The translations under genes were made by a program, and so were the position numbers. From IMG/VR virus record IMGVR_UViG_2728369181_000008: 40,347 nucleotides of DNA. One strand, given 5' to 3'. The stretch's first letter is position 1. The number at the start of each line of letters is the position of its first letter. The notes beneath the pieces are model-generated. The model was not told the DNA's origin. It did no database searches and was given only the letters and a program-made list of their open reading frames with translations. Positions 1 through 40,347 of this stretch are shown here, one piece after another. This DNA is from a virus (taxonomy: Duplodnaviria > Heunggongvirae > Uroviricota > Caudoviricetes).

Positions 1-342
1 ATGATGAGAAAAAGTATTCTGGCGTTTCTGTTACTCACCAGTTCTGCAGCTGCGCTGGCGGCACCGCAGGTGATTACCGTCAGCCGTTTTGAAGTGGGTA
101 AAGACAAATGGGCGTTTAATCGCGAAGAGGTGATGCTGACTTGCCGACCGGGTAATGCTTTGTATGTCATTAACCCAAGTACCCTCGTGCAGTATCCTTT
201 AAACGATATCGCACAAAAGGAAGTTGCCAGTGGGAAGACTAAAGCCCAACCCATTTCGGTGATTCAGATTGATGATCCTAACAATCCCGGCGAAAAAATG
301 AGTCTGGCACCGTTTATAGAGCGAGCTGAAAAACTCTGTTAA
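1..342 (+). CDS. yebY: Secreted/periplasmic small protein, DUF2511 (YebY-like); host flank
   Basis: 113-aa ORF with a typical N-terminal signal peptide ([20 protein letters not shown]|AP); sequence recalled as E. coli YebY, not verified by search; followed by a hairpin terminator. Confidence 0.6.
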
Positions 343-371
343 TTACCTAAAATAGCCTTTTGATTTCCAAT

Positions 372-412
372 AAAAAACCGCCTCAGTTCTTTCACCAGAA
401 CGGGCGGTTTTT
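372..412 (+). terminator. Rho-independent terminator after the yebY-like gene (A-tract, GC stem ccgcc/ggcgg, T-tract; possibly bidirectional)
   Basis: aaaaaaccgcc...ggcggttttt read directly. Confidence 0.6.
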
Positions 413-499
413 AACATTTAAGCTGATGACCACCACGCTTTTTATTGACCATTTTGCACGCAAACTGGAAAACCTGGCGTCGTCATCTATTCTTAAAGA

Positions 500-602
500 G
501 CAAGGCAACTAAGCCTGCATTAATGCCAACTTTTAGCGCACGGCTCTCTCCCAAGAGCCATTTCCCTGGACCGAATACAGGAATCGTATTCGGTCTCTTT
601 TT
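500..602 (+). ncRNA. Candidate sRNA, SdsR/RyeB-like (about 103 nt ending in a strong intrinsic terminator); RyeA/SraC would be antisense
   Basis: Two hairpins (ggctct/agagcc at 541-559; accgaatac/gtattcggt at 570-594) followed by ctcttttt; length and position next to yebY match my recollection of the sdsR locus; 5' end not determined. Confidence 0.4.
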
Positions 603-733
603 AATTGTATTTAAAATCAATTAGTTGCAAGCATCTCCCCGAAATTCCCCGAAATTTACTCGAATTTCTGTATTCCGGTCTTTTTTGGTTATATCACAAC
701 CAATATACATTTAACAATCCATTTACGTTAAAA

Positions 734-1810
734 TCAGAGCAGTAAGTACGTTTTTTCTCGCTCATCAAGATACATTTTTGTTGTCTTCTCCGATGTGTGA
801 CCAAGTAGGCGCTGGGCAAATTCTTCTCCACATGTTTCTTTGTACAATCGTCCAGCCAGACTTCTGATCTCGTGAAAAGTTGGTGGGTTTTCACTGAACT
901 GAATACCTGTTAATTTTCTGGCTGCGACAAATTTTTTTGTCAGGCCATCCGGGTGAATGCTGCCGTCAGGGCTGTTTTTTCTAATCCCGGCACTGATTAG
1001 ATAATCTCCCCGGCTTACCAGGCGGCACCGTTCAACTACTGTACCAAGCCGTAGACCAGCGACAGGAAGGCTGAGTGACAGGGGGATAGCAATCATCATT
1101 CCTGTCTTAATTTGCCTGATGTGGAGACGATCATCATAAATATCACTGAACCGCATATTCGTTATGTCTTCGCGACGTTGTCCTGTTACAAGGGCTAAAT
1201 CCATAGCTAATGGGAACCATGCCGGAAGTTGATCTGCTGCCTCCCTGATGCAGTTGTATGTCTTTAGTTTCAGTCGTTCTCTTGTAACTACTATTTTCGG
1301 TGCTCTTGTTGGCGTTACTGGATTTTGAGATATACGTCCTTCAACAATGGCCTCGCGAAACATATCAGACAACACAGAACGCATTGATCCTGCCATTGTG
1401 TTTTTCCCTCCTTCAATCCACAAATCAAGAAACTCGGCAATATGGCGAGTGGTTATTTCTGTCAGTAAAATCCCTCCCAATTTTTCTTTTATTGTCTCCA
1501 GTTGATTTACCCGAATTTTATAAGTATTTCTGGACACTTTTCTCCTTATAAGAATCGTTTTGTAACGTTCAATCCAGTCTGCCATAGTAAATGAGTCGAA
1601 CCCTTTAAGCTTTTCAATTAAGGCAGCAGGAGAGTAGTTTTTGTATATATAATGATTTGCTTCAATTGCCTGCGCTACTGCATCTCTTCTTGAAATTTTA
1701 CCTAGTGTAAATTCTTCTTTCGTCAGAGGGTTGCGCCAGTAATATGCTTTGTCCCTCCTTCGATATGTTAAGTTTTTAGGCAAATTGGGATCGTATTTTT
1801 TCCGCTGCAT
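734..1810 (-). CDS. int: Tyrosine site-specific integrase, lambda Int family
   Basis: 358 aa; clear similarity to lambda Int including the C-terminal HxxR...Y region ([15 protein letters not shown]); RBS ggagaag upstream; 3' end adjacent to the presumed attL. Confidence 0.9.
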
Positions 1811-2063
1811 GTTTTAACTTCTCCAGTAACGGACTGTCTCTCCCTTGTCGCCCATTAGGCTGATGGTGTGTTATATCGGTATCAACCTTATTTGGGTTGA
1901 TATAGAAAGCCTCCGGAACCACTCTGTAACTCCTCCCGTGTAGTTCAGGTGCAGGATAAATGTTTCCATTCCTTGCCCATCGTCTCAGCGTTGATATTGA
2001 TGGTGGGTTATCCGGATATCTGAGTTTTCCCCACGTTTTGAGTGTCACAAGATTCATTGCCAT
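1776..2063 (-). CDS. xis: Excisionase (Xis-like DNA-binding protein)
   Basis: 95 aa immediately upstream of and overlapping int; basic winged-helix-like N-terminus (LVTLKTWGKLRYPDNPPSISTLRRWARNGNIYP); RBS aagagg. Confidence 0.7.
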   Translation of the reverse strand: MAMNLVTLKTWGKLRYPDNPPSISTLRRWARNGNIYPAPELHGRSYRVVPEAFYINPNKVDTDITHHQPNGRQGRDSPLLEKLKHAAEKIRSQFA

Positions 2064-2163
2064 ACCTCTTACGATATGACCGTCAGTAAATATACAGAAT
2101 ACTGGCGGGTGTGGTTGATTTTTAATAATCAGCTATGAAGTTCTAATTTGTATATAATGCAAC

Positions 2164-2352
2164 TCACGAGGACAGAAGTTTCTCGCAATTAAAATTTATC
2201 AGCTTTACTTTCTGCTCTCTGGACACGCCTGCTTCTTTTTTCCCTGAGAGCATTTTTTCGCATTCTGATTTCGTTAATTTAGATTTTGAATATCTTGTCC
2301 AGTTAGTGGGAGTGCCACCTTCCTTTTCAATAGTGGCAGTAATTTTATACAT
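2164..2352 (-). CDS. Small protein, YdaC-like (DUF1187) by synteny
   Basis: 62 aa from MYKITATIEKEGG; RBS ggagg; start overlaps the lar stop (ATGTATAA); same position as ydaC in Rac. Confidence 0.5.
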   Translation of the reverse strand: MYKITATIEKEGGTPTNWTRYSKSKLTKSECEKMLSGKKEAGVSREQKVKLINFNCEKLLSS

Positions 2353-2551
2353 GAACACCTCCATTATTATTTCCAGTAGTTCGTTTATTCCATCTTTCGA
2401 GTGCTTCTTTTTCACTTCCACTATAGCCGGTTCGGGATTCGCATCCGTTACACTTTGCGCGGTAATATCCTGAAATGGCTTTCACCGTAACAGATGGACA
2501 ACCACAAAACGGACATGGTTTAACATCGTCATATCTCATAATTTTTGTCAT
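2345..2551 (-). CDS. ralR: Restriction alleviation protein, Lar/RalR family
   Basis: KPCPFCGC...CNGCESR zinc-ribbon signature typical of Lar; start ambiguous (2539, 2551 or 2578). Confidence 0.8.
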   Translation of the reverse strand: MTKIMRYDDVKPCPFCGCPSVTVKAISGYYRAKCNGCESRTGYSGSEKEALERWNKRTTGNNNGGVHV

Positions 2552-2595
2552 AAAAACTGTCTCACGTTGGCGGTGCATTACACCGCCTGGCTGAA

Positions 2596-3405
2596 TTATT
2601 CTTCTGAATTATCGATTACACTGTATTCCCCGGTTAATACAGAGGAGTCTGCCGGATCGATTGTCAGTGGTTCCTTTTCATCCATTGATACTGCACGCTG
2701 GATTTCAATTGAGACAGGCAGGTATTTAAACAGGCGACGAATAGCCGTTTTTTTTGCCATTTCTTCCCAGTGAGTTACCCACGGCCCGTTATTACCTGCC
2801 TTACTCTGGCTGCGCACCAGTTCAATCTGTTTGCGCGTCATAACTTCAAACTGAGTCCCTCCGTCTTTCAGTCTTGCGACAGCATAGACGTGGGTCACTG
2901 GTGCATCTTCGTTTTCTCCCGGGCGGTGTATTAACTTTTCATCAAGGCCAAATTCAAAACTAAACTCGTCACCTTCACGGACAACACGGGCTGACAGGCT
3001 GGCGATTTGACCAGAACGGCGAGCCAGATCAATCATGCCGCGATAACCAATGATTAGCTGAACGTTCTTTTTACCGCTCTTTTCGTTTTTATTACCAAAA
3101 GGCAGTAAATATGCGTGGCCGAGGGCGCTACCTGGCTCAAGGCCGAGCTGTGAACACTGAACGATCGCACTGACAAAACTCATGGTGTCACAGTTTCCTA
3201 GCGCCGGAACCTTACGAATTTCTGTAGTGGCGATACGTATCATTCGTTCAGCCGTCATATGGCGTGGGAGAGCTGCTGCCAGTTGCTCTTTCATTGATGG
3301 CTGATTAATAAAGCTGATCACGTCGTTATTTTTTACTGCTGCTGGTGCACGGTTTCCCTGAGTTTTTTGCAGATCGGCTTTTGCGATAGGTGGTTGCTTA
3401 GTCAT
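2596..3405 (-). CDS. recT: Recombinase RecT (single-strand annealing protein)
   Basis: 269 aa from [16 protein letters not shown]; near-identical to my recollection of E. coli Rac RecT. Confidence 0.95.
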
Positions 3406-6052
3406 TTGCATACTCCTTAGCCCAGCGGGGCAGTGATAACGTTTTAATAGCTGGCCATTCATCGGTATTCAGGCAGTCAGCCAGGGTCCTCAGATTGCGG
3501 TGATATTCCTGCTGGCCTGCCAGTTTTGCTTCTTCGCCCATCATGAAAATCTCAACCGGGTAACGTCCGCATTCAACAGTTGTGCTGGCAACCAGAAAAA
3601 CGAAAGTTGGCAGCACACCAAACTGTGCTTCATAACCGTCACTGTAGAATGCATCCTGAACGTGATAGCGGTAGTCGTAATAAGCCGTTTTGAATCGTTG
3701 AATATCCGCTGTGGTTTTCACGTCCATGATCCAGTGAAATTCAGGAATAATTTTGTCCGGACGGCACCGACACAAAATTCCTGTTTCCGGATCTTCCCAG
3801 TAAATTGATGATTCAGCGTGTCCGGCGCTTTCCACAAGCCATTGACCCAGCGGCAAAGCCATAACGCTCTGATACATGAGTTCAATTTTCCGGCCTTCTT
3901 CGGCAGTGATAACCGTTTTTCCTGTGCTTGCGCATTCCATCAGAAACGCTTTCTCTTCTTCTTTTCCGGCGTTTGTACGGCGGTTAAATTCAGGTGCTAC
4001 GATAAAGCGGTTACTGAATTCTTCCGGTTCAAGTACACGGCAGTGGAAAGCGGTTCCTAAATCGAGCGTTTTTGTCTTTGTGGTGTCCACAGGGGCATTT
4101 TTACGCCACAAATACAGCGCCGGAGTATCAGCAATGTCGTCGAGCTGAGACTTACTGACACCGGGACCCGCGTGGTAATTCTCATTCGAAATTCCGTAAT
4201 AAATACCAGGCTCTATGTCTCCTGCGATTACGGGATCTGCGACTTCGCCAGTTTCATCACTGCAATCGCGATGCAGATCGCTGCCAGCATTCTCATTGTG
4301 CGGATGTTCAGGGCCTTCCATTTCCTCCGGCTCTTTTTCCTGAGATTCATCCAGATTTTCTTCATTAAAGGTTTCCTGATACGTTGCGTCGCCCATCACC
4401 GCGCCACAGTCAGGACAGTTGCCGCCGCCAGCCTGACCGCAGGCATTGCAGACTTTTTCCAGTTCCTGTTGCGCTTCTGGTTCATTTTGTCGCGCATTTT
4501 GGCCGTTTTGTTCCGATTTTCGGTCGTTCTGTTCTGTTTCTGGCTGATGCTGGTACACAGAATCGCGGGTCTGGATCCCTTTAACCCATTTCGGATCATT
4601 CGGGTCGCTAATCCCTTCAACAAATTCTCCGCGAGAGGCAGCCAGTAATTTGTCTGCATCGACAGGATTTTTGGGCGGAATGTTTTTCCGGGCTTCATGG
4701 AGTTCTGCCCGCAGTTTCTGATATTTCGCATCAACAGAATTTACCTGTGACTGAGCATCCAGCGGCTGCGTGTCCTGATGATGTTCAGTTGCATCCGGTT
4801 CCACTGTTTCAGCCGTTGCCTGTTCATCTGCCATTGCGCAAGATGGTTGCGGTTTTTCTTCATCATCCTGTTTTTCTTCTTCTGTTACACGCTGCGGCAT
4901 CGGGGCAGAGGAGCGACCGCAGGCAATATCCACGATTTCCGGATCAGGGTTGGCATGATCGGTTTCAGTCAGTACTTTGTTCAGATATTCAGTGACGTGT
5001 GCGGGGATGACCTCGATCCCAATTGGTGCTTCTTTTACGGACGCAACCACGATGGCGCGGGAATAATCCAGCCCGCCAGGCATGGTGATGAATTTGTCGC
5101 GGAAAACAGAAAAGGGCGGTTTATTTTCAGCGATAATTTCCTCGACACGTTTAGCGTGTGCCGGATGAAGGTTATAAATGTCCACGTCCATTGAACGGGC
5201 CAGTACGCCAGTGGCTACGTCGCGCGCCAGTGACGTCAGATCGTGAACGAAACCTTCGCCGCGATCGGTGAGGTTCCCGCCGCCAGCATTAGCGCCGGAA
5301 GCCGTGCGCGTGATGCGTGAAACACGATTTCCTTTCATCCACTCTTTTGTCAGCAGACCGCGATCGGTGTAGTCTGCGTCCAGGTATGCTTCGAAAAAAG
5401 CAGTCATCAGCCCCAGGCTTGAATTGCCTGGATTAGGGAAAACTCTGTCAGTATCACGCACCAGTTTGTGGAGATCGCGAATTTCCAGCGGGTCGAGCAG
5501 GCTGGTTTTGTGGGAAACAGCCAGGGCAGTAACAGCCGGTAGTTCCTCAGCCCGTGCAATGTGTAATGCCTGGAGTTCGTCGCGTGAAACGTGCGTTACC
5601 GGTTTTTCGCTGCCGTGTTGAGCAAGCCAGCGAATGGGCAGCTCCTGGCCAGAAATCGGGAGTAGCATATTCTCCTCAATCTCCGTCATGTCTTCGCCAT
5701 TAACATTGGTATTGTCAGTGCTGGCTGGTTTGTCCTGCGCAGAGGGTGAGGGCGCGATAAATACCATTGTGATGCCATCTTCCCCGCCTTTTTCGTAACG
5801 GTTGCAGAATTCCGTATCAAATACGCCTTCTGGCGGGAGGTCATCAACAACGGGCAAATTGACGCGAACAGGTTTTTTAAAGTCATCTTCATCGTAGCCA
5901 GCATCGTCAATCGCAACAGCACCACGGGAGATGGCAATGGATAATTTTTTCGCTTCAGCCCAGTAAAAACCGCCTTTAATACCGAGACGTTTTCTTACTT
6001 TGTCATTTTTTGCTTCGTAATACAGTGGATAAACTTGTTTATCGGTGCTCAT
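3398..6052 (-). CDS. recE: Exodeoxyribonuclease VIII RecE
   Basis: 884-aa ORF; C-terminal nuclease domain (…[25 protein letters not shown]…MDVKTTADI) as in Rac RecE; N-terminus and exact start uncertain; overlaps recT start. Confidence 0.93.
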
Positions 6053-6075
6053 TGTTTCTTAACCTCAACTCATAT

Positions 6076-6372
6076 TCAGATTGCATAAAAGAAATGAACT
6101 GATGATGCGATGCCTGAGAGTTCTTTCTGTCGTTGATAACTGATGCCGTATTTCTTGTCAGCCTCTTCAATACGAGCTGCGAGTAATGCAACTTCTTTAA
6201 TGGCACACACATAACAATCAAATGTTCCCAGAACGTAACCGCCATCAATAATTACCGTAACGTTTTCTTTTTGGGAAATCTGAGTAAAACCATGTAATGT
6301 ATTCCCACATTTGAATTCGGCGAGAGAATCGTTAATAACATCAAGTTCAATTTCACATTCAATAATGCTCAT
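6076..6372 (-). CDS. RacC-like small protein
   Basis: 98 aa from MSIIECEIELD with RBS aaggaag; position after recE as in Rac; name by synteny and length only. Confidence 0.5.
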   Translation of the reverse strand: MSIIECEIELDVINDSLAEFKCGNTLHGFTQISQKENVTVIIDGGYVLGTFDCYVCAIKEVALLAARIEEADKKYGISYQRQKELSGIASSVHFFYAI

Positions 6373-6446
6373 TGCTGCTTCCTTTTTTAAGGTTGAGCGA
6401 ATCCCTGCCATTGCTGGCATAAATTCAGTTTCGAATAATCAGTTAA

Positions 6447-6617
6447 TTAAAGTTCGTGTGCCATCTGGTCTTTTTCGGCGCAAGCTTTACTGCAATATTT
6501 TCTCGGTTCGTCTTTTGATAAAGTCCCGTGCATGAAGTGAAGCATTCTTTCAATTGCCTTGCTTTCTTCAATTTCTTTATTACAAAGGTGGTAAGCACAT
6601 TTTATTTTCTTAGTCAT
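6447..6617 (-). CDS. YdaE-like zinc-binding protein (56 aa), not in the ORF track
   Basis: Own translation of the minus strand: [56 protein letters not shown]; four Cys; start may be the upstream GTG/ATG at 6620-6623. Confidence 0.6.
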   Translation of the reverse strand: MTKKIKCAYHLCNKEIEESKAIERMLHFMHGTLSKDEPRKYCSKACAEKDQMAHEL

Positions 6618-6838
6618 CACCATGACTCCGCCTTTACAGGTAAACCATCACGACCGAGGAAGATTTTAATCATGCGGTCAGTAATGCATGTTTTTGTGGT
6701 CAGGCTACGGATATAAAGTTTCCTCTTTTTAATATTATTTGCCGAGGCAATATATGTCCGGCCTTCATGAAGAACATAATCGCCAGGAGTCACACACTGA
6801 CGTGGTATTTCATCAGTTCCGAAGTGATGTGCAATCAT
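6617..6838 (-). CDS. kilR: KilR-like cell-division (FtsZ) inhibitor
   Basis: 73 aa from [21 protein letters not shown] with RBS ggaga; matches recalled Rac KilR. Confidence 0.85.
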
Positions 6839-7244
6839 AATTATCTCCATTTTTACAAATGAACTTTGTTGATGCGGCGCCTGGTGCCTCCAGGTGACTG
6901 CAACCAGTTAACAATTACAGTCGGCTTTCCCACCCAAACCAATAAGGACTAACATGACTTTTAACTGTGCCGCGTGCGCTTAGCCGCATTCACCGCATCA
7001 CAAAATTCACTTTAAAAAGGGCGGACATCAGTCGAACTTCAAGAAAAAACTGATGCCGCCAAGACTACACACAGCAGTGTTGTTATTCACAACCGGAGGC
7101 GCACTCCAACCATTTAAATTTAACAGACAAGACCGACTCTTTATGGATACCGGAAATGCGCCTTCGTGTTGTGCGCCTGTCTTTTTACCACTTCAGGCTC
7201 GGTGGTATACTGGAGTTCTCACACAACCAGTAAGGAGAATAATT

Positions 7245-7424
7245 GTGCTATCCAATATGAATGAAATTGATTCGTTAGTTTTTGAATATTTGCGACTTAA
7301 GCACCCCAAAGGCTGGGATTGCAGTGAAGCCGATTTTATTTCAGAAGTTCAACGCCTGAGAGCGGAGTTTACCGAGCTTCTTAACCCGCCTCAGCGTGAT
7401 ATCCCCCCTGGATTTATTGGTTAA
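7245..7424 (+). CDS. Small hypothetical protein (59 aa), GTG start; C-terminus ...DIPPGFIG
   Basis: Strong RBS aaggaga 6 nt before GTG; promoter-like TTTACC-N17-TATACT upstream; convergent with the 7414..7776 gene. Confidence 0.45.
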   Translation: MLSNMNEIDSLVFEYLRLKHPKGWDCSEADFISEVQRLRAEFTELLNPPQRDIPPGFIG

Positions 7425-7776
7425 TCGCTAGAGTAATCATTGATTTGATACTGGCAACGGCTGCTGCGCTTGCCGTTGCCACAGCATTTTCAACAAACTC
7501 TTTATCTTTGCCTTTTAATGTTAGTTCTTCTATTATCCGGCAAAATGTAGGTTGATATTTTTCCAGAACAAAGTAAGCAAATTCTCTGTTAACGCTATGC
7601 CCATAAACAATAATATTTTTATCTGTTTGCTTTGTATTTGTATCATATGCAGAATGTAGACTTTTATTAGCCATAATAATTCGTTCTTCAGTGCCTGCAT
7701 TTGGTTCCAGCTGCTGGAGGCGCTTTGCATCCTCCAGAAGCAGAGCGATAACGTGTTTTAATTCTGTTTCGTTCAT
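7414..7776 (-). CDS. Hypothetical protein (120 aa), accessory gene at the sieB/rex position
   Basis: ORF with RBS aggtga before ATG at 7776 (GTG at 7785 also possible); AT-rich 3' half; no recognisable motif. Confidence 0.5.
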   Translation of the reverse strand: MNETELKHVIALLLEDAKRLQQLEPNAGTEERIIMANKSLHSAYDTNTKQTDKNIIVYGHSVNREFAYFVLEKYQPTFCRIIEELTLKGKDKEFVENAVATASAAAVASIKSMITLAINQ

Positions 7777-7777
7777 T

Positions 7778-7933
7778 TTATTCACCTGAATGTATTGCCA
7801 ACCATCGACGCGCGCCAGCTTCGGTTTTAAACGTTTTGCTTTTGGTATAAGTCATGGCGGTGAATGTGCCGTCTTGATTGGGAAACACGCCACATACCAG
7901 AGATTCGTTGTTGCCAAGATCGATAGTATTCAT
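7778..7933 (-). CDS. DUF1391-type small protein (YdaF-like)
   Basis: 51 aa from MNTIDLGNNESLVCGVFPNQDGTF with RBS gagg; first gene of the leftward operon. Confidence 0.5.
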   Translation of the reverse strand: MNTIDLGNNESLVCGVFPNQDGTFTAMTYTKSKTFKTEAGARRWLAIHSGE

Positions 7934-8114
7934 GTTGACCTCATTTCCCCTTAACGCCGGGTGGCGGAACGTTTTATCTACTGCGCTTTGTATCAATCAA
8001 CAACTGCCGTCATGTTCGTATGCCTCGGGCTGGCTACTTAACCCCTGACCACTGCCTGGTAACTCGAAGTATTGCCCTGCGTTCTGTGGGGCGGGGTGGG
8101 TTGGTAGGTATATG

Positions 8115-8153
8115 ATGTACTTTGTGTTCATTGATGTAAAGTACTTTAAGTAC
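8115..8153. promoter_or_regulatory. Left operator/promoter cluster (OL/PL analogue)
   Basis: ATGTACTTTGTGTTC (8115-8129), a copy of the 15-bp repeat also found right of the repressor, plus the palindrome GTACTTTAAGTAC (8141-8153). Confidence 0.5.
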
Positions 8154-8230
8154 ATTTTGTGTGTAAAAAAATGAGATGGGATAAAGTGAAGCACAAACCC
8201 GGAGGGGGGAGCTACCGGATTTATGCTGGT

Positions 8231-8650
8231 TTAAGAGGCTTTTTGTTTTTTCTTTCGTGCTAACTCTTCGTAAATTGCATTGTACTTCTGTTTTTTCTCC
8301 TCAAGAGTTTTTAAAAGTTCATCTGTCTCACTGTCAGGGAGCTCGTCCAGAAGGTCAATGATGATTTTTTGTCTTGGATTTAACTCCTGATAGAAACGTA
8401 CCTGTCCACTTTCTTCTGTATCCTCTCCCAAAAGATAGGTTGGTGTTGTTCCAATGAGTGTTGCTAATTCCCTTAATTTCTCTCGGCGAGGAATTGTTTC
8501 GCCATTAAACCATTTGCTAACCGCTTTTGGTGTTAATTTCATTCGACGGGCAATTTCTGCCTGCCTTCCATGTTGTTCATAACCAGCGTTTTCACAGGCT
8601 AGCGCAAGCCTACTGGCGAACTCTTTACGCGCTTTATCTTCATGAACCAT
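8231..8650 (-). CDS. Prophage repressor, HTH-XRE type (RacR-like; no S24 peptidase domain)
   Basis: 139 aa; N-terminal HTH (…LTPKAVSKWFNGETIPRREKLRELATLIG…); charged coiled-coil-like C-terminus; divergent from the cro-like gene. Confidence 0.75.
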   Translation of the reverse strand: MVHEDKARKEFASRLALACENAGYEQHGRQAEIARRMKLTPKAVSKWFNGETIPRREKLRELATLIGTTPTYLLGEDTEESGQVRFYQELNPRQKIIIDLLDELPDSETDELLKTLEEKKQKYNAIYEELARKKKQKAS

Positions 8651-8674
8651 AAGTTCAATGATATTCGCTCTTGA

Positions 8675-8713
8675 ATGTACTGTCAGTTCTGTTATAGCAT
8701 GTACTCAAAGTTC
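8675..8713. promoter_or_regulatory. Right operator cluster (OR analogue) between repressor and cro-like gene
   Basis: Two 15-bp direct repeats ATGTACTNNNAGTTC at 8675-8689 and 8699-8713. Confidence 0.5.
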
Positions 8714-8729
8714 ACATTGTGAGGGTGAT

Positions 8730-8984
8730 ATGAACCAGAAAACACTTGAAGATGTAATCAAAACTGTTCGCGTTTCTGTTGTGGCCGACGTTTGTGGTGT
8801 CAGCCAAAGAGCAATCTACAAATGGATGGATAACGGAAAATTGCCTCGCACAGAATATACCGGCGAAACAAATTACGCTGAAAAAATCGCTCATGCATCA
8901 AACGGATTATTTTCTGCCGATGTAATTTTAACTATTGGCAGAAATAAAACTACTACGAAAAAGCTGATGGGAGTTGATTCATGA
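8730..8984 (+). CDS. Cro-like HTH regulator (YdaS-like)
   Basis: 84 aa from MNQKTLEDVIK with RBS gagggtga; HTH-like segment (DVCGVSQRAIYKWMDNGKLP); divergent from the repressor. Confidence 0.6.
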   Translation: MNQKTLEDVIKTVRVSVVADVCGVSQRAIYKWMDNGKLPRTEYTGETNYAEKIAHASNGLFSADVILTIGRNKTTTKKLMGVDS

Positions 8985-9403
8985 AAATCAAGCATGAGCA
9001 CATCGAGTCAGTGTTGTTAGCCCTGGCAGCCGAAAAAGGGCAGGCATGGGTAGCCAATGCCATTACTGAAGAATATCTGCGCCAGGGGGGCGGCGAATTG
9101 CCCCTGGTACCAGGCAAGGACTGGAATAATCAGCAGAACATCTATCACCGTTGGTTAAAAGGTGAAACGGAAGCGCAAAGGGAAAAAATTCAGAAACTGA
9201 TCCCTGCAATTCTGGCAATCCTTCCGCGCGAGCTGCGTCACCGACTCTGCATCTTCGATACCCTGGAACGCCGTGCATTACTGGCGGCGCAGGAAGCGTT
9301 GAGTACGGCAATTGATGCGCATGATGATGCAGTCCAGGCCGTTTACCGGAAAGCACATTTCAGCGGTGGCGGGTCGCCCGGCGATTCTGTCGTAGTGCAT
9401 TGA
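8981..9403 (+). CDS. YdaT-like protein (putative toxic regulator family)
   Basis: 140 aa; overlaps the upstream stop (ATGA); same position and length as Rac ydaT. Confidence 0.6.
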   Translation: MKIKHEHIESVLLALAAEKGQAWVANAITEEYLRQGGGELPLVPGKDWNNQQNIYHRWLKGETEAQREKIQKLIPAILAILPRELRHRLCIFDTLERRALLAAQEALSTAIDAHDDAVQAVYRKAHFSGGGSPGDSVVVH

Positions 9404-9447
9404 TTGAAATTAATCGTGCCGGATTGTTTTGTTCGGTATCAGTTAAA

Positions 9448-9890
9448 TGTAACGCTGCGAGCGTTACAAGGTGAAAACAAATGGCTTCAAACTGGATAAA
9501 GCTCGAGGTTATTACGCCGGATAAGCCGGAAATATTCAGGCTTGCTGAGATTCTGAATATTGATCCAGATGCCGCATTAGGGAAGGTTATTCGCTTCTGG
9601 GCATGGGCGGATCAACAAATGATAGACGGTAATGCAGATTGTAACGCTCGCGGCGTTACAAAAAGTGCAATAGATCGCATTACTTTTATGGCTGGTTTTG
9701 CTGATGCGTTAATTCAGGTTGGATGGCTGGTCGAAAATGACGGTGGGCTTTCTCTACCTAACTTTGAACGTCATAACGGGAAAAGCTCTAAAAAACGGGC
9801 GGTTACAAACGAGCGAGTTACAAAAATACGCGAACTGAAACGAAAAGGTAACGCTGCCAGCGTTACACAAAGGGATCAAAAAGCGTTACC
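9448..9890. repeat. Iteron-like inverted repeats GTAACGC(T)-N3-5-(A)GCGTTAC, candidate replication origin
   Basis: Copies at 9448-9468, 9640-9660, 9801-9824 (degenerate), 9847-9867 and a half-site at 9882-9890, followed by (GAGGAA)3 and an AT-rich stretch. Confidence 0.55.
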
Positions 9891-10611
9891 AGAGGAAGAG
9901 GAAGAGGAAGATATAAATACTGATCTAACCCATCCCAAACCCTTCCCTTCCGGAAGGGAGTTCCGGGATTTTGTGGCGGGAGTGCTTGAGGGGAGATTAT
10001 CTGGCGGTACTGCAGCGGAATTTTGTAATTCTGCGGTGGTTGCGTTGCAGGCTGCTGGCCTGGATGTCTGTCGTGAGTATCCGGTGCCAGAGCGTGGTGA
10101 CGGTTGCGGAGGGCGGATTGATATCGTCGTGACTGACAGGAACGGTGTCCGGTGTGGGATCGAGCTTGACCGAAATTCTCCGCGACAGAAATCACTGCTC
10201 AAAATCGGTGCTGTTGAAACCGGGATATGTGTCTTGCGGCGCAGTGATATCGCAAGGCACACCGAGCAGGGAATTCTGGTTATCGGTGGGGCTGTTCGCC
10301 AGAAAAAATTTGACCCGTTGTCAGTTGATCTGCCCGACTGGTTGCCAGAAACACTCTGGCATGAGTGGGTCCAGTTCAGGCAGGCATTGCGAAAACCGAT
10401 TCGAACGGAGCAGGGCGCTAACGGGGCGATACGGGAGCTGGAAAAATTCCGCCAGCAGGGTTTTACACCTGAGCAGGTGATTCGACACAGTATCGCCAAT
10501 GAATACCAGGGCCTGTTCGCGCCGAAAGGTGTTCGGCCTGAGACGTTGCTCCGACAGGTTAACACCGTCTCGTTGCCGGACAGTGCGATCCCGCCAGGCT
10601 TCAGGGGGTAA
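9481..10611 (+). CDS. Replication initiation protein (YdaU/DUF1376-like replisome organiser)
   Basis: 376 aa immediately upstream of the DnaC-like loader; contains the iterons; acidic EEEEEED linker; C-terminus ...AIPPGFRG. Confidence 0.7.
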   Translation: MASNWIKLEVITPDKPEIFRLAEILNIDPDAALGKVIRFWAWADQQMIDGNADCNARGVTKSAIDRITFMAGFADALIQVGWLVENDGGLSLPNFERHNGKSSKKRAVTNERVTKIRELKRKGNAASVTQRDQKALPEEEEEEDINTDLTHPKPFPSGREFRDFVAGVLEGRLSGGTAAEFCNSAVVALQAAGLDVCREYPVPERGDGCGGRIDIVVTDRNGVRCGIELDRNSPRQKSLLKIGAVETGICVLRRSDIARHTEQGILVIGGAVRQKKFDPLSVDLPDWLPETLWHEWVQFRQALRKPIRTEQGANGAIRELEKFRQQGFTPEQVIRHSIANEYQGLFAPKGVRPETLLRQVNTVSLPDSAIPPGFRG

Positions 10612-10617
10612 CAGACC

Positions 10618-11364
10618 ATGAAAAATATTGCGACAGGAGGCGTTCTGGAGCGTATCCGCAGACTGACCCCACCACATGTAACCGCCCCATTCAGAACGGT
10701 TGCGGAGTGGCGCGAGTGGCAACTTGCTGAAGGCCAGAAACGTTGCGAGGAGATCAACCGCCTGAATCGTCAGTTGCGGGTGGAAAAAATCCTGAATCGC
10801 TCTGGCATCCAGCCGTTGCACCGCAAATGCTCGTTTGCGAATTACCAGGTGCAGAACGAAGGGCAGCGATACGCGTTGAGTCAGGCGAAATCCATCGCTG
10901 ATGAAATGATGACCGGGTGTACAAATTTTGCGTTCAGCGGAAAACCTGGTACCGGGAAGAACCACTTAGCGGCAGCTATCGGGAATCGCCTGCTGAAAGA
11001 CGGTCAGACAGTGATTGTGGTTACCGTGGCTGATGTTATGAGTGCCCTCCACGCCAGCTATGACGACGGGCAGTCAGGCGAAAAATTTTTGCGGGAACTG
11101 TGCGAAGTGGATCTGCTGGTTCTTGATGAAATTGGCATTCAGCGCGAGACGAAAAACGAGCAGGTGGTACTGCACCAGATTATTGATCGACGGACAGCGT
11201 CGATGCGTAGCGTGGGAATGCTGACAAACCTGAACTATGAGGCCATGAAAACATTGCTCGGTGAGCGGATTATGGATCGCATGACCATGAACGGCGGACG
11301 CTGGGTGAATTTTAACTGGGAGAGCTGGCGTCCGAATGTCGTCCAGCCAGGAATTGCGAAGTAA
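10618..11364 (+). CDS. DnaC-like helicase loader, IstB-type AAA+ ATPase (YdaV-like)
   Basis: Walker [16 protein letters not shown] and Walker B LLVLDEIG. Confidence 0.85.
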
Positions 11365-11386
11365 TTTTTACCGGGAGAAAAATTTA

Positions 11387-12133
11387 ATGGAGACTGTTTT
11401 TGACGCACTGAAAGCAATGGGAAAAGCCACATCCATAGAACTTGCTGCGCGACTTGATATCAGTCGTGAAGAAGTGCTGAACGAACTATGGGAACTGAAA
11501 AAAGCTGGTTTCGTTGATAAAAGCGCGTACACCTGGCGTGTGGCTGATAACAACGTTCAGCAGGAACAGCCAGCGCCGGAAGAACAGCCGGAAGAAACCA
11601 CCACGGCAACAGTAGCGAAAATCTCAGAGTGCGATTTAACCGCGACGATTGAACAACGCGGACCACAAACGGCGGATGAGCTGGCTGCGTTGTTCGGTAC
11701 CACATCACGCAAAGTAGCTTCAACGCTGGCAATGGCAATCAGCAAGGGGCGTCTGATTCGCGTAAATCAGAACGGTAAATTTCGTTACTGCATACCGGGC
11801 GATAATTTACCAGCAGAGCCGAAAGCGGCATCGGTAGCGGAAACTGATGGTAAAGCCTTTCCTCAGCCTGCATGTGTTGCGTTACCAGTACAGGAAGATA
11901 TTAAAACAGAAACTGTGGCGGACATTGTGCAGTCGCTGCCATCGTTCACCGAAACGCGAGCGGATGACCTGATTTTACCATCGCTGCATATGGCAAACCG
12001 CGAACTGCGTCGGGCGAAAAGTCATGTCCAGAAGTGGGAGCGAGTCTGCGCCGCGCTGCGGGAGCTGAACAAGCACCGGGATATTGTTCGACAGATTACT
12101 GATTCTTCCCGCCGTGTTGTATCGGAAAAGTGA
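11387..12133 (+). CDS. Hypothetical protein with two winged-helix-like segments (DUF1627-like)
   Basis: ORF with RBS ggagaaaaa; acidic PEEQPEE linker between two small helical segments. Confidence 0.5.
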
Positions 12134-12148
12134 TTGCCGGAGGCGCTT

Positions 12149-12571
12149 ATGGCAAAAGTATTTACACAAGAAGAGCGAGAAAAAATTAAAGGGCAGGTTG
12201 TTGAGCTAGTACGCCGGAGTGGGCGCGAGACGTTACGGCAACTGGAAGCCAAGACAGGCACGACAAGATATCTGATGAGCGTTCTCGCCAAAGAGCTGGT
12301 TGCCAGTGGCGATGTATACAACTCTGGTTACGGGTTATTTCCGTCTGAACAGGCCCGTAAGGATTGGCAAAACGCCCGCAAAAAACTATCCAGGGCAAAG
12401 GTGAAAAAAACGGTTGTGGTTGATCCTGACCTTATCTGGTCATTACCAGACGGAGAAATACGCCGCTACGACAGGCGCCTGAATATAATCTGTCGCGAGT
12501 GCCGGAAGAGTGAAGTTATGCAGCGTGTACTGGCGTTTTATCAGGGTAACTTTCAGGAGGTGGCACAGTGA
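12149..12571 (+). CDS. Hypothetical phage protein
   Basis: ORF with RBS ggagg 5 nt before ATG at 12149 (the track uses TTG at 12134). Confidence 0.5.
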   Translation: MAKVFTQEEREKIKGQVVELVRRSGRETLRQLEAKTGTTRYLMSVLAKELVASGDVYNSGYGLFPSEQARKDWQNARKKLSRAKVKKTVVVDPDLIWSLPDGEIRRYDRRLNIICRECRKSEVMQRVLAFYQGNFQEVAQ

Positions 12572-13329
12572 GCGGGATTGACTATCAGGCACTGCGTGAT
12601 GCGGCAGAAAAGGCAACTACAGGGAGCTACATCGTAGGGCATACATCTGTTAACCAGCACGGTAATTTAACAGGAGTTTTTGTTTGTCAAAAATGGAAAG
12701 GAGAACCCGGTGGCGTGATTGCAGAATGTCACGTTAACTGCCTGGTTGAAACAGATGCTCAGGCTTATGCAAACGCTGAATTTATTGCTGCCTTTAATCC
12801 AAATGTTGCGCTGGCACTGCTGGATGAACGGGAAAGAAACCAGCAATACATCAAATCCCGCGACCAGGAGAACGAGGATATTGCACTAACGGTGGGGAAG
12901 CTGCGTGTTGAGCTTGAGGAAGCAAAATCAAAACTCAACGAGCAGCGTGAATATTACGAAGGTGTTATCTCGGATGGGAGTAAGCGTATTGCTGAACTGG
13001 AGAAAAGCGAAGAGCAACTCATTAATGAGCGTGACCATGCTGAGTCTGCTTTGGATGATATGTACTTTGCAGCAACCGGGGATAGGCCTGAGTGGAGTAA
13101 CTGGTTCGGCTTTTCAGATGCTGTCGATGCCGTGGTTGACAGAATTGCTGATTTAGAAGCTAAACAGCCATCGCCAGTAGTACCGGAAGGACTGGTTAAA
13201 GCAGTGCGCTTTTATGAACAGGTTAAGCGTGAGAATCCGCCAGTCGAAACCGGAGCATGGAAAGACGCTGTTGACTGGGTGCTCAAAGAGGCTTGCCAGG
13301 CTGTAAACATTGGCATCAAAGGAGAGTGA
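12568..13329 (+). CDS. Ead/Ea22-like family protein
   Basis: 253 aa; N-terminal region with ALLDERERNQQY and a coiled-coil segment as in lambdoid Ea22-like proteins; GTG start with RBS aggaggtgg. Confidence 0.65.
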   Translation: MSGIDYQALRDAAEKATTGSYIVGHTSVNQHGNLTGVFVCQKWKGEPGGVIAECHVNCLVETDAQAYANAEFIAAFNPNVALALLDERERNQQYIKSRDQENEDIALTVGKLRVELEEAKSKLNEQREYYEGVISDGSKRIAELEKSEEQLINERDHAESALDDMYFAATGDRPEWSNWFGFSDAVDAVVDRIADLEAKQPSPVVPEGLVKAVRFYEQVKRENPPVETGAWKDAVDWVLKEACQAVNIGIKGE

Positions 13330-13359
13330 GGATGTTCAATAATTTGCCTGGTACTGGTT

Positions 13360-13409
13360 NNNNNNNNNNNNNNNNNNNNNNNNNNNNNNNNNNNNNNNNN
13401 NNNNNNNNN
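13360..13409. other. Run of 50 N (assembly gap or masked sequence)
   Basis: Read directly; truncates a small ORF starting at 13332. Confidence 0.99.
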
Positions 13410-13511
13410 TTGTTTTCGGTGTCATTTGCGCCGTTATTGGTTGGGCAGTTATTGAGTCCATTCTTTGGCTGCTTTCTTTCATTCACATAACTATTGGTTG
13501 AGAACTGACCC

Positions 13512-14234
13512 ATGACCACTTTCACCGACAAAGAACTGATTAAAGAAATCAAAGAGCGCATAGGCAGCCTGGACGTGAGAGACAATATTGAGCGCCGTGC
13601 TTATGAAATTGCTCTGGCATCGCTGGAGGCAGAGCCAGTGGCAAAAATTATAGCTCACTACCCATTAGGAATTGACGTAGGCAAACAAAAGTTCGTACAG
13701 GCCATTGGAGAGCTTCCTGACTTTGGAGGATATCTATTCGTCGCTCCACCTGTGCCGGTAACACAGGCTGATGTCGCGCAAGCAATTGAAAACCTCAAGC
13801 AGAAGTTAGTGGAATGCAATCGCTATAACTACTGTGCAGATGCCGTTAAAGGTGTTGAGGATGCCAGCCGCGTCTTGGCACTCCAAAATCAAAATATATC
13901 AGCGCCGCTAACTTCGGATGCCATTGAAAACGCGATTGAATTCATCCGCAGCATCGCTTTTCACATCAATGAAGACGATTACCACGGCAAACATATTGCG
14001 CATTACATGCAGCAAGCATTGGCCTGGCTGGAAGGGCATTCATGCAGCGCAGACAGTCAGGGCAAATCCGATAATTCACCATTGCCGCGCTACCAGGTGA
14101 TCGAATTAACAATGCTGGTTAAACAATTGGTTAGCCAATTGAGGAAAGCGAAGCCGGACTGCAAATTACCGGAGAAGGCGATGGTCTACCTGAAGCGAAA
14201 CGGACTGATAAGCGCGGAGGATATTTTACGATGA
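13512..14234 (+). CDS. Hypothetical phage protein (240 aa)
   Basis: Long ORF in the nin-like region; no motif recognised. Confidence 0.5.
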   Translation: MTTFTDKELIKEIKERIGSLDVRDNIERRAYEIALASLEAEPVAKIIAHYPLGIDVGKQKFVQAIGELPDFGGYLFVAPPVPVTQADVAQAIENLKQKLVECNRYNYCADAVKGVEDASRVLALQNQNISAPLTSDAIENAIEFIRSIAFHINEDDYHGKHIAHYMQQALAWLEGHSCSADSQGKSDNSPLPRYQVIELTMLVKQLVSQLRKAKPDCKLPEKAMVYLKRNGLISAEDILR

Positions 14235-14313
14235 CCTGGCCTGAAGCATTCACAACGGTAGGAATTGCACTGGCGGTGGCGCTGGTGGTGTATTCGATTT
14301 GCCGTTGGGGTTA
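14231..14313 (+). CDS. Candidate 27-aa hydrophobic microprotein (MTWPEAFTTVGIALAVALVVYSICRWG)
   Basis: Start overlaps the upstream stop (ATGA); single predicted TM helix; immediately followed by a terminator. Confidence 0.3.
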
Positions 14314-14317
14314 ACAA

Positions 14318-14350
14318 ACAAAAACCCCGGATTGATGGTCCGGGGTTTTT
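14318..14350 (+). terminator. Rho-independent terminator
   Basis: aaaaaccccggattgatggtccggggttttt. Confidence 0.7.
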
Positions 14351-14688
14351 GAAGGAAACAAAACAGAAACAACAATTGCCGTTACCTGTTGTTACCATGG
14401 CAAGTAAACGTATCTCAGGCGAGCGCATTGCGCCGTTCTGACGCAGATAAATTAGCCTGGATAGAAGGTGCTGGCAATAAAAAATAGCGTTTTCTTATCG
14501 GTGTCGGTAAGATTGCTGCGGGTGCTTGAGGCTGTCTGCCTCGGGCATGCCACTGTAAGGCAGACAGAGAAAAGCCCCAGTTAACATTACGCGTCCTGCA
14601 AGACGCTTAACATTAATCTGAGGCCCAATCTATGTCTCACAAATGTAGGTTAGCCTCTTACGTGCCGAAAGGCAAGGAGAAGCAGGCT

Positions 14689-14844
14689 ATGAAGCAGCAA
14701 AAGGCGATGTTAGTCGCCCTGATTGTCATCTGTTTAACCGTCATAGTGACGGCACTGGTAACGAGGAAGGACCTCTGCGAGGTACGAATCCGAACCGGCC
14801 AGACGGAGGTCGCTGTCTTCACAGCTTACGAACCTGAGGAGTAA
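14689..14844 (+). CDS. Hok/Gef-family type I toxin (HokD/RelF-like)
   Basis: MKQQKAMLVALIVICLTVIVTALVTRKDLCEVRIRTGQTEVAVFTAYEPEE, near-identical to recalled HokD; RBS aaggaga; hairpin-rich leader upstream; in-frame upstream extension to 14632. Confidence 0.85.
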   Translation: MKQQKAMLVALIVICLTVIVTALVTRKDLCEVRIRTGQTEVAVFTAYEPEE

Positions 14845-14912
14845 GAGACCAGGCGGGGGAGAAATCCCTCGCCACCTCTCATGTGTCAGGCATCCTCAAC
14901 GCACCCGCACTA

Positions 14913-14938
14913 AACCCGCTTCGGCGGGTTTTTTGTTG
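14913..14938 (+). terminator. Rho-independent terminator after hok
   Basis: aaacccgcttcggcgggttttttg. Confidence 0.75.
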
Positions 14939-15119
14939 CGCGCTGAATGCGCAGGGTGAAAAATAACCATATATTTGATTATATACACAACAAAAAATAA
15001 AAGTCATTGTACCTGCACATTAAATAATCAAATATACGGCGTGAAATAAATATTTTTCAGATTAATATTTTTGTCTCTATGTGGATATAACCGTTTGTAC
15101 TTATAAACTCGGAGGCATC

Positions 15120-15332
15120 GTGGAAAAAATAAAGAAACTATTTAGTTGCAAATACGCAGTCATACGTCGTGATGACCTGTCAGTTATAGTCGAAATGGAT
15201 TACTTCCCTGAAACCCCAAAATCAATGATGTATCGTAATGGTCGAAAGGCAATTTTTTTACCGATGAGGGTAAGTGACATTATGGGAAATGATAAACTGC
15301 TGGATGAATTGCGAGTCAGAGCATCCTGTTAG
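15120..15332 (+). CDS. Hypothetical small protein (70 aa, GTG start) in an AT-rich island
   Basis: RBS ggagg 4 nt before GTG; preceded by about 180 bp of very AT-rich DNA. Confidence 0.35.
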   Translation: MEKIKKLFSCKYAVIRRDDLSVIVEMDYFPETPKSMMYRNGRKAIFLPMRVSDIMGNDKLLDELRVRASC

Positions 15333-15403
15333 TATTGGTATTAATTCTGGTATACTACATAACGGGCTGAACACCCATTCTACTGCGCCAGCGGAGAACT
15401 ACG

Positions 15404-16003
15404 ATGGCGCATATACAACTGGTCAAACAAACCTCTTCCGGATTACTTCTCCCGGCGACGCCGGAGAGTTGCGATTTTTTGCATCAAATAAAAATAGGCG
15501 AGTGGATACACGCAGACTTTAAGCGTGTGCGTAACTACGCGTTCCACAAGCGTTTTTTCAAACTCCTGCAACTGGGATTCGATTACTGGACTCCGAACGG
15601 TGGGGCGATCACGCCTCGCGAACGAGAACTGGTGTCCGGTTTCGTTGATTTCCTGTGCGAATCAGTAGGTCGGGAACATACGCCAGCTCTGAGCGAAGCC
15701 GCAGAGCAATATCTGAATACAGTTGCAACACGCAGAACCCGGGATACGGCATTGCTAAAGTCGTTTGACGCTTTCCGCGAGTGGGTAACCATTCAGGCCG
15801 GATTTTACACCGAGCATATTTATCCGGACGGTAGCCACGGGCGTCGGGCGAAATCCATCGCTTTTGCGAATATGGACGAAACCGAGTTTCAGCAGGTTTA
15901 TAAAGCCGTACTGAATGTGCTGTGGAACTGGATCCTGTTCCGTAAATTCTCCTCTCCGGAGGAAGTCGAAAATGTGGCCGCGCAGCTGCTGGAGTTTGCG
16001 TAA
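15404..16003 (+). CDS. DUF1367-family phage protein (nin region)
   Basis: 199-aa ORF immediately upstream of the YbcO-like gene; family assignment from recollection. Confidence 0.5.
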   Translation: MAHIQLVKQTSSGLLLPATPESCDFLHQIKIGEWIHADFKRVRNYAFHKRFFKLLQLGFDYWTPNGGAITPRERELVSGFVDFLCESVGREHTPALSEAAEQYLNTVATRRTRDTALLKSFDAFREWVTIQAGFYTEHIYPDGSHGRRAKSIAFANMDETEFQQVYKAVLNVLWNWILFRKFSSPEEVENVAAQLLEFA

Positions 16004-16293
16004 TGGTGGATTTACGTAAAGCGGCAAAAGGTCAGATGTGTACAGTCAGAATTCCTGGCTACTGCAATCACAATCCCGAAACGTCCGTGCTGGCGCATTA
16101 CAGGCTGGCGGGGACGTGTGGAACAGCGACAAAACCACACGATATGCAGGCGGCAATTGCCTGTAGCTCATGCCACGATTTAATCGACGGGCGGGTAAAA
16201 ACCAGCGATTACACCAAAGAAGAATTGCGCCTGATGCATGCAGAAGGTGTTTTTCGCACACAAGAAATCTGGAGAAAGGAAGGTTATTTATGA
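16003..16293 (+). CDS. DUF1364 / YbcO-like putative zinc-binding nuclease
   Basis: 96 aa; resembles recalled DLP12 YbcO (…DLRKAA.G..C.VRIPG.CN.NPETSVLAH.RL.G.CGT.TKP…IAC..CHD). Confidence 0.65.
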   Translation: MVDLRKAAKGQMCTVRIPGYCNHNPETSVLAHYRLAGTCGTATKPHDMQAAIACSSCHDLIDGRVKTSDYTKEELRLMHAEGVFRTQEIWRKEGYL

Positions 16294-16844
16294 TTTACCC
16301 AACAAATACAGGCAAAAGCGGGGAACACCTTCGTCTCACCACGCTGGAAAGTGTCTGGATTCAGGGAAAACTGCGTATGTGGGGGCGCTGGTCGTATATT
16401 GGCGGCGGTAAGACGGGAAATATGTTCAACCAGTTGCTGACCTCTAAAAAGCTGACAAAAACGGCAATTAACGAGGCGCTCCGGAGGATGAAAAAAGCAG
16501 GTCTGGACAAACCTGAACTTGAGGCTTTTTTGCGGGATATGATCAACGGCAAGCAAAAAAGTTGGCTGGTGCATTGTACTGATGCAGAGGCGTTATGCAT
16601 TGATCGGGTGATTAGTGAAGTGCTGGCAGAACACCCAGGATTGATTTGTATCCTCCGACAAAGATATGAAGGGCGGGGGATGAGTAAGCGAAAAATGGCT
16701 GAATTGCTGAATGATTCACACCCTGAGTGGTGTTTTCGGACGTGCTGCAGTCGGGTAGATGTATGGCTAAATCTTGCTGAATATATGCTCTATCTACCGA
16801 TGCGTGATGCATTCTCTTCCGGGGATTTAAAAACTGTCTGTTGA
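16290..16844 (+). CDS. Putative late-gene antitermination protein (Q-like)
   Basis: 184 aa; position between the nin-type nuclease and the late promoter; start overlaps the upstream stop (ATGA); RBS ggagaaagg. Confidence 0.55.
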   Translation: MIYPTNTGKSGEHLRLTTLESVWIQGKLRMWGRWSYIGGGKTGNMFNQLLTSKKLTKTAINEALRRMKKAGLDKPELEAFLRDMINGKQKSWLVHCTDAEALCIDRVISEVLAEHPGLICILRQRYEGRGMSKRKMAELLNDSHPEWCFRTCCSRVDVWLNLAEYMLYLPMRDAFSSGDLKTVC

Positions 16845-16870
16845 CTCAATCTGTTATCCGGGGCTATATT
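16841..16870 (+). promoter_or_regulatory. Candidate late promoter PR' (TTGACT-N18-TATATT)
   Basis: Sigma70-like hexamers read directly at the 3' end of the Q-like gene. Confidence 0.5.
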
Positions 16871-16932
16871 CCTCACGCGCCAGCAAAATCTGGCGTCGGG
16901 ATTAGGAACCCCGGATAGAGACCGCGACAGAC

Positions 16933-16957
16933 ACACGCCGCGAGCGTGTTTTTTATT
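16933..16957 (+). terminator. Candidate tR'-like terminator about 80 nt downstream of PR'
   Basis: acacgc-cgcga-gcgtgt followed by tttttatt. Confidence 0.5.
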
Positions 16958-17117
16958 GTCGTATGCACGCGCACATCTGAATTATGGTGGGGCGTATGGG
17001 GGAGCTGAAAAGCTCGCCGGTTGGTTTCCCGGTAGTTCCTAACCCTGTACGTCTCACCACCCGATGATTAGGAACCTGACGGTGGTGATAGTTTAGAAAC
17101 CACTCGAGGGCGTCATT

Positions 17118-17699
17118 ATGACAACTCAAATCTCTGTTGAAACTCTCTCCCCGATCACCCATAACCAGATTCCTGTTATTACCACCGAACTTTTGGCGCA
17201 GTTGTACGGTGCTGAAGTTAAGAACATTCAAAATAACTACGCCAGAAATGCTGAGCGCTTTATTGAAGGAAAGCATTTTTTCAAAGTGGCTGGCGATGCC
17301 CTGAAAAATTTGCGGGTAGCTTTAAACTACTCACAAAATTTGCAACCATCTTTAAGAGGGTTACAAATTTCCCCGAAAGCCCGCTCCCTCATCCTCTGGA
17401 CAGAACGAGGCGCAGCACGCCACGCAAAAATGCTGGAAACCGATCAGGCGTGGGATGTGTTCGAAAAACTGGAAGACTGCTATTTCAGTCAAAAGGATCC
17501 GTCAGCGCCAGTTTCATGCCAGAAAAGTTACGACACGCGAGTTCTCTGTTATCAGCGAGGCGGTGTCACTGTTTCCACAATTCAGTTACGGGATGATGAT
17601 ATTGTTATTTCCCTTGAGTCATGGCTGGAACTGGCGAGAGCCAATGGTTGGTTTGTTGTTCGCAGAGATAAACTGGTGGAAAGGTTGATGCAGCTTTAA
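17118..17699 (+). CDS. ORF6N-domain protein (Bro/antirepressor-like N-terminal domain)
   Basis: N-terminal segment ITTELLAQLYGAEVKNIQNNYARNAERFIEGKHFF resembles the ORF6N/KilA-N type; first gene after the late leader. Confidence 0.5.
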   Translation: MTTQISVETLSPITHNQIPVITTELLAQLYGAEVKNIQNNYARNAERFIEGKHFFKVAGDALKNLRVALNYSQNLQPSLRGLQISPKARSLILWTERGAARHAKMLETDQAWDVFEKLEDCYFSQKDPSAPVSCQKSYDTRVLCYQRGGVTVSTIQLRDDDIVISLESWLELARANGWFVVRRDKLVERLMQL

Positions 17700-17794
17700 A
17701 AAAGTTCTTGCATTTTTGCACATAAACTGCTTCAATTCCGGTATGCTTCGCAAAGCTGTATCGCGAGGCGAACCAAGCGCATGAACTTTAATAG

Positions 17795-17818
17795 AACCCG
17801 CCACCGAGCGGGTTTTGT
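17795..17818. terminator. Hairpin terminator (possibly bidirectional)
   Basis: aacccgc-caccga-gcgggtttt. Confidence 0.55.
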
Positions 17819-17836
17819 TGTTTCTGGAGAACACCC

Positions 17837-18067
17837 ATGAAATTTTATGAATTATCTTCTGATTCCCGATCTCAGGCCAAAATCACACTGGGTCAGTTCA
17901 TTGTGGCTCGGGCTAACGCGGGGGTGGATGATTTTGAAAATTTGGGGCATTGCATCGCTGCCGCGTTTATTGCGATGGAGCGCCATGAAAGCGCCCCTGA
18001 GGTTGGTGAGGGGCGTAGCGGGAACGGAATACCCGTTAATGGCGATCAAAACTCACTTCTTGATTAA
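17837..18067 (+). CDS. Hypothetical small protein (76 aa)
   Basis: RBS ggaga before ATG; overlapping alternative frames exist (17847..18092 plus, 17852..18049 minus), so the frame call is uncertain. Confidence 0.3.
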   Translation: MKFYELSSDSRSQAKITLGQFIVARANAGVDDFENLGHCIAAAFIAMERHESAPEVGEGRSGNGIPVNGDQNSLLD

Positions 18068-18331
18068 ATGCCATGAGCGATCTGCTGCTTGAGTGACTAG
18101 TACCCGAGGGTTCTTTTTGATTGTCCCAGCGATGGTTACAACTTCTTCTCGGACTGCGCGAGCAGATGCGTTTTTTTCGGCTGTGTACTCAGCGTCTGGA
18201 AGATAAAACCAGTTTCCTGCTCCATCTTGAATTTCGCGAAAGTATCTTCGGGATTCCATCGCCTCATGAAGGCGATTGTAGTCATCGGATGATGCACCCA
18301 CAAGCTCAACGCGGACAGTAAAACTAGCCAT
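18053..18331 (-). CDS. Hypothetical small protein (92 aa), minus-strand moron between late leader and lysis genes
   Basis: Strong RBS aaggagt before ATG at 18331; sequence MASFTVRVELVGASSDDYNRLHEAMESRRYFREIQDGAGNWFYLP…; no family recognised. Confidence 0.5.
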   Translation of the reverse strand: MASFTVRVELVGASSDDYNRLHEAMESRRYFREIQDGAGNWFYLPDAEYTAEKNASARAVREEVVTIAGTIKKNPRVLVTQAADRSWHLIKK

Positions 18332-18548
18332 ATATACTCCTTTAATTGATATGGTTACTTTTGGCGATTTAACGATATCAAACACGAGGATATACCGCCA
18401 GAAGCTTAATCTGGCACTCCATCTGGCCCCGGCATGTCCCAGAGCTTTTTCGTTGTTAGGCTCCAGAAACATCCTCGACTTCTTGTGAGCAAGCCTGAGA
18501 GCCTGAATCTTACATTTAGCACCATCCGAACTCTCGGAGGTGAGGCTT

Positions 18549-18890
18549 ATGAAAATGCACAATGCACCTCATTCCTGGCCTGACTTACTGGAACTCTTAC
18601 AAAGTTGGTGGCGTGGAGATACGCCGCTGGGCGCAGTGGTCATGTCAATTATTATGGCTGGTTTGCGCATTGCCTATTTTGGCGGTGGCGGCGGCTGGAA
18701 ACGAAAAACGCTTGAGATTTTGCTCTGTGGTGCTCTGACGCTGACTTTTGCATCCGCTCTTGAGTATGTCGGATGGCCTAAATCGCTTTCTGTTGCCATT
18801 GGTGGTGGTGTTGGGCTGATCGGTGTCGATGCTATTCGTGGGGCTGCAATGCGAGTAATCGGTAACAAGTTTGGTGGCTCTAAGGAGTAA
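18549..18890 (+). CDS. Holin (dual-start MKM motif)
   Basis: RBS ggaggtgagg; Met1-Lys2-Met3 dual start as in lambda S; hydrophobic segments; immediately precedes the endolysin. Confidence 0.7.
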   Translation: MKMHNAPHSWPDLLELLQSWWRGDTPLGAVVMSIIMAGLRIAYFGGGGGWKRKTLEILLCGALTLTFASALEYVGWPKSLSVAIGGGVGLIGVDAIRGAAMRVIGNKFGGSKE

Positions 18891-18893
18891 TTC

Positions 18894-19370
18894 ATGCAGA
18901 CACTAAATTCCCAACGTAAAGCTTTCCTGGATATGGTGGCATGGTCAGAAGGAACGGATAACGGGCGACAACCGACACGTAATCACGGTTATGACGTTAT
19001 CGTCGGAGGTGAGTTGTTCACTGATTACTCCGATCACCCTCGCAAACTTGTCACGCTAAACCCGAAGCTTAAATCAACAGCCGCAGGCCGGTATCAGCTT
19101 CTTTCACGCTGGTGGGATGCCTACCGCAAGCAGCTTGGCCTGAAAGATTTTTCGCCAGAAAGTCAGGACGCTGTGGCATTGCAGCAGATTAAGGAGCGTG
19201 GCGCTTTGCCGATGATTGATCGCGGTGATATTCGTCAGGCAATCGACCGTTGCAGCAATATCTGGGCGTCGTTACCTGGTGCAGGTTACGGTCAGTATGA
19301 ACATAGAATCGGTGACCTGATTTCCCGATTTAAAGAAGCTGGTGGGGTGGTAAATGAAGCTGAGATATAA
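18894..19370 (+). CDS. R: Endolysin, lambda R-type lytic transglycosylase
   Basis: 158 aa, near-identical to recalled lambda R (…NQRKAFLDM.AWSEGTDNGRQ.TRNHGYDVIVGGELFTDYSDHPRKLVTLNPKLKST.AGRYQLLSRWWDAYRKQLGLKDFSP…); RBS aaggag. Confidence 0.95.
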   Translation: MQTLNSQRKAFLDMVAWSEGTDNGRQPTRNHGYDVIVGGELFTDYSDHPRKLVTLNPKLKSTAAGRYQLLSRWWDAYRKQLGLKDFSPESQDAVALQQIKERGALPMIDRGDIRQAIDRCSNIWASLPGAGYGQYEHRIGDLISRFKEAGGVVNEAEI

Positions 19371-19746
19371 GCTGGCTATTGTTGCCTTCTTTGTTACCGT
19401 CATCGGTTCTTTTATCTGGTCTGCCGGGCATTACTACAGCAAATATCAACACGAAAAGGAGCGTGCTGATGAGGCTGTACGAAATGCTGAATCTGCAACA
19501 GCCATTACCAGTAACGTCCTGCAATCACTGCAAATCATCAATACAGTTATAGAGGCTAACCAGCATGCAAAACAGCAGATCGCACTGGAGTCACAGAGAA
19601 CCCAGGAAGATATCAAAGTGGCTGTTGCGGGTGATGATTGCGCTGTTCGTATCGTTCCTTCTGGCGCAGTTAAGCGGTTGCACGAATACGCGAACGGTAT
19701 ACGTGTCGGTGCCGGTCGTTCCGTTACCAGCCAGTCTGACGGATGA
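19354..19746 (+). CDS. Rz: i-spanin (Rz-like)
   Basis: N-terminal TM segment (LAIVAFFVTVIGSFIW) then coiled-coil; overlaps the R stop; contains the Rz1 start in the +1 frame. Confidence 0.7.
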   Translation: MKLRYKLAIVAFFVTVIGSFIWSAGHYYSKYQHEKERADEAVRNAESATAITSNVLQSLQIINTVIEANQHAKQQIALESQRTQEDIKVAVAGDDCAVRIVPSGAVKRLHEYANGIRVGAGRSVTSQSDG

Positions 19747-19772
19747 AACACCCCAGCCAGATTTACCCGACC
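19634..19772 (+). CDS. Rz1: o-spanin lipoprotein (Rz1-like), 3' end lost in the N-run
   Basis: MIALFVSFLLAQLSGC lipobox; proline-rich mature part; +1 frame relative to Rz. Confidence 0.6.
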
Positions 19773-19857
19773 NNNNNNNNNNNNNNNNNNNNNNNNNNNN
19801 NNNNNNNNNNNNNNNNNNNNNNNNNNNNNNNNNNNNNNNNNNNNNNNNNNNNNNNNN
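19773..19857. other. Run of 85 N (gap/masked)
   Basis: Read directly. Confidence 0.99.
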
Positions 19858-19933
19858 TTGTCAGCGTTAGCACAGTGCAACAGGGATAAGGCTGATATCA
19901 GGACTTTTGAGAAAAACAGGGCAGCACAAACCA

Positions 19934-20119
19934 ATGGCACGATTAAACGTTGAAGTTATCCCACCAGACAGCGAAACGATGAACGGGATTTTTGCAGAGA
20001 TTGAACGTAAATATGCGCATCAGCCGATGACGCCAAAAGTTATCGATGAAATGCAACGCGAAGCGGCGCGCCTTGTACGGCGAGCGACAAACACGAAGGT
20101 TACGTTCGTTCGGGACTGA
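19934..20119 (+). CDS. Hypothetical small protein (61 aa)
   Basis: ORF MARLNVEVIPPDSETMNGIFAEIERKYAHQPMTPKVIDEMQREAARLVRRATNTKVTFVRD; weak RBS; a TTG start at 19907 is also possible. Confidence 0.3.
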   Translation: MARLNVEVIPPDSETMNGIFAEIERKYAHQPMTPKVIDEMQREAARLVRRATNTKVTFVRD

Positions 20120-20251
20120 CATTACAGAAGCTCCTTTGATAAGGGGCTTCGATAATGTCACTAAGAGGAAAAATTCATGGCAAAACCGGACTGGGAGGCC
20201 ATCGAAACGGCGTACCAGTGGCGGGTGAAGTATAGGGCATCTATTTATTCA

Positions 20252-20800
20252 TCATTTAAAAAAAGAGTTGTCCGGATAGGTTTCAATAACGGTTATGTTT
20301 GAAAGACGCGAGGGGTTAACCGTGAACTCATTTTCACCAAGATAACGACTGTGGGCATTGGGGCCAGCTAATATAGAACAGGCTGGAGCTTCAGCTCTTA
20401 ACAGCAAACCTGGTGATTTGTATGCATTCAATCCACGACCAAACTTCTCGGCGACTGAAATGTCCGTTGTCCAGCAAAATCCAATGAGCCCTTTATCGAA
20501 CCTGTCTTTATTTTCCCCCCGATAAAGTACAAGGCTGTCACCATCATATGTTGGCAATAAGAGCGTTAATAGTTTGAGGAGAATTGAGTCGTCGTTGATC
20601 TTTTCACGTATAAAGGCCCCAGACTCAACCCATTGACTATGGAATGAATTTTTCATGGCAATTGATACTGGCTTTGCGTTATCGATGCTTTTGATAAACT
20701 CAACCCATCTGTTCCGACTGTGAATGTAATCAAGAAATTTCCTCTCATCGGACACCTTCGATTGAGGGCGGTTATAAGCTGCGAAATCTTCTAACTTCAT
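20252..20800 (-). CDS. Hypothetical protein (182 aa) with ADP-ribosyltransferase-like R / S-T-like / E-x-E motifs; antisense moron between lysis genes and terminase
   Basis: RBS gaggaaatt before ATG at 20800; motifs AFIREK or LVLYRGE, then FCWTTDIS, then ENEFTVNP; visibly AT-rich relative to neighbours; start lies 19 bp from the divergent terS start. Confidence 0.55.
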   Translation of the reverse strand: MKLEDFAAYNRPQSKVSDERKFLDYIHSRNRWVEFIKSIDNAKPVSIAMKNSFHSQWVESGAFIREKINDDSILLKLLTLLLPTYDGDSLVLYRGENKDRFDKGLIGFCWTTDISVAEKFGRGLNAYKSPGLLLRAEAPACSILAGPNAHSRYLGENEFTVNPSRLSNITVIETYPDNSFFK

Positions 20801-20819
20801 AATTTCCTCAGGTATATCA

Positions 20820-21371
20820 ATGGCACTCACCGACAAGCAAGAAATGTTCTGTCGCGAGTACCTCATCGATTTAAACGCCACGCAAGCGGCTATTCGGGCG
20901 GGGTACAGCGCAAAGACAGCTAACCGTACCGCATCCGAAAACCTGTCAAAACCTGACATACAATTCAGAATCGCTGAACTGAAAGCGCAACGCAATGATC
21001 TTGTTGGTATTAATGCAGAATATGTACTTAATCGCCTTATTGAAATCGACCAGATGGATGTGCTCGACATTCTCCTGCAAAACGGTGAGCTAAAACCCAT
21101 CAAAGACTGGCCTAAGGTATGGCGCACAACGCTATCAGGAATGGATGTCGTGGAGATGGTATCCGCAGATAGCGCCGCACTTCTGAAGAAAATCAAATGG
21201 CCTGATAAGGTTAAAAACCTTGAGTTGCTTGGGCGTCATGTTTCTGTTCAGGCGTTTAAAGACAACATCAAAAATGAAGTGACTGGCGCTGATGGAGGAC
21301 CAGTCAGAACAGAAATTACCAACTTAACGCCGGAGCAGGCTGCAGAGGCGTATAGAAAAATGATGGGCTAA
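20820..21371 (+). CDS. Terminase small subunit (Terminase_2 type)
   Basis: N-terminus [30 protein letters not shown] typical of this family; directly upstream of the large subunit. Confidence 0.8.
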
Positions 21372-21373
21372 GT

Positions 21374-22996
21374 ATGCCGTTACCATTCCCCTTCGATTTT
21401 AAACATCCTGATTACCAGATGGTTTTTGAATGGCGGATGGAACGCTTACAGCGCATTCGCCAGAACCCTGAAATATTGCCAGCACTAAAACAGTTTTACC
21501 GAACCAACCCGGCTCAGTTCATCATCGACTGGGGCATGACAACGGACCCGCGTAATATTGATTATGGCCTGCCGGTGACCATTCCGTTTTTACTCTTCCC
21601 TAAGCAGGAGGAGTGGATCCACTGGATTATGGAACGCTGGGGCAATAGGGAGAATGGTATTACCGAAAAATCCCGTGAAATGGGGCTCAGTTGGACCGCG
21701 ATCGGACTGGCCTGCTCGCTTTGTCTCTTCAACAAAGAAATGGTTATCGGTTTCGGCTCCCGTAAAGAGGAATACGTCGACAGCACTGGTGACCCGAAAG
21801 CATTGTTCTGGAAGGCACGCAAGTTCGTGGAAACGCTACCTGTAGAGTTTCGCGGTTCGTGGAGTGAGAAGAAGCACGCGCCATATATGCGTGTTGAGTT
21901 TCCTGAAACTGGTGCCGTTATCAAAGGCGAGGCTGGCGATAATATTGGTCGTGGTGACCGTACCACGCTTTATCTGGTTGATGAGGCTGCATTCCTTCAG
22001 CGTCCTCTGCTGATTGATGCGGCGTTGTCACAAACGACGCGTTGCCGTATCGACCTGAGTTCAGTTAACGGCATGGCTAACCCGTTCGCTCAGAAGCGTC
22101 ATGGCGGGAAGATACCGGTATTCACATTCCACTGGCGGGATGATCCTCGCAAGGATGAAGAGTGGTATCGCAGGGAATGCGAGAAAATCGATAATCCGGT
22201 GGTGGTGGCACAGGAACTTGATCTGAACTACAGCGCATCAGCGGAAGGTGTTCTGATTCCATCCGAATGGGTACAGGCTGCCGTTGATGCGCATATCAAA
22301 CTGGGTATCCAGCCAACAGGCAAACGACTTGGCGCGATGGATGTCGCCGACGAAGGCAGGGACAAAAATGCCTTTTCCACCCGTCATGGCTTCCTCCTGG
22401 AAAATGTGCGGGAATGGTCCGGTGTGGGCAGCGACATTTATCAGTCCGTCGAGAAGGTTTTCGGCTTTTGCGAACAGGACAACCTCGAAGAGTTTCGCTT
22501 TGATGAGGACGGGCTGGGCGCTGGCGTTCGCGGCGATGCACGCGCTATCAACGAACTGCGTAACGCTGCGCGCCGACCGTCAATACTCGCCACACCGTTT
22601 CGAGGTAGTGGCGCGGTATTTGATCCGGATGATGAAGCTGTTCGCGGGGATAACGGGCAAGCCGCACGTCTGAACAAGGACTTCTTCGCTAACGCCAAAG
22701 CCCAGAGCTGGTGGCGGTTACGCAAACTTTTTCAGAATACCTGGCGCGCTGTGGTTGAAGGTATGGCTTACAACCCGGACGAAATCATCTCAATCAGCAG
22801 TAGCATGGCACTCAAAGATAAACTCATCATTGAGCTTTCGCAGCCGACCTATTCCATTAATGGTGTGGGAAAAATCGTTATTGATAAACAGCCTGATGGA
22901 ACCCGGTCGCCAAACCTTGCCGACTCGGTGATGATCAACTATGCCCCAATGAATTCAGCCCTGAACATCTGGGAGCTGCTAGGGAGACAGGCCTGA
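21374..22996 (+). CDS. Terminase large subunit
   Basis: 540 aa between small terminase and portal; Walker-B-like LYLVDEAAF; no canonical Walker A seen. Confidence 0.75.
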
Positions 22997-24462
22997 TGGC
23001 ACGAAACAAACAAGCCCTGCGGCGAACTGCGCAGGCCACAGCTGATGGTTATGAGAATTTTATTGCCCGCGTAGGGATGCAGACACCTAACCAGCACTCA
23101 GCATCCACCTACCGGGCTAATTTCACCAGTCGTAACCGCATGCTGGTGGAATGGTCCTATCGTTCATCCTGGATCATCGGCGAAGCGGTCGATGCTATCC
23201 CGGATGATATGACCCGCAAAGGCATTCGCATCACGTCGGAAATTGATGCAAAAGATCGTGGCATTCTCGAATCACAACTGGATGAGTTGCAAATCTGGGA
23301 TGCGCTGAACGACGTGCTGAAATGGTCGCGCCTCTACGGCGGCGCGGTGGGTTTCATCATGATTGAGGGGCAGGCACCAATGACCCCGCTGCGACCCGAA
23401 ACCATCGGTAAGGGCAAGTTTAAGGGGATTCTCCCGCTCGACCGCTGGATGATCGACCCGGTACTGACCCGCCGCATTAAAGATATGGGGCCGGACCTGG
23501 GTAAACCTGAGTTTTACGATGTGGTGACCACAGCAACGGGAATTCCTGCCTGGCGCATTCATCACAGTCGCCTGATTCGCTTTGATGGCGTCACGCTGCC
23601 ATTCCAGCAGAAGATGACCGAGAACGAATGGGGAATGTCGGTTGTAGAGCGTATCTGGGATCGTCTTACCGCGTTCGACAGCGCTACTGTCGGCGCGGCG
23701 CAGCTGGTCTACAAGGCGCATTTGCGTACCTACAGCGTGGAGAAGCTACGCGAGCTTATCGCACTTGGTGGTCCTGCGTATGAAGCGTTGCTGAAGAATA
23801 TTGACCTGATTCGACAGTTCCAGAGCAATGAAGGCATGACGCTCATGGACTCGCGGGATAAGTTTGAAACTCATCAGTACAGCTTCAGTGGTCTGGATGA
23901 CATCCTTTCACAGTTTGCAGAACAGATTAGTGGCGCTGTTGGTATCCCACTGGTGCGGCTGTTTGGACAGTCCCCGAAAGGATTTTCTACCGGTGATGCA
24001 GACCTTGCCAACTATTACGACCGCATCAGTTCGTTGCAGGAGAGACGTTTACGTCTTCCGGTGCGGCGGATACTTGACATCATGCATCGTTCGGAACTTG
24101 GCAAGCCGCTCCCGGATGATTTCACGTTTGAGTTTAACCCGCTCTGGCAAATGTCTGATGTCGATCGTTCAACGGTGGCGTTAAATACCACCAACGCAAT
24201 CAGTACAGCGCTGGGTGATGGTCTGATGACACTGAAAGCCGCTATGACTGATTTGCGCGAAAATTCTGACGTAACCGGCATCGGGGCATCCATTACCGAC
24301 GAGGACATAGAGAATGCCGAAGACGAAGCGCCGCCCGGCATCGGCGAACCTGATGACGAACCGCAGGAACCGTCAGGCGGAAATCCGGTATCGAACCAGC
24401 CTACGCAGGATAGCGCGGGCGGTCGGGGACATCGTAAATGGTCACTACGATGGTTCAAATGA
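22996..24462 (+). CDS. Portal protein
   Basis: 488 aa after terminase; acidic C-terminal tail; start overlaps the terL stop. Confidence 0.7.
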   Translation: MARNKQALRRTAQATADGYENFIARVGMQTPNQHSASTYRANFTSRNRMLVEWSYRSSWIIGEAVDAIPDDMTRKGIRITSEIDAKDRGILESQLDELQIWDALNDVLKWSRLYGGAVGFIMIEGQAPMTPLRPETIGKGKFKGILPLDRWMIDPVLTRRIKDMGPDLGKPEFYDVVTTATGIPAWRIHHSRLIRFDGVTLPFQQKMTENEWGMSVVERIWDRLTAFDSATVGAAQLVYKAHLRTYSVEKLRELIALGGPAYEALLKNIDLIRQFQSNEGMTLMDSRDKFETHQYSFSGLDDILSQFAEQISGAVGIPLVRLFGQSPKGFSTGDADLANYYDRISSLQERRLRLPVRRILDIMHRSELGKPLPDDFTFEFNPLWQMSDVDRSTVALNTTNAISTALGDGLMTLKAAMTDLRENSDVTGIGASITDEDIENAEDEAPPGIGEPDDEPQEPSGGNPVSNQPTQDSAGGRGHRKWSLRWFK

Positions 24463-25087
24463 CAGTATCACGGAAATTATTGAGGCGCTGGAACGCTACA
24501 GTGAAATCATCACCCCCTGGGCGACAAAGGTCGCGGAAAACTTTACCGCCGATATTGTGCGCAAGAATGATGAGCAGTGGCGTAAACACAGCAAAACCAT
24601 CAGCCGTGAGCTACGCAATCTGGTAAACAGTGCCCCGCCAGGACAGGTGATGAAATCCATCGTTGCTGAACAGGTTAAGTACATTAAATCGCTACCCCTC
24701 GAGGCGGCTGACAGGGTGTACGACATCCAGAATCGGGCGATTGAAGCTGTTGTGACCGGTGGGAGAGCGGAACATTTTGCTAAAGAAATAGCCGCATCGG
24801 GTGATATAGCAAAGTCCAGAGCTGACCTGATTGCCCGTACTGAACTTGGACGTGCAACCGGCGCGCTGGATCAGGCGCGTGCGCTGTCAATTGGTTCGAA
24901 TGGTTATATCTGGCGTACAGCCGAAGATGGTGATGTCAGGCATTCTCATCGGGAAATGGAAGGTAAATTTGTCGAATGGGGCAAACCTCCAACGCTTGAT
25001 GGCATGACCGGTCACGCTGGCGAGCTCCCGAATTGTCGCTGTTATAAAGAAATCGTTTTTCCCACCTCCCATTCTTATCCCGCCTGA
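24353..25087 (+). CDS. Head morphogenesis protein (Mu gpF / SPP1 gp7 family)
   Basis: C-terminal signature …DGDVRHSHREMEGKFV…GHAGELPNCRCY…; start uncertain: the ORF opens at 24314 and overlaps the portal 3' end by 110-150 nt. Confidence 0.75.
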   Translation: MTNRRNRQAEIRYRTSLRRIARAVGDIVNGHYDGSNDSITEIIEALERYSEIITPWATKVAENFTADIVRKNDEQWRKHSKTISRELRNLVNSAPPGQVMKSIVAEQVKYIKSLPLEAADRVYDIQNRAIEAVVTGGRAEHFAKEIAASGDIAKSRADLIARTELGRATGALDQARALSIGSNGYIWRTAEDGDVRHSHREMEGKFVEWGKPPTLDGMTGHAGELPNCRCYKEIVFPTSHSYPA

Positions 25088-25101
25088 ATCGCAGGTAACA
25101 C

Positions 25102-25614
25102 ATGAAATATTTTTTCAATACCCGGCTGGGGGAAACCCGCTATCAGCTGGCTGACGGCTCGTTGCTGTGCAAAGACGTGCCGATAGGACGAACAGGTAAG
25201 CAGCTCTATGGTGCTGATGACCTGCCAAAACTGAAACCCGATAAGTTTGGTGAAATAGTCGTCACGCGTTCTCCTGAGCAGGTATTCCATCCCGCCACGC
25301 TTGCCTCATTCGAAGGAATGAGTATCACGGTGTTGCATCCCGAGGATGAAAACGGGGATGTGCGGCTGGTGAATCCAGAGAACTGGAAAGAGCTCGCGGT
25401 CGGGCATCTTCAGAATGTCCGGCGCGGGGCGGGTGTGCAGTCTGATTTGATGCTGGCTGACCTTATCGTCAAAGACGAAAACGCCATTCAGCTGATCGAA
25501 GATGGCCTGCGCGAAGTGTCGTGTGGCTATGACGCGGAATATAAACAGGCTGAGCCGGGTAAGGCTCAGCAGGTCGATATTACCGGAAACCATGTGGCTC
25601 TTGTCCCTAAAGGC
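25102..25614 (+). CDS. Phage structural protein (DUF2213-like, possible scaffold/protease), 3' end lost in the N-run
   Basis: [44 protein letters not shown]… runs into the gap at 25615. Confidence 0.5.
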
Positions 25615-25653
25615 NNNNNNNNNNNNNNNNNNNNNNNNNNNNNNNNNNNNNNN
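25615..25653. other. Run of 39 N (gap/masked)
   Basis: Read directly. Confidence 0.99.
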
Positions 25654-25682
25654 ATCGTTGTGCAATTGGAGACAGAGACACA

Positions 25683-26351
25683 ATGGCAAATCAAAAGAAA
25701 AGCTGGTGGACCCGCATGCGCACGGCCATCAAAACGGGTGACGCTGACACCATGAACGAACTGGTGGAGTCGGCTCCCGCATCGGTTACAGGAGATGAGG
25801 GGGATTTGCCGCAGGGCGTTAATCTCAACATCAACCTGTCCCCGCAGCAACCACTACCGGACAAAGCACCAGAGATGGGTGGAGGTCCAACCGGCGACAG
25901 TGATGATGACCTCAAAACATTACTGAAAGCCCTGCTGGCTAAGCTGGAAGGAAATGCGACGGGCGATAACGACAATAAGCCTGACGATAATCCGACCGGT
26001 GACGGCGAGGACGATGAAGAGGAAACCACGATTACTGGTGACTCAGCCTGGCGTGCCGAAGTTATCGTTCCGGGTATCGATCTGAGCCGTAAGATGAAAC
26101 CGACCGCGTTCAAACGCGAGGTTCTGGCTTCTGCTGACAAAACGCTGGTTCGCCAGATAGTCGGTGATGCGGATATCCGCAAATTACCGAAACAATCGGT
26201 CGACATGGCGTTTAATGCCGTGTCTGAGATTGCCAAAGGGCGAAACACCCGCGCCACCACCGGCGATGCACAGCGCCCAAACATGGGCATGACCAGTATC
26301 GCTTCCCTGAACAAACAAAACGCTGAATTCTGGGCAAACCGTAAAGGGTAA
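25683..26351 (+). CDS. Acidic low-complexity head protein (scaffold-like), or C-terminal part of the gene interrupted by the gap
   Basis: D/E/G/T-rich middle region; position between head morphogenesis and capsid genes. Confidence 0.4.
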   Translation: MANQKKSWWTRMRTAIKTGDADTMNELVESAPASVTGDEGDLPQGVNLNINLSPQQPLPDKAPEMGGGPTGDSDDDLKTLLKALLAKLEGNATGDNDNKPDDNPTGDGEDDEEETTITGDSAWRAEVIVPGIDLSRKMKPTAFKREVLASADKTLVRQIVGDADIRKLPKQSVDMAFNAVSEIAKGRNTRATTGDAQRPNMGMTSIASLNKQNAEFWANRKG

Positions 26352-26354
26352 AAA

Positions 26355-26861
26355 ATGAATAATGTATTTCTGTACCGGATGCCTGTTGGCATTGCCGGGG
26401 CTGTCTCTCGCCCGCAGGACTTAACCGTCGAACCGGTGGTCCTTAAATCCGATAACGCCTTCGCTGCCTATGGGCTGGCTGGTAAATACGATGATGACGG
26501 TTTTTTCGTGCCGCTGGCAGATGGTGATACCGCAGACAAGGTGAAGGGGATCTACGTGCGCCCTTATCCGACCACTTCGCAGCCGGACATGGTTCGCCAG
26601 GTGGGGAGCGGCAAGAACTTCCCGGGCGACGCCATGAAGCGTGGCTACGTGACCGTTAATCTCGGTTCTGATTTTGATGCCAGCACCATCAAAAAAGGCA
26701 ACCCGGTATACGTTGTCGTCTCCACTGATGAATCCATCAAAGTGCCGCTGGGTGGATTCATGTCCACGTCAGTCAGTGGCAAAAACGTGGTGCTGACCAA
26801 CGCTGAATTCACAGGTGCCGGTGATGCTGACGGCAATGCAGAAATTTCCTGGAAGATTTAA
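26355..26861 (+). CDS. Putative head decoration or accessory capsid protein
   Basis: 168 aa directly before the putative major capsid gene (lambda D-like position); call by synteny only. Confidence 0.4.
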   Translation: MNNVFLYRMPVGIAGAVSRPQDLTVEPVVLKSDNAFAAYGLAGKYDDDGFFVPLADGDTADKVKGIYVRPYPTTSQPDMVRQVGSGKNFPGDAMKRGYVTVNLGSDFDASTIKKGNPVYVVVSTDESIKVPLGGFMSTSVSGKNVVLTNAEFTGAGDADGNAEISWKI

Positions 26862-26872
26862 GGAACAGACGA

Positions 26873-27814
26873 ATGATTACTTTTGATCAGGCAACCGTTG
26901 ACAGCTCTGGTGCCTTTCTCATCGGGGAGCTGGAGCGACTCGACCAGACGCTGAACCTGCCACTGGTGGGGTACACCTGGACCCGCGATATTCAGTTGCG
27001 TGAAGATGTCTCTATCGCAGATGACATTTCCAGCTGGACGAATACCAGCTTCGCCGCTGCGGGTACTGGTGCAAATCCGAATGGCAAAAACTGGGTAGGC
27101 AAAGACTCAACTGCTATTGCTGGCGTGAACGTGGATATCGGCAAATCCGGTAACCCGCTGAACCTGTGGGGGATGGAACTTGGCTGGACGGTCATAGAAT
27201 TGCAGGCTGCTCAGCAGGTCGGCCGCCCGATTGATACGCAGAAGTATGACGGTATGCAACTGAAATGGCAGATGGATAACGATGAACAGGTATATGTTGG
27301 CGATTCCGCATTAAACCTGAAAGGTCTTGTTACCCTGGACGGCGTGCCTGTCAACAACGCTGCCAAAACGTGGGCAACCTCAACACCGGACGAAATCCGC
27401 GCAAGCATTAACCAGGTGCTGTCTGATGCGTGGGCCGCTTCCGGTTACTCTGTGGTTCCGCGTGATTTGCTGATCCCGCCTGAGCAGTTTGCTCTGTTGT
27501 CCAGCATCATCGTTTCATCTGCGGGTAACCAGTCCCTGTTGACGTACCTTCAGACCAACACCATCAGCTATCACCAGAACGGTGTTCCGTTGAATATCCG
27601 CGCGGTTAAATGGCTGAAAGGCCGTGGTGTGGGGAATAAGGATCGCATGGTTGCGTACACCAACGATAAAAAATACGTTCGCTATCCGCTGGTTCCGCTT
27701 CAGAGCGTGCCGGTGCAGTATCGCGGTCTGTATCAGATCGTCACTTACTACGGCAAGCTGGGTGCAGTCGAGCCAGTGTACAAAGAAACCCTTTCGTACG
27801 TTGATGGCATTTAA
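26873..27814 (+). CDS. Putative major capsid protein
   Basis: 313 aa in the expected position after scaffold/decoration genes; family not confirmed. Confidence 0.55.
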   Translation: MITFDQATVDSSGAFLIGELERLDQTLNLPLVGYTWTRDIQLREDVSIADDISSWTNTSFAAAGTGANPNGKNWVGKDSTAIAGVNVDIGKSGNPLNLWGMELGWTVIELQAAQQVGRPIDTQKYDGMQLKWQMDNDEQVYVGDSALNLKGLVTLDGVPVNNAAKTWATSTPDEIRASINQVLSDAWAASGYSVVPRDLLIPPEQFALLSSIIVSSAGNQSLLTYLQTNTISYHQNGVPLNIRAVKWLKGRGVGNKDRMVAYTNDKKYVRYPLVPLQSVPVQYRGLYQIVTYYGKLGAVEPVYKETLSYVDGI

Positions 27815-27855
27815 CAGCCACATGGCCCCCTGGTGGGGCCATTAAGGATGACCCG

Positions 27856-28077
27856 ATGGCAAAAAATAATGCAGTAATACACGTACATACCCCGTTTGTG
27901 CTCACGCTTCCCGACGGTTCACGGCGCGAGTTTGTTAAAGGCCGTCATGCTGTGGAGGAAGACGTTGCCACGCACTGGTTCACTCGTGCGCACGCGGAAG
28001 TATCCGTTGGCAAAGCCACAGACGCGCGTAACGAGGTAAAAAATGCCAAAGAATCAAAGTCTGCCAGCGGTAAGTGA
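27856..28077 (+). CDS. Small phage structural-module protein
   Basis: 73 aa downstream of the capsid gene. Confidence 0.4.
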
Positions 28078-28450
28078 TTTTCGCCGCGACTTCCCGCAGT
28101 TTGCTGACCCTGCCAAATATCCCGAAGCGCAAATCCAGTTTCGTCTGAATCTGGCCGATGAACTGCTGAGTGAAAACGTCACCGGCAAAAAGTTGTTTCC
28201 GTACTTTGCCGGATTGTTCGTTGCGCACTACATGACGCTCTGGGCGGCAGACAGCAGAGCGATGCTGGCTGGTGGTCCGGGCGGTTCAACCAATGGTGTT
28301 CAGTCCTCAAAGTCCGTTGACAAGGTAAGCGTCAGCTATGACACCAGCGCGACGCTGAATCCTGATGCAGGTTTCTGGAATAACACCCGATATGGCGCTG
28401 AATTTTATCAGTTGATCACGATGTTCGGTGCAGGCGGTCGCCAGCTATGA
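28043..28450 (+). CDS. Head-tail connector/adaptor-like protein (DUF4054-like)
   Basis: 135 aa in the head-completion region; family by recollection. Confidence 0.45.
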
Positions 28451-29001
28451 GTTTCAAAAGCGGTGTAACAACGAGGGTGGATAACGCTAAGGCCATTCTG
28501 GATGCGCTCAGGTCGTTAACCAAAAAAGATGTGCTGGTCGGCATCCCTTCGGAAGACCGCGGGCGGGATGATGTTTCGTTTGGTAATGCGGGCATTGGTT
28601 ACCTCAACGAATACGGCTCACCAGAGCAGAACATCCCGCCACGACCTCACCTGGTCCCCGGCGTTAAATCGGCAGAAGAGCAGACGGTGCCGCAGCTCAA
28701 AGCCGCGGCGCAGGCTGCTCTTGATGGTAATGCTGCGGGAGCAGAAAGCGCACTCAACCGTGCCGGAACACTGGCCGCTAATGGCGTCAGGCGTTACATG
28801 ACCATTACCGGCTTTACGCCGCTTGCTGACAGTACTGTTGAAGCCCGGGCTCGTCGGGGGCGCAAGGGGGCAACACTGGAACTTGCCCGGCGTGCTGCTG
28901 GCGAATCCCCGGGAACCGAACTGGCGAAACCATTAATTGACACCGGGCAATATCGCAGAGCGATTACCCATGTTGTGAGGGATAAAAATGCCGACTCTTG
29001 A
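28447..29001 (+). CDS. Virion morphogenesis / head-tail joining protein
   Basis: 184 aa; overlapping start and stop with neighbours. Confidence 0.45.
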
Positions 29002-29377
29002 TGTAACAGATGTGCTTTTTGACCCCGATTTTTGCGACTTCAATTTGTGGGTAACACGCCGTGTGCAAACGGTGGATGAGGACGGGATCGGCAGCGACAG
29101 CGAAGTTAAAAAGCAGTTTGCCGGAGTCGTAACTGTTGATCGCTCTCTGGAAAACCGTCGTATGCAGGCCGGGCAGGTAATCAGTGGTGCAATTCTGATT
29201 GTGACGACTGAGCGACTGACGCAGGGACAGACTGGCCGTGATGCCGATATCGTGACGTATCAGGGCCGAGATTATCGTGTGACCTTCGTCGACCCGTATA
29301 CAGCGTATGGTGCCGGATTCGTTCAGGCGCATTGTGAGTTGATGCCGTTTGATGGGGGAACTCCGGTTGAGCAATAA
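28988..29377 (+). CDS. Head-tail joining protein (hypothetical)
   Basis: 129 aa, translationally coupled to neighbours. Confidence 0.4.
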   Translation: MPTLDVTDVLFDPDFCDFNLWVTRRVQTVDEDGIGSDSEVKKQFAGVVTVDRSLENRRMQAGQVISGAILIVTTERLTQGQTGRDADIVTYQGRDYRVTFVDPYTAYGAGFVQAHCELMPFDGGTPVEQ

Positions 29378-29915
29378 CACCAGTACAGAGCGCGGATGGT
29401 TAATACCAACCAGTGGCGATCCGGATTATGACGAAGCGCTCGACAGGCTGTTAAGCCAGTGGATGCGTAACGTTTCCGGTCTGTCTGCCGGGATGGTTCG
29501 CCCGCGCTGGCAGAAAGAGCAGCCGCCACTGCTACCGGCTGAAACGAACTGGTGTGCGTTTGGGGTTATCGGATGGTCAGGTGATGACAGTCCGGCATTC
29601 ACCAGACAGACCGATGATGGCTCTCAGCTCTGGCGGCATGAAACGATTGAGTGTATGGCTTCGTTTTATGGACCGGCGGGGATGGTGTATGCGTCCCGGT
29701 TTCGTGACGGTATATCTGTGCCGCAGAACAATGCAGCACTGAATGCGCTGGGGCTGTCTCTTGGCGATTACACTGGTCTGACTCCCTTCCCTGAACTTAT
29801 TAATCAGCAATGGGTACGCCGCTACGATATGACGGTGCGCCTGCGCCGGAAGGTTGTGCGCGAGTACGGTATTAAATCGCTGGTGGAAGCACCAGTCATC
29901 TTTTTCGGAGATTAA
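29349..29915 (+). CDS. Tail completion / neck protein (hypothetical)
   Basis: 188-aa ORF; start uncertain. Confidence 0.4.
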   Translation: MMGELRLSNNTSTERGWLIPTSGDPDYDEALDRLLSQWMRNVSGLSAGMVRPRWQKEQPPLLPAETNWCAFGVIGWSGDDSPAFTRQTDDGSQLWRHETIECMASFYGPAGMVYASRFRDGISVPQNNAALNALGLSLGDYTGLTPFPELINQQWVRRYDMTVRLRRKVVREYGIKSLVEAPVIFFGD

Positions 29916-29918
29916 GCT

Positions 29919-31064
29919 ATGGCACAGGGCTTGCCTGTATCAAACGTTGTTAATGTTGATGTGATCATGTCGCCGCGTGCAGCATCAGGGCGAAATTTTG
30001 GTGCATTACTCATTCTCGGCCCGTCCACAATCATTCCGGTAAGTGAGCGCATTCGTCGTTATTCTGCCGCGGAAGATATTGGAAAAGATTTTGGCGTGGA
30101 ATCACCAGAATATAAAGCTGCGCAGGTGTTTTTCTCACAATCACCGAAACCTCAGGAGGTTTTTGTTGGTCGTTGGGTGAAAACGAAGGGAGACAGCGAA
30201 CAGGCCACGCCTGAGACGCTGGAGCAGGCTGTGAATGCCATGCTTGATTATACTTCATGGTATGGGCTGGGGATTGCAGACGATGCAGATATTCCGGATG
30301 CAGACTGGCTGAAAGTGGCTGCGGCGATCGAATCCTCTTCTGTAAGCCGTATTCTGGCGATTACGACAAGCGATGAGAAATGCCTGCAGACTGCATCCAG
30401 AGATGATTTGGCATCAAAACTGAAAACCGCCGGATATTCACGCAGTTTTATTCAGTATTCATCGGGTAATAAATACGCTGCGTTATCTGCATTTGGCCGG
30501 GCATTCACGGTTAATTTCAATGGCAGTAATACCGCGATTACGCTCAAGTTTAAGCAGGAGCCGGGTGTCGGGTATGAAACACTGACAGTCAGCCAGGCAT
30601 CGGCACTTGATGCAAAAAACTGCAATGTGTTCGTGTACTACCAGAATGATACAGCTATCCTCCAGCAGGGAGTGATGGCTAACGGCGATTTCTTTGATGA
30701 ACGCCACGGCCTGGACTGGTTACAGAATTATGTGCAGACCAACCTCTATAACCTGCTTTATACCAGCACCACGAAGGTTCCCCAGACTGAAGCCGGTATT
30801 ACCCGACTGTTATCAAATGTTGAAAAATCACTGGATCAGGCCGTTCAGAATGGACTGATTGCTCCGGGCGTATGGAACGGTGGCGACCTTGGCCAGTTGT
30901 CATCAGGTGACACGCTGCCCAAAGGTTATTACGTATACGCCCAGTCGCTGGATGAACAGGCACAATCAGAACGTGAAGCCCGTAAGGCTCCGGTGATTCA
31001 GGCTGCAATAAAACTTGCAGGCGCGGTTCATTACGCTGACGTACAGATTAACGTTGTTCGCTAA
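29919..31064 (+). CDS. Tail sheath-like protein (DUF3383-like)
   Basis: 381 aa immediately upstream of the tube gene; family by recollection. Confidence 0.5.
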
Positions 31065-31074
31065 GGGGAAGTGA

Positions 31075-31515
31075 ATGTCTACCTATTCTTTTATGGATGT
31101 CACTGCGACGCTGACCGGGCCGACCGGTTCGATTGACCTCGGGTACGGTTCGGCAAGTTCTGAAGAGGGGATTGTTGTTGCGATGGGCGGTCCTAAAAAC
31201 ACCATGACCATCGGTGCTGATGGCGAAGTGATGCACAGTCTCCATGCAGATAAAAGCGGGACGATTACCGTTAACCTTCTGAAGACATCACCGACAAATA
31301 AAAAATTGTCGCTGGCGTATAACGCACAGAGCCAGTCTTCTGCCACATGGGGGAATAACGTTATCGTGATCCGCAACAAGGTCAGCGGCGACATCATCAC
31401 GGCACGCAGTGTTGCGTTCCAGAAACAACCGGATAACGCCAACGCTAAAACCGGTAATACGATGCCGTGGGTGTTTGACTGCGGCAAGATTGACCAGGTT
31501 CTCGGGGAGTTTTAA
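31075..31515 (+). CDS. Tail tube protein (DUF3277-like)
   Basis: 146 aa between sheath-like and chaperone genes. Confidence 0.5.
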   Translation: MSTYSFMDVTATLTGPTGSIDLGYGSASSEEGIVVAMGGPKNTMTIGADGEVMHSLHADKSGTITVNLLKTSPTNKKLSLAYNAQSQSSATWGNNVIVIRNKVSGDIITARSVAFQKQPDNANAKTGNTMPWVFDCGKIDQVLGEF

Positions 31516-31518
31516 TAC

Positions 31519-31971
31519 ATGGAATTCGAAATCAAAGGCGTGAAATATCGCGCGGCAAAACTCAGCGTTTTTGACCAGCTGAAAGTGACCCGCAAACTTC
31601 TGCCGGTGCTGGCAGGAATGATGTCAGATTTCGGGAGCATTCGCTCCCGTTTGCCTGCCGACGGCAAAATCGACACCGTGAAATTCGAGCAGTTAAAACC
31701 GGTGTTTGAAACCATGCTCCCGCGTATCGCTGAGGAATTGTCTTCCCTGACCGAAGATGACACCGATGCGATTATTCATCCCTGTCTTGCGGTGGTATCG
31801 CGGCGTCATATGGACGGATGGGTGCCGGTATTTACCCAGGGCGAACTGATGTTTGATGATATTGACCTGCTGGTCATGCTGCAGCTGGTGGCGCGGGTGG
31901 TCGCCGATTCGCTGGGAAATTTTTTGCCTACACCCCTTACCAGCACGACGCAGAGCCTGCAACAGGGCTGA
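31519..31971 (+). CDS. Tail assembly chaperone (G-like); candidate -1 frameshift extension to 32158
   Basis: 150 aa directly before the tape measure gene; slippery run near its 3' end and an open -1 frame downstream. Confidence 0.6.
   Translation: MEFEIKGVKYRAAKLSVFDQLKVTRKLLPVLAGMMSDFGSIRSRLPADGKIDTVKFEQLKPVFETMLPRIAEELSSLTEDDTDAIIHPCLAVVSRRHMDGWVPVFTQGELMFDDIDLLVMLQLVARVVADSLGNFLPTPLTSTTQSLQQG
31914..31926 (+). other. Candidate -1 programmed frameshift slippery site GGGAAATTTTTTG
   Basis: Overlapping X_XXY_YYZ heptamers (G_GGA_AAT, A_AAT_TTT, T_TTT_TTG) in the chaperone frame; the -1 frame is open for 62 further codons to the TGA at 32156-32158. Confidence 0.45.
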
Positions 31972-32148
31972 CGTTTAACAGCCTGCCGGACGGGCTGTCC
32001 TACCTTCTCAATCCGGTTGACGCCGGGTTAATTCCTTATACAGCACTTAAAGATGGCTCTGTCGATTTGTACGACATTGCTCTCTTGAATGACCATCTGG
32101 CGGTAAAAGCGGATAACCAGCGGCGCATTGAGAAATGGAGAGAGGATA

Positions 32149-34192
32149 ATGAACGCTGAAACTATTAAAGATTTCCTCGTCTCGCTTGGCTTCAGTGTGG
32201 ATGATGCTGGAGCAAAAAAATTCGGTTCTGTCCTCGCCGGTACAACTGCAAATGTCATCAAAATGGGGTTGGCCGTTGAAGGAGCTGCACTGTCCGTGGT
32301 GGCCTTTACGGCTAAGATTGCCTCCGGCCTGGATAATCTTTACTGGGCGTCACAGCGCACTGGCGCGACAGTCCAGGGAATTCAGTCTATTGGCTATGCG
32401 GTTTCGCAGGTTGGCGGCAGCGTGGACGCTGCGCGATCTTCTCTGGAAAGCCTCTCCCGGTTTATTCGTAACAATCCCGGGGCAGAGGGATTTCTGAATC
32501 GCCTGGGGGTACAGACACGGGATGCCAGCGGTAACATGCGTGACATGGCCGCTATTTTTACAGGTGTAGGCCAGAAGCTCAGCGGTATGCCGTATTACCG
32601 GGCTAACCAGTATGCGCAGATGCTGGGCATTGACGAAAATACCCTGATGGCTATGCGTCGCGGAGTGGGGCAGTTCAGCGCTCAGTATTCAGAAATGGTG
32701 AAAGCGATCGGATTTAATGCCGATCAGGCTGCCTTATCGTCAAACCGGTTTATGACCTCGCTGAAATCGCTCGGTGAAATGGCCGGGATGGCGCGGGACA
32801 AAATCGGATCGAATCTTGCGGACGGACTGGCGGGGCAGATTGATAACCTGCGCAAAAAGATNNNNNNNNNNNNNNNNNNNNNNNNNNNNNNNNNNNNNNN
32901 NNNNNNNNTTTCCCAAAATTGAAGTCACCATCACAAAGGTCATAAAAGGGATCCTCTGGCTGGGTGAGATAGTCGGGCGGGTAGCATTTCGGATAGTCGA
33001 TGGTGTCGGAGATATCATCGAGTGGTGGGGGAAACTGGATGCCGAAACGAAAACCCTGATAGAGGTTATCGGCGGTCTGGTTGTCGCCATGCGGATACTT
33101 AACTCTACTTTCTGGATGTCACCTATAGGGCTGATTACCGGTCTGATCGTGGCTCTCGGTCTCTTGTGGGAAGACTACAAAACATGGAAAGAAGGCGGTA
33201 ACAGTCTTATCGACTGGGAAAAATGGCAACCGGCAATAGATAAAGCGAAGGATGCGATCACCTGGCTTCGTGATCACCTTCTGGAACTAAAAGATGGTGT
33301 TGGCGGCTGGCAAAATGCACTGGAAATCCTCGGTACATTCATCGCGGGTGTCTGGGTATCCAAGGTTCTGGGGGCTTTCGGAAAAATATCAGGTTTACCG
33401 GTCCCACCCTGGCTTAAATTGTGGGCGCTTTACGCGGGCTATATTGTTAGTGACAGAGAAAATATTGCCGATAGCGCAAAATCTTCACTGAGGTATACGA
33501 AGCGAATTATCGGCGACACGCTGGCTGCTATTGGTATAAAAACAGATATCGGACGCAGGGATGTCAGTGAGGTCCGTGAATGGCCTGCGTGGATGGACTG
33601 GTTGCACGGGGGACCCGGTAAAGTTATCCGGCAGGGACAGAGTAACGGTGTAGTGCATGGCTCCAACGTCCAGCCCGACATCCCCGGCGGCGGCACTCTT
33701 GCTGATCGCAACAATAACCCCGGGAACATTCGCCCGGTGAGCGGTAAAGGGTTCCGGTTTTTCGAATCAGCGCTTAAGGGCTGGGAGGCGATGAAAAACC
33801 AGCTCATGCGTTACTTTACCGGGAAAACAACCGGACGGGCATTACAGACTATTCAGGATATTGTCAGTACCTGGGCCCCGGCAGGTGATAACAACGATCC
33901 GAAAAAGTATGCACAGGATGTTGCGAAATGGATGGGAGTATCACCGAATGCAATATTGAATCTTACAGATCCCCGGACTATGGGAGCATTGATGCAGTCG
34001 ATGGCGCGCAAAGAAGGTTATTCAAACTGGAACAGCCCGCTGGCGTATCAGGCCGCCGCTGGCAGCCTTAACCAGCAGACTGTTATAAATGTTCATGGAG
34101 TTAACAACCCTCAGGAGGCGGCTAATCTGATTGCTGACAAGCAGGGGGCTGTAAATGCCAGGGCGGTACAGCAATTGAAAGGGCCTGCGTGA
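32149..34192 (+). CDS. Tail tape measure protein (interrupted by an N-run)
   Basis: About 680 aa; helical N-terminal half, hydrophobic central segments, Gly-rich C-terminal region; RBS ggagagagga before ATG at 32149; reading frame across the gap unverified. Confidence 0.7.
32862..32908. other. Run of 47 N (gap/masked) inside the tape measure gene
   Basis: Read directly. Confidence 0.99.
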
Positions 34193-34842
34193 TGGACTTT
34201 TTATCTGTTTTACTGCAGCAGCGAACCCGCTCAATAGGAATAATTATTCCTGATGTGGTTATTACCGAAAAGCACACTGACGCCCTGGAAATTACGGAAC
34301 ATCCGGTTGAACAGCCCACGAATGCTGGTGCCAGTGGTGAGGACGCTGGTTACATATCAGAACACGCATTCAGGCGCCCTTCTGAGGTTGTGATGGAAAC
34401 CGGTTTTTCCGGAGGCGGATCGCTGCTTGATTTTGCCAGTAACCTGACTGCTACCAGTTTACTGGGGCTGAGCCCGAAAGAACTGTATCAGGAACTGCTT
34501 AACCTGCAGCGGAATCGTATTCCTTTCGATGTGACAACCGGCAAGCGTATTTACAACAATATGTTGATAAAAACGCTGGAGGTCACGACCGATAAGAGTA
34601 GTGAAAATGTGCTTCTGGCGACACTTACCCTCAGGGAAGTAATTATTACCTCCACGCAGTCAGTCAGGGTTGCCCCGAAAAACAATATGACCGAGGGAGT
34701 CGGAACGTCTGCTGTGCAGAATACAGGCACCAAAACAACGGTGCCGCCGAATAATTCCATTCTGAAATCGCTGCCACAGATGGCGCAAGAAGGTATCTCC
34801 ACTGTTGATGGGTATTTGAGCAATTTATTTCTGGGAAGGTGA
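34189..34842 (+). CDS. Tail/baseplate protein (Mu gp43-like position)
   Basis: 217 aa directly after the tape measure gene; call by synteny. Confidence 0.4.
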   Translation: MMDFLSVLLQQRTRSIGIIIPDVVITEKHTDALEITEHPVEQPTNAGASGEDAGYISEHAFRRPSEVVMETGFSGGGSLLDFASNLTATSLLGLSPKELYQELLNLQRNRIPFDVTTGKRIYNNMLIKTLEVTTDKSSENVLLATLTLREVIITSTQSVRVAPKNNMTEGVGTSAVQNTGTKTTVPPNNSILKSLPQMAQEGISTVDGYLSNLFLGR

Positions 34843-34845
34843 TTC

Positions 34846-35148
34846 ATGAAAGCCGTAGAAATCCCACTGGTTGCTGACAATCAGACTTTTGCCACCACAA
34901 TTAACGGTTCGGTTTATCACCTGTCTGTCATCTGGCGAGGCGAGTACTGGGTTCTGGATCTTGCTGACAGCAATGGCTCCGCCATTATATCAGGTATACC
35001 GATGATTACGGGGGCTGACTTGCTGGCACAGTATCGATATATGGATCTGGGTTTTTCTCTGGTGGTGCTCTGCGACGTGGCAGGGCAGGAGAATCCGACG
35101 CAATTCGATCTTGGAACGCTCTCACACCTCTATGTTTTCACGGAGTAA
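34846..35148 (+). CDS. Small baseplate/tail protein (hypothetical)
   Basis: 100 aa between tail protein and hub. Confidence 0.4.
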   Translation: MKAVEIPLVADNQTFATTINGSVYHLSVIWRGEYWVLDLADSNGSAIISGIPMITGADLLAQYRYMDLGFSLVVLCDVAGQENPTQFDLGTLSHLYVFTE

Positions 35149-35150
35149 CA

Positions 35151-36185
35151 ATGTCGAAAAACTGGATGCGTCACTTTGAATTATTGCTTGTTGATGATAA
35201 GGGCGACGGGATAAAAATTTCTGAGCTTAAAGTCACTTTCAATATTCAGAAAATGCCTGCGACCATATTTAATGGATTCGTTGGAAATTTTAAGGTTTAT
35301 AACCTGTCTCCTACCACTCAGAACCGGATTATGCAGAAGGAGTTTTCGCGTATACAGGTTATTGCCGGATACAAGGGGCAACCGGATGCAGCAGGTAATT
35401 ATCCTGATGAAAACGTTGGCATGATATTCAATGGAGATATCCGTTTTACTGTCACTGGTAAAGATAATGCCACAGACAGTTGGATCATGTTGCAGTGTAT
35501 TGACAGCTGGGAAGGTCACCTGAACGCAAGTGTGAAAACCACAGTGGCTGCTGGCTGGAAGTACAGCGATCTTTTCAGTCTGGGTATGAAATCATTCGAA
35601 CCATATGGCATCGAATCCGGCGCAGTTCCTGACATGCCTGAAACGGTATTTCCCCGGGGGCGCGTTGTTTATCAAAACACATCAAGGTTGATGAATCATA
35701 TCGCAGGGCAGTGTAAGGCTAACTGGTGGTATGAAAATAATCTGGTAAATATTGTTCCTGAAGATAAATATATTGGTGTTGCTACGGTGTTGAATGCTAA
35801 CACCGGGCTTATCGGTATGCCACAGCAGACGATGGGAGCTGGCGTAAATGTCAGATGTCTGATTAATCCAAATATTAAGCTCGGTGGGCTTATTCGTCTG
35901 GATCAGGCATCTGTATACCGTGCCTCTTTGAGTAATGACCAGGTAGCGAAATCGCCAGCACGACTGGATGAGTCTGAAAGCGACGGTAATCTCTACGTTA
36001 ACGGTCTGCCAGGCATGTCACAGCCTGCCAGTATTAATACTGACGGTGATTACATTGTGGGCAGCATTGATTATACTGGCGACACCCGAGGGCAGGCGTG
36101 GTATATGGACCTGCTTTGCCTGGCTAAAGGTGGCAAAGAACTATTGGCAAAAGGCACTTTTGACAAAGTCGGAGATGTAGAGTGA
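35151..36185 (+). CDS. Baseplate hub protein (Mu gp44-like)
   Basis: 344 aa upstream of the spike/gpW/gpJ-like genes. Confidence 0.5.
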   Translation: MSKNWMRHFELLLVDDKGDGIKISELKVTFNIQKMPATIFNGFVGNFKVYNLSPTTQNRIMQKEFSRIQVIAGYKGQPDAAGNYPDENVGMIFNGDIRFTVTGKDNATDSWIMLQCIDSWEGHLNASVKTTVAAGWKYSDLFSLGMKSFEPYGIESGAVPDMPETVFPRGRVVYQNTSRLMNHIAGQCKANWWYENNLVNIVPEDKYIGVATVLNANTGLIGMPQQTMGAGVNVRCLINPNIKLGGLIRLDQASVYRASLSNDQVAKSPARLDESESDGNLYVNGLPGMSQPASINTDGDYIVGSIDYTGDTRGQAWYMDLLCLAKGGKELLAKGTFDKVGDVE

Positions 36186-36517
36186 AAAAAGTATTTTTTT
36201 GTTTATTCTTGGCCTTGCCGTTAACAGTTTCGGCGGCAACGCAGTGCGGACCATTCCGTTTTGATGCTGGTAATGATGGTCTCATGCACATCAATGGTCA
36301 AAAGCCAGAAACACAAAAAATGACCTTTTTGAAACAAAAAGACGATTTCGATAATGTCATGATGCAATGGATGTTACCTGATCCTAATACTGGACGTTGG
36401 TTAGGTATGGACTACATCAAACGAAACAAAAAAGCGATCCTCAACGTTGAAGTTATCCGCAAAAATATGGACGAGCCTCGGGAGTTCTGGACGTATGATT
36501 GCCGGAAGGTGAAGTGA
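36182..36517 (+). CDS. Secreted small protein with signal peptide and two Cys (moron inside the baseplate operon)
   Basis: GTG start overlapping the upstream stop (GTGA); MKKVFFCLFLALPLTVSA|ATQC signal peptide; AT-rich codon usage. Confidence 0.55.
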   Translation: MKKVFFCLFLALPLTVSAATQCGPFRFDAGNDGLMHINGQKPETQKMTFLKQKDDFDNVMMQWMLPDPNTGRWLGMDYIKRNKKAILNVEVIRKNMDEPREFWTYDCRKVK

Positions 36518-36592
36518 ATTACATTGGCGTCCAGCTTCTGCAGAACAGCATGGATGCGCCGAAAATCATCGGTTCCTTTCCATGCAAAAAGA

Positions 36593-36620
36593 TTGTTGAT
36601 TAATCACCCGTAATTATAAT
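36593..36620 (+). promoter_or_regulatory. Sigma70-like promoter TTGTTG-N16-TATAAT for the membrane-protein gene
   Basis: Consensus -10 TATAAT at 36615-36620; -35-like hexamer at 36593-36598. Confidence 0.5.
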
Positions 36621-36656
36621 GTGATACTTCTACTTTCACGATAAGGAATTTGTCGC

Positions 36657-36896
36657 ATGTTCGGATTTGATAAATTAATAACTCCAAAAATCATCAACGT
36701 TCTGTATGGCATCACAATGTTACTTCTGGTTGTTGCCGCCATTATAACGTTTGTTAATGGGAAGGCTGCTGGCGCTTTAGTGCTTTTGTTATGTGCTGTA
36801 TTTTGCCGAATATTCTTTGAGTGCATCATGGTTTCATTTAAAAACAATGAGTATCTTCGCCGAATAGCTGAAGCGTTAGAAGCAAACAAGCAGTAA
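36657..36896 (+). CDS. Small inner-membrane protein (two predicted TM helices; DUF4282-like)
   Basis: RBS aaggaa; hydrophobic segments ITMLLLVVAAIITFV and ALVLLLCAVFCRIFF; followed by a terminator. Confidence 0.55.
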   Translation: MFGFDKLITPKIINVLYGITMLLLVVAAIITFVNGKAAGALVLLLCAVFCRIFFECIMVSFKNNEYLRRIAEALEANKQ

Positions 36897-36912
36897 TGAA
36901 ACTTCAATAATG

Positions 36913-36936
36913 AACCCGCCACCCGGCGGGTTTTTT
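36913..36936 (+). terminator. Rho-independent terminator
   Basis: aacccgccacccggcgggtttttt. Confidence 0.7.
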
Positions 36937-36955
36937 ACTTTCTGGAGACATATGA

Positions 36956-37708
36956 ATGCCCGTTTCTTTAAGCGCTCAACTTGGTAGCAAAGAACAGGCC
37001 GATGTAAGACTTGCTGGCTCTGTCATGTCGGCGCTGCGTGTTTCTATGCCCGGCATCGTCCAGTCATTTGATCCGGACACGGTAACAGTGGTTGTTCAAC
37101 CTGCGATTAAAGGCTATGAGCCGGACTCAAATGGAATCAACCAGTCGACGACATTACCCCTGCTGGTGGATGTGCCAGTGGTATTTCCGCGCGGCGGAGG
37201 CTGTACGTTGACTTTTCCAGTTAAAGCCGGTGATGAATGTTTGGTGATTTTTGCCGATCGTTGTATTGATTTCTGGTGGCAGAGTGGCGGGATACAGGAG
37301 CCGGTCGATGACAGAATGCATGATTTATCGGATGCGTTTTGTATTGTCGGTCCCCAGTCGCAGGCAAGGAAGATTAGCGGTATTAATACCAGTGCCACAC
37401 AGTTGCGTAGTGATGACGGCAGCACCTATTTTGAGCTTAATCCTGATACCAGGAAAATTAAAATTGTCGCTCCGGGGGGCCTTGATGTGGTTGCCCCTCT
37501 GGCTGATTTTTCTGAGAAAGTAACCATTCATGGCCTGTTAACCTGGATGGGGGGTATGGTGGGGTCTGTTGTTTCTGGCGTGGCTTCAAAAATCACTGGT
37601 GCTGTTGAGTTCTTGGGGAGCGTTAAGGCTAACGGCAAGCCAATCGATGATACGCACACTCATGGCGGTGTTCAGCGCGGTGGAAGCAGTACCGACGGGG
37701 TAAACTGA
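36956..37708 (+). CDS. Baseplate spike / assembly protein V-like (Mu gp45-like)
   Basis: 250 aa; C-terminal …DDTHTHGGVQRGGSSTDGV typical of gpV-type spikes; RBS ggagaca. Confidence 0.65.
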   Translation: MPVSLSAQLGSKEQADVRLAGSVMSALRVSMPGIVQSFDPDTVTVVVQPAIKGYEPDSNGINQSTTLPLLVDVPVVFPRGGGCTLTFPVKAGDECLVIFADRCIDFWWQSGGIQEPVDDRMHDLSDAFCIVGPQSQARKISGINTSATQLRSDDGSTYFELNPDTRKIKIVAPGGLDVVAPLADFSEKVTIHGLLTWMGGMVGSVVSGVASKITGAVEFLGSVKANGKPIDDTHTHGGVQRGGSSTDGVN

Positions 37709-38061
37709 TGCGATACAGACGTGAAGACGCCGATGGCGATTACACCTTTGGCAGCGGTGATGACACCTGGCTGATTAACTCGCCTGAGGCCGTGGCGCAG
37801 GCTGTGAAAACGCGATTCGAATTGTGGTATGGGCAATGGTTTCTCGACACCACCGAAGGGACTCCGTGGATCCAGTCTGTGCTGGGCAGGCAAAAACCGG
37901 AAACTTACAACCTAGCGATCAGAAAACGCATTCTGGAAACGCAGGGCGTTAAATCAATCCTCTCTTTCAATACGACGGTGGATACCACGACCCGACGTGT
38001 CATGTTTTCCGCTGAAATCGATACTCTCTATGGAATAACGACTGTTACATCGGAGGCGTAA
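37708..38061 (+). CDS. Baseplate protein, gpW/gp25-like
   Basis: 117 aa between spike and J-like genes. Confidence 0.55.
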   Translation: MRYRREDADGDYTFGSGDDTWLINSPEAVAQAVKTRFELWYGQWFLDTTEGTPWIQSVLGRQKPETYNLAIRKRILETQGVKSILSFNTTVDTTTRRVMFSAEIDTLYGITTVTSEA

Positions 38062-39260
38062 TGGCTCTGAACCTTGATTCTCTCGGTTTATCTGCAAAGG
38101 TAACCGCGGAGGGGATCAGTGCGCCTGATTATCAGACGATACTCAGCACCCTGATTAGCTATTTTCAGCAGATTTATGGCAGTGATGCCTACCTCGAACC
38201 GGACAGCAAAGACAGCCAGATGGTGGCTCTGATGGCGCTGGCGATTCATGATGCCAATAATATGGCGATAACTGTCTACAACTGTTTTTCACCGGCAACT
38301 GGCTATGGGGCTGCACTGACCAGTAACGTGAAAATAAATGGTATTTCACGTAAAGGCGCGACGAATTCTACGGTTGATTTGCTTCTTACAGGAACTGCCG
38401 GAACAACCATCATTAATGGCAGCGTGAAAGACAGTAATAATGTGATATGGCGTTTGCCTGCTTCAGTGGTGGTCGGCGTGGATGGTACAGTGATGGTGAC
38501 CGCAAAATGTTCCGTCAGTGGTGCAGTGGCGGCGCTGGCTGGAACTATCACTGAAATTAATACGCCAACCCGTGGCTGGGTTTCGGTAACCAATCCTGCT
38601 GCAGCTACTGTAGGCACTCCAGCAGAAACTGATGCGGAGTTACGTATCCGCCAGTCGCAAAGTGTTGCGTTGCCATCAATAACCCCATTTGAAGCACTGG
38701 ATGGTGCTGTTTCTAATGTTACCGGTGTAACCCGCCACAAAATCTATGAAAACGATACTGGTTCGGAGGACGGTAACGGGTTACCGCCACACTCTGTTGC
38801 TGTAATTGTGGATGGCGGTGATGTGACGGATATTGCTCAGGCTATCAGAGGGAATAAAGGCCAGGGGACAGCCACTCACGGTACAACATCCGTTACGGTT
38901 CCGGATAAATACGGCAATCCCCATGTAATCAAATTCTCGCGTTCCAGTGATGTACCTGTTTATGCCCGGATTAAATTAAAAGTTTTTACGGGTTATACCT
39001 CACAGATAGGGCAGCAGATCCAGCAGGCTATTTCCGACTATATCAATAGTCTGATGATTGGTGATTCGGTCCTTTTAAGTCGCATTTACTCACCGGCGAA
39101 TCTTGGCGTGGTGAGTGGCGGGAATGCACGCTATTACGATATTCAGGAACTGACGATTGGGAAATCCCCGGGGGCTTTGTCGTCATCAAACATTGATATC
39201 AGATATAACGAATCTGCGTCCTGTACCCCGGAAAATATCGTTATAACGGTGGAGTCATGA
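38061..39260 (+). CDS. Baseplate J-like protein (Mu gp47-like)
   Basis: 399 aa in conserved order V - W - J. Confidence 0.6.
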   Translation: MALNLDSLGLSAKVTAEGISAPDYQTILSTLISYFQQIYGSDAYLEPDSKDSQMVALMALAIHDANNMAITVYNCFSPATGYGAALTSNVKINGISRKGATNSTVDLLLTGTAGTTIINGSVKDSNNVIWRLPASVVVGVDGTVMVTAKCSVSGAVAALAGTITEINTPTRGWVSVTNPAAATVGTPAETDAELRIRQSQSVALPSITPFEALDGAVSNVTGVTRHKIYENDTGSEDGNGLPPHSVAVIVDGGDVTDIAQAIRGNKGQGTATHGTTSVTVPDKYGNPHVIKFSRSSDVPVYARIKLKVFTGYTSQIGQQIQQAISDYINSLMIGDSVLLSRIYSPANLGVVSGGNARYYDIQELTIGKSPGALSSSNIDIRYNESASCTPENIVITVES

Positions 39261-39943
39261 GCAAATACACCGAACTAATCACGAACTACCACGCCACCAA
39301 ACCTAAATTTCTTGCACATGTTGATCTGATGACCCGGCCGCTTATTGATGTTGCGGCTGCCACCAGAGGGCTGATTACTGCATTTGATATTGACTCCGCG
39401 GTTGGTGTGCAACTTGACATTCTGGGATTGTGGATCGGACGTAGCCGTGTTGTCAGCCAGCCTATATCAGGTGTCTATTTCAGCTGGGATACCGACGGGC
39501 TTGGGTATGATCAGGGTGTATGGCAGGGACCATACGATCCTGATTCAGGATACATGTATCTCAGCGATGAAACTTATCGTGTCATTCTTAAAGCGAAGAT
39601 TGCGATTAATAACTGGGACGGACGGAATGATTCTCTTCCAGCAATTCTTGACGCGGCGACAGCAGGATCCGGGCTGCGAATGCAGATTGTCGATAACCAG
39701 GACATGACGATATCGGTCTGGGTCTTTCCTGATACTGATACTGATATTTCAGATGTATCGCGTGAGTTAATTGCTGCAATTAAACAGGGATATCTCACAG
39801 TAAAAGCCGCCGGGGTGTGGGCGGGTGGCATTGAAACACCTTCGGTGGAAACCCCATCGGAAGGTTCAAAATTTTTTGGTTTTGATATGGATAACGAATT
39901 CATCAGTGGTTTTGATGTAGGGGCATGGGGAGTATTACTCTGA
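39257..39943 (+). CDS. Tail protein, Mu gp48-like (DUF2612-like)
   Basis: 228 aa following the J-like gene. Confidence 0.5.
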
Positions 39944-40347
39944 TGGCAAAAAATGACTTTAAAGCATTCGCAACGGGTAAAAATGCCAATGTTATGTCGC
40001 AGGAGGAATGGGAAGCGTTGCCTGCGCTTTTATCCGGATTTACAGCAGGGAAAGCATCCAGTGCGCAAGTCAATAAGGTTATTCGGCAGGCCAGCTTTAT
40101 TGCTGCAGCTCTGGCCCAGTTTGTAAGTGATAAAACGCAACGGGATGTGCTTGATAATGGTGATCTGCCCGGTTTTGTTGAATTGCTGGGATCGGGGTTT
40201 GCTGTTGAATATCTGAGCCGCAAGAATCCGTTTGGCGATATCAAATCGGATGGCACGGTGAAAACGGCTCTCGAAAACCTTCGTTTGGGAGCAGGAGCAC
40301 CAGCTATCGGGATTCCGTTCTTCTGGCCGTCCTCAGCGATGCCTAAT
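39943..40347 (+). CDS. Tail fibre protein, N-terminal part (partial, continues past the window)
   Basis: ATG overlapping the upstream stop (TGATG); open to the window end; N-terminus [33 protein letters not shown] and …GIPFFWPS motif as in Mu/P2/Rac-type fibres; not in the ORF track. Confidence 0.65.

Follow-up and report, generated by a model that had tools for sequence, protein, structure and literature searches.

A convergent gene pair in the sieB slot of a Rac-like prophage is one allele of an accessory hotspot with a near-invariant promoter element

SieB is the superinfection exclusion protein B of Rac, P22 and lambda, and it is accompanied by the Esc/sas escape logic. The protein is made in lysogens, its gene runs towards genes of the ydaF type, and the escape function is an internal product of sieB. 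RexAB consists of two genes, which are co-transcribed with the repressor, and RexB is a multi-pass membrane protein. Type II toxin-antitoxin pairs are normally encoded in a co-directional operon. Antisense arrangements have precedents in lambda OOP/cII and P22 sas/sieB, and ORF104 of Staphylococcus phage 77 is a small helicase-loading inhibitor, which binds the DnaI loader. As for the sites that carry accessory genes, morons are known to occupy the region between the repressor and N in lambdoid prophages (PMC7067206, Owen et al. 2020), and variable defence hotspots are known in P2/P4 phages and satellites (Rousset et al. 2022, PMC9122126).

Here we describe a pair of genes in the window, i.e. 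the whole analysed stretch of 40,347 nucleotides, which is a Rac-like prophage. The pair is flanked by KilR (6617-6850, minus strand, phrog_294) and an HTH_3 repressor (8231-8650, minus strand). Upstream of the large gene of the pair, in the early-left operon, is the DUF1391/YdaF gene (7778-7933, minus strand; PF07151, E = 1e-28). The early-left strand also encodes, downstream of the pair, a DicF-like sRNA with a terminator-like hairpin (7019-7073, minus strand; Rfam RF00039, 42.8 bits, E = 3.4e-7, which is under the gathering score of 48), and its counterpart in the homologous region of phage Tritos is annotated as DicF. It is followed by an STnc100-like leader (6831-7017, minus strand) and, past kilR, by ydaE, a racC-like gene and recE, in this order from right to left on the minus strand. 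The replication organiser gene is located on the plus strand at 9481-10611.

Related prophages align to the window up to about 7174 and then again from about 7785. In phage 613R10 the interval between these points is filled by sieB, which shares its strand with the small gene; sieB is found in the equivalent slot and orientation in a related phage (L008). E. coli O103 RM8385 has only a short sieB-upstream remnant in the slot. The presence/absence comparison among related prophages, which had been proposed at the outset, thus finds sieB, a short remnant or the cassette at the same position. The cassette stands in place of sieB at a shared left breakpoint with the upstream sequence (..ACCAC..GGTGGT..) partly related, and the breakpoints coincide with a conserved promoter element and with the start of the large gene. 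Judged from the sequence, the pair has the features of a moron, namely a promoter of its own, an orientation opposed to that of the lytic genes, an unusual composition and presence/absence among related prophages. In one related prophage a RelE/ParE pair is inserted nearby.

The small gene (7245-7424, plus strand) starts with GTG, ends with TAA and encodes an acidic protein of 59 aa (pI 4.7). An AAGGAG Shine-Dalgarno sequence is found at 7232-7237, with the GTG start 7 nt further downstream. The large gene (7414-7776, minus strand) encodes 120 aa from the ATG at 7776; with the alternative GTG start at 7785 the protein would have 123 aa. The two genes converge, with an overlap of 11 nt between their 3' ends (7414-7424). 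The large gene has a G+C content of 37% and its C-terminal part 36%, compared to 49% for the window. The original prediction had described this layout, namely a 59-aa plus-strand ORF with a promoter-like element and a ribosome-binding site, which converges with an 11-nt overlap on an AT-rich 120-aa minus-strand gene in the slot between kilR and the repressor where sieB sits, and all of these elements are confirmed.

A length of 59 aa alone could be due to chance, and we consider the small ORF to be a real gene because it is conserved and has dN/dS = 0.09-0.35 (Nei-Gojobori). For the large gene dN/dS is 0.14-0.22 by the same method, and synonymous sites are close to saturation. Together with the conservation, these values support the earlier view of a real, unrecognised cassette at what is probably a lysogen-expressed accessory-gene site. 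It might be objected that the small ORF is a chance ORF or a degraded sieB remnant, as it is short, is frequently skipped by gene callers (in several assemblies and in some of the searched collection) and in a direct protein search has relatives only at ≥95% identity. However, tblastn reveals diverged homologues (44-66% identity) that adjoin the partner gene in the loci L005-L007, L013, L014 and L016, synonymous changes far exceed non-synonymous ones, and SieB similarity is absent. A chance ORF is ruled out by dN/dS and by the diverged homologues beside the partner gene, and we find this explanation, with the remnant included, hardly credible.

The likeness to SieB is that of positional equivalence: the pair shares with it the slot between kil and the small genes of the early-left operon, the orientation of the small gene against this operon and its own promoter. 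The placement of the small gene is comparable to that of sieB also in that both converge on a gene of the early-left strand. The proteins themselves are different. SieB has 162 aa with a hydrophobic segment (maximal hydropathy 2.06), whereas the proteins of the window are small and soluble, with maximal Kyte-Doolittle hydropathy over 19 residues of 0.21 for the small protein and 1.49 for the large one, for which the AlphaFold2 model is likewise soluble and helical. BLASTP against SieB of phage 613R10 gave best E-values of only 1.3 and 0.33 for the two proteins. A remnant of sieB, proposed earlier as a finding that would speak against the cassette, is ruled out, and so is one of rex, as there is no SieB similarity and no membrane segment. 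Unlike RexAB, the pair is convergent, and ydaF and an intergenic region lie between it and the repressor; in a search for RexAB features neither protein showed membrane segments or a Pfam or PADLOC match.

The small protein is predicted by AlphaFold2 (mean pLDDT 82) to form helices 2-19 and 28-46 followed by a disordered segment 47-59; as modelled, it would be a soluble two-helix hairpin plus disordered tail. The protein itself gives 0 matches to the PF15930 Pfam model, even at E = 10. The family is reached through intermediates. The small partner in L014, which is 44% identical to the small protein of the window (tblastn E = 4e-8), scores 29.5 bits against PF15930 (cut-off 27), the small partners in L015 and L017 are tied to the small protein by alignment and profile search, and the convergent partners in L023 and L024 are PF15930 proteins above the cut-off. 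In addition, a four-sequence profile of the small protein aligns with the two helices of E. coli K-12 YdiH (hhalign E = 3e-4, with a probability of only 39%). On the strength of these intermediates and profile comparisons, we assign the small protein to the YdiH family (PF15930) as a divergent, remote member. A degenerate-pattern scan for the small protein in the GTDB representative genomes found nothing.

The YdiH of K-12 (b1685) is an uncharacterised protein, encoded on the chromosome between rydB and menI with no annotated convergent partner. The two-helix layout and the promoter core GGTGGTATACTG are common to both; the small protein of the window differs in its IPPGFIG tail, its prophage location and its convergent partner. 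In K-12 ydiH the core is placed within a different 10-bp inverted repeat. The start site of K-12 ydiH was mapped experimentally and the homologous promoter is active (PMC4488433). The chromosomal ydiH of E. coli appears to derive from prophage cargo.

The large protein consists of two modules. The N-module (residues 1-47; 7636-7776, minus strand) is a helical hairpin, and the C-module (residues 48-120; 7417-7635, minus strand) is modelled by AlphaFold2 as a β-hairpin plus two long helices. The families phrog_30817, 12693, 2982 and 32391, all four uncharacterised, cover only residues 1-47. Full-length relatives at 46-62% identity are found in Salmonella, Enterobacter and metagenomes, and most of the 192 database relatives share the N-module alone, with differing C-termini. 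The N-module is seen joined to at least 6 different C-modules and is a widespread promiscuous fusion partner. Its identification with YdaG or YdfB is ruled out, as it has no sequence relationship to YdaG of phage 613R10 or to the YdfB-like and YdfC-like proteins of phage Tritos.

The C-module is rare, with 27 representatives among 1.84 billion proteins in a profile search. A standalone C-module protein of 72-105 aa is present in Klebsiella and other prophages, and in L017, L023 and L024 it has a YdiH-like convergent partner. In the PHROG search the large protein itself did not match phrog_23495, which matches the standalone relatives P0140, P0143, P0145, P0147 and P0154; by this sequence route the C-module belongs to the phrog_23495 family. 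One remote match of the C-module sits in a tail-gene cluster with no YdiH-like neighbour, and may be either spurious or a domain put to a different use. The original prediction named no motif in the large protein and called the pair unrecognised. This stands as far as functional names are concerned and gives way to the YdiH-family assignment of the small protein, the four PHROGs of the N-module and the phrog_23495 family of the C-module. The profile and structure searches that it called for yielded these YdiH and PHROG relations, and no defence, toxin or informative fold match.

Upstream of the small gene is a promoter and leader element (7175-7238, plus strand), which comprises the -35 region, an extended -10 region, the leader, the Shine-Dalgarno sequence and three dyads. 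The -35 hexamer TTTACC (7184-7189) is separated by a 16-nt spacer from the -10 hexamer TATACT (7206-7211), which is preceded by TG (TGgTATACT, 7203-7211). A scan for promoter-like sites finds 5 in comparison to 4.1 expected in shuffles, so that the scan alone is no better than chance. The promoter and leader (~60 nt) are nearly invariant in 11 loci, where the downstream proteins are only 22-68% identical. The dyads are GCCTG/CAGGC (7175-7179 with 7194-7198), ACCAC/GTGGT (7187-7191 with 7202-7206) and ACTGG/CCAGT (7209-7213 with 7227-7231). The third follows the pattern [A/G]CTGG-N13-CCAG[T/C] and covaries (AU 5, GC 3, CG 1, GU 1), with an overall covariation score that is reached in 0 of 500 shuffles. 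As it spans the -10 element, it may be an operator, or a hairpin in an antisense or longer sense RNA. Hence, the start site may be further upstream than assumed, or the dyad may act in DNA or antisense RNA. Pairing of the DicF-like sRNA with the leader was considered and dropped, since loci without DicF show the same degree of conservation in the leader.

Beyond the original prediction, the cassette proves to be a single allele at a hotspot that is widespread. The core GTGGTATRCTGGAGTTCTCACAC is present in more than 120 IMG/VR contigs among the matches listed, and one 23-nt promoter signature retrieves all cargo families; in the GTDB representative genomes the promoter pattern occurs in only 3 genomes. 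Behind the element are small ORFs of at least 12 unrelated families (59-113 aa), which have no Pfam or PADLOC family, apart from weak zinc-ribbon matches. The slot between kil/ydaE and repressor/ydaT is fixed in the 123 loci listed. On its left, on the opposite strand, there is KilR in 41 loci and YdaE in 47; on its right are the repressor (12 loci) and YdaT (35 loci); the reversed arrangement of flanks is found in none of the 123 loci listed. The near-invariant sigma-70 promoter and leader point against the early-left operon.

Most cargo types face their own convergent minus-strand partner, which mostly overlaps the 3' end of the cargo; for three cargo types a convergent ORF was looked for and none was found. 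The C-terminal module of the partner is cargo-specific and its N-terminus is shuffled. The hotspot resembles the P2/P4 hotspots and the repressor-N moron site in its fixed slot, conserved bounds and interchangeable accessory genes. It differs from them in that the anchor is a near-invariant promoter and leader, the cargo is 59-113 aa long and the convergent partners carry shuffled N-modules.

Such an element raises the question of whether the RNA, rather than the protein, is the active part. The promoter would fire against the early-left operon, and in lysogens the read-through into both DicF and kil would be damped by convergent transcription and antisense pairing, with the cargo ORFs being secondary passengers. 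The promoter and leader are indeed far more conserved than any cargo, the cargo is interchangeable, in several unrelated pair types the convergent partner usually overlaps the cargo 3' end, and the small ORF is followed by no predicted terminator. On the other hand, both proteins are under purifying selection, the small protein is predicted to fold confidently, and a transcriptional brake needs no cargo-specific partner modules. We would give this explanation a small, though real, chance.

The convergent, overlapping pair is kept in Escherichia, Salmonella, Enterobacter(-like) and Klebsiella loci. The overlap is 9-104 nt in the homologous pairs and mostly 4-72 nt in pairs of other cargo types. 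YdiH-like cargo is accompanied by the C-module in 42 of the 42 loci listed, many of which are near-identical (about a dozen distinct variants), whereas other cargo is never accompanied by it (0/91). The pairing persists down to about 22-35% protein identity in four genera, with 3' ends always overlapping. The partner carries the N-module in some of the YdiH-like loci and lacks it in the rest. What is conserved as a unit is the YdiH-like small gene with the C-module, because the C-module elsewhere stands alone with a YdiH-like partner. We conclude that both ORFs are real genes, which form a conserved accessory pair and occupy the position of sieB in a Rac-like prophage.

The co-occurrence could also reflect mere linkage. 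Two independent accessory genes would then be held between two conserved recombination anchors, one being the promoter element and the other the N-module or the gene upstream of the pair. This would agree with the positions of the breakpoints at the conserved element and at the start of the large gene, and with the remote C-module homologue, which lies in a tail-gene cluster without a YdiH-like neighbour. It is at odds with the contrast of 42/42 to 0/91, maintained over such low identities and four genera, whether or not the N-module is there. We regard linkage as rather unlikely to be the whole explanation.

In complete E. coli genomes the cassette is rare, being present in 9 of 5426 at megablast level. 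E. coli PEC41 and O157:H7 strain 2571 are examples of strains with the cassette. In two of the nine genomes PGAP annotates the small gene and calls the large one a 40-aa pseudogene fragment. In one strain IS2 interrupts the large gene and the small gene is intact, which fits a toxin-antitoxin-like function but lends it no specific support.

In that toxin-antitoxin-like scheme the C-module would harm the host in the manner of Kil, the acidic small protein, produced constitutively in the lysogen, would neutralize its leaky expression, and the dyads would serve as operators for autoregulation. A close linkage of two small genes with strict co-occurrence, an acidic protein (pI 4.7) facing a more basic C-module (pI 7.8) and dyad symmetry that overlaps the promoter are what could be expected of it. 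Its neighbours in the operon, kilR and the DicF-like sRNA, are host-killing, and RelE/ParE are near in a related prophage. However, the two genes run towards each other with overlapping 3' ends, unlike the co-directional operon of type II pairs, and the partner is fused to variable N-modules inside the early operon, which is odd for a toxin. Neither protein resembles a toxin or antitoxin family or fold in the Pfam, NCBIfam, PADLOC and fold searches. As regards a type I or antisense-regulated pair, in which one of two overlapping convergent transcripts regulates the other, the ORFs overlap by 11 nt with no predicted terminator behind the small ORF, and neither protein is a small hydrophobic toxin. 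In our estimate a toxin-antitoxin-like function is unlikely, if still to be reckoned with.

The C-terminus of the small protein resembles that of the replication organiser of the prophage. The small protein ends with ..NPPQRDIPPGFIG and the replication organiser of the window with ..SLPDSAIPPGFRG. The tail motif IPPGFIG (7401-7421, plus strand) matches 6 of the 7 residues of the IPPGFRG tail, which is found in E. coli DnaT and in the organiser (10588-10608), and it is placed at the end of the predicted disordered segment. In the organiser the tail belongs to a DnaT-like C-terminal domain (10330-10611, plus strand; residues 284-376, phmmer against the DnaT structures 2ru8 and 9zbt). All replication organisers in the related loci end with [IV]PxGFRG, whatever their N-terminal family. 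A six-frame scan of the window finds the tail motif only in the small ORF and the organiser. Two subfamilies of the small protein, 52-57% identical, keep [IV]PxGF[IV][GS] despite differing linkers, and the proteins of an unrelated zinc-ribbon cargo family have a similar C-terminal tail. The arginine of GFRG in DnaT is replaced by I or V in the small proteins. The tail of DnaT is a flexible 20-residue segment (PMC5778457), to which recent preprimosome structures assign no partner (PMC13377028).

Other YdiH-like subfamilies lack the motif (..WEKLGSSN, ..NEWRHF). They sit in prophages whose organisers have the GFRG tail, and they keep the same partner module; the tail, therefore, cannot underlie the pairing. 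In the related loci the tail type of the cargo does not covary with the tail of the organiser, which is GFRG whatever the cargo tail. A recent DNA copy of the organiser 3' end is ruled out as the source of the tail, as 24 of 42 nt are identical over the 14 terminal codons, with synonymous differences in each codon. There is no homology to DnaT beyond the motif: DnaT has a three-helix C-terminal domain and the small protein a two-helix hairpin, and a search of PDB profiles with the small protein found nothing, including no DnaT three-helix domain. A short motif found after the fact can arise by chance. We treat the DnaT-like tail as a lead and not as a finding, and as a resemblance in sequence rather than family membership.

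We suggest, with a probability of roughly 0.4, that the pair encodes an exclusion or interference protein made in the lysogen and its cognate, early-expressed antagonist. Among the readings weighed in our analysis this appears the best for three reasons: the position is that of sieB, cargo and C-module are strictly paired, and the small protein is designed as a soluble hairpin with a tail.

In the lysogen, the repressor would shut the early-left operon, so that only the small gene would be transcribed, from its own promoter and antisense into the large gene. The small protein would act as the exclusion or interference factor in this state.

Upon induction or infection, early-left transcription would make the large protein and collide with the promoter of the small gene, and the two products would thus appear in opposite states. 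The cargo-specific C-module of the large protein would serve as the cognate binder or antagonist, by which the resident phage would escape its own factor. The logic would be that of SieB/Esc in the same slot, with the difference that the escape function would be provided by a separate convergent gene and not by an internal product.

The most speculative step concerns the target. The ..DIPPGFIG tail may imitate ..IPPGFRG, in which case the small protein would be directed at the partner of this tail in helicase loading or replication initiation. ORF104 of phage 77 can be set beside it by description, as a small phage protein against helicase loading, with the exclusion role of the window protein being hypothetical. 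A replication target reached through the tail is, in our opinion, doubtful. Taken to its full extent, the proposal would be that in Rac-like and lambdoid prophages of Enterobacteriaceae the slot holds an undescribed family of exchangeable two-part exclusion modules on one portable promoter and leader, where in the lysogen a tiny protein with a docking tail copied from replication proteins blocks helicase loading or replication initiation of the incoming phage and the C-module is the antidote of the resident phage; as a whole we judge this distinctly improbable.

Existing catalogues do not describe the pair. PADLOC-DB 2.0 gives no match for the pair or for ten other cargo proteins, save DpdC at E = 0.008. 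With Pfam and NCBIfam nothing is above the curated cut-offs for the pair, and PHROG gave no functional names. Comparison with solved and viral structures, by fold as well as by sequence, was uninformative and gave no match that implies a defence or replication role. Searches of the literature turned up neither the promoter element nor the YdiH-like/C-module pair, and no account of convergent pairs with shuffled N-modules. These three appear to be undescribed, whereas prophage accessory hotspots as such are already known.

For annotation, the consequence is that PGAP turns the large gene into a pseudogene fragment and that the gene calls of some assemblies omit the small one. Through its likeness to the DnaT tail, the small protein gives an experimental way into a question of replication restart and phage replication, namely what the conserved flexible tail of DnaT-type proteins binds. 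The hotspot comprises at least 12 uncharacterised small-protein families, which can be screened jointly with the 23-nt promoter signature. If the pair is indeed an exclusion or interference module, it would be a very small system of a kind that current defence catalogues miss.

The 23-nt signature GTGGTATRCTGGAGTTCTCACAC of the promoter/leader (window 7175-7238, plus strand) is present in more than 120 IMG/VR contigs among the matches listed (related loci L027-L149), and in these matches its slot always lies between kil/ydaE on one side and the repressor/ydaT on the other. Judging from the sequences, this promoter would drive at least 12 unrelated, uncharacterised families of small ORFs (the cargo). 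Most of these families have their own convergent partner module, and the 3' ends of the cargo ORF and its partner usually overlap. Three short dyads are located within the element (window 7175-7231). The third one, [A/G]CTGG-N13-CCAG[T/C], covaries and contains the -10 element inside its span; it may be an operator or an RNA hairpin.

The intact 120-aa large gene is recorded by PGAP as a 40-aa 'incomplete' pseudogene in two related prophages (L001, 4808-4927; L003, 3296-3415), and the small ORF is missing from the recorded gene calls of L006, L007 and L016. The start codon of the small gene is GTG or TTG, at the aligned position, in the subfamilies with the IPPGF tail (window, L005-L007, L013 and L016), whereas the other subfamilies start with ATG; the GTG/TTG starts may reflect deliberately low translation. 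P0147, a remote homologue of the C-module of the large gene (E = 3e-7), is found in an unrelated phage (L021, 3001-3237), flanked by a tail-tube gene on one side and a tail-chaperone gene on the other, with no YdiH-like neighbour at this locus.

Ahead of kilR, the early-left operon carries on the minus strand a DicF-like sRNA (7019-7073), which at 42.8 bits falls short of the gathering score (48), and then an STnc100-like leader (6831-7017). This layout makes the operon similar to dicBF in the Qin prophage. A second variable site adjoins the cassette: in L003 an insertion holding a RelE/ParE toxin gene and a small gene upstream of it (3856-4328) separates the DUF1391 gene from the repressor.

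All replication organisers compared (window 9481-10611; L001-L019) are closed by a DnaT-like domain with the C-terminal tail [IV]PxGFRG, despite quite different N-terminal families. Since the tail is also present on the organisers of Klebsiella prophages without an adjacent DnaC-like loader, the comparison suggests that it binds a host protein.

Similar C-terminal tails occur on unrelated cargo folds of L027-L149. Zinc-ribbon cargos, too, finish with a tail of DnaT type, [IVA]Px(x)F[RIV][GS] (their ends read SKIPVFRSV or YAPLFRSFDE), GSS[NDK] is the C-terminal end of two unrelated cargo families, and several other cargos have a C-terminal DLF(N/Q)G, reminiscent of clamp-binding motifs.

The chromosomal ydiH of E. 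coli K-12 (L026, 1764934-1765122) has the promoter core GGTGGTATACTG in common with the prophage cargo, and there the core sits inside a perfect 10-bp inverted repeat. We suggest that K-12 ydiH may be a domesticated cargo gene of the hotspot.

Follow-up and report, generated by a model that had tools for sequence, protein, structure and literature searches.

Two apparently independent units, a predicted exported-protein gene and a DUF4282 membrane-protein cassette, between the baseplate hub and spike genes of a temperate-myovirus tail module

Introduction

The closest described system to the locus reported here is gp15 of phage HK97, a small inner-membrane exclusion protein encoded in a promoter/terminator cassette adjoining the tape-measure gene; its exclusion specificity depends on the phage tail, and it is related to YebO, with chromosomal relatives outside prophages (PMC3594210). 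A further point of comparison is offered by T4 Spackle, T5 Llp, and phi80/N15 Cor, small phage-encoded exported proteins that counter incoming phage from within the envelope; the genes for Llp and Cor adjoin tail or receptor-binding genes. At the level of genome organization, prophage cargo and defence hotspots resemble the site described below: at a fixed position, between flanks that are conserved, the cargo is exchangeable and includes toxin-antitoxin and defence-like genes. Here, we explored the interval between the baseplate hub and spike genes in a window of 40,347 nucleotides (the whole stretch of viral DNA that was analysed), in which all features discussed lie on the plus strand. In our reading, this interval comprises two independent and unrelated units, namely an operon gene (gene 1) and a DUF4282 cassette (containing gene 2) seated in a cargo hotspot.

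Results

The window derives from an Escherichia coli prophage. The left border of the interval is the baseplate hub gene (35151..36185, 344 aa), with matches to Pfam E217_GP41 (1.4e-7) and to PHROG 196, "baseplate hub" (5.9e-80), and the right border is the spike gene (36956..37708, 250 aa), with matches to Gp138_N (Pfam PF18352, 1.5e-44) and to the Apex motif (1.5e-4). According to Pfam matches, which include Dit-like, Pam3 gp18 plug, E217 gp41 hub, Gp138_N spike, and DUF2612 components, the tail module is of the E217/Pam3/phi92 type; they rule out the Mu-like arrangement to which a preliminary description had assigned the hub and spike region.

The GTG start codon of gene 1 (36182..36517, 111 aa), a member of a family that we call FAM1, shares the GTGA at 36182-36185 with the stop codon of the hub gene, as the preliminary description had it, and a GGAG precedes it by 8 nt. 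RefSeq annotates the identical ORF in near-identical prophages. The gene 1 product begins with MKKVFFCLFLALPLTVSA (residues 1-18, 36182-36235), predicted to be cleaved ahead of ATQCG, and this segment has the form of a Sec signal peptide. Among some 40 homologues with an extractable N-terminal segment this form is kept although the sequence varies, with a basic region, a hydrophobic core, and an AxA-like site located 1-8 residues before a conserved Cys. The mature protein, of about 93 aa, contains two Cys, C22 being invariant and C107 nearly invariant among homologues. Both the cleavable signal peptide and the two Cys of the earlier account were thus recovered, and by sequence criteria gene 1 encodes a Sec-exported protein with a Cys pair suited to a periplasmic disulfide. 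The AF2 model is a small, all-beta, 8-stranded beta-barrel (pLDDT 88), and we predict the product to be a soluble periplasmic beta-barrel. The gene is under strong purifying selection (dN/dS 0.04-0.12). A GC content of 0.40 is its sole moron-like trait; neither patchy presence nor a promoter and terminator of its own was found, and the best promoter-like score upstream, 7/12, is the commonest value for random sequence. Given that no promoter candidate stands out, gene 1 may not be made in lysogens, which weakens the case for a classical exclusion role.

Of 55 related loci, drawn from dozens of Enterobacterales species, 51 have a FAM1 member directly after the hub, with alleles that are homologous (E = 2e-27) despite only 37% identity. 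Conservation throughout related phages, which the preliminary description had named as telling against its reading of genes 1 and 2 as a moron pair, was therefore nearly complete for gene 1 and did not extend to gene 2, which most loci lack. In the minimal loci L047, L060, and L062, FAM1 is followed by about 10 nt and then by the spike gene, with no terminator. FAM1 is missing from L003, even though hub and spike are nearly identical there, and from the deposited phage genomes yong1 and EKP1; in a few relatives, including these two phage genomes, it is replaced by other proteins, mostly exported proteins or lipoproteins, and lipobox-bearing fusions or replacements occur at the FAM1 position in some relatives. 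The 136-aa signal-peptide protein that takes its place in L022 aligned with FAM1 at an hhalign probability of 12.6%. The allele of the window is full-length in only 26 E. coli genomes.

Gene 1 matches PHROG 3443 (7e-48), and no match was obtained with the Pfam, NCBIfam, or PADLOC HMMs, nor in a profile search of the PDB. A word-indexed search returned 134 FAM1 homologues, with a Pfam domain in none among the matches listed, and an exhaustive profile search of 1.84 billion proteins delimited a small family of 53 clusters at 50% identity, in which no informative fusion partner was found; the N-domain of about 190 aa fused to some members as a lipoprotein had no Pfam match. A 632-aa repeat protein among the profile matches looks spurious. 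In E. coli, RefSeq names FAM1 alleles "STY1065/STY2022 family phage-derived protein", a label with no function attached; a literature search for STY1065 or STY2022 found nothing relevant. The ORF between hub and tip in PB1/E217 was considered as an equivalent of gene 1 and rejected because it has no signal peptide. Overall, gene 1 looks like a gene of the late operon, with its translation coupled to that of the hub, and is a near-constant but replaceable accessory of the Enterobacterales temperate-myovirus tail module; it is an operon gene and not a moron, yet not an indispensable one.

Gene 2 (36657..36896) is preceded by an AAGGA ribosome-binding site 9 nt before its ATG and encodes a 79-aa protein with two hydrophobic segments, as expected for the two-TM membrane protein first proposed. 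Pfam assigns it to DUF4282 (42.2 bits, gathering threshold 27; alignment of residues 2-71 to profile positions 2-85 of 86), and PHROG 12129 matches over the full length. Alignment of homologues revealed conserved terminal motifs, N-terminal FDKLITPKI and C-terminal FKNNEYLRRI, both probably cytoplasmic, together with two invariant residues in TM2, R51 and E55, and a periplasmic loop of just 3-5 residues; the conserved parts would lie on the cytoplasmic side. A host partner at the inner membrane or in the cytoplasm fits this conserved side and short loop better than a periplasmic tail tip does. The dN/dS ratio is approximately 0.18-0.20. Gene 2 weakly resembles YbhQ; the PADLOC-DB defence HMMs matched neither the gene 1 nor the gene 2 protein at E up to 1, and no mention of DUF4282 was found in the literature searched.

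Upstream of gene 2 we read a sigma-70-like promoter candidate (36593..36620), composed of TTGTTG (36593-36598), a 16-nt spacer, and TATAAT (36615-36620), and ending 36 nt before the ATG. Its -10 element is perfect and its -35 element weak, with 3/6 positions matching, and a consensus promoter scan made no call at this site. The candidate scores 9/12, a value equalled or exceeded in about 2.5% of 120-nt segments drawn at random from the window (p ~0.025). The pattern TTG-N19-21-TATAAT has no second match in the 40 kb of the window on either strand, the chance expectation being about one. Since neither score nor frequency is remarkable, what counts is its position ahead of the gene; the elements reported earlier are present, but calling them near-consensus was generous. 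Promoter-like scores for DUF4282 copies elsewhere are weak in Erwinia (6/12) and typical of random sequence in Klebsiella and phage GF-2 (8/12). Downstream, a strong intrinsic terminator (36912..36939) consists of a hairpin, GAACCCGCC-ACCC-GGCGGGTTT (36912-36933), and a T-run, 16 nt before the spike start codon; the fold energy is -16.7 kcal/mol (z = -3.5 relative to shuffles), and the structure was also called by the scan. A hairpin-T terminator follows the DUF4282 gene in every context examined for it. The hairpin and U-run of the preliminary description thus stand, but the structure is not dedicated to gene 2, given that nearly the same hairpin closes the slot upstream of the spike in most related loci with other cargo; it is absent from the minimal, cargo-free loci. 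Sequence differences are confined to the loops, the stems (CCCGC/GCGGG) being invariant, and covariation is therefore uninformative.

Copies of the cassette with an identity of at least 99% occur in 84 E. coli genomes, compared with 311 that match the hub-to-spike query, and stand beside different gene 1 alleles with 37% mutual identity. Near-identical prophages differ in having or lacking the cassette, which is absent from L002, L003, L005-L009, and most of the 55 loci. Over 36520-36880 the GC content is 0.38, compared with 0.48-0.53 in the spike gene and downstream. Elsewhere, the DUF4282 gene follows the tape-measure gene in Klebsiella prophages and in Edwardsiella phage GF-2, and the lysis genes in Pantoea, and homologues 62-67% identical occur in non-phage chromosomal neighbourhoods. 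Among 79 DUF4282 loci in IMG/VR, an ORF of at least 550 aa ends 0-61 nt upstream in 38 (9 of 10 such ORFs sampled were Pfam TMP_3), and 32 lie in the hub-spike slot; once de-replicated at 90% identity, the loci form 27 clusters, of which 21 follow a tape-measure gene and two occupy the slot (23/27 together). No earlier description of this bias toward tape-measure and tail-tip positions was found in the literature searched. Patchy presence in relatives, a terminator, and a deviating base composition mark gene 2 as a moron-type cassette, in the sense of Juhala and Hendrix, with a promoter candidate, at least as far as sequence can tell. The separately signalled, envelope-targeted moron put forward at the outset therefore holds for gene 2, with its promoter-like site, terminator, low GC, patchy distribution, and recurrence in several unrelated phage contexts, but not for gene 1.

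Between the two genes lies a FAM1 relic (36528..36603), the last 25 codons of a FAM1 gene, ending in QLLQNSMDAPKIIGSFPCKKIVD and a stop codon. It is 98.8% identical to the 3' end of an intact FAM1 gene in L004, and its identity to the corresponding FAM1 ends in L005-L009 is 84-92%. We interpret it as the remnant of a second, different FAM1 allele, a putative recombination scar that forms the conserved left flank of the slot. Across related loci the hub-to-spike distance varies from 352 to 2845 bp, and the cargo found elsewhere includes Phd-Doc, YafO, T5orf172, and several exported proteins, with flanks that are conserved whatever the cargo. These comparisons define a cargo hotspot just 3' of gene 1, with the 3' end of gene 1 (here the pseudogene relic) as left flank and the terminator as right flank; in the window it contains the cassette formed by promoter candidate, DUF4282 gene, and terminator. 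What distinguishes the slot from known prophage cargo and defence hotspots is its place within the baseplate operon, with gene 1 on one side and the spike gene on the other, together with the envelope targeting of much of its cargo.

Discussion

Our findings are best accommodated by two independent units, gene 2 acting in exclusion in the manner of gp15 and gene 1 acting in the periplasm on envelope or tail tip, an account that, taken as a whole, we consider about evenly balanced between right and wrong. The resemblance of gene 2 to HK97 gp15 lies in organization. Both are small inner-membrane proteins from self-contained cassettes in a tail operon, near tape-measure or tail-tip genes, both cassettes end in a hairpin-T terminator just before the next tail gene, and both families have chromosomal relatives beyond prophages. 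They differ in size and topology (62 aa with one N-terminal TM helix in gp15, 79 aa with two TM helices in gene 2) and in placement, gp15 preceding the tape-measure gene and the DUF4282 family following it or residing in the hub-spike slot. BLASTP gave no alignment between gp15 and gene 2 at E up to 100, which sets gene 2 outside the gp15/YebO family as judged by this comparison. Exclusion has been demonstrated for gp15, whereas for gene 2 it is proposed by analogy. In the mechanism that we envisage, the DUF4282 gene would be transcribed in the lysogen from its own promoter, with the terminator keeping cassette transcription out of the spike gene, and the protein would insert as a hairpin into the inner membrane. 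There it might block the genome entry of incoming phages, as gp15 does, at the step where tape-measure and tail-tip proteins cross the membrane; by analogy this is a reasonable candidate function, falling somewhat short of an even chance.

The most serious competitor for gene 2, although we think it unlikely, is a role in regulating a host inner-membrane protein or stress response, which would make this small protein a lysogenic-conversion or fitness factor with no anti-phage role. Close DUF4282 homologues outside prophages make a role in host physiology possible, and the cytoplasmic or intramembrane location of the conserved motifs, the faint likeness to YbhQ, and the silence of PADLOC would all agree with it. 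Yet 23 of the 27 clusters from viral contigs adjoin tape-measure or tail-tip genes, a bias not expected of a generic fitness gene, and gp15/YebO sets the precedent of a phage exclusion gene with chromosomal relatives.

For gene 1, the nearest analogues are Spackle, Llp, and Cor, with which it shares predicted export, a tail-tip gene setting, and lipoprotein-fused relatives; it differs in that no homology was found, in its all-beta barrel model, and in its late-operon appearance without a standout promoter. Neither Spackle nor any other known exclusion protein was among the listed structural matches to the gene 1 model, and the protein showed neither homology to periplasmic lysozyme inhibitors of the MliC/PliC or Spackle type nor a specific match to their folds. 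The product would be made along with the tail proteins and then exported, and we infer that it is not part of the virion. It may serve in exclusion or immunity, acting in the periplasm on the envelope or on the tail tip of an incoming phage, a proposal that we regard as doubtful.

A part in lysis or its timing for either gene or both (holin, antiholin, or spanin accessory), or an abortive-infection membrane toxin in the case of gene 2, would draw on the probably late, periplasmic nature of the gene 1 product, on the two TM helices and the charged pair in TM2 of gene 2, on one Pantoea DUF4282 context just 3' of a lysis cassette, and on the toxin-antitoxin cargo of the slot elsewhere. It is nonetheless improbable, given that the annotation of the closely related and largely collinear prophage in strain LWY24 includes holin, endolysin, and Rz1-like LysC genes, that neither protein matched holin or spanin families, and that gene 2 has no apparent antitoxin partner. 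We give little weight to the view that gene 1, gene 2, or both encode structural or assembly components, such as a hub or spike chaperone, and are conserved tail genes of the ordinary kind, which is quite improbable. Gene 1 is indeed nearly always there, coupled to the hub and tightly packed in the operon, and an ORF between hub and tip exists in PB1/E217 too, without mention in a virion-structure paper. Tail assembly is cytoplasmic, however, and FAM1 homologues carry a signal-peptide-like N-terminus and a Cys pair, with lipoprotein variants at the same place; being both exported and replaceable, as loci without FAM1 (L003, yong1, EKP1) illustrate, gene 1 is unlikely to encode a tail-assembly component. 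The PB1 ORF, moreover, looks unrelated on inspection, and the two-TM DUF4282 protein is absent from most members of the module. Finally, the preliminary description had joined a secreted effector and its membrane partner into one two-gene moron inserted together, which is scarcely credible and largely refuted by distribution: the two genes are adjacent, envelope-targeted, and low in GC, and the order hub-FAM1-DUF4282-spike is common to E. coli, Erwinia, and Pectobacterium, yet they co-occur in just 7/55 loci, FAM1 stands without DUF4282 in 44 and DUF4282 without FAM1 in Hafnia, Klebsiella, Pantoea, and phage GF-2, a practically invariant cassette accompanies gene 1 alleles as divergent as those described above, and the relic of another allele separates the pair.

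With exclusion by gene 2 and a periplasmic role for gene 1 as the preferred reading, a more speculative extension, which we think unlikely to hold, is an envelope defence in two layers, genetically tied to the tail tip. One layer would consist of an exchangeable exported or lipoprotein gene directly after the hub, here FAM1, acting in the periplasm on incoming tail tips or on their muralytic tape-measure domain. DUF4282 proteins of the FKNNEYLRRI type, as a widespread, hitherto unrecognised, tape-measure-linked family of inner-membrane exclusion proteins, would form the other.

What makes gene 1 unusual is that its product is predicted to be exported and yet the gene is an almost constant part of a baseplate operon; its role bears on what tailed temperate phages put in the periplasm together with their tails. 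The slot between gene 1 and the spike offers a defined hotspot in which to seek accessory, toxin-antitoxin, and defence genes in Enterobacterales prophages. If the DUF4282 cassette does exclude phages, it would constitute a second, unrelated family beside HK97 gp15, the single well-studied inner-membrane exclusion moron of a tail operon, and the strong tape-measure bias of DUF4282 provides a direct, testable link to the poorly understood opening of the inner membrane by tape-measure and tail-tip proteins.

Two Independent Units between Hub and Spike

We show that the region between the hub and spike genes comprises two independent units: a predicted exported gene of the late operon (gene 1) and, in a cargo hotspot, a cassette of candidate promoter, gene, and terminator (gene 2). 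The sequence features previously noted there, both ORFs, the TTGTTG-N16-TATAAT and a terminator, are all present. A preliminary description had read the two genes as a paired secreted-plus-membrane moron in a Mu-like tail module, but the pairing does not hold, as the cassette lies beside different gene 1 alleles and, in Hafnia, in the absence of FAM1, the family of gene 1. Nor is the tail module of the Mu type. The window is a lambdoid Escherichia coli prophage combining a Rac-like early region (recE, recT, ralR, kilR) with a contractile tail, whose tail tip encodes a tape-measure protein with an SLT domain, a Dit-like protein, a Pam3 gp18-type plug, an E217 gp41-type hub (35151-36185), a Gp138_N/Apex spike (36956-37708), a sheath initiator, a baseplate J protein, and a DUF2612 wedge. 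The LWY24 prophage adjoining yebY/copD is 92-99% identical to the window, outside gaps and one more divergent early-region segment. Four N runs occur in the window (13360-13409, 19773-19857, 25615-25653, and 32862-32908, the last within the tape-measure gene), with lengths that disagree with the LWY24 stretches (85 N vs. ~41 nt, 39 vs. ~10, 47 vs. ~10). The LWY24 prophage, elsewhere collinear, lacks an equivalent of the early-region segment 12544-14507 and encodes at that place an ATP-binding protein, a STAS-like protein, and a hypothetical protein, whereas the window has different ORFs (12568-13329, 13512-14234); cargo is probably exchanged at this site, too.

A Predicted Exported Gene 3' of the Hub

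The start codon of gene 1 (36182-36517, 111 aa) is a GTG that overlaps the hub stop codon as GTGA, and the gene product begins MKKVFFCLFLALPLTVSA/ATQCG. In E. coli prophages with the same tail module, the gene 3' of the hub almost always encodes a protein of 110-117 aa with a signal peptide; these proteins are homologous to the gene 1 product despite 37% identity (E = 2e-27) and share with it the motif QCG...ING...LNV...C.K. All homologues with an extractable N-terminal segment combine a basic N-terminus with a hydrophobic core and have, 1-8 residues N-terminal to the conserved Cys, an AxA-like site, the signal segment being otherwise free to vary in sequence. Within the Cys pair C22 is invariant and C107 nearly so, and dN/dS for gene 1 is 0.04-0.12. 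With 53 clusters at 50% identity among 1.84 billion proteins, this is a small family, its only labels being PHROG 3443 and the RefSeq "STY1065/STY2022 family phage-derived protein." AF2 confidently models eight β-strands (pLDDT 88); the predicted fold is a generic avidin/lipocalin-like barrel, and no informative structural match was found in PDB or BFVD.

We surveyed 55 loci having both hub and spike: 43 from species-representative genomes (dozens of Enterobacterales species), the window, and eleven further E. coli/Erwinia loci. A FAM1 member lies directly 3' of the hub in 51 of them, two with a fragment only, and the moron reading thus fails for gene 1. The minimal state of the module is hub, gene 1, and spike, as in three loci (L047, L060, L062) where the spike gene starts within ~10 nt of gene 1 with no terminator between. 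Locus L003 has a hub with ~98% DNA identity to that of the window and a spike with 99% protein identity, yet FAM1 is replaced by an 84-aa signal-peptide protein rich in Thr, Gly, and Cys; similar peptides occupy the post-hub position in L022 and in phage EKP1 (L166). Two further loci (L033, L043) carry lipoproteins of 374-379 aa there, in which part of the N-terminal region looks by eye like the N-domain that L037 and L039 have fused to FAM1, and Hafnia phage yong1 lacks FAM1. Gene 1 is thus not indispensable; from FAM1 and its replacements it follows that the product of the post-hub position is nearly always an accessory protein, predicted to be exported or a lipoprotein, with FAM1 the usual occupant. 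Given its predicted export, the gene 1 protein is unlikely to be part of the virion. We suggest with low confidence, and by analogy to Spackle, Llp, and Cor, that its action may be periplasmic, the target being the envelope or the tips of incoming tails.

The Thr/Gly/Cys-rich proteins (80-84 aa, signal peptide; L003 3522-3776, L022 4545-4787, L166 3532-3774) contain repeated TTNTGTTYC-like motifs and have no Pfam match. EKP1 (OM284015.1, 'Elizabethkingia phage EKP1') was deposited with a Flavobacteriia host; it has an enterobacterial-type tail module, its hub is 74% identical to that of the window, and the host assignment looks doubtful. In Pseudomonas phage PB1, ORF40 (L085 9601-10134; 177 aa, without signal peptide) lies between hub (gp41) and tail tip (gp43). 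By gene order we take it as E217 gp42, absent from the text of the E217 virion-structure paper; PB1/E217 phages are virulent, and this protein may be an assembly factor.

A Mobile DUF4282 Cassette in a Cargo Hotspot

Gene 2 (36657-36896, 79 aa), preceded by an AAGGA ribosome-binding site, encodes a DUF4282 protein (Pfam 42.2 bits vs. a cut-off of 27; also PHROG 12129) with two hydrophobic segments. In the DUF4282 alignment A3, the N-terminal FDKLITPKI, R51 and E55 in TM2, and the C-terminal FKNNEYLRRI are conserved, while the TM cores are variable and only 3-5 residues form the inter-TM loop; the positive-inside rule would place both ends in the cytoplasm. The candidate promoter (36593-36620, TTGTTG-N16-TATAAT) is the sole TTG-N19-21-TATAAT match in the whole window. 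Its -35 is weak, a consensus promoter scan made no call at this site, and a total score of at least 9/12 is reached in ~2.5% of random 120-nt segments. The terminator hairpin (36912-36933) is followed by a U-run (-16.7 kcal/mol, z = -3.5), and GC across both genes drops to 0.38-0.40, against 0.48-0.53 in the flanks.

The moron reading stands for gene 2, which is mobile. Of 5426 complete E. coli genomes, 84 carry the cassette at 99% identity or more, and just 26 of these have a full-length window-type gene 1; the gene 1 allele of locus L004 also occurs beside it. Distant copies (45-70% identity) lie in the hub-spike slot (Erwinia, Pectobacterium, and Hafnia), directly 3' of the tape-measure gene (Klebsiella siphovirus-type prophages, Edwardsiella phage GF-2), 3' of a lysis cassette (Pantoea), and, for some, in nonphage chromosomal neighborhoods. 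A hairpin-T terminator follows the homologue in each context examined for it, usually with a promoter-like site 5'. Among 79 IMG/VR DUF4282 loci, 38 are located 0-61 nt downstream of a long ORF (at least 550 aa; TMP_3 in nine of ten sampled), 32 in the hub-spike slot, and nine elsewhere; once de-replicated (90% identity), they form 27 clusters, of which 21 follow a tape-measure gene and two occupy the slot.

Hub-to-spike distance ranges from 352 to 2845 bp. The left flank of the slot is the conserved gene 1 3' end and the right flank almost always one hairpin, AACCCGCC-loop-GGCGGGTTTTTT, then the spike ribosome-binding site, irrespective of cargo. What forms the left flank in the window (36528-36603) is a relic left by another gene 1 allele; it matches the intact L004 gene at 98.8% identity, and the hub-plus-gene-1 block was therefore swapped in by recombination; the -35 of the candidate promoter falls within this relic. 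Cargo elsewhere includes a Phd/YefM-Doc(Fic) pair (L027 5429-6270), a YafO-family toxin with an upstream partner (L008 3239-4235), a 408-aa coiled-coil protein with a T5orf172/MUG113 domain (L059 5498-6724), a T5orf172 protein (L066), several signal-peptide proteins, and recurring two-gene sets, e.g., 257 + 126 aa and 243 + 140 aa (L002 4095-5245, L009 2090-3245, L005 2203-3356, L007 3225-4384, L069 4877-6026). The latter, which may be toxin-antitoxin or defence pairs, encode a helical/TPR-like protein of ~243-263 aa, then one of ~126-142 aa with an AISRAYY...R(N/R)xADY motif, HEPN-like by eye; Pfam returned nothing beyond weak TPR and no support for HEPN. A second recurring, predicted exported cargo family (~112-122 aa; L003 3812-4153, L022 5194-5535, L026 5349-5687, L057 5430-5798) combines a signal peptide with a DFF..HPEL-type motif at the N-terminus and two Cys close to the C-terminus; it occurs with or without FAM1. 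In L031 the slot is 'empty' (5421-5482), the conserved terminator hairpin alone separating FAM1 and spike gene, possibly a scar of cargo loss.

Proposed Function

The gene 2 cassette would be transcribed in the lysogen, its terminator shielding the spike gene from that transcription; during the lytic cycle, late transcription would have to read through, presumably by lambdoid antitermination. By analogy, the closest functional model is HK97 gp15, a small inner-membrane protein with YebO relatives on the chromosome, whose block of genome entry depends on the phage tail (PMC3594210). It is encoded on a moron cassette that in HK97 adjoins the tape-measure gene, and it has no sequence similarity to the gene 2 product. 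The tape-measure/tail-tip positional bias favors a gp15-like role, whereas the conserved, putatively cytoplasmic motifs and the nonphage homologues favor instead a host-partner or physiological one.

The gene 2 cassette belongs to a known kind, the tail-operon moron encoding a small membrane protein. A literature search gave no match for DUF4282 or the STY1065/STY2022 names; judged only from that search, the near-constant, predicted exported gene inside the baseplate operon and the positional bias of this DUF4282 subfamily appear to be undescribed, and both are testable.
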